A DNA stretch of 64,000 nucleotides. Source: a bacterium (lineage in GTDB: Bacteria > SAR324 > NAC60-12). Positions 1-64,000 of this stretch are shown here, piece by piece; the first letter of the stretch is position 1, and each line of letters starts with the position of its first letter. The notes below the pieces were generated by a model, which saw only the letters and a list, made by a program, of their open reading frames with translations, was not told the DNA's origin and searched no databases. The DNA is taken from positions 128,001-192,000 of the forward strand of contig CBDBHR010000025.1 of assembly GCA_965205865.1 (NCBI GenBank), in the 5' to 3' direction. The position numbers and the translations under genes are program-made.

Positions 1-848
1 ATATCCACCTTTGCCATTTCTTTTAAAAATTTCCCATGAGCGCTTTGAGCTTTCTTCAATAGGGTTTTGTAATGTTTTTTTCGCTTCGTTTTACTGTCCT
101 TTTTACCTGTCTCAAAAGCAATCATCTTAGAGAGCTTATTCATCTCCTTGATGAGGAAATCAAAATTTCTTTCACTGATCTCAGCGATTCCAAATGTATC
201 AAGGGAACGCCCTCGATGGTAGCTTCGCTCCACGAGACGAGTCAATATCGACGAATCAGTAGGCCAAGCTGTATTTCCTTTTACAGAGGTGCTATCCAGT
301 TTTAAAATATCAAAATCGTCCAACTCTTCATCGAGAACCATTCGAATTTGAGCATCGAAAATAAACTGTCTGCTCTCGTTGCTGACAGCATTGACATTAT
401 CAAGGATTGTACTCGCTCCCGGCATTTTCAATCCACGGTTGAGCAGAAGCAGATGCAGTGTGATTGACTCTGAAAGAAATATTTGGGCCGTTTGGGATTT
501 GATACTTCCTAAATATCCCCGAATCATCATAAAAAGGTAGACTAAAAAAGCCGACATCCGAGGACACCCTATTTCCAGCCTCAGTTCTTCCGGCTTCAAT
601 TCCTCATCTTCTACGGGAAGATGAGGAAGCCATGGATTCCGGGCTTCCTGCCATCGTTTATCCTCTAAACGCTCTTTCTTTTTATTTCTTGCGTATTTCT
701 CCAAATCCTGTTCAATTTTGTCCAATATCTCCGGCTCTCGCTCAGACAATTGATCAAGTTCTGATAAGAAATTTTCAAATTCTGTATCAGGAGCGCTTAA
801 AAAAAGATGTTTTTCTGCTCGAATGAATGGTTTCATTTTGGGTGCCAT
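1..848 (-). CDS. DDE transposase (ISNCY/IS5-like), 3' end beyond window edge
   Basis: Not in the ORF track because it runs off the edge. Manual translation from ATG at 848 gives MAPKMKPFIRAEK...GCPRMSAFLVYLFMMIRG...MPGASTILDNVNAVS...KLDSTSVKGNTAWPTDSSIL, which contains the DST-x-V-xx-N-xx-W/YPTDS catalytic-Asp motif. Confidence 0.75.
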   Translation of the reverse strand, partial: MAPKMKPFIRAEKHLFLSAPDTEFENFLSELDQLSEREPEILDKIEQDLEKYARNKKKERLEDKRWQEARNPWLPHLPVEDEELKPEELRLEIGCPRMSAFLVYLFMMIRGYLGSIKSQTAQIFLSESITLHLLLLNRGLKMPGASTILDNVNAVSNESRQFIFDAQIRMVLDEELDDFDILKLDSTSVKGNTAWPTDSSILTRLVERSYHRGRSLDTFGIAEISERNFDFLIKEMNKLSKMIAFETGKKDSKTKRKKHYKTLLKKAQSAHGKFLKEMAKVD

Positions 849-1194
849 AATTCTTAATATTGAAGTTATTCAGAGTTATTTCAATGAATTATGGCACTTT
901 TTAACCTCAAGTTTAAAGATATAATTCTAAAAAATACCGTAACTATTTAGGTCTCTGAAAAACCCGTTTATTAAATATCGTTAAAAAAGATTCCCGGAGA
1001 GGATCGATCGTTTTCAAGTCCTCCCACGATATTGTTCAATCGATCGGAAACCCTCTTCTTTCATAAACACAACTTAACGAAGACGTGATTATAACACAAT
1101 AATAATGTCAACCCCCCAAGGCAAAATAAATGCGGGATTCAAAAAAAAAGTAACTATACTCTGAACGGGTTTAAATTTCACTTTTCAAAATTCC

Positions 1195-1274
1195 TGTTAT
1201 TCCGAGCTAAAGGGGCTGCCTAAGCAAGAATCTCATGGGAATCAAGAAGATCCTTCGGTTCCCTCAGGATGACA
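1195..1274. repeat. REP-like palindromic element (TGTyATyCyGAG...AGATCCTTCG...CTCAGGATGACA class)
   Basis: Ends TGTTATTCCGAG / CTCAGGATGACA pair with each other. Related remnants at ~10276-10301, ~11487-11561, ~12380-12391 and ~20521-20560. Confidence 0.55.
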
Positions 1275-1331
1275 AAAAAATGAAGAAATCATATGTTCAC
1301 AGTATATTTAGGTCCTTTATGGGGACCTTAA

Positions 1332-2852
1332 TTATAAAGGAGTTGCCAGAGGATGCAAAGCCTGAGTGAGCAAATCGAGGATGGATTTTCCCTGTTTTCT
1401 GGTAGTGGAAATGGCTCCCCGGATGATACAAAAAGCCTGAGATCCTTCAGCCGTTCGAAAGCCGCCGGAGATTTTTTGTTTCAGTTTAACCATGCGCACA
1501 TCTCGCTCGGCTTGGTTGTTGTCAAAAGGAACCCGGAAGTCATCCATGAATAACAAGTTTTCCTTTTCATAGAGGATCAAGCGATCGAGTAAATTTTTGG
1601 CTTTGCTCTGTTTGGGGCGTCCTCGTTTCTTTGTTTGAGGAGGGGGAGGATAGAGCTCAAGGGCTTCTTGGGTGATATCACGATAGCGTTGCCGGAAGTG
1701 ATCTAGTTGGACTGGACTCAAAGCAGATTGTTCTTTGAACTTGGCTTGGTCTACTTGCTTTTTGATCTCTACCAGTAAGTCGCTCATCTCCTGAGCCCAC
1801 AAGGCCTTTTCTTGTTGATAGGCCCGAGAGAGTTCACGTAAATGATGCGCATTGCAAAAGCCATGATCACACTCATAATGCTGGTAGCTCTCCCAGTGAT
1901 CATGAATGGCTGTCTTTTCAAACTGAGGCAGGATACCGGCGGCATCCATTCCGGCTTGACCCCGTTTGTCGTGGATAAAATAAAAGGTCAGCTCTTCGGT
2001 AGAGGCTGAATGAAGCCAGCGACGTTGTTTGTTTTCAAACAGAGAGGTTTCATCAAAATGAACCACCTCCGATTGAATCAGAGCTTCAGCCACTTGTTGT
2101 TGGAAGGGATAAAGCCTATGGGCGGCTTGCTGGAGGCTAGCATAAATCGTGGCCGCATTGAGCGGCTGGCCGAACAGATCCTCAAAAAATTGCTGGCATC
2201 GATCAAAGGGCAGAAACTGATATTGATTGAGATAAACCGCTAAGCCTTTGATCCGGGGACCATATTGAGTGGGTGCCTTTATCCCTGCTGGAAAGCTCGA
2301 GTGATTCAGATGCCGGCAGCAGGGACAAATTTTTTGTTCCACCTGGTGCTCGGTGACCTCTAATTGGAGCGGGGGAAGATCAAACACTTGGCGTTTATGC
2401 CTCGCCTCAACCACAACCTGGGATAAATCTTCTCCACAGGTTTCACAGGTGCTGGGAGAATGGGACTCCACCTGATCCGGTGATTCACTGAAAGCCAAAT
2501 GATGGCCTCTATGACCGGGTTGACCTCCGCGAGAGCGACCCCTGCTTTTACGTAAGCTTTTGTTCTTTCGACTTTGATCGGTGGAAGGAGGTTTACTTGA
2601 GTTTTGGCTGTTGAGAGCCAACTGATCCCGAAGTTGCTTATTTTCTGTTTCGAGAGCTTCAATACGCTTATTTTCTATTTCGAGACGTTCGAGGAGTTTT
2701 AATCGCTCTTTCTTCCATTGATCCCGTTCTTCTTCAAAGAGTTGACAGGCTTCTTGAAGAGCCTCAAGGAGGGAAGTCGATGAAATGGAATTAATATATT
2801 TTTTTTGAAATTTCGAGAGCATAAAATCCTTCCTGAATTTTATGCTATGCAA
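1332..2852 (-). CDS. IS66 transposase (TnpC-type)
   Basis: Coiled coil, NSQNSSKPPSTD, GGQPGHRG, CxxC...CPCC zinc finger, VHFDETS, FCNAHHLREL, PFDNNQAERDVRMVKLKQKISGGFR. True start may be MLSKFQ at 2822. Confidence 0.93.
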   Translation of the reverse strand: MHSIKFRKDFMLSKFQKKYINSISSTSLLEALQEACQLFEEERDQWKKERLKLLERLEIENKRIEALETENKQLRDQLALNSQNSSKPPSTDQSRKNKSLRKSRGRSRGGQPGHRGHHLAFSESPDQVESHSPSTCETCGEDLSQVVVEARHKRQVFDLPPLQLEVTEHQVEQKICPCCRHLNHSSFPAGIKAPTQYGPRIKGLAVYLNQYQFLPFDRCQQFFEDLFGQPLNAATIYASLQQAAHRLYPFQQQVAEALIQSEVVHFDETSLFENKQRRWLHSASTEELTFYFIHDKRGQAGMDAAGILPQFEKTAIHDHWESYQHYECDHGFCNAHHLRELSRAYQQEKALWAQEMSDLLVEIKKQVDQAKFKEQSALSPVQLDHFRQRYRDITQEALELYPPPPQTKKRGRPKQSKAKNLLDRLILYEKENLLFMDDFRVPFDNNQAERDVRMVKLKQKISGGFRTAEGSQAFCIIRGAISTTRKQGKSILDLLTQALHPLATPL

Positions 2853-2947
2853 ATTCCGTGCTTAAATCGAAGGGGTCTCTAAAGAAACCTAAATAGTTAC
2901 AAAATACCTTAAAATACCTTTTCGGCTAGGATCTAGCTCGTGAGGAC

Positions 2948-3775
2948 GTGGATGCCGTGTATGTGGCCACTCCAACCTCTGCGAAAGAAAGCATCACCCT
3001 TGCCGCGATTGCGGCAGGGAAGCATGTTCTCGTTGAAAAGGCATTCATTAATTGTGATTCGGTGAAACGAATGGCCGCAGCGGCGTCGTCCCAAAACGTG
3101 CTGTTCATGGATGCAACTCACTTTGTGCACCACCCCCGCACTGAAGCGATCCGGCAGGAGATCTCCAACTTGATTGCATCCCCTCTGTCGCTTCACACGA
3201 CCTTCTGCTTTCCATTCTCAGATCGAAGTAACATCCGCTTTGACCCCACCCAGGAACCGGCAGGTGCTCTTGGCGACATGGCATGGTACCCGATGCGGGC
3301 TGTTGTGGAATACCTGCAGCCGCCAGGAGAATTGACTACGGTTGCTGCGGTGGCGGAGCGAGACGCCGAGACCAAGTCGGTTATCCGCCTCACAGGTCTA
3401 GTCGGTTTCGCAAGCGGTGAAGCATCGACATTTGATGTTGGTTACACTGCTGGCGCAGTAGTATATGATCTTAGTTTGCTGGGAACGGCAGGCATGATCG
3501 TGTTGGATGATTTTGTGCTGGATTGGAACAACAGTTTTTTATTCCAGAACCCGGACATCAAGTGCGGTTACATTCACCGAAAGGGAATGGCTACTCGTCA
3601 GGATTTTACCTTTATCGAGACCCCTTCGAAAGTTCCAGCAGATGTGTTGATGATCGAATGCTTCACCGATCTCGCAAACTCAAATGACCGCTCCGCTCAG
3701 ACCATTTTCACAGACGCCTCACTGCAAACCCAGAGTTATCTCGATGCAATATGGGAGGCAATTAACCAAGAGTGA
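2948..3775 (+). pseudogene. Gfo/Idh/MocA oxidoreductase, N-terminally truncated
   Basis: DAVYVATP...GKHVLVEK and GALGDMAWY motifs present. The N-terminal Rossmann GxGxxG segment is missing; the gene begins just after the IS66 target duplication. Confidence 0.8.
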
Positions 3776-3779
3776 CAGC

Positions 3780-3906
3780 TACTCATGTGGAATTGCCAAC
3801 ACCTGTGAAGCCTGTGGGAAAGATTTATCCAAGGTGACGGTTGAGGCCACGCTCAAACGTCAGGTGTTTGATCTCCCCTCTCTGCAATGAGAGGTTACCG
3901 AACACC
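3780..3906 (+). pseudogene. IS66 transposase fragment
   Basis: TCEACGKDLSKV...KRQVFDLPSLQ*EVTEH, near-identical to 12905-13015. Confidence 0.8.
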
Positions 3907-3929
3907 AACCCCTGCGTGGCCAAAAGTAT

Positions 3930-4085
3930 TCATAGCAAACATAGCATCGTCAATGCGATTTTGTATGTCCTGAAAACGGCTTGTCAGTGGAGAATGCTTG
4001 GCCATGATTTACCTCCCTGGCAAAGCCTTTACGATCATTATCGCCGTTGGAAAAAACGCTGGACTGTGGAGCGAACATTCGCTTT
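3930..4085 (+). pseudogene. Internally deleted IS5-family transposase fragment
   Basis: IVNAILYVLKTACQWRMLGHDLPPWQSLYDHYRRW is fused directly to the C-terminal motif KRWTVERTF. Confidence 0.75.
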
Positions 4086-4409
4086 TTGGCTCATGCCGAA
4101 GATGGACCGCAATATATTTTTTTATAGCTGACCTCCATTGTTTCGCAATTCTCCTGATCCAAACTTGCTATAGGCTTTGCGCCGCCTAGTAGTGCTGAAA
4201 TCATGCCTTGTTGTTTTAGGGTAAGGAGTGGATTTTCGCTCGTTTGATTCAAAATTAGCTGTGGGAGGGTTCCCGCTCGATCGAATGAACAATACCGTGA
4301 GAGGACTTGAAAACGATGGATTCTTCCCGAGAATCTTTTTTCAATGTTATTGAACTGAACGGCTTCTGACTGTCCACGGATTTGAGTAGATTTATTGATT
4401 TTTTGTTTT

Positions 4410-4662
4410 TTTTTGCGAATCCCGAATTTATTTTACATCAGGGGATTGACATTGCATTTTATTGTATTATAATATGTCTTCGTTAAGGTGTTTTTAAAGA
4501 AGAGGGTTTCCGATCGATTGAACAATATCGTGGGAGGACTTGAAAACGATCGATCCTCTCCGGGAATCTTTTTTAACGATATTTAATAAACGGGTTTTTC
4601 AGAGACCTAAATAGTTACAGGATATTTAACTAAACGGGTTTTTCAGAGACCTGAATAGTTAC
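4410..4662 (+). mobile_element. Isolated IS66 right end with tandemly duplicated terminus
   Basis: 4496-4618 is the reverse complement of 939-1061 and ends in TIR CCTAAATAGTTAC. A second partial copy at 4621-4662 ends in CCTGAATAGTTAC. Confidence 0.85.
4446..4473 (+). promoter_or_regulatory. Consensus sigma70 promoter inside IS66 end, facing outward
   Basis: TTGACA (4446-4451), 16-bp spacer, TATAAT (4468-4473). Confidence 0.7.
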
Positions 4663-5214
4663 CTTCAACCTAAATAAAATTAAAGGAGAAATTATGTGGA
4701 ATACGAAAAAAATGGCAGCCCTTTTAGGAGGACTGATGCTGGCAGGCGCTTTTCAGACGGTGCAGGCCAAAGATTGGACGGGTGAGGATATGACTGCGTA
4801 CGCAAAGAGTCAGGGGAAGCCCGTCTATGGTGGGATCGTGGTGGATTCTGGCAGGGGGTATACCTCCAGCTTTGATCCGCTCATTCATCCTTCCGAGAAT
4901 GAGGTGACCTGGGGTATTTATGAAGCCTTTTATGCTCCTGATATCACCAAGGGACCGCGGGGTAGCAACGAACAACGGTGGTCGACTGAATTCATTAGCA
5001 AGGATACATCCATGGGCATTTTGGCCGAGTCTTGGGAACAAGTGGATCCCACCCATTCGAGGTGGAAGATCCGCAAGGGAATCCGCTTTTGGACGAAAGA
5101 TAGTGTGGTGAGCCCCAATCCCAATCTGGAGTCGGCCTATGGGAGAGAGCTCAATGCCCGTGATATATTGAAAATCTGGGAGGTCTCGAAAAATGAGGAG
5201 AGAACCCAATGGTA

Positions 5215-6940
5215 CCTAAATCCTGCAATTGAATATTTTGATTGAGTTTCCCCCCACTCTTTGAGAGGTTTTTTTAAAAAAAAGGATTTGAGAGTTGAAT
5301 TTCCATCAGTCCTTGCTCATAAAGGTTTTTCCGCCCTCCATTAGATCGTTATATTTTGTGATGATCTGATACCCGCTTTCGCGGGCACAAGATTCAAGAC
5401 GTACTTCTCCCTGGATTTGGGAATCTACATCTCAGCAAAATGTATCCACTGGAGTGAAACAAAGGTTCTAGGTCTCTCCAACAGCGACCCATGCATCCCA
5501 TTGAGCATTGTAAAGTGTTCTTTCCGGAACTCTCAGTTTTTGTTGACGAGCGCCACTCGTCCATTTTCCTGCCATTCGGACAAGATAGGTGCGCATGGTG
5601 GCCGGTTCCCAACGGCGCAGTATTGCGTTACCACTACAAAGGGCCATCCAGCGCAGCGTGTTGTAAGCGAGTATCGCGCATTGGAACAAGGCACTGTTGG
5701 CCCAAAAATCGTCGGTTTTAATCTGAGCCAGCGCAGTTTGATTTTTTGCTTCCTCAATCCATGTCTCAGCGACCGCCCTTTGGCCATACTCTTTGTGAGC
5801 CTGCCAGGGAGTGAGCGCGTCAGTGAGAACATAACAAAAATAATCGTACTCCTTCATCTCAAAGAGGGTGGCCATCCCTTTGAGTTCCTCCTCTTTCTCC
5901 CTGCGTACGGCCATGAATTTTCTTGACCTCCTCCAAGTTTCACATTGGTGGGAAAACTCACACCCTTCCCAAGCGGGCTGCCCCTTCACTTTTTGCCATT
6001 TTTGGGTTTCCAACAACGAGACAAGCCCCTTGAGTTTGACCTTGATCAGATAGCCATGGCCTCGTTCTTCGAGGAAATCCAGCAAATCCCCCACAAAAAA
6101 ACCACTGTCTCCACGAAACAGAGTGCGAGTCCGATTTGGAAGGTGAGCGAGAAGTTGCCGCATGAATTCAACGACTCCATTGCTGGTATAGGCACTCCCA
6201 TCACGAAGCCAACCCTGAAGAATCTCCTTTGTCTCTGCGCAAAATGCCAGCAGAGGATGATACGAAGCTGCACCGCGTTTGTGGGGATTATATCCGACAG
6301 ACACTCCTTGCTGCTTGCCGTAGGCCGTTTTCACAGTGGAGTCCACGTCAATCACAAGACAGTGTAACACCCCAACGATGCTTGTCCCACTTCGAAGCGC
6401 CTTACGCCAGATACCGGCTCGAATCCGATGGTTCAAGCTCTCCATCTCATTGATGTTTTTCTGTGTGAAAGTACGCAGTATCCGGCCGAATGTGGTTTCA
6501 TCCGGAATCCTCAGCCAACCGGCCACACGACTCAAAACACGGTCGTTCCAAACTGTCACAATCGAACGAATCGAACGGGCGCCACCAACAATGCCGACCA
6601 CCGACAAAATGACCATGTCCACCGCGTCATAAAGACCCGTGGCGCCACGCCGATGATCTACGGTCTGCTCTGTCTTTGAAACAATCCCTTCTTTGTGAAA
6701 AAATTTGACAACCGGAATCAAGCCTGCTTGCGCGGTCAGGTCTCTGCCTCCCTGGCTGATATGGATGTTTTTTGCTGTCGTTCTTGCCGATCTTGCGCTA
6801 CATGGTAATGGTGATCTCTTAAAATTTGTTTTTCATGGTAATGGTGATCTCTTAAAATGTTGATTCTGATGCTGTTAACTATTTGAGTATATTACCATTT
6901 CCAGGGGGTGTTTGATTGTCATCTAATTGCAGGATTTAGG
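5215..6940 (-). mobile_element. IS1380-family element, copy 1
   Basis: 16-bp perfect TIRs CCTAAATCCTGCAATT; 5-bp TSD TGGTA at 5210-5214 and 6941-6945. Confidence 0.93.
5468..6836 (-). pseudogene. IS1380 transposase, N-terminus disrupted by a 24-bp duplication (ORF 5468-6721 remains open)
   Basis: LVIDVDSTV...GYNPHKRG..SYHPL, FRGDSGFF, YGQRAVAETWIEEAK motifs. The native ATG (6836) now reads MKNKF*. Confidence 0.85.
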
Positions 6941-8251
6941 TGGTATAATTCCGAAAAGGATTGGGTATGGAAAGCTCCGGATGATTGGACCATCGAAGTG
7001 GAGTGGAAGGTACCGGATGCGACGGGATGGTTATGGAAGATTTCAGCATTGATGCGCATCACGGCCCCTGAAATGTATGAGAATGACATCAACACCGAGG
7101 ACTTTAGAAATGCCTTGGGCACAGGTGCCTTTATTCCAACAGAAGATCTCCCGGGCAGTGTCACCACCTTCAAAAAGAACCCGAACTACTGGAACGTGGA
7201 TCCCTTTTACCCTGAAAACAAATTACCTTACCTGGACGGGATGAAGATTGTCCAGTTCGCTGAGAGTCCGGCAAAGGTAGCGGCCGTACGTGCCGGCAAG
7301 CTTGACCTGGTAAAACAATTTCCCATTATTCAGCCGGATGTCTCGAGCCTGGAGCAGTCCCACCCCCAGGTAAACCACATCGCATTACGAGGGTGGCAGC
7401 GCAGCTTTTTTGTGAGGGTCGACTTGCCACCCTGGAGCGACCTCAGGGTCCGGCGTGCCGCCATGCTGGCCGTCAACCACGAAGAAGCGTTGCAGGAGTT
7501 TTACCAAGGGTATGCCCATTATCCCTCTTATCCTTCGGAAAAAGGGATGGCACCTCAATACCTTGGCATGGATTACTTGAAAGAGCACCGCCCGGACCTG
7601 GCCAAGCTGTTTGAGTATCACCCCGAGGAGGCCAAGGCGCTGCTCACCGAAGCCGGCTATCCTGATGGTTTCGAGACCACCATGATCATCCCTGCGGATT
7701 GGCAGGAAGATGCGGAACTGTTTGCCGGCTATCTCGAGGAAGTGGGCATTCGGGTGACATTCAATGTGATGGATATGAGTGTTTATTACTCCTCAACGAT
7801 GACCCCAACTCCGGATGATTCTATTTATACCGGGATGGCGATTACTGATTCCGGCGCGCCTGGTGGTGGCTTGACAGATACCATGAAGTGGCACCATGAC
7901 CCCCGGGCCCCGCTGCCCTGGTATGGCGATCCTGATGCACCAACCGCACCTTCTGAGACACGGTGGCAGGCTGAGAAAATGAAGGCATTGCATGATTCTC
8001 TGAAGCTCGCTCCGAATCGAGAGGAGTATCAGCGCGTCTGGTACGAACTGTACCACCATGTCTACGAAACGTTGTGGAATTTGCCCTTTATGGCCCTGGA
8101 CCAGCATTTATACTGGCAACCCTGGGTCAAGGGCTTCATGGGGGATATCGGTTTTGGGGCTGGCTACTACAACAACTACTACATGTGGATTGATGCCGAT
8201 GAGAAGAAGCGGCTCAGCGGACGAGATGCGAACGAGTAACTAAAGAGCGTC

Positions 8252-9217
8252 GTGCAAACCTATATCATCCGAAGATTGCTGCTGGTTGTCCCCACGATGC
8301 TCATTGTGTCGCTGATCGTCTTCTTCAGCTTGCGCCTTATTCCCGGCGATGCTATCGACTTGATGGTGGCTCAGAGTACGCATTTCGGCGGTACCAAATC
8401 CGATGAAACGCCCCGGGACATTATACGACGTGCCCTGGGGCTGGATTTGCCAGCCCATGTCCAGTATGGAAAGTGGATGGCCGGACTGCTGCAGGGAGAT
8501 CTGGGAGAATCCTTATGGACCAAAATCTCTGTAAGCGAAACCATTTTGACGCGATTGCCCATCTCCCTGGAATTGGGTTTCCTGGCCATTGTCATTTCGT
8601 TGACCATCGCCCTCCCGGTGGGCATGATTTCGGGGATCCGACCGGAGTCCAAGCTGGATCTGGTTCTGCGGAGTATGGCAATCCTCTTCATCTGCATTCC
8701 CGAGTTCTGGCTGGGGACGATGGTCTTGCTCTATCCCGCCCTTTGGTGGGATTGGGCGCCGCGGATGTTCTACATTTCTTTCTTTGAGGACCCCCTGGCC
8801 AACCTGGGCATGATGATCCTCCCGGCAGCCATCCTGGGGTTGTGGCTCTCGGGGTTTACCATGCGCTTTACACGCACCATGATGCTGGAAGTGCTCGGGC
8901 AGGATTACGTGAGAACCGCCTGGGCCAAAGGACTCCGTGAGCGGGTGGTGGTGACGCGGCATGTGATGAAGAATGCGCTGATCCCGGTAGTCACCATGAT
9001 CGGATTGCAATTACCGGTCATGATTGGCGGGGCCGTGATCGTGGAGTATCTGTTTCAAATTCCCGGAATGGGTGCGCTCATTGTGGAAGCGGTCAACATT
9101 CGAGACTATCCCGTCGTCTCCGGAGCCAATTTGGTCATGGCCGCCTTCGTCCTGGTGATCAACATCGGCGTCGACCTCAGCTACGCCTGGCTCGATCCCC
9201 GCATTCGGTATCAGTAG
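8252..9217 (+). CDS. ABC peptide-type permease (DppB/OppB family)
   Basis: YIIRRLL...PGDA, LGLDLP, DLGES, DYVRTAWAKGL, RDYPVV, DPRIRY. Confidence 0.92.
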   Translation: MQTYIIRRLLLVVPTMLIVSLIVFFSLRLIPGDAIDLMVAQSTHFGGTKSDETPRDIIRRALGLDLPAHVQYGKWMAGLLQGDLGESLWTKISVSETILTRLPISLELGFLAIVISLTIALPVGMISGIRPESKLDLVLRSMAILFICIPEFWLGTMVLLYPALWWDWAPRMFYISFFEDPLANLGMMILPAAILGLWLSGFTMRFTRTMMLEVLGQDYVRTAWAKGLRERVVVTRHVMKNALIPVVTMIGLQLPVMIGGAVIVEYLFQIPGMGALIVEAVNIRDYPVVSGANLVMAAFVLVINIGVDLSYAWLDPRIRYQ

Positions 9218-9298
9218 TTTTGGCGCGGTCCGGCATTCCGGTTTCGCCCCCGCCAGAGAAGGTAAAAAACACTTTCAATCAAGACCAACAAGAATAAA

Positions 9299-10261
9299 AT
9301 GGAAATCAGTTCCGAAACCCCAACCACCACAGTCGCCATACCGGCCAAACGAAAAGGAGCCCTTCGCGTGTTCTTCTCGAGGCTGTTTCGGGAGAAGAAA
9401 CTGGGGGCGGCCGGGGCGGTCATCGTCCTGTTATTTTTCATAGTCGGGGTGTTTGCCGATGTCCTGGCCCCCCGCGGCATGACGGAGCGGAAACTGCGGG
9501 ACCGGTTGGACGGCCCCTCCCTCAAATATCCGCTGGGGACAGACCATCTGGGACGAGATCTGCTCAGCCGAGTGATCTATGGGGCGCAAATTTCGATGAT
9601 CGTGGGAGTCGCCGCTAGTGCGCTTCAGGTGGTCATTGCCACGATTTTCGGTCTGCTCTCCGGCTACTTTAGCGGGAAGTTTGACCTCCTCCTGCAACGG
9701 CTGGTCGATGCCTGGCTTTCCTTTCCGGGGCTGTTTGTGATCTTGACGGTGATGTCCCTGCTGGGACCCGGGATGGTGCAGATCATCATTGTGTTGGGCG
9801 CGTTTTGGGGGATCGGCAATATCCGCTTGATCCGGGGCGTGGTGCTCAGTGCCAAGGAGAACCAATTTGTCGAGGCAGCCCGGGCAGTGGGCTGCCCCAC
9901 TTGGCGCATCATCCTGCGGCATATCCTGCCCCAGATTGGGGCACCGATCATTGTGATCTTTACCGTTTCTCTCGGAGGCATCATTATCTCTGAGGCCACG
10001 ATCAGTTTTCTGGGATTCGGAATTCCTCCGCCTCGGCCCAGTTGGGGCAGCATGCTGAGCGCTGAAGGCCGCCGGTATATGGAACAAGCCCCCTGGCTGG
10101 CCCTCTGGCCCGGTCTGTTCCTGGCCATCGTCGTCTTCGGCATCAACGTGTTTGGCGACGCCCTGCGGGACCTGCTCGACCCCCGGCTTAAAAACCTCGG
10201 ACGCTTTGGTGACGCCAAGAAGCTTGCCAAAAAACTCAAAACCCAGTTGATCGGGAAATAG
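9299..10261 (+). CDS. ABC peptide-type permease (DppC/OppC family)
   Basis: LGTDHLGRDLLSRVIYGA, FVEAARAVG, SFLGFG, PSWGSML, GDALRDLLDPR. Confidence 0.92.
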   Translation: MEISSETPTTTVAIPAKRKGALRVFFSRLFREKKLGAAGAVIVLLFFIVGVFADVLAPRGMTERKLRDRLDGPSLKYPLGTDHLGRDLLSRVIYGAQISMIVGVAASALQVVIATIFGLLSGYFSGKFDLLLQRLVDAWLSFPGLFVILTVMSLLGPGMVQIIIVLGAFWGIGNIRLIRGVVLSAKENQFVEAARAVGCPTWRIILRHILPQIGAPIIVIFTVSLGGIIISEATISFLGFGIPPPRPSWGSMLSAEGRRYMEQAPWLALWPGLFLAIVVFGINVFGDALRDLLDPRLKNLGRFGDAKKLAKKLKTQLIGK

Positions 10262-10304
10262 AAAAAAGAAAAAAAAGATCCCTCGATTGTTCGGGATGAC
10301 ACTA

Positions 10305-10823
10305 AGAACCTGTTTGAAATAAGTTGAGCTTCCTATTGGAAGTGTTCCATGTCACATTCATTTTAAGAGAAATGAAGCCTTAATAACAAGTAGTGAACAT
10401 GGAACGTTCAGGTTATAACAGTGATGTCAGTGATAAACAATATCTCGGGAATTCCTCTCATGGTTAAAGTCACTGATGCCAATGCCTCCGATTCCAAAAG
10501 TGCTTACGATCTTTTGGAATCGATGTTTAGCTGGTTCTTTTCGATTCAGATGATTTGGGCCGACGGAGGTTATCGAGGGGAATTAGCCCAATGGTTATGG
10601 AATCGATTTCAATGTGAACTTGAGATCACTCTAAACCTCCAAGGAACGGGCTTTCAGGTCCTACCGAAAAGGTGGATCGTCGAAAGAACCTTTTCCTGGT
10701 TTGGATGGTATCGAAGACTCAACATCGATTATGAAAGAAAAACAAAAAACTCTGAAAACATGATCTATGTCGCTATGATTTGCTTGATGTTAAAGAGAAT
10801 TAAATGACTTTCAAACAGGTTCT
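10305..10823 (+). mobile_element. Internally deleted IS5-family element (519 bp)
   Basis: TIRs AGAACCTGTTTGAAA / TTTCAAACAGGTTCT flanked by TA. N-terminus MERSGYNSDVSD (ATG 10399) is joined out of frame to C-terminal IWADGGY...PKRWIVERTFSW...DYER (10421-10807). Confidence 0.85.
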
Positions 10824-10911
10824 TAATCTTTTGTGAATGGTTTGCTTGAGTCGGAGTCGGGGGCAGACTTCGCTGTGCAACCTGCAAAGTCTTACCCGGT
10901 TTTTTAAAACG

Positions 10912-11193
10912 CTAATAGTCACGAAAATTATTCAATCGATGCAGTCTCTCTTTTAGCATTGAAATTTTGTCATCAATCGAAGACCAGTCATCAAAGAGAT
11001 TTGCAGCAAGTTCTCTCAATGAATTCCGGTACTTTTGAAAGATTTGTGTTTCTTTTTCTTTAGGGGAAGCTACTTGAAGATCTCGGAGATAACTTTGGAT
11101 ACCTGTAAGCAGTCTTTCGCCAGCTTGAGATTCTATTTCTAAAACCGTGAGTTCCTTTTGACGATTGCGTTTGAAATCCTCTATGCTCATCAA
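10912..11193 (-). CDS. Hypothetical helical protein (93 aa)
   Basis: Open frame overlapping the upstream gene's stop; no recognised family. Confidence 0.5.
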   Translation of the reverse strand: MMSIEDFKRNRQKELTVLEIESQAGERLLTGIQSYLRDLQVASPKEKETQIFQKYRNSLRELAANLFDDWSSIDDKISMLKERLHRLNNFRDY

Positions 11194-11381
11194 GAACTCA
11201 ATTCAGCAAATTTACGTTTTGCAATCTCCCGCTTTTTTTCTAATGTTTCAATTCTTAATTTCATTTCTTCCATGAATTCATCATCATTTGCCACTTGAGA
11301 AAACTCTTGTTCTGTCAGTTCTTCCAGTTTTTCTTGAGAAGGTGTTTCTTTCTGTTTAGCTTTTTTTTGTAGATTTCCCAT
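11190..11381 (-). CDS. Hypothetical charged coiled-coil protein (63 aa)
   Basis: RBS GGAG before ATG; stop overlaps the next start. Confidence 0.55.
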   Translation of the reverse strand: MGNLQKKAKQKETPSQEKLEELTEQEFSQVANDDEFMEEMKLRIETLEKKREIAKRKFAELSS

Positions 11382-11654
11382 GTATTCTCCCGAAATACAA
11401 TTCTATTTTTTGAATATGGTCTCGACTCTCTTTTACCGCGAGCTGTCAAAGCTTATACCGTTTATGTATTGAAAATATACATTGTATGTCATCTCGACGA
11501 ATGAGAGATTTTTAAGAACTACAGTGGTTTAAACAGATCTCTCACTTGGTTTGAGATGAAACATAATGTTGGGTTTCAACTCATAAACCATATTATATTC
11601 TCTATATTACCACATACCTACTAGCAAGACACGTTTTTAACCGGTTCAAGTGCA

Positions 11655-11750
11655 AGTGATCGTTTTCGTCTGCAAACCCGTTATTTTATTGATTCGGGAG
11701 TGATTGGTTCCAAAATGTTTGTTGAGCAGCACTACCAAGAATTCCAGAGA
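11655..11750 (+). pseudogene. C-terminal remnant of a Y1/REP-associated (RAYT-like) transposase
   Basis: Translates DRFRLQTRYFIDSGVIGSKMFVEQHYQEF, resembling the RYFTDSGxIGxKxFV tail I associate with this group (recognition by eye). Confidence 0.45.
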
Positions 11751-11772
11751 AAAGAAAAGGGAAATGTTTTTG

Positions 11773-12027
11773 AAAAAAAAAGGGGGCAGATTTATTTTAC
11801 ACAGCACCTTGCATCGTTTTGGCTTGCCGATAGGAACCTATTGATTGCAGCCCAATGGGTTTGTATTTTCAGACGCAATGCTTGCGTCCCTCTTTCGTGA
11901 GGAGAAGGAGGCACCGGAATATTAGGGAAGGGGCGTTTTAAATATCGAGAAAAAAAGCAGGATTGAGAATGCAATGGCAGGCACAAGGACGACCAAAAAG
12001 CAGAAAATAAATCTGTCCCCTTTTTTT
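11773..12027. repeat. Inverted repeat pair AAAAGGGGrCAGATTTATTTT
   Basis: 11773-11798 and 12004-12027 are near reverse complements around a ~200-bp spacer. Confidence 0.7.
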
Positions 12028-12416
12028 CCATGGGAACAAAAAAGGCATAGAAAAAATGATATCAATGAGAATGAATATTTGGAGTTTTGGTTAAGCAAAT
12101 CTCCCCGTGGAACGAATAGAAGCCGTCGAATTTTTGCGTAGACAGTATCATGGAAATCAATACTCGCACCCTGGCAAACTAAATCATCTTTATGCAATTC
12201 TATGATTATTTGAAATTATTTGAAATTATAACCTATTTATATTATTATTTTTAGTCAATTTATTCACAAAAAAATCGGATCGGTCTTAAAAAAGTATTGA
12301 TTTATTTCTGGATATAAAATATTTTCCCCAAATAGTCGCTATTGAGAAATAGCTTTTCGCCGTCTGCGGTCAGCTATCAGTCAGGATGACATGAAGGTCT
12401 AAAATTAACCCGTTTC

Positions 12417-13371
12417 GTAACTATTCAGGTATCTTCAGAGAGCCCTTCGATTTAAGCACGGATTTTTCATTGCATGAAATACAGAAAGGATTTTATGCTC
12501 TCGAAAGTTCAAAAATATATTGATTCCATTTCATCGACTCCCCAGCTCGAGGCTCTTCAAGAAGCCTGTCAACTCTTTGAAAAAGAACGAGAGCAATGGA
12601 AGCAAGAGCGCTTAGAACTCCTCAAACGTATTGAAGTTCTCGAGACAGAAAATAAGCGTATTGAAGCGCTCGAAGTAGAAAATAAGCAACTTCGGGACCG
12701 GCTGGCTCTCAACAGCCAAAACTTGAGCAAGCCACCATCCACCGATGCAAGTCGCAAGAGTAAAAGTTCAGGTAAAAACAGGGGTCGCTCTCGCGGAGGG
12801 TTCCCACACGATCGATTAAACTATATCGTGGGAGGTCAACCCGGTCATAAAGGCCATCATTTGGCTTTCAGTGAATCGCCAGCTCGTATGGAACCTCATT
12901 TTGTCAACACCTGTGAAGCCTGTGGGAAAGACTTATCCAAGGTCTCGGTTGAGTCCACGCTTAAACGTCAGGTGTTTGATCTCCCCTCTCTGCAATGAGA
13001 GGTTACCGAACACCAAGTGGAACAAAAAATTTGTCCCTGCTGCGAGCATTTGAATCACTCGACGTTTCCGGCAGGGGTGTCAGCACCGACTCAATATGGT
13101 GCGAGAATCAAAGGCTTAGCCGTTTATCCGTAGCACTATCAATTTCTCCCCTTTGAGCGATGCCGTTAATGCTTTGAAGATCTTTTCGGCCAGTCTCCCA
13201 GCGTAGCCACGATTCATGAAAGCCTCCGGCAAGCAGCCCATTCGCCGCATCCCTTGCAACAACAAGTGGCTTTGATTCAATCCCCGCTCGTTCATTTTGA
13301 TGAAACGTCTCTGTTTGAAAACAAACAACGTCGCTGGCTTCGCTCGGCCTCGAGCAAGCAGATGACTTTTT
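12417..13371 (+). pseudogene. Truncated IS66 element (left TIR + degraded transposase)
   Basis: TIR GTAACTATTCAGGT at 12417. ORF 12474-12998 is homologous to 1332-2852, followed by stops and frameshifts through VHFDETSLFENKQRRW; cut at 13372. Confidence 0.88.
12795..12835 (+). repeat. 36-bp palindromic mini-insertion with GGAGG duplication
   Basis: Absent from the intact IS66 (SRGGQPGH); here the protein reads SRG-GFPHDRLNYIVG-GQPGH. Relatives at 4264-4304, 4501-4537 and 1020-1056. Confidence 0.85.
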
Positions 13372-13909
13372 CCTAAGTTGAGCGATTCGTAATAAAAAAG
13401 CTCCCAACCTTGGGGAAAATGTGTTATATTTCAGTGAGTAAAAACAATATCACGACAAAATCTAACACAACCCAACAGGTAGAGAGCTTTATGGGAAAAA
13501 ATATAACAGTTCAGGATAAAAAGAAACAGATAATTGATGCCATTCAGCCAACCGATGAACACTTGACAAGTCGTGCCGGATTGGCCTTGTTTGCCCAGTA
13601 TCCGCAAAACATTCGGCTGATGCCGATCATCGAAAGGATGTTTGGTTCGATGCCTCCTCGCATGCCGTGAAAAGATTTTTTGGAAAGTTCTCTTTTGTAC
13701 GAGTCTACCTGTTCCGTCATCTGCTGCAGATACTGTTTATCCGGAGACTGAAGAAGACTTTCCACATCTGAAAACAGCATATTGATGCTCATTCTCACTC
13801 AAACATCCATGGATTTGATGATCAAAATCTGATTTCAGAATGATTGCCTTTCTCAGGCAAAAAAATCATCTTGAAAATCTGATCCTTTTTTAGAATCGCT
13901 CAATTTAGG
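13372..13909 (+). mobile_element. Internally deleted IS1380-family element (second subfamily)
   Basis: TIRs CCTAAGTTGAGCGATTC / GAATCGCTCAATTTAGG (16/17 match); N-terminal IDAIQPTDEHLTSRAGLALFAQY. No matching TSD, and the two flanks are unrelated gene fragments. Confidence 0.78.
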
Positions 13910-14270
13910 CTACTATAAGGGGTATGGAGACACCACACCCCGGGGGATGTACGGTCTTGAATTCACCGGGTATTATGTCCCCTTTGAAGAGTGGCCCGAA
14001 GAGGTCAAAAAAGCCCATACCTATGACCCGGAAGGGGCGAAAAAGCTGCTGGCGGAGGCGGGCTACCCCGATGGATTCAAGACCGATTTTCTCTACGGTG
14101 CGCGCTACGATCCGAGTTACGCAGAATTTGCCGCCGAATATTGGCGTCAGGTTGGGATTGATCCCTCGATTAGATTCAATGTAAGTGCTGCCGATCTTTA
14201 CGCTGATGTAAGAGCTGGTAATTTTGGAACCTTGCTAAACTTAGCGGGCGTGAGGGCGGATCCCATGACT
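13910..14270 (+). pseudogene. Internal fragment of a family 5 substrate-binding protein
   Basis: GYYVPFEEWPEEVKKAHTYDPEGAKKLLAEAGYPDGF closely matches the paralog at 18240-19571. Confidence 0.82.
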
Positions 14271-14289
14271 CAAAGTGAATGCCTTATTT

Positions 14290-16400
14290 TTAAATCCAAT
14301 TCTCTATTCTCAATCCTTTAACTCTTTGAAATTCAGCTTCATTGTTTGTAACTAGCGTCGAATTTAAACTCAAAGCATGTGCTGCTATTAATAAATCTTT
14401 ATTTCCTGTTATTTTCCCTTTTTTCTCTAAAGCCGTTTTAATTATACCATATATATCCGCTGCTTTTTCTCCAAATTGAAGAATTTCAATGGGAGCAATA
14501 AAGTGATTTAATTTTTCTTTATTTTTTTTTACATACTGACTCTTATACACACCATGACTTAATTCCGCATAAGTGATTGAAGAAACCCCGATTTGCCCAA
14601 CATCATATCTTTTAAACTCTTGACTAAGACACTGAGTGGCTTTCTGCAATTAGTCATATATCCTAAATCCTGCAGGTTTAGATGATCAATCAAACATGGA
14701 AATGGTATTTATACTCAAATAGTTAACACCAGAATCAACATTTTAAGAGATCACCATTACCATGAAAAACAAACGTAGCGCAAGATCGGCAAGAACGACA
14801 GCAAAAAACATCCATATCAGCCAGGGAGGCAGCAGACCTGACCGCGCAAGCAGGCTTGATTCCGGTTGTCAAATTTTTTCACAAAGAAGGGATTGTTTCA
14901 AAGACAGAGCAGACCGTAGATCATCGGCGTGGCGCCACGGGTCTTTATGACGCGTGTGGACATGGTCATTTTGTCGGTGGTCGGCATTGTTGGTGGCGCC
15001 AACAGTTCGATTCGTTCGATTGTGACAGTTTGGAACGACCGTGTTTTGAGTCGTGTGGCCGGTTGGCTGAGGATTCCGGATGAAACCACATTCGGCCGGA
15101 TACTGCGTACTTTCACACAGAAAAACATCAATGAGATGGAGAGCTTGAACCATCGGATTCGAGCCGGTATCTGGCGTAAGGCGCTTCGAAGTGGGACAAG
15201 CATCGTTGGGGTGTTACACTGTCTTGTGATTGACGTGGACTCCACTGTGAAAACGGCCTACGGCAAGCAGCAAGGAGTGTCTGTCGGATATAATCCCCAC
15301 AAACGCGGTGCAGCTTCGTATCATCCTCTGCTGGCATTTTGCGCAGAGACAAAGGAGATTCTTCAGGGTTGGCTTCGTGATGGGAGTGCCTATACCAGCA
15401 ATGGAGTCGTTGAATTCATGCGGCAACTTCTCGCTCACCTTCCAAATCGGACTCGCACTCTGTTTCGTGGAGACAGTGGTTTTTTTGTGGGGGATTTGCT
15501 GGATTTCCTCGAAGAACGAGGCCATGGCTATCTGATCAAGGTCAAACTCAAGGGGCTTGTCTCGTTGTTGGAAACCCAAAAATGGCAAAAAGTGAAGGGG
15601 CAGCCCGCTTGGGAAGGGTGTGAGTTTTCCCACCAATGTGAAACTTGGAGGAGGTCAAGAAAATTCATGGCCGTACGCAGGGAGAAAGAGGAGGAACTCA
15701 AAGGGATGGCCACCCTCTTTGAGATGAAGGAGTACGATTATTTTTGTTATGTTCTCACTGACGCGCTCACTCCCTGGCAGGCTCACAAAGAGTATGGCCA
15801 AAGGGCGGTCGCTGAGACATGGATTGAGGAAGCAAAAAATCAAACTGCGCTGGCTCAGATTAAAACCGACGATTTTTGGGCCAACAGTGCCTTGTTCCAA
15901 TGCGCGATACTCGCTTACAACACGCTGCGCTGGATGGCCCTTTGTAGTGGTAACGCAATACTGCGCCGTTGGGAACCGGCCACCATGCGCACCTATCTTG
16001 TCCGAATGGCAGGAAAATGGACGAGTGGCGCTCGTCAACAAAAACTGAGAGTTCCGGAAAGAACACTTTACAATGCTCAATGGGATGCATGGGTCGCTGT
16101 TGGAGAGACCTGGATCCTTTGTTTCACTCCAGTGGATACATTTTGCTGAGATGTAGATTCCCAAATCCAGGGAGAAGTACGTCTTGAATCTTGTGCCCGC
16201 GAAAGCGGGTATCAGATCATCACAAAATATGACGATCTAATGGAGGGCGGAAAAACCTTTATGAGCAAGGACTGATGGAAATTCAACTCTCAAATCCTTT
16301 TTTTTAAAAAAACCTCTCAAAGAGTGGGGGGAAACTCAATCAAAATATTCAATTGCAGGATTTAGGTATATATACAAATATTGGTATCCAACAGAATCAT
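14290..16400 (-). pseudogene. vapC: VapC PIN-domain toxin interrupted by IS1380
   Basis: N-terminus MILLDTNICIY (16400-16367) overlaps the vapB stop (ATGA). The rest (14290-14661) has VSSITYAEL, DLLIAAHAL and LVTNNEAEF...GLRIENW, plus an extra frameshift near 14620. Confidence 0.9.
14662..16366 (+). mobile_element. IS1380-family element, copy 2 (frameshifted transposase ~14762-16149)
   Basis: Near-identical to 5215-6940, inverted. TIR CCTAAATCCTGCA; TSD TATAT at 14657-14661 and 16367-16371; several small indels in the first ~350 bp. Confidence 0.92.
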
Positions 16401-16627
16401 TCGATTTCTTCTCTTATTTTAAATTCCATAGAATCACGTTTTACCATGAAATCATCACTAACTGTTTCTAAAGATTCCCACATTTCTTCCCATGGGTTTT
16501 TTTCAGGAATAATAACTACCATATTTCCCATTTTTTTTAAGAAGACTTTTTTACCTTCAAAACGGAATTCACTCGGTAATCGAATTGCTTGTGATCCACC
16601 GTTTTGAAAAAGTTTTGCTGTTTTCAT
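16397..16627 (-). CDS. vapB: VapB antitoxin (AbrB/SpoVT fold)
   Basis: MKTAKLFQNGGSQAIRLPSEFRF; RBS GAGGTG. Confidence 0.92.
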   Translation of the reverse strand: MKTAKLFQNGGSQAIRLPSEFRFEGKKVFLKKMGNMVVIIPEKNPWEEMWESLETVSDDFMVKRDSMEFKIREEIE

Positions 16628-16647
16628 TTTCACCTCATTGATTTTAA

Positions 16648-16684
16648 GTATATATAGTATAGTATATACATTTTTAATTGTCAA
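16648..16684 (-). promoter_or_regulatory. vapBC promoter with overlapping palindromic operator
   Basis: TTGACA (16684-16679), 17 bp, TATACT (16661-16656). Palindrome GTATATAC at 16662-16669, with a related GTATATA at 16648. Confidence 0.75.
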
Positions 16685-17006
16685 TACTCTATTTTGGCTA
16701 ACAAGTCGTTAACTCGTTTCTGTATAATTTGATATTCTGAAAACCGCTTGACAAGCCATAGGGCGATGCAGTCCAATTTTCTAACTGGATAATATCACAG
16801 AATGATTAGTTATACAGAAAAATGGATCATGTTCATGATAAAGGTCCCTTCTCAAATGACACGCTTATTAGAAACGGTTTCAGATCAGATACTTCCTCTG
16901 CTTCCGCTCGTTCCATAAAGGGGGTGGCATACTCCATCATGGCTTGAGAGATAGAAATGGGGCGAAATCCATCCGGCAGCCGTTTTTTCCCCTAACCGCC
17001 CCCTGG

Positions 17007-17147
17007 ACTCAAACAGGTCGCGGCCAGAGCAACCCCTAAGGAAATCCGCGCTCCATGGATCAGGCGGCTCAATAAGTCCCGCCCGACGTGGTCGATCCCG
17101 AGGATATACTGGGCCGAGGCCTCCTGCATCCGGTCTCTCAAGTGGAT
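17007..17147 (-). pseudogene. DppC-family permease fragment
   Basis: Manual translation IHLRDRMQEASAQYILGIDHVGRDLLSRLIHGARISLGVALAATCLS. Confidence 0.75.
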
Positions 17148-17212
17148 TTTATTATGAGGACTGAAGTTTAGACTGATGCCCTAACAGCCTTCCCCCTTCA
17201 GCCTAATCCCCT

Positions 17213-18169
17213 TCACTCATACCTTACCCTCGGGTCCAAATAGGCATAAATGAGGTCGATGATGAGATTGTTCAACAAAACGATGCAGGCGAAAAACAGG
17301 TTGACCCCGGAGACCACCGGGTAATCCCGGTCCGAGAGGGCATCCACCAGGAGACGACCTAAGCCCGGAAGGTTAAAGAGGTTCTCCATGATGACGGCGC
17401 CCCCGACCACGAGAGGCAACTGCAAGCCGACCAGGGTGACGACCTGGATGAGGGCATTTTTGATGGCGTGTCTCAGCACGACCGTTTGTTCCTTGAGCCC
17501 CTTGGCCCAGGCGGTGCGGATATAGTCCTGCCGGAGTACCTCCAACATCATGGTGCGCGTCATGCGCATGGTGCCGGCCGAGAGAGCCGTCCCCAGAATC
17601 AGGCTGGGAATGACCAGGATCCCCAGGTGGCCCCACGGGTCTTCGGCAAAAGGCACCAGCTCCATCGGGGGCGACCAGCCCCACCAGATGGCCGGGTAGA
17701 TCATCACCATAATGCCCAGCCAGAAATTGGGAGTGGCCAAGCCGAGGATAGCGAGGATGCGGCCCGTGTAGTCCGCGACCGTATCCTGGCGAATCGCCGA
17801 GTAAATGCCGACGGGCAGCGCGATCACCAGCCCAATGAGGATGGCCAGGACACCCAGCTCCAGGGTGACGGGCAAGCGATCGAATAGCCGCTCCTCTACC
17901 GGCCAACCCCCCATCAGGGATTCGCCCAGGCTGCCGCGCAGGAAGATCCCTCCCATCCAGCGGCCATATTGTACCCAGACCGGCACGTCTAATCCCAGCC
18001 TCCGCTCGACAGCTTCACGGTCAACCTCGCCCCCCGCAAAATCCATCCGACTGACCATGACATCGATGACATCGCCTGGGAGGAAACGCACCGAGAGAAA
18101 GACCAGGACGGACAAGAGAAACAGGGTGGGGATGAGCAGCAAGAGCCGCCTGGTGAGATAGGCACTCAT
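17213..18169 (-). CDS. ABC peptide-type permease (DppB/OppB family)
   Basis: Start MSAYLTRRLL after GAGGAGG; DYIRTAWAKGL, RDYPVV, DPRVRY. Confidence 0.92.
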   Translation of the reverse strand: MSAYLTRRLLLLIPTLFLLSVLVFLSVRFLPGDVIDVMVSRMDFAGGEVDREAVERRLGLDVPVWVQYGRWMGGIFLRGSLGESLMGGWPVEERLFDRLPVTLELGVLAILIGLVIALPVGIYSAIRQDTVADYTGRILAILGLATPNFWLGIMVMIYPAIWWGWSPPMELVPFAEDPWGHLGILVIPSLILGTALSAGTMRMTRTMMLEVLRQDYIRTAWAKGLKEQTVVLRHAIKNALIQVVTLVGLQLPLVVGGAVIMENLFNLPGLGRLLVDALSDRDYPVVSGVNLFFACIVLLNNLIIDLIYAYLDPRVRYE

Positions 18170-18239
18170 CAGACACACCTCCTCAGGTATAGGGACTTCT
18201 CCAGTTTTTGGATAAACCATTTTGGCCGATTGTGACGGC

Positions 18240-20300
18240 CTACTTCAGATCCTGATCAATCCAGAGGCGGGTGAGAACCTGTGTATACTCCTCTGTCAGG
18301 TGCCATTCACCGTTCCAGCCTTTGACCCACGGATTGGCCGCTTGAAACGCTGTCTGTAACGGGCCCCAGACCTGAAACTGATTGCGTATCAAGAACATAT
18401 CGTACAATTTAGAGAACCTCTGCCGTTGCTCAATGGTGGCCGCGGCATAGTAGCCCTCATACGCGGCGTCCAACTCCGGTTCGGGAAGTCCGCCGGCCTG
18501 CTCTCGCTGAAACACGGAGGTATGCCGATAATAACTAAACGCGTATTTAGGAGCTGAGCCCAGTTGTCCGCTGGACATCTCGTACGTATGGTCTCCTCTA
18601 CCAGCGACCCACGTAGGCGTATCAACTGCATTGATCTCTACATCAACACCAATCGCATCCCAGTAGCCTACAGCTATTTCTACATAGCCCAGATCGTAAA
18701 GGTCGCGGAACTGCAGGGTGGTCTTAAATCGAACGCCGTCCGCACCACGCGGATATCCAGCCGCATCGAGCAACGCTTCTGCCCCTTTCGGGTCATAGGT
18801 GTAGGTTTTCTTGACCTCTTCGGGCCACTCGTCAAACGGCACATAATATCCCTTCACAGCAACGCCGACGAGTCCCTGGGGTTTCCACATTGCCCAACCG
18901 CTATAATAGGTCTCGTTGATCGTTTCCAGGTCCAGTGCCATCTGCATGGCCTGGCGTACCCCGATGTCGTCAAAGGGCGGGTTACGCCTGTTCAGATTAA
19001 TACTGTTATTGGAAAAGAGGGGGACAGGGTGTATCTGGAGCTCGGGGTTGGTCTTCTGGAGGCTCTTTACCACGTCGACGGATTGTATCCAAGCGAAGCC
19101 GCACAGTAGATCAATCTTGCCCGAGCGAAGTGCCGCCAGGCGTGTTGCTTTTTCCTTTATGAACAGGCTCTTGAGCTCGTCGACATAAGGCAAGCGGTTC
19201 TCCGGGTATTTTTCGTCGTGGCCCCAGTAGTCAGGTATCTTGGTGTGGGTTATGGAAACGCCTTCGCTCCAGTCAGTCAGCATGAACGGCCCGGTGCCGA
19301 CCATGTTTCGCCAATCCTTGTAGTCGCCATGTTTTTCGATTACCTCAGGGGGTAGTATCCAAGCGTTGAGATCGCTAAGGGAACTAGTTAGCGCATCGAG
19401 GGATGGCCGCTCCAGCTTGAAAACAACCGTATGTTTGTCGGTGGCCGTGATCGATTCGACTGGCAGGCTGGCCATCGTGTATTTCCAGTCTGAAGTTTCG
19501 AACTCGCCGAAACCCGCAGCACGCTGAAGGCTATACACGACGTCATCGGCGGTGAGCTCGCGACCGGACATCGGTGGCTTGTCGTGTCAGCGCACGCCGC
19601 GGCGGATGTGGAAGATGATCGTTGTGGCGTCAGGAGTTTCCCAGCTTTCTGCCAGATTACCTCTTAGGGCAGATGCATCGGGGACCACACTCTTGTAGTC
19701 AGATATGTCCCTATCCAGTACCCAGTCCGAGATGCCGAGCTTCTCATTAACGGGACCTATGAGATGTCGGATAGTGTGGCCCGAATAGAACGGGTCAGTA
19801 TTCTCAACGAGATTGGGATGAACAACGGTCAGAGTCCCGCCATACTCGGGCGCGGTCACCATTTTGCCAGTGCTGGGGTCCGTCACCATCTTTTTATCAG
19901 CCGCGACGGCTGCCGGGCTGACCCAGAAGGCGACCACCATCAGGGTGAGCAACAAGGATTGCATTTTTGCAGCAGACCAGAAGCCTGCAGGGTTCAGCCC
20001 CACGACGGAGGCGACAAGTTTATTTACAATACTCATAATAACCTCGTTTAATTGAGGGTGGCGAGAACGATTCACCCACCATGGGGCGAATCCGATTTTC
20101 GCGGCAGACACGACGTCTGCCACGATCAGCCCCACGACGGGGGCGAAAAGTTTCTTCAAATACAAATGGACTCCTTTACAAGAAATTGAAAATAATTCAC
20201 CCCACCATGGAGCGAATCGGTTTTTTGCGGCAGACAAGGCGCCTGCCACGGTCAGCCCCACGATGGAGGCAACGATTTTCTTCATAATAATTTTTTTCAT
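18240..20300 (-). pseudogene. Family 5 substrate-binding protein split by one in-frame TGA (19587-19589)
   Basis: ORFs 19587-20300 and 18240-19571 are in frame: HIRRGVR*HDKPPMSGRELTADDV. Motifs APEYGGTL, LAESWETPD, GTGPF, RLPYVD. Confidence 0.88.
19963..20285 (-). repeat. Three ~120-bp tandem leader repeats, structured, in frame with the binding-protein gene
   Basis: Core GCCyCCrTCGTGGGGCTGA...GCAGrC-N5-GTCTGCyGC occurs three times. Peptides KIVASIVGL..SAAK, KLFAPVVGL..SAAK, KLVASVVGL..SAAK. Confidence 0.85.
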
Positions 20301-20640
20301 TTTATCCTCATTGATTTAAAATTAGAAAAAACAAATCCAAACAATCTGCAGAAAAATGCAATAACAATTAATGATTGGGAAAAATAGGCGAATCGTTTCC
20401 GCTTTATGTTGATCTCCTGATGAAAAAATGAACGAAAAAAGGACAGGGATCCATGATTTTCCAAATTCCCCCTTGCCCTTCTTTTCCCGGAATTTGGAAC
20501 TTGGAATTTAGAACTTGGAACAAGGAATCTCAAGGATCTCTCCCTGAGGTCGAGATAACATAAGAGGGTAGAACCCAATGAACCTGTACAGTTGGGCCTT
20601 GGGCCTTGGGACTTGAAATTCGGGCCTTAGAACCTAATAC

Positions 20641-20908
20641 TTGGGACTTGGGACTTGGGACTTGGGACTTGGGACTTGGGACTTGGGACTTGGGACTTGG
20701 GACTTGGGACTTGGGACTTGGGACTTGGGACTTGGGACTTGGGACTTGGGACTTGGGACTTGGGGGACTTGGGACTTGGGACTTGGGACTTGGGACTTGG
20801 GACTTGGGACTTGGGACTTGGGACTTGGGACTTGGGACTTGGGACTTGGGACTTGGGACTTGGGACTTGGGACTTGGGACTTGGGACTTGGGACTTGGGA
20901 CTTGGGAC
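20641..20908. repeat. Heptanucleotide tandem array (TTGGGAC)n
   Basis: 17 units, one TTGGGGGAC variant, then 20 units. Degenerate TTGGAAC/TTGGGCC units at 20494-20521 and 20592-20640. Confidence 0.97.
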
Positions 20909-21083
20909 TTACTTGGGAATTAATTTTACTCGCATATCAACCTCTTTTCAAGATTTTTTTAAATTTGACTACTCACCTGATTGCCCTTCGCTTCTTGGGA
21001 ATAGATATTTAGAAGCTATTTGGATAAAAAATTGCATTTCTTCTAATTTTCATTTTTTTTAAAAAGAGATTCAGAGACTATCT

Positions 21084-21397
21084 TGGAAAAAATTAACATT
21101 GAATCTTTCTCAGGTCAAACACTTTTTGTTGCAATCGATGCCCATAAGAAGAGATTTGCCTCAATTCCACGGACTTTCATGATTTTGCCTGCTCTTTTTT
21201 AAAACCCCGTAAACCAATGTCAACACTTTTTTTCAGTGATTCATATGGTCAACGCATGAAACAGACAGTTTGCGAGGGCTTGATAAAAATGAAGATTCAC
21301 AAACAAACAACCCTTACGCAGGAGAATGTTATGGAAAAATTAACACTGAATCTTTCTCAGGTCAAACACTTTTTGTTGCAATTGATGCGCATAAGAA
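21084..21397 (+). pseudogene. Two direct-repeat stubs of an IS110-like recombinase N-terminus
   Basis: 21084-21150 and 21332-21397 are ~66-bp near-identical repeats reading EKINIESFSGQTLFVAIDAHKK, like the first DEDD motif (yvgiDvHK). The second has GGAG + ATG. Confidence 0.55.
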
Positions 21398-21617
21398 ACC
21401 GTTTGGTTAAATAATTCATTATAAAGCAAAATGAATTTTGTTCTTGAAAATGCGGTGGGGGGAGGGTAAGATGCGTGAATTGATGCAGTGCTCCAATCCT
21501 GGAGCGACTGACTCAGTTTTTTGTTCATTGCCCAATCCTGGAGCCAATGGATCGGTATTTTTATATTGTAATAATCGTGAATATTGCTTATTTTAAATCC
21601 TTATATCAAAGGTTCAA

Positions 21618-23240
21618 ATGAAAATAAACACCAAAACGAAGTCGTTAGCCAAGGTCCAAACCCACCTCGTTGCCGAGTGCTTCAATAAGCTCTTCATCGG
21701 CGGACAGTTCGTTGACCCCATCGACGGCGAGAAGTTTCCAACGTACTACCCTGCAACAGGCGATTTTTTGCACGAGTTCCCGAGGGGCAAAGCCAACGAT
21801 GTCGAGGCCGCCATTGCGGCGGCTGAGGTTGCCTGGGCAGAGGGTAAGTGGGCGGGCATGGCCGCTGCCAAGCGTGCGGAGATTGTTGCCAAGATGGCGC
21901 AAGGTATTGAGGACAACGTCGAGATGCTCGCCGAGATTGAGGCCGCGGATGTCGGCAAGCCCTTCCGCCAAGCGGCTATGGCGCTCGGTGGTGCCGCTGG
22001 CGAGGGCAAGTACTGGTGCTCGCTCGGTGCGGCGCTGGATGCGGAGCAGGACACGCCTGTCAATTCCGGTGGCGGTGAGGGTGGAGTGCCGCCCGCAGAG
22101 TGGGATGTGGTCTACAGACGAGATCCCATCGGCGTCATCGGCCTGATTTCCGCCTGGAATTATCCTATGAATGTGGCATTTCGCAAAGTTGCGCCAGCCT
22201 TGGTCGCCGGCAACTGTGCCATCCTGAAGCCCTCCGAAATTGCGGGTCTCTCCTGCATGTTCATCGGCAAACTAGCGCAAGACGCCGGCATCCCTGCCGG
22301 TGTCTTCAGTGTCGTCACCGGCGATCGTGACGCGGGCGCTGCTCTGGCATCCGCTCCCACTGTCTCCATGATCTCTTTCACAGGCTCGTCATTGACGGGT
22401 AGCAAGATTATGGAGGCCTGCGCCTCGAAGCTGTCTCAGTGCGCCCTTGAGTTAGGGGGCAAATCGGCGTTGGTGGTGTTTGACGACACGGATCTCGATC
22501 AAGCTGTCGAGACTACAATGAAGGGATTCCTCACTAACGGCGGGCAGATCTGCACCGCACACACGCGTCTCGTGGTCCAGGATGGCCTCAAGGCTCCTCT
22601 ATTGGACAAACTGAAGGAGGAACTCGAGAAGCTTCCATTCTGCAATGACCCGATCACGGAAAAAGATCGTGGTGACAGGGCCTGGGAGGCGGGAATGACC
22701 GACGTGGTCCAGCCTGTGGTCTGCGATTCGCAACACAAGAAGATTCTGGGATTCCTTGATGCAGCCAAGGCTGAGGGTGTCGAGGTTCTAACTGGTGGCA
22801 GCGTTCCGGATGCCGAAGCTGTTGGAAATGCGGGAGGATATTTCATACAGCCCACGGTGCTGCTCAACGTGGCACGCGATGCGGACGTGTGGCAAAAGGA
22901 GGTCTTTGGTCCCGTTCTCTCAGTCCGCTCGTTCTCGACTGAGCAAGAGGCCGTGCTCGAGGCGAACTCTACAGCTTTTGGGCTGGCATCGACGGTCATG
23001 TCCTCGGACCCGGCCAAGGCAATGCGGGTCGCCAACCACATCCGCGCGGGCGCCGTCTACGCCACCTCAACGGGTGAAGGCATATTGGCAGAGCACCCGG
23101 CAGTGTCGCGTGGCGGTTTTGGTTGCTCTGGTGTTGGTCGGGAGCTTGGAATTGGTGGCTTACACGAATACACGGAGCTGAAAAGCGTCAACTACACGGG
23201 ATTTTCGCTTGCCGATGCCAAGAAGCAGCGCACCGGGTAG
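21618..23240 (+). CDS. Aldehyde dehydrogenase, ALDH10/betaine- or amino-aldehyde dehydrogenase-like
   Basis: WNYP, LKPSE, SFTGS, LELGGKS, NGGQICTA (catalytic Cys), EVFGPVL, SGVGRELG. Confidence 0.92.
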   Translation: MKINTKTKSLAKVQTHLVAECFNKLFIGGQFVDPIDGEKFPTYYPATGDFLHEFPRGKANDVEAAIAAAEVAWAEGKWAGMAAAKRAEIVAKMAQGIEDNVEMLAEIEAADVGKPFRQAAMALGGAAGEGKYWCSLGAALDAEQDTPVNSGGGEGGVPPAEWDVVYRRDPIGVIGLISAWNYPMNVAFRKVAPALVAGNCAILKPSEIAGLSCMFIGKLAQDAGIPAGVFSVVTGDRDAGAALASAPTVSMISFTGSSLTGSKIMEACASKLSQCALELGGKSALVVFDDTDLDQAVETTMKGFLTNGGQICTAHTRLVVQDGLKAPLLDKLKEELEKLPFCNDPITEKDRGDRAWEAGMTDVVQPVVCDSQHKKILGFLDAAKAEGVEVLTGGSVPDAEAVGNAGGYFIQPTVLLNVARDADVWQKEVFGPVLSVRSFSTEQEAVLEANSTAFGLASTVMSSDPAKAMRVANHIRAGAVYATSTGEGILAEHPAVSRGGFGCSGVGRELGIGGLHEYTELKSVNYTGFSLADAKKQRTG

Positions 23241-23357
23241 ACGACAGGAAGGAGAACGGTTAGGAGCAGGAGATGGTTCTGTGGCGGATTACTTACGCGA
23301 GGCTGACAAATTCATAAACGACCCCCTGTTTTTTGGGATTTCTAATGAACCACAACT

Positions 23358-24365
23358 ATGAAGATAACTCCTATAAAAAATAAAAATTTTGGAGCAGTTG
23401 TTACTAATGTAAAACTCAAGAACATTGGTGAAGCCGAATTCTCAGAGATAAAAGAGGCCTTCCTCAAGTTTGGTTTCCTGCTGTTTCCTCGCCAGTTTTT
23501 AACTGAGGAAGAGAACATTCATTTTGGGGAACGGTTCGGTACGATAGAGTTTGGTGCCCGTCCAATTGCCAATCAGAAGAAATACGAGGACGGCACATAC
23601 GGTGAAATTTTAGGGCAAAATATGCAACGCATGCGCACTAATGTTGGCAACGAGTTTTGGCATACGGATTCAAGCTACAGACCTATAAGCAGCAAATGCG
23701 CTATACTTTCTGCGGTCAGAGTGACGGAGAAAGGCGGTGAAACCGAATTGGCTGATATGCGCTCGGGCTATGCTGATCTGAAAGAGTCCATTAAGCACCG
23801 CATCAGTGATCTCAGCGCATACCATTCAAATCAGTATTCTCAGGCAAACGACTTGGGAGATTTTCCACCTGCGGTTATCAACAGTTTTAACTATCACGGT
23901 GAGGCATATCTGCGACCTTTGGTCAAAATCCATCCGGAGACAGGGATAAAAAACTTGTTTATCGGGCGCCATGCGTTTGGCATTCATGGCCTTGGCAGGA
24001 AAGAAAGCCGGGAGTTGTTGAATTTCCTTCTCGTCTTTGTCGTATCAGATAAAACCCGTGTTTTTAAACACAAATGGGAGGTTGGTGACACGTTAATATG
24101 GGACAATAGAGCACTCCTTCACCGCGCAAAAGCCTACGACTACAGTAATCCCCGAGTCCTTACCGGTACTCGGGTAGCCGGTGAGGCAGAGTCAGAGCTT
24201 GCATACTATCCATCAGACCCAAAAGCTCAATCAGGGCGTGACGCATTAGAATCTGAATTGGCTTTATTGCGAGAAGAAGCAGGAGGAAAGAAATTTGGGG
24301 GGTCAACCGCACCAACGTCTTCAATGTCTTTAGATAATCTTAGTGATGGAACTGTCATCCACTAA
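23358..24365 (+). CDS. TauD/TfdA-family Fe(II)/2-oxoglutarate dioxygenase
   Basis: WHTDSSY (HxD), GGETELADM, PLVKIHPETG, HKWEVGD..IWDNRALLHRA. Confidence 0.92.
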   Translation: MKITPIKNKNFGAVVTNVKLKNIGEAEFSEIKEAFLKFGFLLFPRQFLTEEENIHFGERFGTIEFGARPIANQKKYEDGTYGEILGQNMQRMRTNVGNEFWHTDSSYRPISSKCAILSAVRVTEKGGETELADMRSGYADLKESIKHRISDLSAYHSNQYSQANDLGDFPPAVINSFNYHGEAYLRPLVKIHPETGIKNLFIGRHAFGIHGLGRKESRELLNFLLVFVVSDKTRVFKHKWEVGDTLIWDNRALLHRAKAYDYSNPRVLTGTRVAGEAESELAYYPSDPKAQSGRDALESELALLREEAGGKKFGGSTAPTSSMSLDNLSDGTVIH

Positions 24366-24401
24366 GGCTAATTCCGAGTATATATCTTTGGATCAGGAAT
24401 G

Positions 24402-25286
24402 CGCTCATACTGAGCAGAGCGGATAACCACTGGTTTTTTTTCATAAAAACAGTTCATAATCAGGACTCACCCTTTAATTATCCCTTCTGAATTTGAAGAT
24501 TCAAAACTTAGTTTGACGAAGTGGTTTTATGCGATCAGTTTGTTGAAGAACAAGGTCAGCAGCAATGAAATGGCCAAAGAGTTACAGGTCGATGGCAATA
24601 CGGCTCGTCGCATGAGCATGCTGCTGAGAGGCGAAATTCTCTTCTCCAATCAATCCGACAGCGAGCCTTTGAAGGAGGAGGTCGAAGCTGATGAAGTCCA
24701 TATTACCGCTGGATCGAAAGACAATAATGGCACGCGTCCGGAGGATCGGGCTCCCCGTCGTCGCGGATTAAAAAAAGGACGCGGCACTTATGAGACGGAC
24801 AAAACGCCCGTGTCAGGTCTCGTCGAGCGTGAGGGCGGTCCGGATTTATCCGTGGTCAAAAATGAGCAAATCCAAACGATTCAAGCGATTATGGAGGGAA
24901 TGATTGCGCCCAACACGACGATTTATAGCGATGGCTATGACATTTATAATTTTGTCGATCGCTCCCCGAATTACAGAGCGCAAGTCTGTCATAGTGCCGT
25001 AGAACATGCGCTGGATTTAAATCACGACGGCATTTATGAAACGCATGTCAATACGCAAGAAGGGGCCTGCTCCTTATTACGCCCCTGGATTCGGCCCTTT
25101 CGAGGGGTCAACAAACAATATCTCCCGCTCTATGTGGCTCCATGTCGGTTTTTCTACAAACGACGGCAACAATCGCCAACTCAGAGTATCCGAAATATGA
25201 TCGCTATAGCCGTTTCTTGCATTGGTCACACCGTTAAGGAACTATGGAAAGGGAACAGGCTACTTTCACTCTGTTCAGTATGAGCG
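24402..25286 (+). mobile_element. IS1595-family element with N-terminally deleted transposase (ORF 24513-25283)
   Basis: TIRs CGCTCATACTGAGCAGAG / CTCTGTTCAGTATGAGCG (17/18 match); VEADEVHI, IYSDGY, HVNTQEG, FRGVNKQYL. No zinc ribbon and no TSD seen. Confidence 0.85.
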
Positions 25287-25484
25287 TTCTTTTTGTCCTG
25301 AATTGTTGTATCTTTTTCCATAAAGCTCTCTACTTGTCGGGTTGTGTCAGATTTTGTGGTTTTTTTTGTGTCAGCCACTGAAATATAATACATTTTTCCC
25401 ACGCTTGAGAGCTTTTTGTATTATGAATCGCTCAACTTGGGTAAATGTTGTTTTGCAGGGGTCTGAGTAAGCAAATCGAAAATG

Positions 25485-25568
25485 TTGACAATTCTTCAAA
25501 TAATCATCTATATTTGCTTATTAATAAAAACCAACAGAGGAATAAAATAAAAACCAACAGAGGAATAA
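25485..25568 (+). promoter_or_regulatory. Putative sigma70 promoter and tandemly duplicated RBS
   Basis: TTGACA (25485), 18 bp, TATATT (25509). AATAAAAACCAACAGAGGAATAA repeated at 25523-25545 and 25546-25568. Confidence 0.55.
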
Positions 25569-25569
25569 A

Positions 25570-27297
25570 ATGAGTAGCAAACTATTATTAGATGAAGAGG
25601 TTTCGGTTGCGGAAGCAATTATGCGCGCCATCGAAACAATGGGTGTTGATCTGGCAATTGGCATCCCGGGTGGGAACACTGGAATTTTGTTTGACGCGTT
25701 GAGGGATCATCAATCCACAATCCGCACCGTACTTGTACGACAGGAATCGCTGGCAAGTATTATGGCGGAAGTGTATGGGCGACTGACGGGAAAGCCAGCG
25801 GTGGCCATGGGGCAGGGGATGTTCATGCTTTCCAATGCCATGCTCGGGACCTTGGAGGCCTATTGTGGTAGTTCTCCCATGTTGATTTTTTCCGATCTTT
25901 CCGATGGGACACCGTTCTCCCACCATGCCCCTTATCAATCCGGAACCGGAGATTACCGCACATGGGATGCAAAATCGGTTTTCAAGGGTGTCACGAAAGC
26001 GACTTTTCTTCCACATGGGCCTGCTGAAACCGTACAAAGTACGCAACTGGCCGTCAAGCATGCCCTAACGGGGGAGCGTGGACCGGTAGCATTGCTTTAT
26101 CATAGTGCAGCGCTGAGGAGTCGGGTAGGTCCGGATTCCGTGCCTAAACTGTATGCGAGCCAATCTTATCTTCCACCTCCAGCGGCACCTGCAGATCCGG
26201 AGTGTATCAAGAATGCCGCGCAGGCACTTTTGTCTGCCGAAGCTCCAGTGATTCTTGCCGGAAATGGAATACGCATCAGCGGCGCTTACAGCCCCTTGCA
26301 GGAATTGGCAGAATTGATCGCCGCTCCTGTGGCCACCACGGCCTCCGGCAAAGGAGTTTTCCCCGAAAACCACCACTTGGCACTTGGTGTTTTCGGTAAT
26401 TTCGGCCAACGTGTGGCAAATCGGACGATGGCGGTGGCTGACACAATTTTTGTCATCGGCTCGAAACTATCACCAAGTGATACGGTCGGTCAAAACCCTC
26501 AATTTCTCGATGCGACGCTTCAGCATTTCATTCAGTTGGATATTGAAGCGAAAAATGCCAGTTGGACCTTCCCATGTGATCATGTCGTGATCGGAGACGC
26601 CAGCCTTGCGTTACAACAGCTTTGCCAATGCATCCGGGAGCTTGGACCTCCCTCTGAGGAAGTTCTGCAGGCAAGGAAGGCCCAGCATACCAACAACCGA
26701 AAAGAATATGGTTTCTTCGACAGCCAAGAAGCGGTTTCTGAAGAAATTCCCTTGCTACCACAACGCATAATCAACGAGATCCGCAATGGACTTGACGATG
26801 ACGCAATCGTGACCTGCGATGCGGGTGAGAATCGGCTGTTTATGACCCATTGGTTTCAAACGCGACAAGCCGGAACATTGATATCTCCGGCAGCCACCGG
26901 AGGTATGGGATATGCTATTCCTGCAGCGATGGGGGCCAAACTGGCAAAACCATCTCGCCGGACCGTCGCCGTGTGCGGGGATGGAGGTTTTCCAATGTCG
27001 ATGAATGGACTGATCACTTGCTGTGAGGAAAATATTCCTATTACTGTGATTATTTTTAACAATAGTGCCCTGGGATGGGTTCGTAGTGGTCAGGGGGAAC
27101 GACGGATTGCTTCTGAATTTTCAGATATCAATTACGCAGACATTGCGGAAAGTTTGGGTTGTCGGGGGTTCCACATTGAACAGCCCGGTACCTTACAAAC
27201 GGCATTGAAAGAAACAGCGGAGAGTGAGGTCCCGGTCGTTCTGGATGTTATCACTTCGAAGAAGTTTACATTCATGGATGTATCCTCGCAATTTTAA
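25570..27297 (+). CDS. Thiamine-diphosphate-dependent enzyme (acetolactate-synthase-like family)
   Basis: GIPGG, VRQESLA..MAE.YGRLTG, GGMGYAIPAAMGAK, GDGGF...NN ThDP motif. Confidence 0.9.
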   Translation: MSSKLLLDEEVSVAEAIMRAIETMGVDLAIGIPGGNTGILFDALRDHQSTIRTVLVRQESLASIMAEVYGRLTGKPAVAMGQGMFMLSNAMLGTLEAYCGSSPMLIFSDLSDGTPFSHHAPYQSGTGDYRTWDAKSVFKGVTKATFLPHGPAETVQSTQLAVKHALTGERGPVALLYHSAALRSRVGPDSVPKLYASQSYLPPPAAPADPECIKNAAQALLSAEAPVILAGNGIRISGAYSPLQELAELIAAPVATTASGKGVFPENHHLALGVFGNFGQRVANRTMAVADTIFVIGSKLSPSDTVGQNPQFLDATLQHFIQLDIEAKNASWTFPCDHVVIGDASLALQQLCQCIRELGPPSEEVLQARKAQHTNNRKEYGFFDSQEAVSEEIPLLPQRIINEIRNGLDDDAIVTCDAGENRLFMTHWFQTRQAGTLISPAATGGMGYAIPAAMGAKLAKPSRRTVAVCGDGGFPMSMNGLITCCEENIPITVIIFNNSALGWVRSGQGERRIASEFSDINYADIAESLGCRGFHIEQPGTLQTALKETAESEVPVVLDVITSKKFTFMDVSSQF

Positions 27298-27428
27298 TCA
27301 CTTGTCTATAAAAATTCCTCATGCTGGCGTGTGGTTACAATGAAGAACGGTTCGGAGGGCTTTATACCAAAAATCGAGTCTGACGGAACAATTCCATGAC
27401 CTTCAATTTTTAATATCAAAGATAAAAA

Positions 27429-28409
27429 ATGAAAGCAGTATTGTTAAAAGAACCAGGAGGTCCCGAAGAACTTTATTTGGGCGAAGCACCTTTGCCGGAA
27501 TGCCATGACGATGAAATCAGGGTCAAAGTCAGGGCTACCGCGATCAATCGCGCCGATACGGTACAACGTCGGGGAATGTACCCTCCTCCCCCTGGTGCCA
27601 GCCCTATTTTGGGACTAGAAATGGCAGGTGAAGTTGAAGCCGTCGGCGCAAAAGTCAAAAAATGGAAAGTGGGCGACCGTGTTTTTGCTCTGTTACCCGG
27701 CGGTGGCTATGCGGAATATGCGGTTGTCCCTGAAGAAATGGTGATGCCGATTCCTGACAATTTGAGCTTTGAAGAAGGCGCCGGAATCGCGGAAGTGTAT
27801 CTCACCTCATACCAAGCCCTTGTCTGGTTAGGAGAACTGCATCCCAAAGAAAACGTCTTGATCCATGCAGGGGCCAGTGGAGTGGGTACGGCAGCGATCC
27901 AAATGGCTAAATTGGAGCAATGCTCCGTCATAGCCACCGCAGGTTCCGAGGCAAAAATACAAGTTTGTCGTGATCTTGGGGCAGACTTTGCCTTTAATTA
28001 TCGAGAATCTGAATTTGTAGAAAAGGTGCTGGATGCCACCAAGGGTCATGGCGCTGATGTGATCATCGATTTTGTAGGAGAACCTCATTTCCGTCAAAAC
28101 ATGAATTGCATCGCGCAAGATGGCCGTCTTGTTTTTTTGGCGTTGCTCGGCGGTACTACAATAAATTCGTTCAAACTCGATTTATTGATGCAAAAGCGTG
28201 TCAAATTGATGGGGTCCACCTTACGTAATCGCTCTGACGCATACAAGATTTCCCTGTCCCAGTCATTCGCTCAATCCTACCTGCGCAAATTTGAAACCGC
28301 TGAACTGAAAGTGGTAATCGATCGAGTTATGCCTTGGGAAGAGGTGGCAGCGGCCCATACCACTATCGAATCGAATCTGAATATAGGGAAAATCATCCTG
28401 ACGTTATAA
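27429..28409 (+). CDS. NAD(P)H:quinone oxidoreductase (PIG3/zeta-crystallin family)
   Basis: NRAD.VQR.GMYPPPPGAS.ILGLE, HAGASGVG, GSTLR.R. Confidence 0.93.
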   Translation: MKAVLLKEPGGPEELYLGEAPLPECHDDEIRVKVRATAINRADTVQRRGMYPPPPGASPILGLEMAGEVEAVGAKVKKWKVGDRVFALLPGGGYAEYAVVPEEMVMPIPDNLSFEEGAGIAEVYLTSYQALVWLGELHPKENVLIHAGASGVGTAAIQMAKLEQCSVIATAGSEAKIQVCRDLGADFAFNYRESEFVEKVLDATKGHGADVIIDFVGEPHFRQNMNCIAQDGRLVFLALLGGTTINSFKLDLLMQKRVKLMGSTLRNRSDAYKISLSQSFAQSYLRKFETAELKVVIDRVMPWEEVAAAHTTIESNLNIGKIILTL

Positions 28410-28422
28410 AAAAAGAGGAATT

Positions 28423-29118
28423 ATGGAGGAAAAAAAGCTCAAAGCCGTCATTGAAGCGCATCGGCAATGGTTAGAAACGGAAAAAATGGAAGGATGTCAG
28501 GCTGACTTCAGTGGCGTCGATTTGAAAAAGGCGGATTTGCATCTGATGAATCTCCAGGAAGCCAATCTGCAAAAAGCCGATCTCAAAGGAGCGAACCTGA
28601 CCCAAACCGATCTCAACCATGCCAACTTACGCGAAGCCGATCTGAGCCATACTAATTTGGAAAGCGCCAACCTGCGTAAAGCCAATCTCGCTCATGCTGA
28701 TTTGAGGGGCGCCGTTCTCAAAAACACAAATCTGCGATTTGCAAATCTCAACGGTACCAACCTCAGTGGGGTGCATTTTGTCGGTGTTGATCTGAATAAC
28801 GCGAACCTTGAAGAAGCCAATCTCAATGGCGCCAATCTCAACAAAGTCAACTTGAGCAATGCGGATCTCAAAGGGGCGAAACTGCAGCAAGCCGATCTCA
28901 GTCAGGCCTATCTCAGCGACGCCTATTTGGGACAGGCGGAATTGCAGGGAGCGAATCTCAGTGGGACTTTTCTCAGAAGAGCAGACCTCAGTGGCGCCAA
29001 ACTTCAAGGGGCGGATCTCAAAGGCGCCGATTTGGAAGAAGTGGACCTGCACCAGGTGGAATTGGTGGATGTTGATCTCAGCAACGCTGTCAGCCTCGAA
29101 ACCACAAAGCAGGATTGA
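28423..29118 (+). CDS. Pentapeptide-repeat protein
   Basis: Continuous A(D/N)Lxx repeats after an N-terminal H.QWL...G.QAD cap. Confidence 0.93.
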   Translation: MEEKKLKAVIEAHRQWLETEKMEGCQADFSGVDLKKADLHLMNLQEANLQKADLKGANLTQTDLNHANLREADLSHTNLESANLRKANLAHADLRGAVLKNTNLRFANLNGTNLSGVHFVGVDLNNANLEEANLNGANLNKVNLSNADLKGAKLQQADLSQAYLSDAYLGQAELQGANLSGTFLRRADLSGAKLQGADLKGADLEEVDLHQVELVDVDLSNAVSLETTKQD

Positions 29119-29174
29119 TGCTGCCTCGAGTTAACCATCAAAAAACGCGGATTCATTCCATGTACTTCACTCTT

Positions 29175-30731
29175 TCAGTTCACCTGCTTTTCTTTCCCCA
29201 TCCAATAAGGTTCCCTCAGTTTGCTTTTAAGGATTTTGCCTGCCCCACTGAGGGGTAAGGGTTCACTTTGGAAACTAATGCTGCGTGGACATTTGTAACC
29301 CGCCAATCGTTCTTTGCAGAAAGTAATGAGTTCCTCTTCTGTTGTAGAAGCACTTTTCTTGAGATCGACGATGGCATGTACTTTTTCTCCCCATTTATCA
29401 TCCGGGATTCCGATGACAGCGCAGGATTCGACGGCAGGGTGTTCGTAGATCTTATTTTCTACCTCCGTAGAATAAATGTTTTCTCCACCGGAAATAATCA
29501 TGTCCTTCATACGGTCCGTGATATAGATAAAACCGTCTTCGTCCATATAGCCCGCATCTTGGGTGCGCATCCAACCATCTCTCACTGCTTTGGCAGTGTC
29601 TTGGGGCCGATTCCAATATCCGAGCATGACATTGTCTCCACGCACCACCACTTCTCCCACTGTATTTCGAGGAACTTCTTGATCCTTTTCGTCCACAATG
29701 CGCATTTCGACAGCCGGAACAGCCTTGCCTACAGATTTCATCTTTTGAGAAGGATTTTCCAACTGATGGTATTTTTCTTCAAGTATAGTGGCCAAAGGAG
29801 AAAGCTCGGTCATACCGTAACTCTGGGCAAACTGGCAGTCCGGGATGATTTCCATGGACTTTTTCATGATCTCCATAGGCATGGAGGAAGCGCCATACCA
29901 GATTCTTTTCAGAGTAGACAAATCGTAGTCTGCAACCCGTGAAAAATTCACCAGCATATTGATCATGGTTGGCACCAAGGTGACATTGGTTATTTTTTCT
30001 GCCGCAATTACTCGCAAGGTAGTTTCCGGGTTGTATTTGGGAATAAAGACGTGGGTTCCCTGGACCATCGTGAGTCCACAGACGGAAGTGGCATCCGCCA
30101 TATGAAACATGGGGGCAGCGTGTAAATAGAGGGAGTCTGCATTATAGCCACTCACGATCAAAGCGTTCAATGCATTGAATATCAAGTTGTCATGGCTGAG
30201 CATGACGCCTTTGGGCAGTCCGGTGGTTCCCCCCGTGTAGAAGATGCCTGCCAATTCCGCACCTCCGGCAATAGCATCGGGAATCGGATCTGCCGCCTCC
30301 AGGATGGTTTCATAATCGAGGGTGTCTGCCTGAGGGGCATGATCGCTGATGCGCACGATATGCCGTACTGTCTCCAATTTATCTACTAGTGCAGGCAACG
30401 TGGATGCAAATTCGTCGTCCACCAGAAGAATTTCCGTGCCGGAATCGTTTAACAGGAATATCAACTCGGGGGGAGCCAGACGGATGTTCAAGGGGACAAA
30501 GACACCTCCGGCCCAAGGCACGGCATAGTAATACTCGAAATAGCGGTCGCTGTTCAAAGCCAGGATAGCCGCGCGGCCTCCTGCTGGCAATCCCAGCGTT
30601 TTGAGGGCCCCTGCCAGTTTGGCGACACGGCCCCCTAATTCCTTCCATGTCTGTCTGCGTTTGCCGTCAATGGTCGCAATCGCATTGCTTTTCAATTGGA
30701 TTGCGTTCTTGAGCCCTTGCGTGAAATACAC
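29175..30731 (-). CDS. Acyl-CoA ligase (long-chain fatty-acid-CoA ligase family)
   Basis: YTGGTTGLPKG, YGMTE, DRMKDMIISGGENIY, GKILK. Confidence 0.93.
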   Translation of the reverse strand: MYFTQGLKNAIQLKSNAIATIDGKRRQTWKELGGRVAKLAGALKTLGLPAGGRAAILALNSDRYFEYYYAVPWAGGVFVPLNIRLAPPELIFLLNDSGTEILLVDDEFASTLPALVDKLETVRHIVRISDHAPQADTLDYETILEAADPIPDAIAGGAELAGIFYTGGTTGLPKGVMLSHDNLIFNALNALIVSGYNADSLYLHAAPMFHMADATSVCGLTMVQGTHVFIPKYNPETTLRVIAAEKITNVTLVPTMINMLVNFSRVADYDLSTLKRIWYGASSMPMEIMKKSMEIIPDCQFAQSYGMTELSPLATILEEKYHQLENPSQKMKSVGKAVPAVEMRIVDEKDQEVPRNTVGEVVVRGDNVMLGYWNRPQDTAKAVRDGWMRTQDAGYMDEDGFIYITDRMKDMIISGGENIYSTEVENKIYEHPAVESCAVIGIPDDKWGEKVHAIVDLKKSASTTEEELITFCKERLAGYKCPRSISFQSEPLPLSGAGKILKSKLREPYWMGKEKQVN

Positions 30732-30774
30732 AATTTCCCCAATTTGCGTGTAATCAAGAAACTATTTTCAAGAA

Positions 30775-31971
30775 CTAGGCGGCGCCGATAATGCAGACTG
30801 CCGCTACATTTTGATGGGGTGCTCCTCCCAAATTGTGGGTCAATCCTATTGAGGGATCAGGTAACTGGCGTTTGTCGGCAAGACCATTGAGTTGCAGATA
30901 CATTTCATAGAGCATGCGCAGACCGGATGCGCCAATCGGATGTCCAAAGCATTTCAAGCCACCATCAATTTGGCAGGGAAGCTTTCCATCGGCATCATAG
31001 AATCCTTCCATCACATCTTTGATAGCTCCGCCTTCGGAGGAGATATAAAGGTCTTCCATGGTCACCATTTCAGTAATGGAAAAGCAATCATGTACTTCGA
31101 ACATGCTGATTTCTTCACGTGGATTTTCAATACCGGCTTCCTTGTAGGCTTTTTTTGCCGCAATTCTCGTAGTATGGAAATAGCTGCCATCCCAGGAATT
31201 GTGCCCGGTTTCGCTTCCACTGGACAAGGCAAGCTGCAACGCCTTCACGGTGATAATATTTTCCTTTCCCATACTGCGGGCGATTGCGGGAGTGGTGACA
31301 ATGGCCGCTGCCGCACCATCACTGACCCCACAACAATCAAAGAGTCCCAAAGGCTCGGCAATCATGGGAGCATTGATGACTTGTTCTTCGGTGATCTCTT
31401 TCTGCAGGTGCGCCTTCGAATTTTTGGCGCCATTAGCATGACTCTTCACCGAGACATGGGCAATAGCCCGTTTGAGATCTTCTTTCTTTACACCGTGTTT
31501 CGCTCGGTACGCACTGGCTAATTGAGCAAAATTTCCAGGGGCGGATCCAGTGGCTTGCCATTGGGGCGAGAGGGTGCCGACACCACTGGCAGGCAGGCCA
31601 CCATAACCGGTGTCCTTGAGTTTCTCGACACCCAGGGCCAAGGCAATATCAGCTGCGCCGGAGGCTACGGCATAAACCGCGCCTCGGAAGGCTTCGGAGC
31701 CGCTGGCGCAAAAATTTTCCACTCGGGTTACGGCAATATTGGGCAGTCGCAGGGCCATGGAAAGAGGCAGACCGGATTTACCAACATGCGCGTCTTCAAT
31801 GGCGGTGGAAAACCAGGCGGCATCCAGTTGAGTGGATTCAATACCTGCATCCGACATAGCTTCCAAATAAGCCTCCACCATCAATTCATCCGCGCCTTTG
31901 TCCCAGCGCTCTCCAAATTTTGAACATCCCATCCCTAAAATGGCCACTTTGTCTTTTATTCCGCTTGCCAT
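30775..31971 (-). CDS. SCP2-type thiolase / acetyl-CoA acetyltransferase
   Basis: VENFCASG (nucleophile Cys), VSDGAAA, EVHDCF, GHPIGASG, HNLGG. Confidence 0.92.
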   Translation of the reverse strand: MASGIKDKVAILGMGCSKFGERWDKGADELMVEAYLEAMSDAGIESTQLDAAWFSTAIEDAHVGKSGLPLSMALRLPNIAVTRVENFCASGSEAFRGAVYAVASGAADIALALGVEKLKDTGYGGLPASGVGTLSPQWQATGSAPGNFAQLASAYRAKHGVKKEDLKRAIAHVSVKSHANGAKNSKAHLQKEITEEQVINAPMIAEPLGLFDCCGVSDGAAAAIVTTPAIARSMGKENIITVKALQLALSSGSETGHNSWDGSYFHTTRIAAKKAYKEAGIENPREEISMFEVHDCFSITEMVTMEDLYISSEGGAIKDVMEGFYDADGKLPCQIDGGLKCFGHPIGASGLRMLYEMYLQLNGLADKRQLPDPSIGLTHNLGGAPHQNVAAVCIIGAA

Positions 31972-31997
31972 TGTTTTCTCCTTGATTGAGATTAAAA

Positions 31998-33446
31998 TTA
32001 CCGGACTGGTACGGCTTTCCAGAAGTAACGCACAAAATTGCGGCGTTCGTCAAAGCCTTTGATTCTAAAAACCATTCTTACAGACATACCAACATCGATT
32101 TCTCCTACTTGGACATCGGTAAAATCTGTCATAAATCGTCCCCCTTTGTCAAATACAATCATCCCATAATGAGAAGGTGGGTCGATGGTATAGGTCAAAT
32201 AATCCGCAGACCAACTTTGGATAGTGGCGGTTTCATTCACGAAACTGTAGGGCTCTTGGCTATGAGGGGCGGTACAGTCGGGATTCACGCAGACATCTGC
32301 CCTGGGAAATTGCGGGGTGCCACATTTTGAGCAGATGCCGCCAATCAATCCCAAAAGCATATCTCGTTTTCGGTAAAGTACGGTTAAGGCGGTTTTATTG
32401 TCTCGTTCTGCCCGCATTCCTTTTTCTATAGCAATCAGTCCATTGAAAGCCAGGAATTTTTGGTAGTTGCTCTCTCCCTGGCGATTTGCCAATGCTCCTC
32501 GAATTCCTCTGGGCTTATGAAAAGATGCGAGATGTTCGCTGACACGGAAGAGCAGCGCATCACAGCCCTGACCAAATCCAACGACCATGATAATTTGTCC
32601 CGCCTGCAGATCACCTTCGAGGGCTTGTAAAAGCATGATCAAGGGATGCGCAACTCCAGCGTCTCCGCAAGTTTTGCTCAAATTGCCACAGATGGCTTCA
32701 CTGGAAATACCTGTCTTTCTTGCAACAGAATCCACTACGCGGCGAATGGTGCTGGGGAGAACGAAATGCGTGACGGCGGCGGCCGTTAGATTGGTTCTTG
32801 CCAAAGCTTCGTTGATTGCTTGGGGGACGATTTTCGCGTACCCTTCATCTCGAATCCAGCGCTCTTCCCAGGCATAGTCATAAAACTGTCCTTCTCCGCG
32901 GAAATGGTCCACGAAATCAACCGTGGTTGAATGTCCTCCCAGGTATTCCAAGAGAACCTGCTCATGACCCACAGTGACTGCAGCCGCTCCATCTCCAAAA
33001 GCCAACTCCTGAGGACTGGCCGCTTTGGTTTTCCGGTGTTCTGAAGCTACCACCATGATGTTCCGGTAGCTTTCTCCTTTGACCGCAGCCAATGCTTGCA
33101 TCAATGCCGAAGTGCCTGCTTTTTGTGAGGCTGTCACATCCAGGGAAGCCATATTTTCTCCCAACGTCAAGGCCTCTACCAGAATTCCCGCATTTTGCCG
33201 GTCCAGAAAAGGCAGGCTGGTAGAGACAAAATAAATTGCGTCGGGAATGCTCACACCGGTGGACAGACAATCCCGCGCCGCTTCCACCCCCATTGTCACC
33301 GCATCCTCGTCCCAATTGCACATGGACCGTTCATCCCTGGCTTTACCATGCAGCGAAGGGTCTGCCCACAGGTGTGCCTCTACAATGGATTTGCGTGCCA
33401 GTCGAAGACGGGGAATATAACCGCCAAACGAAGTTATTCCTACCAT
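31998..33446 (-). CDS. HMG-CoA-synthase-like domain fused to DUF35 (Zn-ribbon + OB-fold)
   Basis: GITSFGGYIPRLRL, DEDAVTMGVEAA, GDGAAA; C-terminal CSKCG..QFP...C, then IDVGMSVRMVFR...YFWKAVP. Confidence 0.88.
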   Translation of the reverse strand: MVGITSFGGYIPRLRLARKSIVEAHLWADPSLHGKARDERSMCNWDEDAVTMGVEAARDCLSTGVSIPDAIYFVSTSLPFLDRQNAGILVEALTLGENMASLDVTASQKAGTSALMQALAAVKGESYRNIMVVASEHRKTKAASPQELAFGDGAAAVTVGHEQVLLEYLGGHSTTVDFVDHFRGEGQFYDYAWEERWIRDEGYAKIVPQAINEALARTNLTAAAVTHFVLPSTIRRVVDSVARKTGISSEAICGNLSKTCGDAGVAHPLIMLLQALEGDLQAGQIIMVVGFGQGCDALLFRVSEHLASFHKPRGIRGALANRQGESNYQKFLAFNGLIAIEKGMRAERDNKTALTVLYRKRDMLLGLIGGICSKCGTPQFPRADVCVNPDCTAPHSQEPYSFVNETATIQSWSADYLTYTIDPPSHYGMIVFDKGGRFMTDFTDVQVGEIDVGMSVRMVFRIKGFDERRNFVRYFWKAVPVR

Positions 33447-33799
33447 ATTGCCTTGATTCTTCTATTACCAGCAAAATCTGCGGGCGCCATTATTTAAAAA
33501 TCCCAGGATATGAAATATATCCATTTTTCCCATTTTTACCCATTGTCTCATTTGGAACCGGAATTTTATATGAGTATTGATTAACTCCAGTACGAATAGA
33601 ATTTGTTATTTTAACAAAAAATACAAGGGAATTTATAGAGAAAAGGGATTGGCCAACGAATTTAGTGGATTTGCTTGTTTCGAATGGTTGTTTGACGTAC
33701 AAAATGCCAAGCATTATCTGCCCGTGGGAGTTTGACAAACAAGGGTAGGTTCGTTATTTTGAAATACCAAATCATTGTTGCTGAATTGAAAGGCGCGCT

Positions 33800-34621
33800 G
33801 TGGATTCCTTTTTCACGTTACATCAAACCGAAATCCGCTTAGCTTGCTTTTTGGGGCTTTTTTTTGTATTGGCTCTCTCAGAAATCCGCAAGCCTCGCAT
33901 ACACTTGACGGTTTCCAAGGCATCCCGCTGGGTCAGCAATTTGGGGTTGACAATATTGAGTTCCCTGGTTGTCATGATTCCGGGGTTATTGACCCCTGTA
34001 TTTGTTGCCCATCTTGCGGAACAATGGCATTGGGGGATTCTACGGCAGGGGGAAATACCAGAGCCTCTCAAAATCGTGGTTGCCATTCTTTTGCTGGATC
34101 TTGTTATTTTCGGGCAACACGTACTCTTCCACAAAATTCCACTCTGTTGGAGACTGCACCGGGTCCATCACACAGATATGAATTTTGACGTGACCACGGG
34201 CGTGCGTTTTCATCCTTTTGAGATTCTGCTTTCCCTGCTAATCAAAATATTGGCCATTGTTGTGATTGGAGCGCCGCCACTGGCCGTTTTGCTTTTTGAA
34301 ATCTTCCTCAATGGTTCCTCCATGTTCAATCACAGCAATCTCTTCCTACCCCCGACAGTGGACCGCATTGTCCGGAAATTCATCGTCACCCCGGACATGC
34401 ACCGAGTCCATCACTCGGTGATTCCGTATGAGACAGACAGTAATTTTGGATTCAATTTTCCCTGGTGGGACTGGTTATTTGGCACATATCGTGATCAACC
34501 GGAATCCGGACATGAACAAATGACCATCGGACTGGAAGAGTTCCGTAATACTGACTCCCTGAAATTACCCGGATTGCTGATTCAGCCTTTTATCCAAGTG
34601 GTTCAGGAAAAACGGTATTGA
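33800..34621 (+). CDS. Sterol desaturase / fatty-acid hydroxylase family membrane enzyme
   Basis: His boxes HVLFH, HRVHH, RFHPFE, FNHSN, HRVHHS; NFG...WWDWLFGTY. Confidence 0.9.
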   Translation: MDSFFTLHQTEIRLACFLGLFFVLALSEIRKPRIHLTVSKASRWVSNLGLTILSSLVVMIPGLLTPVFVAHLAEQWHWGILRQGEIPEPLKIVVAILLLDLVIFGQHVLFHKIPLCWRLHRVHHTDMNFDVTTGVRFHPFEILLSLLIKILAIVVIGAPPLAVLLFEIFLNGSSMFNHSNLFLPPTVDRIVRKFIVTPDMHRVHHSVIPYETDSNFGFNFPWWDWLFGTYRDQPESGHEQMTIGLEEFRNTDSLKLPGLLIQPFIQVVQEKRY

Positions 34622-34735
34622 CGGTCAATATCCTGAAGTTTGCGCTTGGAAATCGAAGAGGATTTGATAAAGTGTTTAAAACCAATGAAAATGTGGAAAA
34701 CATTTATCAGCTAATTTTAAGAAGTCAGGAGCATT

Positions 34736-35197
34736 ATGAGTGAAAATGAAGCAAAAGAATCGATTCAAAAGGAGAAAGAAACTGTCTTGCATAACATGAA
34801 AGAGCGGATGGGGAAATTGACCGTGATTTCCCAAACCATGTTGACGGAAGCTCAAGAACGGGTGAAAACAGATTTGTCCGTTTTGGAGAAAAAATGGGAA
34901 ACTGCTCGGGGCAGCTTAGAAAAAATCGGAAGTACCACCACATGGCAGGAAATAGCCACCGGCTTTGAAGAAGCATGGGAAGATTTGAGCCGGCACTTCG
35001 GTAAGGCTATCTCTCGCTTTAAAAAAGAGGGCATCTCCTTTCGGGATCAATGGAATTTTTACCAGGACTCTTCTCAGAAATGGCGGTGGCGTAGATCCGA
35101 TTTGGATGACCAAATAGTCGGGACTTCCCATACTGGCTTTTCCACACGAGAAGCCTGTGAGGAAAATGCCAGACGCCATGGTTATGAAGGGAATTGA
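34736..35197 (+). CDS. Coiled-coil protein with C-terminal DUF1508/YegP-like domain
   Basis: RBS AGGAG; tail WNFYQD...WRWRR....IVG.SH.GF.TREAC.ENARRHGY. Confidence 0.65.
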   Translation: MSENEAKESIQKEKETVLHNMKERMGKLTVISQTMLTEAQERVKTDLSVLEKKWETARGSLEKIGSTTTWQEIATGFEEAWEDLSRHFGKAISRFKKEGISFRDQWNFYQDSSQKWRWRRSDLDDQIVGTSHTGFSTREACEENARRHGYEGN

Positions 35198-35226
35198 AAG
35201 CGTCAGGGATGGTTGGCCAGCCTTCC

Positions 35227-35703
35227 CTATGGCAGATTGGCATATTTGCCTTGCGCAAATAGCAGGGGCTTCCCTTCTCTCTGCTCAAAGCGTAACACCT
35301 GCCCCAACAGGATCACGTGATCTCCTCCATCAATACGTGAACTGATCTCGCATTCGATTGATGCCAGCGTATCTGGTAGGATAGGGCATCCGTTTTCTCC
35401 AATTTGCCAGGAAAGACCATTGAGGTGGCGCTTATTGTCCGGATCCGCAAAGCGGTTTGACAAACCCAGTTGGGAGTCGGAGAGGATATTGACGGTGTAA
35501 TGAGTCGCGACTGCAAAGGTACCATAGGAGGACGAATCCCTTGCCAGACTCCATAAAACCAGCGGCGGGTCAAGAGAGACGGAGGCAAAAGAATTTGCGG
35601 TGATTCCGATGGGGTCATGGCCTTCCGAGGCAGTGGTGATGATTGTCACTCCAGTGGCGAAACATCCCAGCGTATCTCTCAGTTCTCGCGTATCAAATTT
35701 CAT
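35227..35703 (-). CDS. Flavin reductase family protein
   Basis: LR..LG.FATGVTIIT, TANSFASVSLDPPLV, GGDHVI. Confidence 0.93.
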   Translation of the reverse strand: MKFDTRELRDTLGCFATGVTIITTASEGHDPIGITANSFASVSLDPPLVLWSLARDSSSYGTFAVATHYTVNILSDSQLGLSNRFADPDNKRHLNGLSWQIGENGCPILPDTLASIECEISSRIDGGDHVILLGQVLRFEQREGKPLLFAQGKYANLP

Positions 35704-36027
35704 GCAATCTTCTCTGTTTGTTCCCTGACGGCCTTTTTACGAACACAGGACTCTGATTCCCGAAAATATACCAGCCAACTTCAGAGATTTTGATGAAATA
35801 TAACTGATCCTGAATGCTGATGTAAAGCGATTATATAAATTCCGGGGAAAATAACCGCTTTCATTTGAACTGGACTGTGTTCAAAATATGAAGAATAAAT
35901 GAACCAGGACCAATCCATCCCCATCATTTTTTATATTTTATGAGAGAGCTTTGTTTAAACCGACATGGTATTATACCTGGACAATTCGGTCATTTGACGA
36001 GTTTCGAGATTAAGGAAAAGAGAAGTG

Positions 36028-36087
36028 CGATAAAAAATGCGATTTATCGAAAATTGCATTGACTCCCCTGCAATAATGAGTTATAAT
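36028..36087 (+). promoter_or_regulatory. cox operon promoter with upstream palindrome
   Basis: TTGACT (36059), 17 bp, TATAAT (36082). CGATAAA-N8-TTTATCG at 36028-36049. Confidence 0.65.
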
Positions 36088-36236
36088 GAGCAAAAGCAAC
36101 CCTCAAAAGGATTGCATATAGTTGGTTGAGTTCGCTTTAAAATGTTTTATCAGCAATGCCACCGCTTGCGTTGCTGTTGAATATTGTGTGCCAGAATCAT
36201 CACTTTCAAAACGTTTTAACAGAGAGAGGTATTTCT

Positions 36237-36707
36237 ATGGGAGTAGGTATCAGTGTTACCGTGAACGGTCGGGTTCATCAAAAAGAGGTCGAACCTCGTA
36301 TGCTCCTGGTTGATTTTATCCGGGAAGAAGTCGGTTTGACCGGAACAAACATTGGATGCGACACATCCCAGTGCGGAGCTTGCACGATCCACATGGATGG
36401 CATGGCCGTTAAATCCTGTACCGCTCTGGCGGTTCAGGCGGATGGCGTAGAGATCACGACTATTGAAGGACTGGCAAAAAACGGGGAATTGCATCCCATG
36501 CAACAAGCTTTTTGGGACCACCATGGTTTGCAGTGCGGATTTTGTACGCCCGGCATGATTATGGCGGCGACCAAAATGGTCGAACGCAATCCCAATATCA
36601 CCGAAGAAGAAATTCGGCATGGATTGGAAGGGAATATTTGCCGGTGTACAGGATACGATAATATTGTCAAAGCAATTCAAGCTGCATCTGCAGCAGGAGG
36701 TGTCTAA
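36237..36707 (+). CDS. coxS: Molybdenum hydroxylase 2Fe-2S subunit
   Basis: [28 protein letters not shown]; start after GAGAGG. Confidence 0.92.
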
Positions 36708-39058
36708 TGGGTAAATATGTTGGTCAGGAAGTCAGGCGGGTGGAAGACCCGAGATTCATAATGGGTAAAGGGAGGTATGTTACCAATTTAAACATACGGG
36801 GAATGGCATACGCAGCAATTTTGCGCAGTCCACATGCCCATGCGAAAATTCAGGGAATTGATGTGGCAGACGCCAAGCAATTGAAGGGTGTGGTTTCTGT
36901 TTTTACCGGACAGGACTTGGCGGATGCCGAAGTGGGCACTCTCCCTTGTGGTTTTGTTCCACCGGATATCAAAATGCCAGCTTATCCGGCATTGGCCACG
37001 GAAAAAGTTCGTTACGTCGGTCAACCGGTGGTGGTGGTCATTGCGGAATCACGTTACATTGCGCAGGATGCATTGGATCATGTCTATGTGGATTATGAGG
37101 TACTCGATGCTGTTGTGAATGCCAAAGAAGCTACAGCAGATGGCGCACCTCAGCTTCATGAAGACGTCTCCAACAACACCAGTTTTTTCTGGGCTCTGGG
37201 AGACAAAGATGCGACAGATAAGGCGATAGCGGAAGCGGATAAGGTTATTGAACTCGATTTGATCAACCAGCGTCTCATCCCCAATGCTATGGAACCTCGG
37301 GCCGTGGTAGCGCAATGGGATGACTTCAGTGACGAAATGACGGTCTGGACAACCTCCCAGAATCCGCATGTGATCCGTATCTTGATGAGCGTATACACAC
37401 TCTTTATTCCGGAAAACAAGCTACGGGTAATTTCTCCTGATGTGGGAGGAGGGTTTGGCAGCAAAATATTTCATTATCCGGAAGAAGTCGTCATCCCCTG
37501 GGCTGCTCGAGAGATCAACCGACCCATCAAATGGGTCGCCATACGTAGTGAATCTTTTGTTTCGGATGCGCATGGCCGGGACCATGTCACCAACGCCAAA
37601 TTGGCTGTCAAGAGCGATGGGACCTTTAGCGGATTGAAAGTCACCAACTACGCCAATATGGGTGGTTATCTTTCCCTCTTCGCCCCTATGATTCCAACAG
37701 CACTCTATATTACGCTCTTTGCGGGATTGTACAAAACACCAGCGATCTATGGCGAGACCTATGGGACGATGACTAACACCACCCCCGTGGATGCATATCG
37801 TGGCGCAGGACGTCCGGAAGCCAGCTACATGCTGGAACGTTTGGTCAGTAATGCCGCGCAAGAACTGAATCTGGATGCTATGGAAATTCGTCGTAAAAAT
37901 CTCATCCAACCGGATGAATTTCCTTACCAAACCCCTGTCGCGCTGGTCTATGACAGCGGGAATTATCCTGCCCTTTTTGATAAAGCAGAAACTGTTTCCG
38001 GATACCAGGCGATGCGGGAAACACAGAGACAGGACCGCAGTGAAGGCAAACTGGTAGGGATTGGCATCAGTTCCTGTATTGAAGCTTGCGGAGTTGCCCC
38101 TTCGAAAGTCGTCATCGGTTTAGGCGCGGGTGTTGGTTTGTGGGAAAGCGGCACTATTCGTGTACATCCCACTGGCAAAGTCAGTGTCTTCACTGGAAAT
38201 CACAGCCATGGTCAAGGACACGAAACCTCCTTTTCCCAAGTTGTTGCCGATCAATTGGGAATTCCCATGGAAGACATTGAAGTCATCCATGGTGATACCG
38301 GTCGCACGTCTTTTGGATTGGGAACATATGGAAGCCGTAGCAATGTCGGAGCCGCAGCCCTTGTCAAGAGTGCGGAAAAAATCCGCGAGAAAGTGACTAA
38401 AATTGCAGCTCATCAATTGGAAGCAGCCGTGGAAGACATGGTATATGATCAGGACAACGGCAGCATTTATGTGAAAGGCGCTCCTGATAAGGCAAAAGCA
38501 TTTGGTGAGATCGCCTTTGCCACGCTTACGGCGCATGAGCTTCCTGAAGGAATGGAACCGGGTTTGGAAGAGACCAGTTTTTACGACCCGGAAAATTTCG
38601 TCTTTCCCAATAGCGTGCATGTCAGCATGGTTGAGGTGGATCCGGATACTGGAGAAGTGACCTTGAAGGACTATACCGCAATTGATGATGTCGGCAAAGC
38701 GATCAATCCCATGATTGTCAAAGGTCAAATTCAAGGTGGTATTGCCCAGGGGGTCGGTCAAGCTTTGTGGGAGCACGCCATTTATGATCAGGAGGGGCAA
38801 CTGCTTTCCGGGTCTTTGATGGATTACGCAATGCCCAAGGCGAGTGGGTTGGTAAGCTACAAAGTGGATCGTACGGAAACTCCGTCTCCTCACAATCCAT
38901 TGGGAGTCAAGGGCGTGGGGGAAATGGGAACTATCGCCTCTACTCCTGCCGTTGCCAATGCAGTGATGGATGCTTTAGCGCCCTTGGGAATCAAGCACGT
39001 AGATTTGCCATTGACTGCTGAACGAATTTGGAATGCCATCCATAACAGTGGAAATTAA
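36707..39058 (+). CDS. coxL: Form II CO-dehydrogenase-like molybdopterin subunit
   Basis: VGGGFGSK, AYRGAGRPE (form II), GQGHET, KGVGEMG. Confidence 0.9.
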   Translation: MGKYVGQEVRRVEDPRFIMGKGRYVTNLNIRGMAYAAILRSPHAHAKIQGIDVADAKQLKGVVSVFTGQDLADAEVGTLPCGFVPPDIKMPAYPALATEKVRYVGQPVVVVIAESRYIAQDALDHVYVDYEVLDAVVNAKEATADGAPQLHEDVSNNTSFFWALGDKDATDKAIAEADKVIELDLINQRLIPNAMEPRAVVAQWDDFSDEMTVWTTSQNPHVIRILMSVYTLFIPENKLRVISPDVGGGFGSKIFHYPEEVVIPWAAREINRPIKWVAIRSESFVSDAHGRDHVTNAKLAVKSDGTFSGLKVTNYANMGGYLSLFAPMIPTALYITLFAGLYKTPAIYGETYGTMTNTTPVDAYRGAGRPEASYMLERLVSNAAQELNLDAMEIRRKNLIQPDEFPYQTPVALVYDSGNYPALFDKAETVSGYQAMRETQRQDRSEGKLVGIGISSCIEACGVAPSKVVIGLGAGVGLWESGTIRVHPTGKVSVFTGNHSHGQGHETSFSQVVADQLGIPMEDIEVIHGDTGRTSFGLGTYGSRSNVGAAALVKSAEKIREKVTKIAAHQLEAAVEDMVYDQDNGSIYVKGAPDKAKAFGEIAFATLTAHELPEGMEPGLEETSFYDPENFVFPNSVHVSMVEVDPDTGEVTLKDYTAIDDVGKAINPMIVKGQIQGGIAQGVGQALWEHAIYDQEGQLLSGSLMDYAMPKASGLVSYKVDRTETPSPHNPLGVKGVGEMGTIASTPAVANAVMDALAPLGIKHVDLPLTAERIWNAIHNSGN

Positions 39059-39070
39059 AGGAGGTGAGAT

Positions 39071-39925
39071 ATGTACCCAGCAAAATTTGATTATTACCGT
39101 GCAGTATCCGTAACAGAAGCCCTCTCGTTGATGCAAAGACACGAAGGCGCCAGGTTTTTGGCAGGTGGCCACAGTTTAATTCCCGTAATGAAGCTGCGGC
39201 TGTCAGATCCGGATGTCCTTATTGATATTGGGCGCATTGCCGAATTAAGAGGTATTTCCGCTCGCAATGGTACGGTCCATATTGGTTCTTTGACACCCCA
39301 CGTCGAGCTTGCTGATTCGGGCATAGTCCCAACAGGGATGTCCGAAGCTGCAGGAGGAATTGGTGATCCTCAGGTACGCAACCGGGGAACTATCGGGGGG
39401 AATATTGCTCATGCCGACCCGGCTTCCGATTGGCCGACTGTCTTGACGGCATTGGAAGCTACCATACATATCCGGGGAACTGCTGGAGAACGCACCGTGA
39501 GGGCCAGTGAATTTTTCGTCGACCTTTTTGAGACATCTCTGCAGGAAGGTGAATTGATCACAGGTATTTCGGTTGTCAGTCATGGTACTGGAACCGGTTC
39601 TGCTTATGCAAAGATGTTCCATCCTGCTTCCGGGTATGCCATTGTAGGCGCCGCTGCGGTAGTGACGGCATCCGGTGGACAATGTAGTTCTGCCGGCGTA
39701 GCAGTCGGAGGGTTGACCAATTCCGCAAAAAAAGTGCCATCAGTGGCAGCAATCCTTGCAGGGAAAGCCTTGAGTGAGAACAATTTTGCTGCTGCTGCTG
39801 ATTCAGTATTGAATGATCTTGGTGATGATATCATTGGCGATTTTCACGCCAGTGCCGATTATCGCAAAGCCATGATCAAGGTGTATGTTAAGCGAGCTTT
39901 GAGCGTTGCTGCAGAACGCGCCTGA
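39071..39925 (+). CDS. coxM: Molybdenum hydroxylase FAD subunit
   Basis: LAGGHSLIP.MKLR, IGDPQVRNRGTIGGN.AHADP. Confidence 0.92.
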   Translation: MYPAKFDYYRAVSVTEALSLMQRHEGARFLAGGHSLIPVMKLRLSDPDVLIDIGRIAELRGISARNGTVHIGSLTPHVELADSGIVPTGMSEAAGGIGDPQVRNRGTIGGNIAHADPASDWPTVLTALEATIHIRGTAGERTVRASEFFVDLFETSLQEGELITGISVVSHGTGTGSAYAKMFHPASGYAIVGAAAVVTASGGQCSSAGVAVGGLTNSAKKVPSVAAILAGKALSENNFAAAADSVLNDLGDDIIGDFHASADYRKAMIKVYVKRALSVAAERA

Positions 39926-40000
39926 TTGGCAATCTTGTTCTTTGGGCACATCCGATACAATCGGTTCTGCCTGGAAGTGGGCAGAAGGCAGAGGTAACCC

Positions 40001-40918
40001 TTGAACCCTCATCAATACTTTGAGTCCATCGATCAAGTGCAACATTCGTTGCAATCGCAAAATTACGTGTCGGATCGTAGTCTGACCACTTCTATTTACC
40101 TGGCGTTGAAACTGGGAAAACCGCTCTTTCTGGAAGGAGAAGCTGGTGTTGGAAAAACGGAGATTGCCAAAGTCCTTGCTACCATGCTCGAACGTGCCTT
40201 GATTCGTTTGCAATGTTATGAAGGGTTGGATGTCAACACTGCTGTTTATGAGTGGAATTATACGCGGCAAATGCTTGAAATTCGACTCTTGGAAGCAACA
40301 GGAGAGGTCAGTCAGAAACAAGCCCTGGATAAAATTTTTGGTCCGGAATTTTTACTCAAGCGACCTCTTCTGCAAGCGATTGAACCGATCAACGGCGTGG
40401 AACCGGTTTTGCTGATTGATGAATTGGATCGCGCCGATGAGGAATTTGAAGCATTTCTTTTAGAACTCTTGTCGGATTTCCAAGTCACGGTTCCGGAAAT
40501 TGGAACGCTCAAGGCTGAAAAACCGCCGGTGGTGATTATCACGTCCAACCGGACCCGGGAAATCCATGATGCCTTGAAACGCCGTTGCCTGTATCACTGG
40601 ATCGGCTATCCATCCTTTGAAAAAGAATACAATATCGTACTGGCTAAAGTGCCTGAAGCTCCGGAACAATTGGCAAAAGAAGTTGTGGTCTTTGTCCAGG
40701 AGTTAAGGCAGGTCGAACTGTACAAGCTTCCGGGAGTGGCCGAAACGCTGGATTGGATCTCTGCGCTTGTGGCACTGGACCGGGAAGATCTCAGTGAAGA
40801 GGCGGTCAACGACACATTGGGAGTATTGCTCAAATATCAGGACGACATCCTGCAGACCCAGGGAGCCCTTGTCCAACAAATCATGGGCCGGGTCAATGGC
40901 CATGCCGGGGAAGCATGA
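40001..40918 (+). CDS. coxD: MoxR-family AAA+ ATPase
   Basis: LEGEAGVGKT, RLQCYEG, LLIDELDRAD, DALKRRC. Confidence 0.9.
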   Translation: MNPHQYFESIDQVQHSLQSQNYVSDRSLTTSIYLALKLGKPLFLEGEAGVGKTEIAKVLATMLERALIRLQCYEGLDVNTAVYEWNYTRQMLEIRLLEATGEVSQKQALDKIFGPEFLLKRPLLQAIEPINGVEPVLLIDELDRADEEFEAFLLELLSDFQVTVPEIGTLKAEKPPVVIITSNRTREIHDALKRRCLYHWIGYPSFEKEYNIVLAKVPEAPEQLAKEVVVFVQELRQVELYKLPGVAETLDWISALVALDREDLSEEAVNDTLGVLLKYQDDILQTQGALVQQIMGRVNGHAGEA

Positions 40919-42105
40919 GTGAAAACGAGCAGGGGCATTTACTGAGAAATTTCCTGTTATTTGGGAGGTTACTGCGTGGATTGGGTGCGCCAATCACCCT
41001 CACGCAGATTTTAGATATGGTGGAAGCTTTGCGCCATGTTGAGCTGCGCTCTCGCGAAGATTTCAAAAACAGCGCCCGCACTCTCCTCATAAACAAGCAC
41101 GAATACATACCTCTCTTTGACCGGGCATTCGACTTGTTCTGGCAGGCCCGCGACGAAGGAAGGCTCCTGAATTTGGATCTGAGAAAGCTGGCTCCTCGAC
41201 CTCCGGAATTGAAAAAAGTTATTGAGTTTACTCCCTTCAACGACAACGAACAAATCAGCCCTGAAAGCGAATCCAACGAAACGATAATTGACACCATCCA
41301 AACCTTCAGCATCCGGGAAGCGCTGCGTCAGAAAGATTTTGCCGATCTCACTCCAGTGGAACTCGAAGAAGTCAAACAGTTGATTCAGTCCATGAATTGG
41401 AACTTGGAGCAGCGGCGCACCCGACGAAGAGCTCGGGCACCACGCAAAGTCTATTTGGACATGCGTCGTACCTTCCGTCACAATCTTCGTTTTGGAGGAG
41501 AAATCCTTCAGTTAACCTGGCGCGACCGCAAATTGAAACGCCGTCCACTTGTGGTCATTTGCGACATCAGTGGTTCAATGGATCGTTACTCTCGGGTCTT
41601 GCTCAAGTTTATCTATGCTCTCAGCAACGGTCCGGACCATGTAGAGGCTTTTGTTTTCAGTACTCAGCTGACACGTATTACCCGTCAGATTCGCGGTCAT
41701 GATATCGATGATGCCTTGGATCATGCCACTGCCTCAATTCATGACTGGGCCGGGGGGACCCGGATTGGTGAAGTGTTAAAAACTTTCAATTATCAATGGG
41801 GACGGCGGGTGCTGGGACAAGGAGCCGTTGTGCTCATCATCAGCGATGGCTGGGATCGAGGTGACCCGCAGGTGCTTGGTCACGAACTGAGTCGCCTGCA
41901 ACTCAGTTCTCAACGTTTGATATGGCTCAATCCACTCTTGGGGTCCGCAAATTACGAACCCCTCACACGTGGCATGCAAGCAGCGCTTCCTTATATTGAC
42001 GATTTTCTACCAATTCACAATCTGGCAAGTTTGGAACAACTGGGATATTTGTTCGCGCGATTGGGAGAACGCAAACCCGCCCGTCGGCACCAAGCCGGTC
42101 TTTGA
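40915..42105 (+). CDS. coxE: VWA-domain protein
   Basis: CDISGSM MIDAS, W.GGTRIG, ISDGWDRG, WLNPL. Confidence 0.9.
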   Translation: MSENEQGHLLRNFLLFGRLLRGLGAPITLTQILDMVEALRHVELRSREDFKNSARTLLINKHEYIPLFDRAFDLFWQARDEGRLLNLDLRKLAPRPPELKKVIEFTPFNDNEQISPESESNETIIDTIQTFSIREALRQKDFADLTPVELEEVKQLIQSMNWNLEQRRTRRRARAPRKVYLDMRRTFRHNLRFGGEILQLTWRDRKLKRRPLVVICDISGSMDRYSRVLLKFIYALSNGPDHVEAFVFSTQLTRITRQIRGHDIDDALDHATASIHDWAGGTRIGEVLKTFNYQWGRRVLGQGAVVLIISDGWDRGDPQVLGHELSRLQLSSQRLIWLNPLLGSANYEPLTRGMQAALPYIDDFLPIHNLASLEQLGYLFARLGERKPARRHQAGL

Positions 42106-42174
42106 ACCCCTTCGGATAAAACTCGGTTCAGGATTTCTAAAGCACTTTATTTGAGATGACTACCCTGGACATCG

Positions 42175-43617
42175 TTACCAGGCGTTGTAAGAAACAGAGG
42201 AATCGGAATGCAATTCGCCGTCCCGCGTTAAATGAGGAAGCAGCCATTGCGGAATGCCCAAAGCGCCGTTAAAATTTGTTTCTTGCAACAATGCGTTTTG
42301 GAGTTGGATGTCACGGATGCGGGATTGACGTAGCAAAGTCGAGGTCAGAGATGCACGGTTGAGATTGGCCTGTACGAGAAAAGCGCCGCTCAAGTCCGTC
42401 TGAAACAGACTGGCGCCGTGCAAATCGGCCTGGTAGAGAAAGGCACCCACGGCTTTGGCTCTGTCTAGATTGGTTTGGCAGGCAATCACGCTTTCCAGGT
42501 TGGCACCTTGCAAATTAGCCCCTCTTAGATTCGCACGGATCAACTTTGCATTTTTCAGATTGGCTTTTAGGAGCAGCACCCGCTGCAAATCCACTTGTTC
42601 CAAATTGCTTCCTTCCAAATTCGCCTTGCTCATATCGACGCCTTTGAAAGAAGATCCTCTCAAATTCAAACCCGACAAGTCAGCTTCCCTGAAATTGCAA
42701 TGGGAGTAGTCGCGCCGAGCACGGGGCGTATCACATTGTCCTTTGGGTAGTGGAGCTTTCTTTTTCATCTTCAGAGTTGCACCCCATTTCTGCGTGTCAC
42801 AAATAAAATTGGGAGTTGTCATTCTGGAAATTTGTTTTCCAGGAAGCGAAGATGTTTCTTTTTGGAGGTCAGCGGCAGAGATTTGATGCTTTAAAATAGC
42901 AGATGAGTTGGGAATTTGCTCCTGTTTATTGAGCTTCGTAAACCGACGCCTGGCATTCAAATCACCGTTTTCAATCGCCTTGCGATACCAAAAGATTGCC
43001 TTTTTTTCATTCTTCTCAACATTTATTCCCCGTTCATACATCAGCCCTACATAATACTGGGCGGGTGGATGGGATTGCAGGGCTGATTTTTCAAACCATT
43101 TGAAAGCTTCGGCGAAATTCTGAGCTACTCCTCGACCAAAATAATACATAAACCCCAGGTAATACTGGGAGGCCGCATGACCTTTTTCAGCAGCATTGAA
43201 AAACCACTCTACCGCATTCGCATAGTCCTGGGAGGTCCCTTTCCCATAATAATGCATGAACCCGGTATAATATTGAGCCTCTGTGTGGTCTTTCCTGGCA
43301 GCTTGTTCAAACCACTGGTGGGCAATATTGTAGTTTTGGGCAACACCACGCCCATGGTAATAAATCAAGCCCATCGCATATTGAGCAGAAACATTTCCCT
43401 GTTGGGCAGCATTTTGATAGCGCTGCAATATGATCTCATATTTTGGCGAATTTTCACTGTCCGGAGACTGGGAACTCAGGGAGGACCGGCTACTGGCTTC
43501 AGCATTTTGGGTTTGTCCCCAAACTTGGCAGCTTCCGATGCCAAGAAACACAAGAATCAAGCAAAGTTTCTTCAAAATATTGCAATCTCGGATCAGGATG
43601 AAGACCTCTCCCGTCAT
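42175..43617 (-). CDS. Exported Sel1-repeat + pentapeptide-repeat protein
   Basis: Four AQY.(L/M/T/V)G..Y..G.G....A..W Sel1 units; C-terminal A(D/N)Lxx repeats; N-terminal hydrophobic segment. Confidence 0.88.
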   Translation of the reverse strand: MTGEVFILIRDCNILKKLCLILVFLGIGSCQVWGQTQNAEASSRSSLSSQSPDSENSPKYEIILQRYQNAAQQGNVSAQYAMGLIYYHGRGVAQNYNIAHQWFEQAARKDHTEAQYYTGFMHYYGKGTSQDYANAVEWFFNAAEKGHAASQYYLGFMYYFGRGVAQNFAEAFKWFEKSALQSHPPAQYYVGLMYERGINVEKNEKKAIFWYRKAIENGDLNARRRFTKLNKQEQIPNSSAILKHQISAADLQKETSSLPGKQISRMTTPNFICDTQKWGATLKMKKKAPLPKGQCDTPRARRDYSHCNFREADLSGLNLRGSSFKGVDMSKANLEGSNLEQVDLQRVLLLKANLKNAKLIRANLRGANLQGANLESVIACQTNLDRAKAVGAFLYQADLHGASLFQTDLSGAFLVQANLNRASLTSTLLRQSRIRDIQLQNALLQETNFNGALGIPQWLLPHLTRDGELHSDSSVSYNAW

Positions 43618-43651
43618 AAACTGACCAGTTCTGATATAGCTGATGTCATAT

Positions 43652-45835
43652 TCACAGAGGTTCAGAAAAATCTGCTCCTCTTTTCACCGTTGTCGAAGGC
43701 AGCGCCAAGGGTAGTTCGATAACCATCTCGGTGAACTCGCCGGTTTCGGAGTGGACCTGGATGGAACCGCCATGTTCACGCACAATGTCATTGGACAGGG
43801 CAAGGCCTAGCCCTGTACCCTTGTCCGTCGGTTTGGTGGTAAAGAACGGGTTGAAGATTTTATCGATGATGTCGGAGGGAATCCCGCTCCCATTGTCTCG
43901 TATGCGGACTTCGACTTGGTTTTCTAAACGCCGGGTCACCAATGACAGCGTGGGGTCGTAGTTTTCGACGTCCGCCAATCCGGTTTGGGCAGCACGTCTT
44001 TTCTCGTCAGTGGCATGGCAGGCGTTACTCACCATATTTAGGAAGACGCGGCCCATTTCCTGTGGAACGACCTCGATCTTGCCCATTTCCGGGTCGAAAT
44101 CCATCTTCATAGTCATGTTGAAGTCCGGGTCGGTCGCTCGGGCGCTGTGGTAGGCGAGTTTTGTGTTTTGATCAAGCAGGCTGTTGATGTCAGTAGGCTG
44201 TGACTCACCCGATCCTCTTCCCATCATAAGCATGTTGCGCACAATCGAGTTGGCGCGGTCGCCGTGTTCACAAATGCGCTTAAAGTTCGCAGTGAGGTCT
44301 TGACAGATCTCGTTTATCAATTCCCGCTGGTCCTCACTCAATTGCTCTTTGTTTTCGGGGAGGGTCTCCAGCAGTTCTTCCAACAGTTCTCCCGAGACCT
44401 CGGAGAAATTTTTCACGAAGTTCAGTGGATTCCTGATCTCATGGGCTACTCCCGCGGTAAGTTCGCCGAGCGCTGCCAGTTTCTCACGCATGACGATTTG
44501 GTTCTGGGCCTGACGCAAATCCGCCAGCACCTTTTCAAGTTCGGAATTCTTGCCCTGTAGTTCTTCGGCCAGCTTCTCCACCAAGTTCAGGCGCTGGACC
44601 TCGAGGGCGTGTCGGCGGAAAACTTCAAGGGCCGCGGCCATGTCAGCGACCTCGTCGCGTCCACCGATATCTACACTGGTTTCCAAGTCGCCATCGGCCA
44701 TGCGGCGCATTCGATCCGACAGCCGTTCGAGGCGCCGTAACAACACTCGACCGACGAACAAATAGGCGATCAACGCCGCCCCGATGATGCTGATCACGTT
44801 CAGCGCAAGAAGTAAACTGCGTCCTGTGAGGATGGCTTGGTTAGATGCGAGGGTGGCATCCTGGGCGCGGGCGCGGGCGGAGTTCACCAGACCTTCGACT
44901 TCAGCTACCAAATCGATAGCGAGGCTGCGATTGCGGGCGAGTAAATTTTGCTGGCGTCCGGCTAGTTTGAGCTCTCGGACGCGCATATCGAATCCTCCCT
45001 GCTCCCCCAGACCCAACAGGAATAACTGGGGCAGGACCACGGCGATCTGGTTGTGCGAAGGAGCTGTTCCGAGTGCTGCCAGATTCCACTTGATCCTGCG
45101 TGCTGCCGCTTCGAAGCGCTCCCGCAGGGGTTCGATCAAAGGGGCGTCCAAAAGATTGAAGCCGCTGGTGAGAAGTTGGATCGCGATGGTGGCGTCCGCC
45201 TTCAATTCGACCAGGTGGCGATAGCGGTCGAACTCCTCCTCCGAGAAGTGTTGCTCTCGCGATGCGGAAGATTCTCCAAGGTTTCGGTATCCGGTCATTG
45301 CGTAGAAAAACTGATCGTCGATGGCCGGAACCAGGATGCCTATCAACTGGTTGCGCATCTCGGCCAATTCCAAGCGCAGAGCTTCGCTACTCTTTGTCAG
45401 CATAAAACGTTCGGCTACCGAATCCTCAATTGCCTCGATATTCGATATCAGCAGGTTAGCTTGGGAACGAATGCGTTTGAAGTGCTCCGTTTCTCCACCT
45501 TGTCGTACCAAGGCTGCCAACTGTGCTTCAAAGGCGCTCCGTTTTTCGGAGATTTCGGTCGCGACCCTGGTAAACTCCTCCGACGTCGCCGCGGTCGTCA
45601 GACGGGGGGCAGCAGCCACCAAGGCGCTGCTCTGCTGAGCGACTCCGAAAGCTGCCGCCATCTCAGGTACGCTGCCGTCATTCACACGGCGCTGGGCGTC
45701 GCCCACCCGGTTGAAGGAGAACCAGCCGATCAAACTCGCGCTCATGGTGAGAACGACGGCTCCACCGATGCCCAGGTAAAGCTGTGCCGCAATACGGAAG
45801 CGACCCTCTAGCAGATGTTTCAATAGACCGCTCAT
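43652..45835 (-). CDS. Membrane sensor histidine kinase (helical TorS-like periplasmic domain, HAMP, HisKA, HATPase)
   Basis: Two TM segments, GVAHEIRNPLNF, DNGSGI, FFTTK, GTGLGL. TorS resemblance is by eye only. Confidence 0.9.
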   Translation of the reverse strand: MSGLLKHLLEGRFRIAAQLYLGIGGAVVLTMSASLIGWFSFNRVGDAQRRVNDGSVPEMAAAFGVAQQSSALVAAAPRLTTAATSEEFTRVATEISEKRSAFEAQLAALVRQGGETEHFKRIRSQANLLISNIEAIEDSVAERFMLTKSSEALRLELAEMRNQLIGILVPAIDDQFFYAMTGYRNLGESSASREQHFSEEEFDRYRHLVELKADATIAIQLLTSGFNLLDAPLIEPLRERFEAAARRIKWNLAALGTAPSHNQIAVVLPQLFLLGLGEQGGFDMRVRELKLAGRQQNLLARNRSLAIDLVAEVEGLVNSARARAQDATLASNQAILTGRSLLLALNVISIIGAALIAYLFVGRVLLRRLERLSDRMRRMADGDLETSVDIGGRDEVADMAAALEVFRRHALEVQRLNLVEKLAEELQGKNSELEKVLADLRQAQNQIVMREKLAALGELTAGVAHEIRNPLNFVKNFSEVSGELLEELLETLPENKEQLSEDQRELINEICQDLTANFKRICEHGDRANSIVRNMLMMGRGSGESQPTDINSLLDQNTKLAYHSARATDPDFNMTMKMDFDPEMGKIEVVPQEMGRVFLNMVSNACHATDEKRRAAQTGLADVENYDPTLSLVTRRLENQVEVRIRDNGSGIPSDIIDKIFNPFFTTKPTDKGTGLGLALSNDIVREHGGSIQVHSETGEFTEMVIELPLALPSTTVKRGADFSEPL

Positions 45836-46995
45836 GGCTGTATTTCTTCCCGTAGCGTGTCAATCGAGCGATAACGGCCATCCATACCGATCACAGTGAG
45901 GAAAACCGCATCCGAACCCTGGTTGTCATTATCTCCATAATGGAGCTTAAAACCGTCAAGGTCGATGATTTCAGCACGCCGCAAACCGTTGAGCAAGCAA
46001 GTTCGATTAATTTCCGGACCACAGCGTTCGAGGGCAGCGATGGCCAATCGACCTGCCAAGTAACCTTCGAAAGAGACGAAACCGGGAACCAGCTTGGAAT
46101 CGTAGGCTCTCAGAGCCTGGCGATAGACCGCAGCGACCCGGAGCGTGTCGTCCCTCGGAAAAGGCACTACTTGGGTGACAAAGACCCCGGTTCCGGCGGG
46201 ACCGAGCATCTGGGCCAACGCGTTGCTACCCACGAAAGAGATGGTCATGAAGACAGGCTCCCAACCCGTGTGCCGCGCCCAGGCAATCAGCGTCGCCACC
46301 GGCTGGTAGGCCCCGATCAGGATCACCGCGCCCGGGTTGGCGCTGCGCAGATCAAGAAGAGCCGTCTTCACGGCAGTGGTATTTCGTGGGTACGCCCCAA
46401 TCGCCACCGGCTCCAAGCTGCGTCGCTCGAGTGCTTTCCGAACACCGAGATATCCAACCAGGCCGAAAGAATCATCCTGGTATACCACGGCGATGCGTTC
46501 GATTCCCAAATCCATTGTCAAGCGAGCGACCATGGTCTCGGTTTCCTGGTCGTATGACGCTCGCAGGTTGATCACGTTTTGTAATTTTGCCTGGCGCAGG
46601 AAGGCAGCTCCGGTAAAGGGAGCAATGTAGGGCACGTTCGCAGCCGCGGCCACAGGCGTGGCAGAACGCGAAGTAGGCGTGCCGACGGCGCCTATCAGCG
46701 CGAAAACTCCTTCCTTCTCGATTAGCCGGCGGGTATTGGCGATAGCGGCTTCCGGTTCATAGGCATCGTCAAGAGACAACAGTTTCAGCAGCCGACCGTG
46801 GACACCGCCCCGCTTATTCGCTTCCTGAAAAGCTGCCTGAATACCATACCGCATGTTCTTGCCCAGTTCTCCGGCAGGTCCACTGAAGGCAGCGGATTGG
46901 CCGAAGAGGATGTGTTTATCAAAGATTCCAGCTTCTTCCGCACGAGTTCCCGTCACCATGCTGAGCGCTATAAAAAGCACAGCTGCGCATCTCAT
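45832..46995 (-). CDS. Periplasmic ligand-binding protein (LivK/PBP1 family)
   Basis: Signal peptide; GQSAAFSGPA, GGVHGR, LDDAYEP, NLRASY..E. Confidence 0.9.
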   Translation of the reverse strand: MRCAAVLFIALSMVTGTRAEEAGIFDKHILFGQSAAFSGPAGELGKNMRYGIQAAFQEANKRGGVHGRLLKLLSLDDAYEPEAAIANTRRLIEKEGVFALIGAVGTPTSRSATPVAAAANVPYIAPFTGAAFLRQAKLQNVINLRASYDQETETMVARLTMDLGIERIAVVYQDDSFGLVGYLGVRKALERRSLEPVAIGAYPRNTTAVKTALLDLRSANPGAVILIGAYQPVATLIAWARHTGWEPVFMTISFVGSNALAQMLGPAGTGVFVTQVVPFPRDDTLRVAAVYRQALRAYDSKLVPGFVSFEGYLAGRLAIAALERCGPEINRTCLLNGLRRAEIIDLDGFKLHYGDNDNQGSDAVFLTVIGMDGRYRSIDTLREEIQP

Positions 46996-47414
46996 GCATT
47001 TCTCCGTTTAATCAGGGTCAGGTGGTTTCTGTCCTGCTCACGCCGATAGTACAGTTCGTCCATTATGGAACGCACCAGATGGATGCCGAGACCTCCTATC
47101 GGGCGATCTTCAATCACCGCTTCCAGGTCGGGCCCGGGGGCGTCGCTCAGTGGATTGAAAGCTCGGCCATCGTCTGTAATCTCAACGGTAAGGGCGTTTG
47201 AATCCCAGGCCAATGTGACCTTGATCTCATGGGTCCGATTGCTTTCGCATCCATAGTTCACGATGTTCGCTCCCAATTCCTCGAGGACGAGGATGACCTG
47301 GTACGCCAGATCGGGCGACCAATTCGCAGTCTGCGCGAATTCTTCCACGCTGTCACGAATTCGCACCAGTCCTTCGAGATTCGCTTCAACACACAGGGTC
47401 TGTTCCACGCTCAT
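46992..47414 (-). CDS. RsbW-like anti-sigma factor / Ser kinase
   Basis: LEEL.ANIVNYG, DDGRAFNPL, RPIGGLGIHLV. Confidence 0.9.
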   Translation of the reverse strand: MSVEQTLCVEANLEGLVRIRDSVEEFAQTANWSPDLAYQVILVLEELGANIVNYGCESNRTHEIKVTLAWDSNALTVEITDDGRAFNPLSDAPGPDLEAVIEDRPIGGLGIHLVRSIMDELYYRREQDRNHLTLIKRRNA

Positions 47415-47429
47415 GTTTCGGTCTCTACA

Positions 47430-47463
47430 CCCCCTTTGCCAAAAAGGGGACTCAGGGGGATTT
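47430..47463. repeat. REP-like CCCCCTTT-N-AAAGGGG...AGGGGGATTT element overlapping a stop codon
   Basis: Hairpin plus GGGGGATTT tail; supplies the last codons (KSP*) of the phosphatase gene. Confidence 0.55.
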
Positions 47464-48612
47464 TAAGAGGGTCAGACAGGTGATGTCGTCGGACTGGGGT
47501 ATTTCACCCGTGAAGGCATGTACGGCTTCGAAGACAGCTTGGTTCGCTTTTTTTGCGTCGTTCGACCGCGCTCCCGCAAAAATCCTGCGCAGGCGTTTCA
47601 TCCCAAATTCCTCTTCTTGTTCGTTCATGGCTTCAGTGACGCCATCGGTGTAGAGCACGAGGATTTCGCCGGGCGACAAGGAGATCACGTTTTGTTCGTA
47701 GCGGATGTCCGGCATCACTCCCAAGGCGATTCCGCCGGTCTGGGGGAGCACGGTCGAACTTCCGTCCACATGGATGATTAGCGGGGAATTATGCCCCCCG
47801 TTGGCGTACGCGAGTTGGCCGTTTGCCGGGTCAAACACGGCATAAAACATAGTGACGAACATCGTCACGTTGTTGTCTTCCTCCAGCAGCCGATTGACCT
47901 CGCCCAGGACTTCACCAGGTTCCAGGCTGCCAATGGCCGCACCTTTCAATAGGGTGCGACTGGACATCATGAACAAAGCAGCCGGGACCCCCTTATCGGA
48001 GACGTCGGCAATCGCCAAGCCAATGCGGCCGTGATCCAAGACCACCACATCGAAGAAGTCTCCACCCACTTCGCGCGCAGGTTCCATATTTCCGAACACC
48101 TGATAGCCAGGTTTCTCGGGGAAACTGGTTGGCAGGATCGACTGCTGCATCTGGCTTGCGACGTGAAGTTCGTTCTGCAACACTACCAGCTTGTCTCGTG
48201 AGGCCAATGCCTCGCGCCACAAGGTCAGTTGGCGCAGGGTCCGGTTGATGGTGACCCGCAGATCCTGGAAGTCGATGGGTTTGGTGATGAAATCGAATGC
48301 TCCCCGGTTCATGGCCGTTCGGATGTTTTTCATGTCTCCATACGCCGAGACGATCACGGAACGGACGTCGGGGTCGACTTTTGGAATCTGCTCGAGAAGA
48401 GTGAGGCCATCCATTTGTGGCATATTGATATCCGTGAGCACCATGTCGATATCTTGGTCTTGGTTCAGCAGTTCGAGAGCCTCGACGCCGTTGTGAGCAA
48501 AGGCGAAAGAGTAGAGACCGTCGCGCACGTCCCGGCGCATGCGTTGCCGCACGAGATGTTCGAGGTCGGGTTCATCGTCTACAACGAGGATCTTGTATTG
48601 TGCTTGAATCAT
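47452..48612 (-). CDS. Response regulator with PP2C (RsbU/SpoIIE) phosphatase output
   Basis: Receiver VVDD...TDINMP; VGGDFFD, IADVSDKG, YTDGVTEA, DDIT. Confidence 0.93.
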   Translation of the reverse strand: MIQAQYKILVVDDEPDLEHLVRQRMRRDVRDGLYSFAFAHNGVEALELLNQDQDIDMVLTDINMPQMDGLTLLEQIPKVDPDVRSVIVSAYGDMKNIRTAMNRGAFDFITKPIDFQDLRVTINRTLRQLTLWREALASRDKLVVLQNELHVASQMQQSILPTSFPEKPGYQVFGNMEPAREVGGDFFDVVVLDHGRIGLAIADVSDKGVPAALFMMSSRTLLKGAAIGSLEPGEVLGEVNRLLEEDNNVTMFVTMFYAVFDPANGQLAYANGGHNSPLIIHVDGSSTVLPQTGGIALGVMPDIRYEQNVISLSPGEILVLYTDGVTEAMNEQEEEFGMKRLRRIFAGARSNDAKKANQAVFEAVHAFTGEIPQSDDITCLTLLKSP

Positions 48613-48782
48613 TTAACGTTATGGATAGTGATTGGCTGTACTGGTACATGACAATATACGTATATGCGTATCGTTCCCACGTTCCTTGTCCCAAAGGCCA
48701 CAGAAAGTAAGCATTCCGACTGGAATCGTGGAAGCGATAATTTTCCTGCTTATCGTCGTGTAGTACAACTCTGAAATAAAAT

Positions 48783-49121
48783 CTAGCCACCGAGTGCGGC
48801 GAGCGCTTCCGGCCGGGTTTCGTGGACCGGAATGATCCTGTCAAAACCACTGATCTTGAAGACCTCCCTTATGGGATCGGAGAGCGAGCAGAGTACAAAT
48901 TCCGCATCACGTTTCCTGAGAGTCTTAGCGATCAGCAAAATGACCCGAAGTCCTGCGCTACTAATGTAGGAGAGGTCTTCAAGGTCCAAGATCAAGCTGC
49001 GGTCGTCGTCTCTGATTGCAGCACTCAGGGCATTCTCGAACTCGCGAGCATTGCCACCATCGATCCGGCCTTCCACCTTTGTAATCAAGGTTCCATTTTT
49101 TCGTTCTACGTTAATCCGCAT
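48783..49121 (-). CDS. STAS anti-anti-sigma factor (RsbV-like)
   Basis: GRID, LDLEDLSYISSAGLRVIL, VFKISGF. Confidence 0.92.
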   Translation of the reverse strand: MRINVERKNGTLITKVEGRIDGGNAREFENALSAAIRDDDRSLILDLEDLSYISSAGLRVILLIAKTLRKRDAEFVLCSLSDPIREVFKISGFDRIIPVHETRPEALAALGG

Positions 49122-49799
49122 TGGTCTTTTATCCTGATATGTGTGAGTTATTTCGAATGGATTGGGGTGTATCTGCCTGGCAGGAAGCGCACCGAGAGAA
49201 AGACCAGGATTTCGATCTTCACCATATGTTCATTTCACAATTGTCAGAAGCGCTATTAGCAATATCTCTGAACCAGATCTTGTAAAATTGAAAAATAAAG
49301 GCTGCATGCTTCCATCTCTTTATTATGCAACAAAGCTAAGATAAACTACGGAACCTGTCCTTGCAACATATTTCTTGTCCTGCTTTGATCGATCTGAAAA
49401 GTCTGGTTTTTCTCTTCGGAAAATTCGCTTTCGTCAGGTATATCACCTTACCGCCGATGGAGTGAAAGGAGTTATATTAAAATTCGGGGGATGGCCATTC
49501 AGGCGGCGATCCTGTTTTTAGCAATTTCATCGACAAATGGTACTCCCTATCAACGCGACAAAATTCTTCCAGTCTTCGACGCCACTGATGAAAATAAGAA
49601 GCGCACGGAAACCTGACTGGAGCAGAACAATCATCACGGAAATGAACCGCCGACCAACCGAGGACGGAATACAACATTCAGATGGAAACCGACAATCCGC
49701 AATTGTCCCGTGCTGAAATTCGTGACGAATCGATCGATTTGGGCGCCAGAATCATCAACACGATTCCCATCCAAACCTTCATTCTCAATCCGGATGTGA

Positions 49800-50669
49800 T
49801 CAGAGCGTGATCTTCGCCTCCCTGGAAGACGAAAATATTTTTTTAGCCCAACGGCGCTGGCAGAGGACGACCGTGTAAGTCAGCACCGACAGCATCACAA
49901 TGGGAGGGGTGCCGGGCCAATCCAGATGATAAGCCAGCATCAACCCGATGATGCCCTGCAAGGCTCCCAGCAAACCACCGAAGAGGAACATCTGCCATAA
50001 ATACCGTGCCACGAGCTGGACCGTCGCCACCGGTACGATCAGGATGGCCAGGGTCAGGATCAGTCCGACGGCCTGGAAACAGAGGAGCGTAGCCACGCTG
50101 ATCATCAACTCGAGCGCCAGACGGGTCGGCATCACCGGCCAACCCCGCCGGGCGGCATAAGCAGGGTCGAAAAGGAAAATCTTGATAGGCGCGTAAAAAA
50201 ACAGCAACAACAGGAAGGTCACTACCACCACTCCCCCTGCAAAGAGATTGTCCGTCCAGGAAACAGCCAACAGATCCCCCAGAATGAAATGGTCCAATGA
50301 AATGTCGAGTTCACTGCGATAGAGACGCAGCAGGATCAACCCCAGGGCAAAATTGAATCCGATGACGATCACGCTGCCAGTGGTGTGGTCGGTGCGCCGG
50401 TGCCAGGCGAAGGCCAGGATGAGCAGACGCGTTAAGATGATCGCCAGCAGACCTCCCAGTAAAAGGCTCCACGAGGAGCGACCAATCCAAACGTAAGCCA
50501 GGATCAGACCTGGAAGGAGACCATGGGCCAGGCTTTCCACCTGCAGGGCTGAACGTTGGGTGACGACGATGGAACCGGCCATACCCCCCAGCAACCCCAG
50601 CAGGACGATCATCACCAAAGCGGTCTTCATGAAATCGTAAGTCCAGGGAGATGTGAGCCAGTCCATCAT
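49800..50669 (-). CDS. Zn/Mn ABC transporter permease
   Basis: SLAHGLLPG, FILGDLL, FDP.YA, VGLIL; ATGA overlap with the ATPase gene. Confidence 0.88.
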   Translation of the reverse strand: MMDWLTSPWTYDFMKTALVMIVLLGLLGGMAGSIVVTQRSALQVESLAHGLLPGLILAYVWIGRSSWSLLLGGLLAIILTRLLILAFAWHRRTDHTTGSVIVIGFNFALGLILLRLYRSELDISLDHFILGDLLAVSWTDNLFAGGVVVVTFLLLLFFYAPIKIFLFDPAYAARRGWPVMPTRLALELMISVATLLCFQAVGLILTLAILIVPVATVQLVARYLWQMFLFGGLLGALQGIIGLMLAYHLDWPGTPPIVMLSVLTYTVVLCQRRWAKKIFSSSREAKITL

Positions 50670-51391
50670 GCCGGTAACGCCTTTTCGGAGGAGAGTGGGT
50701 TCTTGTTCTGCGAAATGAGTAGATGCTCGAAACGATCGTATCTGAAAACCAGGACTTCGTCGAAAATATCGGGCACGCTTTCCCAATCATGATGGACCAC
50801 CAAAAGGGTTTTTCCGTCCCGCACCAGGTCTTTCAAGATGTCGACGGTCAGGGCTTCTCCCTTTTCATCGACTCCCGCCAGGGGCTCATCCAGAAAAAGC
50901 AGTTGGCTGTCTTGCAGGAGCAATCGGGTCAGGTAGACCCGGCGTTGTTCGCCTCCTGACAGGCTGGCAATTTGCGAGTGTTGCAGGTGCGTTATACCCA
51001 TCCGGTTCATGAATGTCCGGCCCCGTTCCGGGTCAACCCGTCTCTGCCAGGGCCATTTGAATTGGAAAAACAGGGAACTGCCCGCGGCAATGAATTCCTG
51101 TACAGTGATGGGAAAATCGGAAGGAATATCCAGGTGCTGCGGAAGATATCCCACCTGGTGTTTGACCTGGTCAAATGATTTGCCGAAATAGGAAATCTCT
51201 CCGTAGTAGGGAATTTCTCCCACCAGCGCCCTGAACAACGAACTCTTGCCGCATCCGTTTGGACCCAACACCCCGATCAGTCGACCATGAGGGATTTCAC
51301 AATGGCAATGCAGGGTCGCCCGTTGAGGGCCAATGTCGAAATGGACACCGGAAACGCATAAGGAACAATCCGTGGTTTTTATTTCAGTCAT
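50666..51391 (-). CDS. Zn/Mn ABC transporter ATP-binding protein
   Basis: GPNGCGKS, LSGGEQRR, LDEPLAGVD, VVHHD. Confidence 0.92.
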   Translation of the reverse strand: MTEIKTTDCSLCVSGVHFDIGPQRATLHCHCEIPHGRLIGVLGPNGCGKSSLFRALVGEIPYYGEISYFGKSFDQVKHQVGYLPQHLDIPSDFPITVQEFIAAGSSLFFQFKWPWQRRVDPERGRTFMNRMGITHLQHSQIASLSGGEQRRVYLTRLLLQDSQLLFLDEPLAGVDEKGEALTVDILKDLVRDGKTLLVVHHDWESVPDIFDEVLVFRYDRFEHLLISQNKNPLSSEKALPA

Positions 51392-52427
51392 ATAATTTGT
51401 ACGCCTTCCTGAATGCCTGAGAGAGAACTCGAATGTTTTCCTTCATAAAACCTACATACGTCCCCGCCGGCGTGCCGGGCGAGGTCAGGTTTCCGGGGTT
51501 CAACGATTCCTGGATGGTAATTTCGGCTTCTCGCGCAATTTGAGCCAGCAATGGGCTGACATGCTCTTCCGGGAAAATAACCCGTACCTCTTCTTTTTTA
51601 ATCTCGGCAATGATCTTCTCTAACATCCGGGGACCCAGTTGATCCTCACCGCCAATCCCATGAGGAGCCAGAGTCCGGAAATGATAGGCCCTGCCAAAAT
51701 ATTCGAAAGCCAGGTGGCTGGTGACCAAAAGTCGCCGGGACTGTGGAATGAACGCCAATTGTTCATGAATCCAGGCGTCCAAACGTTGGAGGATCTCTGT
51801 ATATTCCAAGGCGTTTCCCCGGTAATATGCCACATGTTGCGGATCCCGTCTTGCCAGTTCTTGCGCAATGAGATCAGTCACCTGAATCATCATCGACACA
51901 TCGTGCCAGACATGGAGGTCCATGTCACCATTCGTGGCATCAGTTTGTTGATCTTCCTCCTCTTCATGCTCTTCGATTGTTTCCATCTCATTGGAGTGAT
52001 CTTCCTCCCCTTCATGGTCTTCCTTTATCCCGGGTAACAATTGCTGTAAATGCTTGCCCAATTGCAATTGCTTGTCATCAGCAATCCGCTTCAAATAGGG
52101 ATGCAACCAGGTTTCCAGAGGCAATCCAAACCAGACGAGCAGGTCCGCTTCGCTCATACGAATCTGGTCCCTCATCGTGAGCTCGATGTCATGCAGATCA
52201 ATGCCGCGTGAAGCCAGAGCATGCGCCTCGACCTGTATTTTTCCCACGTTCCTGACGACGTCTTCCAGAATGCTCCAGGACGCAATTACCTTCAAAGGAG
52301 CGGCTTCCGCCCAACCGACGAACGCCAAAAAGATGACTAAAATTGTTGCGCTCCGTTTCCATTTTCTTAAAATCATGGCTGTCTTCCATAGGCCAAAAAT
52401 CAGATAAACATGTTTTTTTAGATTCAA
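51384..52427 (-). CDS. Zn/Mn ABC substrate-binding protein (ZnuA/TroA family)
   Basis: DLH, His/Glu-rich loop, DLHVWHD, TSH.AF.YF; start uncertain. Confidence 0.88.
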   Translation of the reverse strand: MNLKKHVYLIFGLWKTAMILRKWKRSATILVIFLAFVGWAEAAPLKVIASWSILEDVVRNVGKIQVEAHALASRGIDLHDIELTMRDQIRMSEADLLVWFGLPLETWLHPYLKRIADDKQLQLGKHLQQLLPGIKEDHEGEEDHSNEMETIEEHEEEEDQQTDATNGDMDLHVWHDVSMMIQVTDLIAQELARRDPQHVAYYRGNALEYTEILQRLDAWIHEQLAFIPQSRRLLVTSHLAFEYFGRAYHFRTLAPHGIGGEDQLGPRMLEKIIAEIKKEEVRVIFPEEHVSPLLAQIAREAEITIQESLNPGNLTSPGTPAGTYVGFMKENIRVLSQAFRKAYKLYD

Positions 52428-52857
52428 TTATTTTGCAAGTAATTTATCGTGATTACAAATTTTTACAAGAAAATTATAATAATCAAATCCAAGGCAAAGT
52501 GAGACCTTCAGAAAACGGGAAAAATGGAGCAAAATTCATCTCGAGATACTTACGCTCGTTACCAGAGATTACCCTGATAAAAGGTCTTTACATTCAGATT
52601 TTAAGATATTAAAAGGTTCACTCATAGAGTATCTTCAATTGAACCGCGATAGTGACCCATGCGCAGCGAGTAGGGAAGGGTCCCATTCTGCAAAAGCGAT
52701 TACTATTTTACCCACCGATACCCGTCAAGGGCCAGCAAATGGCTTGTCGAAGTGAGCTATTGATGGTTCAACAGGATTCGCAAAATATTGGTACGAAAAT
52801 ACGCCACCTCGCTGCGATCGGCAGTTTTTTAAAAATCAAGGAAATCAGAAAACCACC

Positions 52858-54216
52858 ATGCAGCAAACTGTTCGGGAAGCTATTGATTTTGCTTTGACCC
52901 ATGGATTGATCAAGTTCAATCAGCGATTTGAACTGAACCACGCGCCTTTTTCGATGGTCCCCTACGAAATCTCGACAGAAGTGCTGGAACAAATGATCGT
53001 TCTGACACCCTTGTTCAATGAGTTAATGTTCAAAGTTTCCAGGGATGACGGATTTTTACGTGAATCGTTAACCCCAACTGCCCGAACCGATTCCTTTGTG
53101 CGGGAGTTGCTTGCCATCCAAACCCAAAATCGGGGGACGCAATCCACTCGACTGCTGATCAACCGCAATGACTTTTTGCTCAGTACGACGTCGGATGATT
53201 GCGGATTGCCAATACCGAAGCAGGTTGAATTCAATGCGATTGCTGCAAGCTATCCCTACTTAAGTAGTCAATTGAGTCGATTGCACTATTTTTTAAATGG
53301 AATCCAAGGTGGCAAAAATAACTTGGTGGACAACGATCCGATCAGCGGTATTGTGGCGATCATAGCCGAGGCTATCAGACACTATGACGCGCCTCGATGT
53401 TGCCTGTTGACGATTGCGCAGCCTCGAGAACAAAACATCTTCGACCAGCGAGGGAGCGAGCACATACTGTGGGAGGAATTTTTCATTCTCACCATGCGCA
53501 TGTCCCTGGAGGAAGTGGCCCAAGAAGGAATTCTGAGGGAAGGACATCTGGTGGTACGAGGTAGAATTGCCGCAGTTACTTATTTTCGGGCAGGATATAC
53601 TCCCAATGATTATCCTACTGCAGAAGCCTGGAATGGCAGACGATTGATTGAAGCATCATCTACCATTGCGGTCCCCAGCGTGGCTATGCAATTGGCAGGA
53701 TTAAAAAAAATCCAACAAATGCTTTCCGCACCAAAAATTTTGCGAAATTTTGTCGATGAGGACCGTGCCCGACAAATTGAACCGACATTTGTCGGACAGT
53801 ATTTACCGGATGAAATGATTAAACACGAAGGGCAATATCAAACTGCAAGTCAAGCTGCTTGTCGTTCTCCAGAAAAATTCGTACTCAAACCTCAGCGGGA
53901 AGGAGGGGGAAATAATTTTTACGGCCGGGAAATGGTTGAAAAACTCCGGTCTCTGGACCTGGAAGCTGCTCAGGCATACATTTTAATGGAACGGATATAT
54001 CCACTGCCGCATCAAACGCTTATATTGACTGAAGGTCGGGTCCAAGAAACAGATGGTGTCAGCGAAATTGGACGATTTGGCGTCTGTCTGGCCGAAGACG
54101 AAGAAATAATCGAAAACCGGGATGTAGGTTATCTGGTTCGCACCAAGGCTGCCCATCAAAATGAAGGTGGGGTTTCAGCAGGATATGCTTGTTTGGACAC
54201 GCTGCGTCTCAAGTGA
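52858..54216 (+). CDS. Glutathione synthetase, eukaryotic type
   Basis: KQVEFN, E.NIFDQ, YFRAGY.P.DY, QLAG.KKIQQ, VLKPQREGGGNN, ILMERI.P, SEIG.FG, GYLVRTK, EGGVSAG...LD. Confidence 0.9.
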   Translation: MQQTVREAIDFALTHGLIKFNQRFELNHAPFSMVPYEISTEVLEQMIVLTPLFNELMFKVSRDDGFLRESLTPTARTDSFVRELLAIQTQNRGTQSTRLLINRNDFLLSTTSDDCGLPIPKQVEFNAIAASYPYLSSQLSRLHYFLNGIQGGKNNLVDNDPISGIVAIIAEAIRHYDAPRCCLLTIAQPREQNIFDQRGSEHILWEEFFILTMRMSLEEVAQEGILREGHLVVRGRIAAVTYFRAGYTPNDYPTAEAWNGRRLIEASSTIAVPSVAMQLAGLKKIQQMLSAPKILRNFVDEDRARQIEPTFVGQYLPDEMIKHEGQYQTASQAACRSPEKFVLKPQREGGGNNFYGREMVEKLRSLDLEAAQAYILMERIYPLPHQTLILTEGRVQETDGVSEIGRFGVCLAEDEEIIENRDVGYLVRTKAAHQNEGGVSAGYACLDTLRLK

Positions 54217-54273
54217 AATTTATCCATTCTTACTGGCAGAAAAAAATTTCTGAAGATTTATGTCGAACTCAGG

Positions 54274-54936
54274 TTAAAATATGTCAAAAAGCGACGTCAA
54301 TTTTTTCAAATTTTTCGATACCCAGTTCTGTTTTGCGACATTGAAGTCGTCCTCGAATTCATCCAACATCAAATCAGTCGATTCTATCACCATTGTTTTA
54401 TAAGCCGACTTTTCCATATCATCCGCGTCCAATTCCTTATGAACCCTTCCTCTCCACAACAAGCTCCCTGTGAATGCGTCCACCAGATAGAATTTGATTA
54501 GGAACTGCGCGCCCGCACTACATTCGGAGCAAGGAATCTCGTCCATCTGAATAATAAACAACTGCTCCACTTCTAATGTTTCGCCGAGATGAGAAGAAAT
54601 ATTTTTGTCAGAAATTCCCGATAAAGCAAATGTTGATTCGAGTTGGACCATCCGGAGTTGAAGCTGTGGGTATTGCCGAAGAAAAGACTGAGTCTGAGCA
54701 GCGAAATAAAACCTGGAAAATTCCGAAAAATCATTCAACCGTTGCTCCACCCTTTCCGTCACTGCTTCAAGTAACGGCGCTTCTACGGAGTTTGAGGATT
54801 TTGCCGCAATCAAAGCAACATTTTTGCGCAGATGTGGACTTGTATCCGGGACTACATAGCCCCTATAATCCGAACACGAGGAAAGTATGAGAAAAAATCC
54901 TATCAAGATATTCCAACCGATTTGTCCCGCTCTCAC
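54274..54936 (-). CDS. Hypothetical lipoprotein
   Basis: Hydrophobic leader ending LSSC lipobox; LVDAFTG.LLWRG tail. Confidence 0.7.
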   Translation of the reverse strand: MRAGQIGWNILIGFFLILSSCSDYRGYVVPDTSPHLRKNVALIAAKSSNSVEAPLLEAVTERVEQRLNDFSEFSRFYFAAQTQSFLRQYPQLQLRMVQLESTFALSGISDKNISSHLGETLEVEQLFIIQMDEIPCSECSAGAQFLIKFYLVDAFTGSLLWRGRVHKELDADDMEKSAYKTMVIESTDLMLDEFEDDFNVAKQNWVSKNLKKLTSLFDIF

Positions 54937-55221
54937 GTTGTTTTCCCCCTCAAAGTATAAAACTCATTGTTTCGTTTTATGATTCCAGCGTTGCTCATTG
55001 CTGCAGTTTTGTATAACGTGATTCTATGGACGATCAGACAATACCCTTGTCGATACATTGACCGTCTTATTCACAGATTTGCTGCTTGGACGGTTGCATG
55101 AGCAATTTGTATCTAATGTATATTGTATTTTAGCGCCATGAAAGAAAAACAGGCTATCATGTTTTTCTGCGAACTTCTATCATGATGCGGCACCCTTTAA
55201 ACCCAAGAGTCGCAGGTTCCA

Positions 55222-55281
55222 ATGTCAACCCGGACTTGATCCGGGATCCAGTCTGCGTAAACTCTTGAAAATACTTTGGAT
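55222..55281. repeat. REP-like palindrome (TGTCA.CCCG...GATCCA...TGGATTCCCGCTTTCGCGGAAATGA)
   Basis: Nested hairpins CCGGACTTGATCCGG and TTCCCGCTTTCGCGGAA. Confidence 0.6.
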
Positions 55282-55560
55282 TCCCGCTTTCGCGGAAATG
55301 AATCAAAGATTTCCTGACAGGCTTGATAATTTCAATGACTTACGGGAACTTACAACTGTCGAGCTTTATTGTACAAGAGGATATTATTCTGAACTGAAAA
55401 ATTAACAAATGCGATAAATGTTCATTTTTATCAAAAACAAGAAATGAAGGTGGACTCCTTTTTTGACAAAAAGGGGGGTGAACTTTATCATTGTGTTTTT
55501 CTTATCCGGAATGAACGTTACGAAAGTAAAAAAATTTTCAGTCATGACAAGTTTGCATGA

Positions 55561-56367
55561 ATGACATCAACCATGTTTGAATTAAAAACCGTTGGTTTGT
55601 TTATTGATCACAGGCGCCACTTTGAAGTCAGTCAATTCTTGCAGGATTGGTTCGCGTCTCATCGGATTGCCACAACCCTGCTCAGTTGGGACATTCCACC
55701 CAGTAAGGAACTGGATCTCATCATCACTATAGGAGGCGATGGTACGGTGCTGTACGTTTTGGGGCAATTTCCCGTCTGCCCTGTGCTGGCATTCAATTTT
55801 GGCACCATAGGATTCCTGACGGCCGGCAATGAGGAGGAAATGCGAGCCATCTTGGAAAAGCTCCTCAATGAGCAGTGTTTTATCAGCGAGCGCTCCACTC
55901 TTGAATGTCTGTATGGCGGAGAGCACTTTTACGCGATCAACGAAATGGTGATTAAAGGAATCAATCGATTGCTTTCGGTGGATTGCTTTGTCAATAAAGC
56001 CCATGTACGCCATATCTGGGGGGATGGCGTCATTGTAGGTACGCCTACCGGGAGCACTGCTTATTTACTATCAGCAGGGTCTTCTATCGTCATGCCGGAG
56101 ACACGCTGCTTGATTCTGGCGGGTTTGAATGAACACAATTTTACATCCCGTCATTTGGTGCTCAATCATGATGCTCAAATCCGCCTTGTCATCACACCCC
56201 AAACCAAGGAACAGGAAATTTATCTTTCTGTTGATGGTAAAAACAAAATTTCCCTTGCTGTCCATGACGAACTTTTCATTTGCGAAGCAAAACAACGCGT
56301 CCAGTTGGTTTTTCCGGAAGAACATTATTTTTTCCGCAATCTTTCCTCACGTCTTTCCTGGGAATAA
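55561..56367 (+). CDS. nadK: NAD(+) kinase
   Basis: IGGDGT, GTIGFL, AINE, GDG.IVGTPTGSTAY..SAG, DG. Confidence 0.9.
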   Translation: MTSTMFELKTVGLFIDHRRHFEVSQFLQDWFASHRIATTLLSWDIPPSKELDLIITIGGDGTVLYVLGQFPVCPVLAFNFGTIGFLTAGNEEEMRAILEKLLNEQCFISERSTLECLYGGEHFYAINEMVIKGINRLLSVDCFVNKAHVRHIWGDGVIVGTPTGSTAYLLSAGSSIVMPETRCLILAGLNEHNFTSRHLVLNHDAQIRLVITPQTKEQEIYLSVDGKNKISLAVHDELFICEAKQRVQLVFPEEHYFFRNLSSRLSWE

Positions 56368-56380
56368 GGGAGTCCGCATC

Positions 56381-56980
56381 ATGTCAACCATTGGAATCGC
56401 AACCAAAATCGGCTGTTTACCAAGAAAATGGAGCGTCTTTTTCATACTGGCTCCACTTTTCATGCAAATCGGCTGCTATTCTCCACAACTGGATTATGAA
56501 TGGGGATTGTATACCCGCCAATTGAGAGGAACTATGCTGGATGAGAGGGGGAGCGAGTTATCCCAACAGGGATTCATAATTGCGCGCTCCTACTATTCCC
56601 AATTTTTCGAGACTGCTGAAGACCGTCCATTTTATTTTCCACGGGCAAGTTTGATATTTCCGGATTCCGAGGGAAGATTTACCATCCCTTTCGATTGGAA
56701 GGCTGTCCGCATGGATTTGACTTTTGTAGCCTCCGGTTACGTCATGAATAATTTGTCGTTTCAGCGGCAAATCGGCATCGGAGACCTGTTTTATGAAGTC
56801 TCCATGAAAAAAACGGCAGGATGGCAAGATCACTTATTTGTGACCGTTTCTCCCTTCCTGCAACAATTCATTCTGGAGCAAAATTTTCAAATGGCCCAAG
56901 CCCATCAATTGTTCCTGGGCGATTGGTTGAGTCAACAAAAAGAAAAAAACAAGCCTGTTTTGCATCATCCGGAAAGTTGA
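56381..56980 (+). CDS. Hypothetical protein, possible lipoprotein
   Basis: RBS GGGAG before ATG 56381; hydrophobic stretch then IGC; sits between co-oriented genes. Confidence 0.6.
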   Translation: MSTIGIATKIGCLPRKWSVFFILAPLFMQIGCYSPQLDYEWGLYTRQLRGTMLDERGSELSQQGFIIARSYYSQFFETAEDRPFYFPRASLIFPDSEGRFTIPFDWKAVRMDLTFVASGYVMNNLSFQRQIGIGDLFYEVSMKKTAGWQDHLFVTVSPFLQQFILEQNFQMAQAHQLFLGDWLSQQKEKNKPVLHHPES

Positions 56981-57050
56981 AGATGCTGTAATAGGAACGG
57001 AAGTTGAGCGGCCATATCCGGAATTGTCTCTTTTTAGGTGAAAATAAGGA

Positions 57051-57908
57051 ATGTCGACAACAATGGGAATCCTGGGTTTGGGATATTTAGGCAAGCAACT
57101 TTGCAAACAGTCTTTGCCTTGCATATCCTGGGGATCTTACCATCGAAATCCTTCCTTGACGCTTGCCAATGCTCCCCCTCTCCGCCTGAAATTTCAATGG
57201 GAAAATCCTCAAACTTGGGGACATTTGCCTGAGAAAGCGGTCACTTTGATTTTAACAATCCCTCCTGTTTTAAAAGATCCTCTGGCAGAAACAGAAAGGC
57301 TCATTCATTGGGGAGAATGGATGAGGCGGAAGCGCCCACAATTAAAACAGATGATTTATATTTCTTCGACCAGCGTTTACCCGGATCAAAATCGGATTTG
57401 GAAGGAATCGGATGTTCTTGAACCCGATTCCCTTGCTGGGAAATTAAGATTGGCAACGGAAAAAATATTGGCCCGGTTTTTCGATTTATTCGTGATTCGG
57501 CCGGGAGGAATCTATGGTCCCGGACGCAATATCATTCAGCGTGTAATGGACGGAAAATCCATCTCCCGGAGCTATCGCCCCGTCCATCGGATTCACGTCA
57601 ACGATCTGGCTTGTATTGTGGAATTGCTTGTACAAACGCCGGGAGCGCCACGATGCCTTAATGCTGTGGATCAAACGCCCTCGCCTTCATTTGAAATCCT
57701 TGAGTGGTTCCTACAAAAAAAATGGATGATGCTTCCTGTTGGAATTGCGGGAGATTTTCAAGAAAATAAAGCCGAAGCCCAAAGGGACCCTATAAAGCGA
57801 CAACGCTTGATTGCCAACCACAAACTGTTGCATGAAATGAACTATTCTTACAAATTCCCGTCTTTTCGTGAAGGATTGGAAAACATTTTCGGATATTCCG
57901 CGCACTGA
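57051..57908 (+). CDS. NAD-dependent epimerase/dehydratase-like (atypical SDR)
   Basis: ILGLGYLG, YISSTSVY, R.GGIYGPGR, RIHV.DLA. Confidence 0.88.
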   Translation: MSTTMGILGLGYLGKQLCKQSLPCISWGSYHRNPSLTLANAPPLRLKFQWENPQTWGHLPEKAVTLILTIPPVLKDPLAETERLIHWGEWMRRKRPQLKQMIYISSTSVYPDQNRIWKESDVLEPDSLAGKLRLATEKILARFFDLFVIRPGGIYGPGRNIIQRVMDGKSISRSYRPVHRIHVNDLACIVELLVQTPGAPRCLNAVDQTPSPSFEILEWFLQKKWMMLPVGIAGDFQENKAEAQRDPIKRQRLIANHKLLHEMNYSYKFPSFREGLENIFGYSAH

Positions 57909-57962
57909 TCGATTGCTTCTCTTTTAGAAATGGTATTTGATAGAACGTCGAAAACGAATGGT

Positions 57963-58685
57963 ATGAGAACGCTGATTGCCAAAGGACTGAAAAAAAGTTT
58001 TAAAAGCCGCCATGTGGTGAAAGGGATTTCCTTCGAAGTCAAACAAGGAGACGTAGTGGGCTTATTGGGTCCTAATGGGGCAGGAAAGACGACTTCGTTT
58101 TATATGATCACTGGTGTAATCCAACCGGACGCAGGGCAGATCATTTTAGACTATCAGGACATCACTCGCATGTCGATGGACCGTCGAGCTCGGGTTGGAA
58201 TTGGGTATCTTCCGCAAGAACGTTCAATTTTCCGCAAGTTGACGGTGGAGCAGAATTTATTGGCGGTGATGGAACTGGTGAAAATGGGAAAAGCCGAGAA
58301 GCAGGCTCGTTTGGAAGAGTTATTGAAAGAACTGGGGATTGCGCATATCCGGCAATTAAAAGGCTATGCGCTCTCGGGAGGAGAGAGTCGTCGGGCGGAA
58401 ATCGCCAGATCTCTGGTGATCAATCCGTCTTTCATTTTACTGGATGAGCCATTTGCCGGAGTCGACCCCATTGCGGTGCTGGACATCCAAAAAATCATCC
58501 GGCATTTGAAAGACAAAAACATTGGAGTGTTGATCACGGATCATAATGTTCGTGAAACATTTGGCATTATCGATCACGGTTATATCATGAATGAAGGGAA
58601 ACTTCTGGCACACGGAACTCCTCGAGAATTGATGCAGAATGAACAGGCGCGCAAGGTCTACCTGGGTGAATTGTTCTCCATCTAG
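57963..58685 (+). CDS. lptB: LPS export ABC ATPase
   Basis: GLLGPNGAGKTTSFY, GYLPQE.SIFRKL, LLDEPFAGVDP, ITDHNVRET, VYLG; directly upstream of rpoN. Confidence 0.95.
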   Translation: MRTLIAKGLKKSFKSRHVVKGISFEVKQGDVVGLLGPNGAGKTTSFYMITGVIQPDAGQIILDYQDITRMSMDRRARVGIGYLPQERSIFRKLTVEQNLLAVMELVKMGKAEKQARLEELLKELGIAHIRQLKGYALSGGESRRAEIARSLVINPSFILLDEPFAGVDPIAVLDIQKIIRHLKDKNIGVLITDHNVRETFGIIDHGYIMNEGKLLAHGTPRELMQNEQARKVYLGELFSI

Positions 58686-58774
58686 GAGTAGTGATTATTG
58701 ACTTTCATTATCAGATATTCCGTGCCAACATGAGAGAACAGACTAAAATGGAATTTATCTGAGGAAATGTACTT

Positions 58775-60427
58775 ATGGCCATGGAAATGAAGCTGCAATT
58801 GCGGCTTTCCCAACAGCTGATCATGACTCCTCAATTGCAGCAGGCCATTAAATTGCTGCAATTGTCCAGAACAGAACTGGAAGAACTGATTGACCAATCC
58901 TTGATTGAAAATCCGGTGTTGGAAGAAGGGATTGATATTGACAGCAATCCGCCACCGGAAGAGAAAATGTATGATTCGGATTCTCCGGAAATACCAGAAG
59001 AACCCGAATCTTTCGAAAGCGCAAAAGAAATCCAAAAAGAATTCCAAGAGACAGACGTCGACTGGCAGCAATACGCTGAATTCGGAGGGACCGAAACACG
59101 CCGAAGTCATGGAGAAGACGATTATCCTTCCATTGAAACCACTCTGGCTCAAAGCCAGACCCTTGGGGAGCACTTGATATGGCAAATGGATATGCTCCAT
59201 CTCGATGCCATTGAGCGGGAATTAGGGGCTCATCTCATCGGAAATGTCAGTGAAGATGGCTATCTCAGTATCAGTATCCGTGAGTTGTTCGAAACCAACC
59301 CGCAGTTGCTCGAGGCAATCGAAACCTGGGTTGGCAAACACCCTCAAGATACCTCTCAATTCGATCCCCTCTGGTTGGACAATAAAGACCAAAAAGTCAT
59401 CAATTCCAAAATAAAGTCTAAAAAAAAACAATCTTTCGTTTTTGAGGAGAAATTTTCCCAAGAAAAAGACATGGATGTGCTCCAAATTACTCCCGATGCC
59501 GCTTGTTTCAGTAGAAAAGTTCTAAATATCATTCAACAATTCGATCCTCCCGGAGTAGGCGCTCGTTATTTGCAGGAATGCCTACTTTTGCAGCTGGAAT
59601 TGCTGGGAATGAAGGAATCGTTGTGTTCTGAGATAGTGCAGCGAGACATGGTGTTGTTGGAAAATAAGGACTTGAAAAAAATTGCGCGCCGTCATAAAGA
59701 AGAGCTGGAGAACGTCATTGAAGCTCACAAATTGATTATGTCTCTTGAGCCCAAGCCCGGTCGCGGGTTCGGGCAAATTTCCTCTCACGAATATATTATC
59801 CCGGACGCCTATATTTATCATTCCAGCAATGGTGAATTTAAGGTGACTCTCAATGGTAGTGGAGTTCCTCGCTTGCGCATCAACCGGTATTATAAAAATC
59901 TGGTAGAGCAAATGGAAGAGGATGGAAATTTGACCAAAGAATACATCCAAGAGAAAATAAAAGCCGGCCAGTGGCTGATGAAAAGCATTGAACAACGGCA
60001 AAAAACTATTTACCGGGTGACCCAAAGTATTTTAAAATTTCAACAGGAGTTTCTCGAAAAGGGGATCCATTATCTGAAACCGCTGGTTTTGAAAGATGTT
60101 GCCGAGGATATCAACGTGCATGAGTCGACCGTCAGTCGGGTGACGACCAATAAGTACGTACACACGCCTCAGGGTATTTTTGAACTGAAATATTTTTTTA
60201 CAAGCGGTATTGAACAAGGGAGTGGAGAAAGAGTTTCTTCAAAAAGAATCAAGGACGTGATTGTACAGATGATCCAGCATGAAGATGTCCATTTTCCATT
60301 TACTGATATGCAAATTACAATTAATTTATATGACAAGTATAAAATCCAGGTCGCCCGGCGCACAGTCGCCAAATATCGTGAAGCACTTGGTATTTTGCCT
60401 TCTAACAAACGCAAGCAACTGTTCTAA
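58775..60427 (+). CDS. rpoN: RNA polymerase sigma-54 factor
   Basis: MTPQLQQAIKLLQL, FDPPGVGAR, HESTVSRVT, ELKYFF, RpoN box ARRTVAKYRE. Confidence 0.97.
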   Translation: MAMEMKLQLRLSQQLIMTPQLQQAIKLLQLSRTELEELIDQSLIENPVLEEGIDIDSNPPPEEKMYDSDSPEIPEEPESFESAKEIQKEFQETDVDWQQYAEFGGTETRRSHGEDDYPSIETTLAQSQTLGEHLIWQMDMLHLDAIERELGAHLIGNVSEDGYLSISIRELFETNPQLLEAIETWVGKHPQDTSQFDPLWLDNKDQKVINSKIKSKKKQSFVFEEKFSQEKDMDVLQITPDAACFSRKVLNIIQQFDPPGVGARYLQECLLLQLELLGMKESLCSEIVQRDMVLLENKDLKKIARRHKEELENVIEAHKLIMSLEPKPGRGFGQISSHEYIIPDAYIYHSSNGEFKVTLNGSGVPRLRINRYYKNLVEQMEEDGNLTKEYIQEKIKAGQWLMKSIEQRQKTIYRVTQSILKFQQEFLEKGIHYLKPLVLKDVAEDINVHESTVSRVTTNKYVHTPQGIFELKYFFTSGIEQGSGERVSSKRIKDVIVQMIQHEDVHFPFTDMQITINLYDKYKIQVARRTVAKYREALGILPSNKRKQLF

Positions 60428-60445
60428 TTATTGATTAGGAGACTT

Positions 60446-61144
60446 ATGGGAATCTTATCTCGATTTATCAACGTGGTTCGTTCAAATCTCACCAGTGCCC
60501 TGGATAAAGCGGAAGATCCGGAGAAAATGCTCAATCAGATGGTCACGGACATGGAATCCCAAAAACGCCAGACTAAGTCCCAAGTCGCACACGTGTTGGC
60601 AGAACAAAAGAAGCTGGAGCGTGCCCTGACCAAAGAACAGCAAGAAGTTCAGAAATGGGAACAAAAAGCAATTCTGGCTGTTCAAAACGAAAAAGACGCC
60701 TTGGCTAAAGAGGCGCTATTGCGCAAAAAAGAGCACGCCACTCGAGCCGCTGAATTTGAAGAGCAATTGACAATTCATACCAAAAACACAGAGACTCTGC
60801 GTCAAAGTTATCAACAATTGGAAGATAAAATCGAGGAAATCAAGCGCAAGAAGGGTTTATTGATTGCCAAGCAAAAAACCGCGGAAGCGCAAAAAAATAT
60901 GGTCTCTACCATGGAGGGAATGGATGGCAAAGGTGCTATCGAGACTATCGAACGCATCGAGCAAAAAGTCGAAGACATGCAAGACCGCTCGGAAGCCTAT
61001 CTGGAATTGAGCCAGGAACAAGGTAATGACAGTCTGGAAAAACAATTCGCCACGTTGGAAGGTGGTACTTCCAATGTGGATATGGAATTGCTCGAGCTGA
61101 AAAAACGGGCTCTCCTCGAACACAAAGACGATTCCAGCAACTGA
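60446..61144 (+). CDS. pspA: PspA/IM30 family protein
   Basis: MGILSRF...LDKAEDPEKML; LAKEAL; LEKQFA.LE; RBS AGGAG. Confidence 0.92.
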   Translation: MGILSRFINVVRSNLTSALDKAEDPEKMLNQMVTDMESQKRQTKSQVAHVLAEQKKLERALTKEQQEVQKWEQKAILAVQNEKDALAKEALLRKKEHATRAAEFEEQLTIHTKNTETLRQSYQQLEDKIEEIKRKKGLLIAKQKTAEAQKNMVSTMEGMDGKGAIETIERIEQKVEDMQDRSEAYLELSQEQGNDSLEKQFATLEGGTSNVDMELLELKKRALLEHKDDSSN

Positions 61145-61196
61145 CTCGACCCTCACTTTCCAAAATTCTTCTCGAGGGAAAAGGGTGGGGATGCTT

Positions 61197-61530
61197 TTAA
61201 CGGTTATACCCGCCCTTGTTTAGCGAAACCGATTCCCGAATTTTACATTGTTCTTCCTGAAATGGGCTAAATCCCCAAGAGGGCAGGGTCAGTCTTTGCT
61301 GTGTCACTCGGCCATTTTTGGCAAACACTTGGATGATCAAAGGAGACCAGGAATCCGAACCGAAGTCTATTTGGCATTCGTGTTCTGAAAAAACACAGGC
61401 AATCCGCAGGGTTTGTTCTTCGTATCTACGTTCAAATAAAAAACAGTGCTCATCCTGGAAAACAAATGCAAAGGAAGCCACTTGTAATGCTGAAAGTATT
61501 GTATGTTTCTGAAAAAAGGAATATATATTT
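61197..61530 (-). pseudogene. Possible remnant of an alpha-amylase-family (GH13) C-terminal domain
   Basis: IYSFFQK...F.FVFQDEHCFLFERRYEEQTLRIAC.FS...LTLPSWG resembles the GH13 tail; no credible start. Confidence 0.3.
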
Positions 61531-61573
61531 CTGCGGTACCGATCCCTCTTCTCCTTCTTTTTCTTATCAAAAT

Positions 61574-61650
61574 GGCAGGGTAGCTCAGCTGGTGAGAGCG
61601 CAGGATTCATAACCCTGAGGTCGGGAGTTCAATTCTCCCCCCTGCTACCA
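61574..61650 (+). tRNA. tRNA-Met (CAT), probably elongator
   Basis: Acceptor GGCAGGG/CCCTGCT + ACCA, D arm GCTC/GAGC, anticodon loop TTCATAA, T arm GGGAG-TTCAATT-CTCCC. Lacks initiator features (C1:A72 mismatch, three G-C anticodon-stem pairs). Confidence 0.95.
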
Positions 61651-61942
61651 ATAATATCAACAAATCAGCCATCAAACATCACTCTTCACCCTCGGAACGG
61701 CATAAGCAGTGGCACCTAAAATCTTCACCAGTTTTTTTCCAATTATGTTGCGTGTTTTTATTGAGAGGGCGGCTGACGTTTACCGGGATGCCATTTGAAT
61801 CCCGAGGTTTGAGCTGAAGTGATGTTGATAGACTCTTTGTGTTTGCGGTAAATTTCAATACGCAATCCACTGGCACACTCTCGCTCGAATTCACATTCAC
61901 CTCGGGCCTTTGAGCGGATAAACAGGATGCGCCAAAAGCATA

Positions 61943-63550
61943 TCAAGTACGAAAAAAGTCGTTCCCTTTGTCATCACAAATGATGAAGGCAGGGAAATTT
62001 TCCACTTCAATTTTCCAAATTGCTTCCATGCCCAATTCTTCAAATTCTTGCATTGTCACTTTTTTAATGCAATCCCTTCCCAATCGAGCAGCGGGTCCTC
62101 CTATTGAACCCAAATAAAAACCACCATATTTTCTACAGCTTTTGGATACCAAAGGGCTGCGATTCCCTTTGCCCAGCATCACTAAGGAGCCTCCTTCCTT
62201 TTGAAAAATTGGCACATAGGGATCCATGCGTTGTGAAGTGGTAGGGCCAAAGCTCCCTGAAGGATAGCCTTTCGGCGTCTTTGCAGGTCCTGCATAATAA
62301 ACGGGAAAGTCTTTAAAAAAATCTGGTATTCCATCTCCACGGTCCAGTCCTTCCTTTAGTTTGGCATGGGCGATATCCCTGGCAACAATCATTGGTCCAT
62401 TGAGCATGATTCTGGTGGCCACTTTCAATGCGCTGAGGGTCTTGCGAATCTCTTCCATCGGTTGATTCAAATCGATGACAATGGCTTCCTCCTTTTCCGG
62501 ATCGCTAAGATTTACCGGTAAAAATCGAGCGGGATCGATTTCCAATTGCTCCAGGAATATACCTTCTTTGGTGATTTTTCCTTTGATTTGACGGTCTGCC
62601 GCGCAGCTCACGCCAATGCCAACAGGACAAGAAGCCCCATGTCGGGGCATACGGATTACCCGCACATCATGCACGAAATATTTTCCACCAAATTGAGCCC
62701 CGATTCCTCCTTGCCGGGCCCATTGTTCTACTGTTGTTTCAAATTCCTTATCCCGGAATGCACGGCCATGAACATTGCCTGTACCTGGCAGGTTATCGTA
62801 ATAACCACAGGAGGCCAGTTTGACTGTCTTTAAATTGGTTTCCGCAGAAGGCCCGCCTATCACGAGGGCCAGATGGTAGGGAGGACAAGCCGCAGTTCCT
62901 AAGCTGTTCATGGATTCTTTGACAAAGCGTTCCATGGATTCGGGATTCAACAAGGATTTTGTTTTTTGGTACAGAAAAGACTTGTTGGCGCTACCACCTC
63001 CCTTGGCGATGAACAAAAATTCGTAGCTGTTGCCTTTCTTGCTCAGCAGATCAATCTGGGCAGGCAAATTGTTCCCCGTATTTTTTTCTTCATACATGGA
63101 AAGTGGCGCCAACTGGGAAAAACGAAGATTACGGTGCTGGAAAGTCTCATAAATCCCCCTGGACAAAGCTTCTTCATCATCGCCTTCCACTTGGACCATT
63201 TCTCCTTTTCTTGCCATTACGATGGCTGTTCCGGTATCTTGACAAGATGGGAAAACTCGTTCTGCCGCAATCACCGCATTTTTTAATAGCTCCATGGCAA
63301 CAAACTTGTCATTGGAAGATGCTTGTGGATCTTTCAGGATGTACGCCAGCTTTTCCAAATGGGAACTGCGCAGCAGGTGGGAGACGTCATCCAAGGCTTC
63401 TTTTGCCAGAAGTTCCAACCCTTTGCCGTCTACCATCAACACCTCTTGGTTTCCAAATTGCCGCACGGAGACGTAGTTTTTTGAGATTTTTTTATACTCC
63501 GTGGTATCTTCCATCTTTTCAAACATCGGTTGATAATAAAATTCAGTCAT
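61943..63550 (-). CDS. Class I (Fe-S) fumarate hydratase
   Basis: [51 protein letters not shown]. Confidence 0.95.
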
Positions 63551-63836
63551 GGCTTCGCTTTCTTTTCTAACGTTCAATCGACATTGGAGCTTTGCTGACG
63601 TCGACAATGCTTTCAATTTACCCGATCTTGCCGGAAGTTGACAGATTAAAGATCAGAGGCTGTTGTTAAATTAAAAATCAGCCCGCCCTTTCCAGGATTC
63701 GACAGTAGGTAAATCAGCAACTGTGGCAACATGGGAAAACCGGGGCGCCTGGAAATTTCATGGAGTTTTATTCATTGATAAAAAGATGTATTGGTGTTAC
63801 TTTTTCAATGTTGAAAAATGAATGAGAGACAAAACC

Positions 63837-64000
63837 ATGACAGGACCCCTCGACGGATACCGGATAATCGACACCACCCAAATGATTTCGGGTCCGGTTG
63901 CAACCCGCATTCTGGCAGACCAAGGGGCTGAAGTGATCAAAGTGGAAGCGCCCGGTCTTGGTGATCTTCTGCGTCACTTGGGAGACGACAAAAGCGGCAT
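63837..64000 (+). CDS. CaiB/BaiF family III CoA-transferase (partial, runs off window)
   Basis: Manual translation MTGPLDGYRIIDTTQMISGPVATRILADQGAEVIKVEAPGLGDLLR. Confidence 0.88.
   Translation, partial: MTGPLDGYRIIDTTQMISGPVATRILADQGAEVIKVEAPGLGDLLRHLGDDKSG

What the first reader, a model, noticed from the sequence alone, without database searches (positions are those of the whole stretch)
12795..12835. 36-bp frame-preserving palindromic mini-element that targets GGAGG
Seen: the window holds both filled and empty sites. The intact IS66 reads CGC-GGA-GGT-CAA; the remnant reads CGC-GGAGG-[GTTCCCACACGATCGATTAAACTATATCGTG]-GGAGG-TCAA. That is a 31-bp core plus 5-bp duplication, adding 12 codons (GFPHDRLNYIVG) with no stop. 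It folds (TCCCAC-AC-GAT / ATCGTGGGA). The same architecture occurs at 4264-4304 (GGAGG-31 bp-AGAGG) and, 4 bp shorter, at 4501-4537 and 1020-1056. Established parallel: Rickettsia palindromic elements insert in frame in genes but are ~100-150 bp. Inference: an ultra-short, site-preferring non-autonomous element that hits Shine-Dalgarno-like or Gly-Gly sequences and can add peptide to proteins; the mobilising enzyme is unknown.
Basis: partly seen in the sequence, partly recalled or inferred. Interest (0 to 1): 0.75.

Follow-up and report, generated by a model that had tools for sequence, protein, structure and literature searches.

The report
36-base repeat inserted inside genes
A 36-base repeat found only in this bacterial genus has been added, next to GGAGG-like words, to about twenty working genes without breaking them, much like small palindromic repeats already known in other bacteria.

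Summary
Window 12795-12835 reads GGAGG, a 31-bp core, then GGAGG. It sits inside a decayed IS66 transposase gene. Nine intact IS66 copies in the genome carry a single GGAGG at that site.

The insert is one copy of a 36-bp repeat with about 200 units in this genome and none in a reversed-genome control. Its sister species has 14 matches, and 0 of 86 other genomes of the class have any.

Most units lie in the 3'-terminal module of an IS66-family element, often as tandem arrays. About 35 arrays lie in unique DNA, and some 19 of these are inside conserved genes such as alaS, pheT, recB, recC, lhr, purL and glgA. They occur in both orientations. Orthologue comparison shows exact 12-codon gains beside GARG/GGAGG, some specific to one of the two sister species.

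The hairpin is weak. No RAYT-type gene lies next to any unit, and I found no strand bias. The mechanism is not shown. I favour copy-choice at the GGAGG microhomology over an enzyme.

The closest known things are intragenic REPs and Rickettsia palindromic elements. I class this as a new variant of a known kind, of moderate interest. This scan has reported larger in-frame repeats in other genomes.

The parts
12795..12799 (+). Left GGAGG: the target copy, reading Gly-Gly in the transposase frame
   Evidence: The empty homologous site carries a single GGAGG.
12800..12835 (+). The 36-bp unit: a 31-bp core (12800-12830) plus the second GGAGG (12831-12835). It adds GFPHDRLNYIVG.
   Evidence: The same site is filled in 7 IS66 remnants genome-wide.
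12456..12995 (+). Open frame of a decayed IS66-family transposase N-terminus, 180 aa and then a stop. This is the host of the insert.
   Evidence: It is 69% identical over 178 aa to the intact transposase. There is a weak DUF6444 hit. All 7 filled copies are open for at most 182 aa.
2515..2533 (-). Empty site CTCGCGGAGGTCAACCCGG in the intact transposase gene
   Evidence: There are 9 such empty sites in the genome, in open frames of 459-511 aa.
939..2900 (-). Complete IS66-family element. Its terminal inverted repeats start GTAACTATTTAGG, and it is flanked by the 8-bp direct repeat AAAATACC at 931-938 and 2901-2908.
   Evidence: Sequence read directly. Near-identical full copies occur elsewhere, for example C30:935130-937098 at 99.8%.
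1332..2852 (-). Intact IS66 transposase, 506 aa. The insertion point falls between the DUF6444 and zf-IS66 domains.
   Evidence: Pfam hits DDE_Tnp_IS66 (8.4e-47), DUF6444 at residues 55-119 and zf-IS66 at residues 133-179.
939..1149 (-). 3'-terminal module of the IS66 element. It carries a 32-bp short form of the unit (1020-1056) inside a GGAGAGG/CCTCTCC stem that is followed by a T-run.
   Evidence: There are 96 such module anchors genome-wide.
4264..4304 (+). Full-length unit (GGAGG, 31 bp, AGAGG) in another module copy
   Evidence: The same flanks recur at many loci.
4407..4619 (+). A second module copy. It has a 12-of-12 sigma-70-like promoter (4446-4473) reading towards the element end and the short unit at 4501-4537.

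Best explanation
The insert is one copy of a genus-restricted 36-bp dispersed repeat with consensus GTTCCCRC-YCGATCGAT-YRAAC-RATAY-CGTGGGAGG. The family has two modes of spread. In the first, 1 to 4 tandem units sit in the 3'-terminal module of an IS66-family element. There they travel passively with the element and its fragments, and they multiply on the spot by tandem duplication. In the second, single or double units have repeatedly been added to unique chromosomal sites directly next to a purine word GARG(G), ideally GGAGG. The net gain is exactly 36 bp, bracketed by that word, so it looks like a 4-5 bp target duplication. Because 36 bp is 12 codons and most reading frames of the unit are open, copies that land in linkers or loops of genes, or on Shine-Dalgarno sequences, survive. 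Shown here: the family, its distribution, the exact 12-codon gains in both sister species, the target word and the tolerance by host proteins. Inferred, at roughly 0.45: new copies arise by copy-choice. A growing DNA strand that ends in GGAGG slips onto the identical word at a unit boundary elsewhere, copies one period and slips back. No dedicated enzyme would be needed.
For: Family size and control: 201 units against 0 in the reversed genome, and 187 profile hits in 155 arrays comprising 131 single, 19 double, 2 triple and 3 quadruple. Restriction to the genus: a strict pattern gives 84 matches in G000, 6 in G001 and 0 in the other 39 genomes searched. A second pattern gives 28 in G000 and 0 in 87 other genomes of the class. 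A looser pattern gives 126 in G000 and 14 in G001. Unique contexts: 41 of 166 arrays have both flanks single-copy. Hosts were confirmed by Pfam. Exact 12-codon gains: alaS site 1 is filled in G000 and empty in G001 and 8 other genomes of the family. lhr, recC and the 5'-nucleotidase gene are filled in G000 and empty in G001. purL is 12 residues longer than in G001, although that stretch aligns ambiguously. recB and tricorn are filled in both species and empty in G004. pheT and the DAO gene carry antisense copies that are empty in G001 and G004. glgA has 12 extra aa relative to G004. Three units are specific to G001 pheT, and G000 is empty at each. Target word: the DAO gene reads CCTCC[31]CCTCC against a single CCTCC in G001. 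IS66 reads GGAGG[31]GGAGG against a single GGAGG. Empty sites read GAAGG, GAAG, GAA GGA GGG and GAG GGA GAA. Evidence for copy-choice: the duplicated word always equals the junction between tandem units. Three arrays hold three identical units, each array with its own private variants, which points to local duplication at that same junction. 1 of 96 modules lacks the unit exactly at GAGAGG|GCG. Insert copy number differs between species, with 1 unit against 2 at SNF2 helicase site 1. Copies occur in both orientations. Solo arrays are clustered: 17 of 34 have a neighbour within 10 kb, against 4.3 expected and a maximum of 14 in 2000 random placements. No Y1/HUH gene lies within 1.7 kb of any unit. 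Tolerance by hosts: in the DAO-type enzyme the 12 insertion columns are occupied in 2 of 44 homologues. In a model with mean pLDDT 91.5 the insertion region is the only extended internal stretch of low confidence, about 60, and is predicted as coil.
Against: No donor was identified for any insertion. The nearest relatives of the IS66 insert differ by at least 4 of 36 bases. All unique-context copies are in the same phase, whereas pure microhomology-driven switching might be expected to give other phases as well, for example at the CGATCG word. A fixed phase, short inverted ends (TTCCCAC/GTGGGAG) and a constant duplication length are also what a transposase would produce. Neighbouring copies are only slightly more alike than distant ones (0.71 against 0.68, permutation P = 0.03, tandem pairs included). 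Activity does not look recent. Contigs of strains about 2% diverged, from three other studies, carry all four arrays of a 10-kb region with no 36-bp gap or joint. Genic copies are 20-40% diverged from the consensus. The orientation ratio in genes, about 13 chromosomal sense sites to 6 antisense, was not tested statistically.
Confidence: 0.45

Rival explanations
1. The unit is a true miniature non-autonomous transposon, REP-like or IS200/IS605-like. A single-stranded hairpin would be cut out and pasted 3' of a GGAGG target by a Y1/HUH transposase encoded elsewhere in the genome. The second GGAGG would then be the element's own right end, not a duplication.
For: The phase is fixed and the size is constant, and the unit has short inverted ends. 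The target word is specific. The genome holds 15 matches to Y1_Tnp (PF01797), including five 335-aa paralogues in one 25-kb stretch. Stem position 7/30 occurs as A-T (41), G-T (38) and G-C (8) in 125 distinct units. REPs of 20-40 bp are known to lie inside recB, helicase and tRNA-synthetase genes (PMC3733652, abstract and passages of sections 3, 15 and 17).
Against: No Y1 gene is flanked by units. The nearest unit is 1753 bp away and 13 of the 15 loci are more than 5 kb from any unit. The unit has no GTAG or CGTC tag. Units form direct tandem arrays, and no inverted doublets were seen. There is no strand bias relative to GC skew (20:15, p = 0.5), although the skew is weak. The hairpin is no more stable than shuffled sequence.
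Confidence: 0.2
2. A conventional DDE transposase, possibly the IS66 enzyme whose element carries the units near its end, makes a staggered 5-bp cut at GGAGG and inserts the 31-bp core.
For: The footprint is a 5-bp direct repeat around a core with short inverted ends. The units sit in the subterminal region of the IS66 element, where transposase-binding repeats often lie. This last point is inference.
Against: The IS66 element itself makes an 8-bp duplication, AAAATACC, and ends in GTAAC, which is unrelated to the unit ends. A 31-bp core is too short to hold two transposase end sites, by established knowledge of DDE transposition. The duplicated word is never an arbitrary sequence.
Confidence: 0.07
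3. The unit is mainly a functional cis-element, a 5'-UTR hairpin that partly covers a GGGAGG Shine-Dalgarno sequence. It would have been recruited repeatedly by selection, and the genic copies would be by-products.
For: At least five copies end 6-8 nt before start codons: glgC, an mrp-like gene, C27:107272, C28:412680 and C30:26851. The arm TTCCCAC can pair with GTGGGAG, which is part of the ribosome-binding word. Module copies lie downstream of a 12/12 promoter.
Against: The downstream genes have no common function. About 19 copies are inside coding regions, in both orientations. Folding energy is not better than shuffles and covariation is minimal. Rfam gathering thresholds give only a tRNA in the window.
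Confidence: 0.08
4. There is no insertion process at all. The IS66 insert would be a local gene conversion from the element's own end, and the matches inside genes would be chance or ancestral coding motifs.
For: The IS66 end module carries the unit, so a donor lies within the same element. Two low-scoring gene hits, in phosphatidylserine decarboxylase and an AIRS-family gene, fall inside conserved Pfam domains and look like chance resemblance to ordinary coding sequence. That the PSD stretch is a conserved family motif is my recollection.
Against: There are 0 hits in the reversed-genome control at the score used. Exact 12-residue gaps appear in orthologues for 13 or more sites, in reciprocal directions between the two species. 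For the DAO-type enzyme, 42 of 44 homologues lack the segment.
Confidence: 0.03

Closest known systems
Intragenic REPs (repetitive extragenic palindromes found inside genes; Di Nocera, De Gregorio and Rocco 2013, PMC3733652; I read the abstract and passages of sections 3, 7, 12, 15 and 17)
   Same: Both are short (20-40 bp), high-copy and lineage-specific repeats. A minority of copies lie wholly inside ORFs and add about 10-30 residues. The favoured hosts are the same kinds of gene: recB/recBCD, UvrD-type helicases and tRNA synthetases. Some hosts carry two inserts.
   Different: This unit has no unpaired GTAG or CGTC tag. No RAYT gene is flanked by it. Units form direct tandem arrays, not inverted pairs. 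The stem is weak. There is a clear 4-5 bp direct repeat of a GARG/GGAGG target. The main reservoir is inside an IS66-family element end.
Rickettsia palindromic elements (RPE; Ogata et al. 2000 and 2002, as summarised in PMC10969869 section 4.2 and PMC3733652 Background; I read passages only)
   Same: Both are selfish palindromic repeats inserted in frame into unrelated housekeeping genes, translated as extra peptide and tolerated by the host protein. The mechanism of movement is unknown in both cases.
   Different: RPEs are about 100-150 bp and encode a conserved peptide in one frame. This unit is 36 bp and is read in all three sense frames and in two antisense frames. It is in a different phylum. 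The RPE sequences themselves were not compared here.
Small dispersed repeats (SDR) of Nostoc and Anabaena (Elhai et al. 2008, Genome Res 18:1484; the paper is not held, so this is recalled, and I saw only its listing as reference 43 of PMC3116915)
   Same: Both are mobile-looking repeats far below MITE size (21-27 nt there) with a hairpin. Both are nested in larger repeated elements and are present or absent between close relatives.
   Different: I could not read the paper, so target duplication, in-frame gene insertion and array structure could not be compared. There is no sequence relationship that I know of.
[quoted passage not shown]
   Same: Both are non-coding, high-copy, flanked by a short direct repeat of the target and derived from or linked to an insertion sequence.
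   Different: MITEs are 70-300 bp with 15-30 bp terminal inverted repeats that match a transposase. Here the core is 31 bp with 6-7 bp inverted ends that do not match the IS66 ends. The duplication is 5 bp, whereas the IS66 element makes an 8-bp duplication.

Membership tests
REP / REPIN-RAYT system | Short (20-40 bp) imperfect palindrome in high copy number | tested here: met
   The unit is 36 bp and there are about 200 units. The stem is only 6-9 bp and is not more stable than shuffles.
REP / REPIN-RAYT system | Unpaired GTAG or CGTC tetranucleotide at one end (PMC3733652 abstract) | tested here: not met
   The unit consensus and its flanks read GAGG ... GGGAGG on one strand and CCTCCC ... 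CCTC on the other. Neither tag is present.
REP / REPIN-RAYT system | A RAYT (Y1/HUH transposase) gene flanked by the repeat, forming a REPtron | tested here: not met
   There are 15 PF01797 matches. The nearest unit to any of them is 1753 bp away, and for 13 of the 15 it is more than 5 kb away.
REP / REPIN-RAYT system | Units commonly paired in inverted orientation (REPIN/BIME) | tested here: not met
   All 24 multi-unit arrays are direct head-to-tail repeats with a 36-bp period. I made no dedicated search for inverted pairs.
Rickettsia palindromic elements | In-frame insertion in unrelated functional genes | tested here: met
   There are about 19 gene sites, and 13 or more have exact 12-codon (or near-24-codon) differences from orthologues.
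Rickettsia palindromic elements | Size of about 100-150 bp, with a family-specific conserved peptide | tested here: not met
   The unit is 36 bp. The peptide depends on the frame: GSHPIDQTIPWE, GFPPDRSNNTVG or VPTRSIKQYRG on the sense strand, and PPTVL.. or LPRY.. on the antisense strand.
Rickettsia palindromic elements | Sequence homology to RPE-1 to RPE-10 | not tested
MITE | Length of 70-300 bp with 15-30 bp terminal inverted repeats matching a parent IS | tested here: not met
   The core is 31 bp with inverted ends of 6-7 bp. The IS66 ends, GTAACTATTTAGG.., are unrelated to them.
MITE | Target-site duplication | tested here: met
   The direct repeat is 5 bp (GGAGG) in IS66 and the DAO gene, and 4-5 bp (GARG(G)) elsewhere.
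IS200/IS605-type single-strand transposition | Insertion biased to one replication strand | tested here: inconclusive
   20 of 35 unique arrays lie on the G-rich strand (p = 0.5). Only 7 sites have |GC skew| of 0.02 or more.
Rfam-described RNA family | Match at the gathering score | tested here: not met
   The only hit in the window is a tRNA at 61574-61647. I ran no search at the permissive E-value threshold.

The most novel reading that the evidence does not exclude
The 31-bp core would be the smallest known target-duplicating mobile DNA. It would be moved by a dedicated, still unidentified enzyme that recognises the short hairpin and cuts at GGAGG. That would let it seed new Shine-Dalgarno-bearing hairpins upstream of genes and new 12-residue loops inside essential proteins.
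Probability: 0.2. Interest if true: 0.8.

Novelty: new variant of a known kind. Interest (0 to 1): 0.5.

Why it matters
This case shows how far the miniaturisation of gene-invading repeats can go. A 36-bp unit has entered aminoacyl-tRNA synthetase, recombination, helicase and metabolic genes in two sister species without inactivating them. The footprint is unusually clean, with exact 12-codon gains beside GGAGG, and filled and empty sites are available in both directions between the species. That makes it a good natural system for asking how sub-MITE repeats spread, by an enzyme or by templated copying, a question still open for REPs, RPEs and the cyanobacterial small dispersed repeats. There is also a practical point. 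Such inserts create lineage-specific loops and duplicated ribosome-binding sites that gene callers and orthologue alignments will misread.

Tried and rejected
1. A cyanobacterial HIP1/SDR identity, my first idea because of the CGATCG word. Homologue names point to the SAR324 cluster. The SDR paper could not be read.

2. REPtron structure. No unit lies next to any of the 15 Y1_Tnp loci.

3. A known RNA family. Rfam at gathering thresholds gives only a tRNA. The RNA fold of the module transcript has z = -1.1.

4. Hairpin covariation. It is barely above shuffled columns. The alignment was also blurred because short-form units were padded to 36 columns.

5. Replication-strand bias. None was seen, but GC skew is weak.

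6. Local copying from neighbours. The identity excess is only marginal.

7. Population polymorphism. Logan contigs of runs X4, X5, X7 and X8 were laid on C30:24001-34000. They showed no 36-bp gap or joint at the four arrays. X8 left parts uncovered. Contigs drop rare variants, so this says only that these copies are fixed in those strains.

8. Codon-usage scoring to call the coding strand around solo copies. It was too noisy to use alone, so I replaced it with open-frame plus Pfam checks.

9. The search for related loci on genome contigs with AlaRS. It returned only distant relatives, with at most 58% identity in the best segment, and no close kin.

10. The crude regex classes (106/7/42) misfiled several module copies as solo. 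The flank-copy-number test superseded them.

11. Profile hits scoring 12-13 in the phosphatidylserine decarboxylase gene and an AIRS-family gene were set aside as probable chance matches.

12. glgA was not found in G001 with this query, so that site was compared only with G004.
Full report
OBSERVATION. Window 12795-12835 reads GGAGG, then GTTCCCACACGATCGATTAAACTATATCGTG, then GGAGG, inside an open frame whose product resembles the N-terminus of an IS66-family transposase. The same window holds a complete IS66-family element at 939-2900. Its inverted ends start GTAACTATTTAGG and it is flanked by an 8-bp duplication, AAAATACC. Its 506-aa transposase carries the Pfam domains DDE_Tnp_IS66, zf-IS66 and DUF6444. 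That gene reads CGC GGA GGT CAA at the homologous place, window 2515-2533 on the minus strand. BLASTP of the two proteins gives 69% identity over 178 residues, with one clean gap of 12 residues, GFPHDRLNYIVG.

THE FAMILY. A fuzzy search of the whole genome (4.74 Mb in 30 contigs; the window is C25:128001-192000) with the 36-mer finds 94 copies at up to 8 substitutions. A profile built from those finds 187 hits in 155 arrays: 131 single, 19 double, 2 triple and 3 quadruple, all head-to-tail with a 36-bp period. A second profile, built from copies in unique DNA, finds 201 units at score 12 or more, against 0 in the reversed genome.

The family is confined to this genus among the genomes searched:
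- A strict pattern gives 84 matches in G000, 6 in the sister species G001 and none in 39 other genomes of the family and order.
- A second pattern gives 28 matches in G000 and none in 87 other genomes of the class.
- A looser pattern gives 126 matches in G000 and 14 in G001.

Names attached to homologues of one host protein point to the SAR324 cluster. Earlier notes of this scan on the same genome say the same.

WHERE THE COPIES LIE. 125 of 166 arrays have repeated flanks. Most of these sit in a module of about 210 bp that forms the 3' end of the IS66 element. Reading towards the element terminus, the module holds a 12-of-12 TTGACA-16-TATAAT match, then GGAGAGG, then 1-4 units, then ACTTGAAAACGATCGATCCTCTCC, a T-run and the terminal repeat. 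There are 96 module anchors in the genome. Only one module lacks any trace of a unit, and it reads GAGAGG|GCGTGAAAAC, 160 bp from a filled module. Three arrays contain three identical units, each array with its own private variants, so arrays grow by local duplication.

The IS66 gene site is filled in 7 copies. All 7 are truncated, with open frames of 59-182 aa, and their DNA is only about 80-85% identical to the intact lineage. The site is empty in 9 copies, whose frames are open for 459-511 aa. This was therefore one old insertion into a now-decayed IS66 lineage that was later dispersed. The copies at 1020, 4264 and 4501 are module copies and not separate insertions.

INDEPENDENT INSERTIONS IN GENES. 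41 arrays have single-copy flanks on both sides, and 34 of these score 20 or more. Open-frame analysis and Pfam place many of them inside conserved genes.

On the coding strand:
- alaS, at two sites
- recC
- recB
- an SNF2/NOV_C helicase gene, at two sites with two units each
- lhr
- the tricorn protease gene
- a lipoyl-domain dihydrolipoamide dehydrogenase gene
- purL
- a 5'-nucleotidase gene
- a phage-type integrase gene
- an MFS transporter gene

On the opposite strand:
- pheT
- a DAO-type (D-arginine-dehydrogenase-like) oxidoreductase gene
- glgA
- near the ends of the coding region: a DUF255 protein gene, an arginyl-transferase gene and an acyltransferase gene

All three sense frames are used, giving GSHPIDQTIPWE-like, GFPPDRSNNTVG-like and VPTRSIKQYRG-like peptides. 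Module units carry TGA in the first of these frames (GAT TGA AC), while genic copies in that frame have a sense codon at that point.

At least five further copies end 6-8 nt before start codons, so that their GGGAGG can serve as the ribosome-binding site. These lie upstream of glgC, an mrp-like gene and three others.

By the Pfam coordinates, most inserts fall at domain boundaries or linkers. Examples are between the lipoyl and flavoprotein domains, just after Exonuc_V_gamma, just before WH4_Lhr, and between tRNA_bind and B3_4. The copies in the DAO-type enzyme and GlgA lie inside a domain.

FILLED AND EMPTY ORTHOLOGUES.
- alaS site 1: G000 has 12 residues, GSRRVDQTTMGE, that G001 and 8 other genomes of the family lack. 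The DNA reads TTC GAG G[36 bp]GG AAT, against TTT GAA GGG AAT.
- alaS site 2: G001 has one unit. G000 has 48 extra residues, consisting of the unit, a partial unit and a G/C-rich palindrome. The other 8 genomes have none.
- lhr, recC and the 5'-nucleotidase gene: exact 12-residue gaps in G001. purL is 12 residues longer in G000 than in G001, but that stretch is variable and aligns ambiguously.
- recB and tricorn: filled in both species, with exact 12-residue gaps in G004, so these insertions are older.
- pheT and the DAO gene (antisense copies): exact 12-residue gaps in G001 and G004. The DAO gene reads CCTCC[31 bp]CCTCC against a single CCTCC, a perfect 5-bp duplication of GGAGG.
- glgA: 12 extra residues relative to G004. 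It was not found in G001 with this query.
- MFS gene: 22 extra residues relative to G001.
- In the reverse direction, G001's pheT carries three sense-strand units that G000 lacks, each an exact 12-residue gap. The G000 empty sites read GAA GGA GGG ATT and GAG GGA GAA ATT.
- SNF2 site 1 has one unit in G001 and two in G000.

Insertions therefore happened repeatedly, in both lineages and before their split, always next to a GARG(G) word.

EFFECT ON PROTEINS. For the DAO-type enzyme, the 12 insertion columns are occupied in only 2 of 44 aligned homologues: G000's protein and a 97%-identical one, plus one residue of a third. An AlphaFold2 model built on that alignment has mean pLDDT 91.5. The only extended internal stretch of low confidence is residues 231-250, at about 60 and predicted as coil, and that stretch covers the insert; one other block of ten residues (41-50) averages 70. 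The insert is tolerated as a floppy loop.

STRUCTURE AND MECHANISM. The palindrome is weak. Folding energies are no better than shuffles on either strand and covariation is minimal. No Y1/HUH gene lies within 1.7 kb of a unit. The unit has no GTAG or CGTC tag, no inverted doublets were seen, and there is no strand bias relative to the weak GC skew, at 20:15.

Unique-context arrays are clustered. 17 of 34 have a neighbour within 10 kb, against 4.3 expected and a maximum of 14 in 2000 random placements. Neighbours are only marginally more alike than distant pairs. Strains about 2% diverged, from three other studies, carry all four arrays of C30:24-34 kb with no 36-bp difference, so those copies are fixed.

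The footprint is a net gain of exactly one period, bracketed by the same word that joins units in arrays. Either a target-specific enzyme or copy-choice at the GGAGG microhomology would produce it. I favour copy-choice, at about 0.45, for four reasons. The core is too short for two transposase ends. The supposed duplication is never an arbitrary sequence. The same junction serves tandem amplification and the one precise loss. No enzyme gene is linked to the units. The constant phase of all copies and the lack of identified donors count against copy-choice. An HUH-type mobilisation in trans remains possible, at about 0.2.

COMPARISON WITH KNOWN ELEMENTS. Di Nocera et al. 2013 (PMC3733652; abstract and passages read) describe REPs of 20-40 bp that lie inside genes in several species, notably recBCD, UvrD-type helicase and tRNA-synthetase genes. 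This is the closest precedent. The present unit fails the REP tag, RAYT and inverted-pair features that I tested. Rickettsia palindromic elements (passages of PMC10969869 and PMC3733652) share the in-frame habit but are about four times longer. The cyanobacterial small dispersed repeats (Elhai et al. 2008) could not be read, so I cite them from memory and from a reference list. This scan has already reported larger in-frame palindromic repeats in other genomes, and a different G/C-rich repeat inside lon, selA and rne of this same genome. One of those G/C-rich palindromes is nested beside the unit in alaS site 2.

VERDICT. The element is a new, very small variant of a known kind of gene-invading repeat. 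Its way of spreading is not shown.

Noticed in passing
window 4446-4473 (+), and the mirrored copy near 1090-1120 (-): Each IS66 end module carries a perfect or near-perfect sigma-70 consensus (TTGACA-16-TATAAT, 12 of 12 at 4446-4473). It reads outward through the unit and a stem plus T-run towards the element terminus. With 96 module anchors in the genome, this could be a highly repeated small transcript or an outward promoter acting on neighbouring genes.
   Followed up: partly
window 900-938 and 2901-2939: The 39-bp stretches that flank the IS66 element recur at 100% identity at some 20 or more other loci. At several of these loci the two stretches overlap each other. The element therefore seems to insert into another short repeat family.
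   Followed up: no
G000:C27:34570-34700 (alaS site 2; locus L021): Beside the unit lies a G/C-rich palindrome, CCCTCTCCCCCGGAGGGAGAGGG, translated as a Pro/Gly-rich stretch. It looks like the different repeat family that earlier notes of this scan found in lon, selA and rne of this genome. Two repeat families are thus nested at one site of an essential gene.
   Followed up: partly
G000:C29:722638-745882: Five paralogous Y1_Tnp (PF01797) open frames of 335 aa lie within about 25 kb on one strand, out of 15 matches in the genome. No 36-bp unit is adjacent to them.
   Followed up: partly
window 3780-3905 and 12890-13020: Two fragments of the IS66 transposase gene end at the same in-frame TGA, in the shared sequence CTGCAATGAGAGGTTACCGAACACCAA. 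The truncated, filled IS66 form therefore looks like a dispersed composite repeat and not seven independent decays. ORFs nearby are a GFO/IDH/MocA oxidoreductase fragment (2948-3775) and a DUF4096 IS4/5-type transposase fragment (3841-4131).
   Followed up: no
L164 (G000:C30:24001-34000), positions 2976-2981: Contigs of three other strains (runs X4, X5, X7) all break at the same point, with unrelated loose ends, about 90 bp from the unit at 2851-2886. This could be a strain-specific insertion or a repeat boundary.
   Followed up: no
G001 pheT (L165) compared with G000 pheT (L149): pheT of the two sister species differs by four unit insertions, three in G001 and one antisense in G000. G000 also has a further 14-residue segment, KNSQSPCPPLQKEG, that is absent from G001. 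This makes pheT a hotspot for small insertions.
   Followed up: partly

Follow-up and report, generated by a model that had tools for sequence, protein, structure and literature searches.

In-frame tandem hairpin modules at the 5' ends of transporter binding-protein genes in a SAR324 bacterium

The window, a 64,000-nucleotide stretch of one contig from a bacterium of the SAR324 lineage, carries on its minus strand a gene for a binding protein (SBP) of the SBP_bac_5 family (PF00496; E 3.8e-69, 234 bits against a cut-off of 32.4, with an in-frame TGA read as W), and the next gene after it encodes a permease (PF00528). The SBP gene is preceded by a repetitive leader. A repeat search of the window identified three direct repeats of 84 nt each on the minus strand, at 20201-20284, 20075-20158 and 19943-20026, that are spaced by 126 and 132 nt; the outer two are 83% and 63% identical to the middle one. 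The core pattern of the repeat occurs three times in the window, as compared with the 0.15 occurrences expected by chance. All three units lie in a single open frame (20300..19587, minus strand) that continues into the SBP, and an earlier note on this DNA, made from the letters alone, was thus right to describe three tandem units in frame with the binding protein. The features of the locus, in positions of the window, are the following:

20951-20923, minus strand: predicted promoter-like site TTGAAA-17-TAAAAT, beyond the 7-nt array
20592..20910, no strand assigned: 7-nt repeat array of 38.6 copies upstream of the leader
20178..20310, minus strand: unit 1, a full module, from the repeat alignment, folding, and a profile and covariance-model match (C25:148186-148290 in contig numbering)
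20309-20306, minus strand: SD of unit 1 (GAGG), with ATG at 20300 and a second in-frame ATG at 20285, read from the sequence
20270-20255, 20249-20227 and 20218-20194, minus strand: hairpins H1, H2 and H3 of unit 1, followed by AUUUUCAAUU
20046..20177, minus strand: unit 2, a full module, from folding and a covariance-model match of 120 bits (C25:148061-148164)
20177-20171, minus strand: SD of unit 2 (AAAGGAG), with an in-frame TTG at 20165; sister copies have ATG at this place
20144-20129, 20124-20100 and 20092-20069, minus strand: hairpins H1, H2 and H3 of unit 2
20057-20054, minus strand: anti-SD CCUC in unit 2, opposite the SD of unit 3
19965..20045, minus strand: unit 3, the terminal partial module, with SD GAGG at 20045-20042 and ATG at 20036
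20012-19997 and 19990-19970, minus strand: hairpins H1 and H2 of unit 3, the latter with one U-U mismatch; H3 is absent
19899..19964, minus strand: classical signal-peptide core MQSLLLTLMVVAFWVSPAAVAA, with a cleavage site that is inferred rather than tool-predicted
18240..19898, minus strand: mature family-5 SBP (PF00496), interrupted by an in-frame TGA at 19589-19587

The pairs GAGG/ATG, AAAGGAG/TTG and GAGG/ATG can be read in units 1, 2 and 3, respectively, in agreement with the proposal that every unit has its own SD and start. Unit 3, correctly described in the earlier note as lacking the right arm of the other two, keeps H1 and H2 and leads directly into MQSLLLTLMVVAFWVSPAAVAA. This unit is most likely the real 5' coding end of the gene, and would encode a pre-signal extension, MSIVNKLVASVVGLNPAGFWSAAK. 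Units 1 and 2 each fold into an outer stem that encloses an inner hairpin, with minimum free energies of -44 kcal/mol (z -3.4) for unit 1 and -50.6 kcal/mol (z -3.55) for unit 2, whereas the nested shape is absent from the fold of unit 3 (z -1.1).

The gene behind this leader appears to be damaged. In 86 of 97 paralogues, Trp occupies the alignment column where the window SBP has its TGA. Recoding of TGA as Trp was considered and rejected, as the 86 paralogues show W under table 11, and hence have TGG, and the stop is confined to the window gene. The second permease of the operon is also shortened, to ~49 residues. On the strength of the in-frame TGA and the truncated permease, the operon has probably decayed, and the triple leader of the window probably sits on a dead or dying operon and may no longer be under selection. 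Synteny of the window locus with the sister genome was not found, the only match being that of the neighbouring dehydrogenase (84%).

The unit, a module of ~105 nt, is not confined to this locus. An nhmmer profile finds 102 copies in the genome to which the window belongs, of which 56 cover at least 85 model positions and 46 are partial, and the copies can be grouped into about 60 places. The commonest layout is one full unit followed by a partial unit, consisting of H1 and H2 only, and then by an SBP frame of 600-700 residues. There are 162 SBP_bac_5-like loci in the genome, and 56 of these have units upstream. Viewed from the units, 96 of the 102 copies lie on the strand of the gene, at most 900 nt upstream of an SBP match, and the link to an expanded transporter family that had been suggested from the window alone is borne out genome-wide. 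The same contigs have copies on either strand, so that unit orientation follows the gene and not the replichore.

Beyond this genome, the distribution is narrow. A covariance model of 42 full units has 88 matches in the window's genome and 53 in its one sister genome within the genus, with none in the 43 other genomes of the family. Likewise, a DNA search of 40 relatives returned the sister genome only, plus one 30-nt match at chance level, and a degenerate pattern run over a species-representative collection found the sister record only; two metagenome contigs also match this pattern. As to whether the element has been described before, a cmscan of positions 19500-21200 against Rfam 15 at E<=10 gave four chance-level matches, of 17-19 bits against gathering thresholds of 48-70, none of which fits, and no description of such a module was seen in the titles and abstract openings of articles found by full-text search. 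The suggestion of an undescribed element is therefore upheld as far as Rfam is concerned.

Structural conservation was assessed on an alignment of 42 units (39 of them distinct) from the 53 long matches, which left out eight units with large inserts and three insert-bearing partial units. Some units have an in-frame insert of 24 or 45 nt, with a 32-nt GC hairpin core for which 47 of 63 matches lie away from units. Across the 42 full units, three local hairpins, H1 (5 bp), H2 (10 bp) and H3 (9 bp), are 91.8% paired, and the three-hairpin model gives 26 double-change cells versus 10.5 in shuffled alignments, with none of 500 shuffles as high, although these controls overstate significance because all copies are kin, within two genomes. 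For a second set of 33 units, taken from the sister genome and the two metagenome contigs, pairing is 92.6% and 13 pairs have double changes as opposed to 5.7, again with none of 500 shuffles as high, the H3 counts in this set leaning towards structure because the model guided the alignment and a true H3 is missing from partial units. The nested fold proposed for units 1 and 2 in the earlier note stands only in part. The nested shape is the minimum free energy fold of both units, but pairing of the outer stem across the same 42 units is 83.3%, a value that 467 of 500 shuffles equal or exceed. As a conserved fold, the outer stem was thus rejected; covariation supports its arms as separate hairpins, and what lets them pair with one another is simply the similarity of the H1 and H3 palindromes.

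The pattern of substitution further suggests which molecule is constrained. Cells with G·U number 248, as compared with 40 for A·C, an excess which indicates that it is the sense strand, in the simplest case the mRNA, that folds. Over model positions 9-68, column variability is 0.79, 0.57 and 0.67 bits at codon positions 1, 2 and 3, respectively, with no excess at the third position, and paired columns are less variable than unpaired ones. For instance, the H1 codons TCC/CCC (Ser/Pro) and AGG/GGG (Arg/Gly) change jointly and keep the pair, which argues for a constraint on the RNA and not on the peptide. The earlier note had named three findings that would speak against its reading, and what was found is the reverse of each: variation does not follow codon position only, the copies are bound to transporter genes rather than dispersed without relation to them, and no known Rfam family is matched. 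Pairing in H1 and H2 is 91.8% and 94.3% in full units, against 94.4% and 87.0% in terminal units; since the upstream units are paired as well as the terminal ones, they are not visibly decaying.

The reading frame is also preserved. Of 90 units, 76 share the frame of the SBP, 72 of them without a stop down to it. Unit-to-unit spacings are a multiple of three in 34 of 39 cases, falling into six classes (126, 129, 132, 135, 138 and 177), and the five remaining spacings are rare lengths. Upstream of the mature N-terminus, the SBP frame of 102 genes is open for a median of 90 codons versus 40 and 12 in the other frames. Derived stops occur at 14.4 per 1000 opportunities in the SBP frame, as opposed to 24.9 and 31.4 in the two alternative frames, a depletion of only about two-fold, and frame retention may be partly inherited, the copies being kin.

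Signals for translation initiation recur with the units. A strict rule detects an SD with an in-frame start in 38 of 52 full units and in 36 of 43 partial ones, and the SD variants differ among unit subtypes. An A/U-rich stretch of ~24 nt, corresponding to about 8 codons, follows the AUG, and H1 starts only past the footprint expected for the ribosome. In addition, 43 of 50 internal junctions have a 4-nt anti-SD that precedes the SD by 3-10 nt, as against 15.6 junctions on average and 24 at most in shuffled controls; the anti-SD is mostly CCUC opposite GAGG, and UCUU opposite AAGG in another subtype. For the partial unit, the codon that precedes QSLLL is CTG or ACG in many paralogues, from which we infer that translation starts at the AUG of the partial unit and that the partial unit is coding. 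Stacked alternative N-termini, as envisaged in the earlier note, fit both the kept frame and the SD and start of each unit, and the upstream starts may be used as well.

An SD and AUG with an open frame over hairpins that have two alternative pairings, with a U tract before the gene in a subset of cases, is an arrangement reminiscent of leader-peptide attenuators, among which are the trp type and the pyrBI type, whose leader frame extends across the terminator. If the units were translation-coupled transcription attenuators, H3 and the U tract behind it would cause termination unless H3 was prevented from forming, either by a ribosome in the leader frame or by the outer stem, in which the 3' strand of H1 pairs with the 5' strand of H3, and tandem units would represent serial checkpoints. 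The SD and start that overlap the hairpins in each unit, and that the strict rule detects in the 38 full units mentioned above, would suit such a mechanism, as would the 9-bp H3 with its energy of ~ -13 kcal/mol and the outer stem, which is the minimum free energy fold and is 78% pairable. H3 of unit 1 and its tail are predicted to be terminator-like. Across the genome, at least 6 T are found in the 10 nt after 14 of 53 H3 copies, and 5 T after another 13, the strongest of these tails (TTTTTATTTT) lying ~30 nt ahead of a different, canonical SBP start. However, 26 of the 53 tails have 4 T or fewer, the terminal unit has no H3 at all, and the leader frame has no stop but runs on into the SBP in the 72 units noted above. 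The proposed antiterminator pairing is the outer stem, which shows no covariation and is equalled or bettered in the 467 shuffles, and no run of regulatory codons was seen in the unit rows. Tandem iteration is a further point of difference from the known attenuators. Transcription attenuation appears quite improbable as the function of the units in general, although the U-rich tails leave it in play for a subset.

A different possibility is that selection acts on what the open frame encodes. Each unit can be read as K-K-hydrophobic-SAAK, and such a segment could act as a membrane anchor or as an additional targeting region that alters the destination of the SBP, with tandem copies being peptide repeats. 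The frame is open and kept, and the layout of a charged, then a hydrophobic segment, then a turn and a second charged segment before the signal peptide resembles the extended signal peptide region (ESPR, PF13018) of autotransporters. Here too an additional charged and hydrophobic segment precedes a classical signal peptide. Unlike ESPR, the units have an SBP as carrier, are repeated in tandem, and are constrained as RNA. Two translated leaders, compared with Pfam at E<=1, gave sub-threshold chance matches only, with no family reaching its cut-off. Moreover, codon positions bear no signature of amino-acid constraint, the radical changes between S and P and between G and R co-vary in a manner that keeps the RNA pairs, and the hydrophobic run of terminal units is only ~8 residues long. 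A functional N-terminal peptide is accordingly regarded as very unlikely.

SBP paralogues that lack the unit have other modules upstream, labelled B and C, with the rest grouped as 'other'. These modules, too, are in frame, with an SD and ATG at the end of each one. Folding sets the hairpin type apart: its median z is -3.07 (32 of 45 leaders below -2), and those of the other leader types are -1.44, -0.58 and -0.29. Leader type does not follow SBP phylogeny: on a tree built from 97 SBP bodies, from which the first 30 residues had been removed, it must change 25 times, compared with 32.4 times when labels are shuffled, and at least 18 of the changes are forced by well-supported branches. In one case, two near-identical paralogues have different leaders, and the homology between them begins within the signal-peptide core.

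The same exchange is evident between genomes. Fourteen loci of the sister genome were examined, and for eight of these a counterpart with a body at least 93% identical exists; four of the eight orthologue pairs have the unit in the sister genome only, two differ in architecture, and two are the same. Even orthologues that are 96-98% identical can carry different leaders, and indeed wholly different cassettes of promoter, leader and presequence, implying that control of the expression of nutrient uptake evolves much faster than the proteins themselves. In nucleotide alignments of three pairs, the breakpoints map either to the signal-peptide core or to where H1 begins, and in three junction alignments homology stops at module boundaries. 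A parallel is found in the Erp/OspE-F/Elp lipoprotein paralogues of Borrelia, which have an upstream homology box and a shared leader peptide, and where, as here, a 5' flank and the signal-peptide coding region have been recombined among diverged paralogues. The difference is that several alternative cassettes are distributed among ~160 paralogues in the present case, and that the one studied consists of hairpin modules in tandem and shows covariation.

Turnover of this kind raises the question of whether the units are selfish or neutral repeats, that is, recombination-prone or transposase-mobilised DNA of the REP/BIME, BOX or Correia type that is tolerated only where the frame is kept, and whose hairpins are retained for propagation or because the copies are young. 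Restriction of the units to one genus would be expected of such elements, as would the very fast turnover between orthologues and the leaders that are mosaics of several module types. The genome encodes 15 homologues of Y1 transposases (PF01797), the class to which the cognate, repeat-flanked transposase (RAYT) of REP/BIME elements belongs, and the second, small GC-rich hairpin repeat that landed in some units has its other 47 of 63 matches elsewhere in the genome. Against this stand the 96 of 102 copies in sense orientation at the 5' end of a single gene family, including copies on opposite strands of one contig, and the 6:1 preference of G·U over A·C that is bound to the strand of the gene. 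The SD, start and anti-SD are conserved in spite of their differing sequences, pairing is as good in upstream copies as in terminal ones, and in the three junction alignments homology ends at module boundaries. Selfish or neutral propagation is for these reasons an unlikely explanation, albeit one that should be kept in mind.

The resemblance to the repeats named above is nonetheless real. REP and BIME elements of enterobacteria are GC-rich hairpins of ~100 copies that often form tandem mosaics, and are classically found in ABC-importer operons beside binding-protein genes, where they act on mRNA stability. The units share the GC-rich hairpins, the number of copies, the tandem mosaics and the position at binding-protein genes. 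However, REP elements are extragenic, are mostly 3' or intercistronic, and occur in either orientation, whereas the module described here lies at the 5' end, has 96 of 102 copies in the sense direction, is open into the SBP in 72 of 90 units, includes an SD and start, and consists of three distinct hairpins. In the case of BOX in Streptococcus pneumoniae and the Correia/NEMIS elements of Neisseria, modular hairpin repeats with a variable number of modules are located near gene starts, are co-transcribed, and are able to alter expression. The hairpin-forming modules, their variable number and their proximity to gene starts are common to both, but BOX and Correia elements are dispersed over genes of many kinds, point either way, and are not translated in the frame of the gene. 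The module is thus somewhat like REP/BIME, BOX and leader-peptide attenuators, yet lacks defining features of each.

The reading that we favour, and to which we would give an even chance, draws on the anatomy, distribution, covariation, frame conservation and cassette swapping described above, and holds the unit to be a modular structured 5' leader and pre-signal cassette that acts in cis on the mRNA and is iterated and exchanged by recombination. Each module would constitute a translation-initiation region, with an SD (faced by a 4-bp anti-SD at internal junctions), an AUG, and ~8 unstructured, A/U-rich codons, followed by the sense-strand hairpins H1 and H2, to which upstream copies would add H3 and a linker. 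The terminal partial module would be the true start of the pre-protein and provide a disposable extension before the classical signal peptide, and the upstream full modules would be tandem duplicates that are in frame and free of stops. Ribosomes that initiate at the upstream starts would then read into the SBP rather than block its start, and if upstream starts are so used, the frame would be kept, and kept open, for that reason. The hairpins would act in cis, either by gating translation at the masked internal SDs, by stabilising the 5' end, or both, and control of stability or of translation is what they would contribute. Unequal recombination would iterate the modules, and gene conversion would swap them among paralogues and orthologues, with one breakpoint in the conserved signal-peptide core.

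Two observations sit less easily with a cis-acting cassette of this kind. Translation from the start of a first unit would place up to ~115 residues and several hydrophobic stretches before the signal peptide, which seems awkward for export, and the very fast turnover of leaders also fits selfish or neutral repeats. Separately, eight RNA sequencing runs contained only 6-10% of the sampled words.

A broader version of the cassette model can be put forward more tentatively, and is on balance doubtful: the leaders could amount to a genus-wide plug-in system of expression for the ~160 SBP genes, made of interchangeable cassettes of in-frame start modules. The output of the hairpin type would be set by upstream ribosome traffic or by a dedicated RNA-binding factor, and recombination at the signal-peptide core would reshuffle both the copy number and the type of module, whereby a strain or cell lineage could retune the nutrients that it scavenges.

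If the module does act on the mRNA, it would represent a cis-regulatory RNA that lies partly within coding sequence, is present in tandem and in frame, and is common to more than 50 genes of one transporter family, a tandem in-frame structured leader for which there is no match in Rfam. There is also a consequence for annotation, as gene callers will assign long false or alternative N-termini to these SBPs. Lastly, period-7 arrays such as the one that lies between the leader and the predicted promoter-like site in the window recur in the genome, with 28 of 34 located within 1200 nt upstream of SBP genes.

The SBP paralogues of the window's genome (G000) that lack the ~105-nt hairpin unit carry different leader families, which are likewise arranged in tandem and in frame and terminate in an SD sequence and an ATG codon (example peptides are NLVFNQKAERSTMNRQKSR..., KGEIM..NQNQ..GGIMEKSKTR, and KSLFNSIVFGKEIIMKKIK). 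In some leaders of this genome, mixed leader types are found inside a single 738-residue frame. Further repeated elements of the window are as follows:

20453-20583, intergenic stretch of ~100-130 nt, with many matches adjoining SBP operons of the sister genome
20592-20910, array of a 7-nt repeat in 38.6 copies, separating the leader from a promoter-like site
21523-21627, a second such intergenic stretch, likewise with many matches adjoining sister-genome SBP operons

The two intergenic stretches match those places in the sister genome at 71-91% identity, and are additional dispersed modules of SBP upstream regions. The array, which may represent a slippage-prone spacer, is the longest of the 34 period-7 arrays (at least 5 copies) found genome-wide, 28 of which have an SBP gene no more than 1200 nt downstream.

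Some leader units are themselves interrupted by a GC-rich hairpin repeat, the insertion being in frame (+24 or +45 nt) and present in one orthologue while absent from the other:

G000 contig C25, 27207-27259, and 62 other places, GC-rich hairpin repeat with a 32-nt core

The 53-nt stretch folds at -24.5 kcal/mol, and 47 of the 63 matches are situated away from leader units. Elsewhere in the genome, a 23-kb stretch (contig C29, 722638-745882) contains five frames with a Y1-transposase domain, each 335 residues long, and PF01797 is matched 15 times in the whole genome.

For loci L027-L062, near SBP relatives (44-59% identity) are found in metagenome-assembled genomes whose labels read Dehalococcoidia, Spirochaetia, Acidobacteriota and Deltaproteobacteria, a distribution suggesting that the SBP family is common to several phyla.

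The window's own SBP operon looks decayed, with two lesions evident:

19587-19589, in-frame TGA in the SBP gene, at a column occupied by Trp in 86 of 97 paralogues
16990-17141, second permease, cut down to a fragment of ~49 residues

In-frame stops are also present in five other SBP paralogues among the 97.
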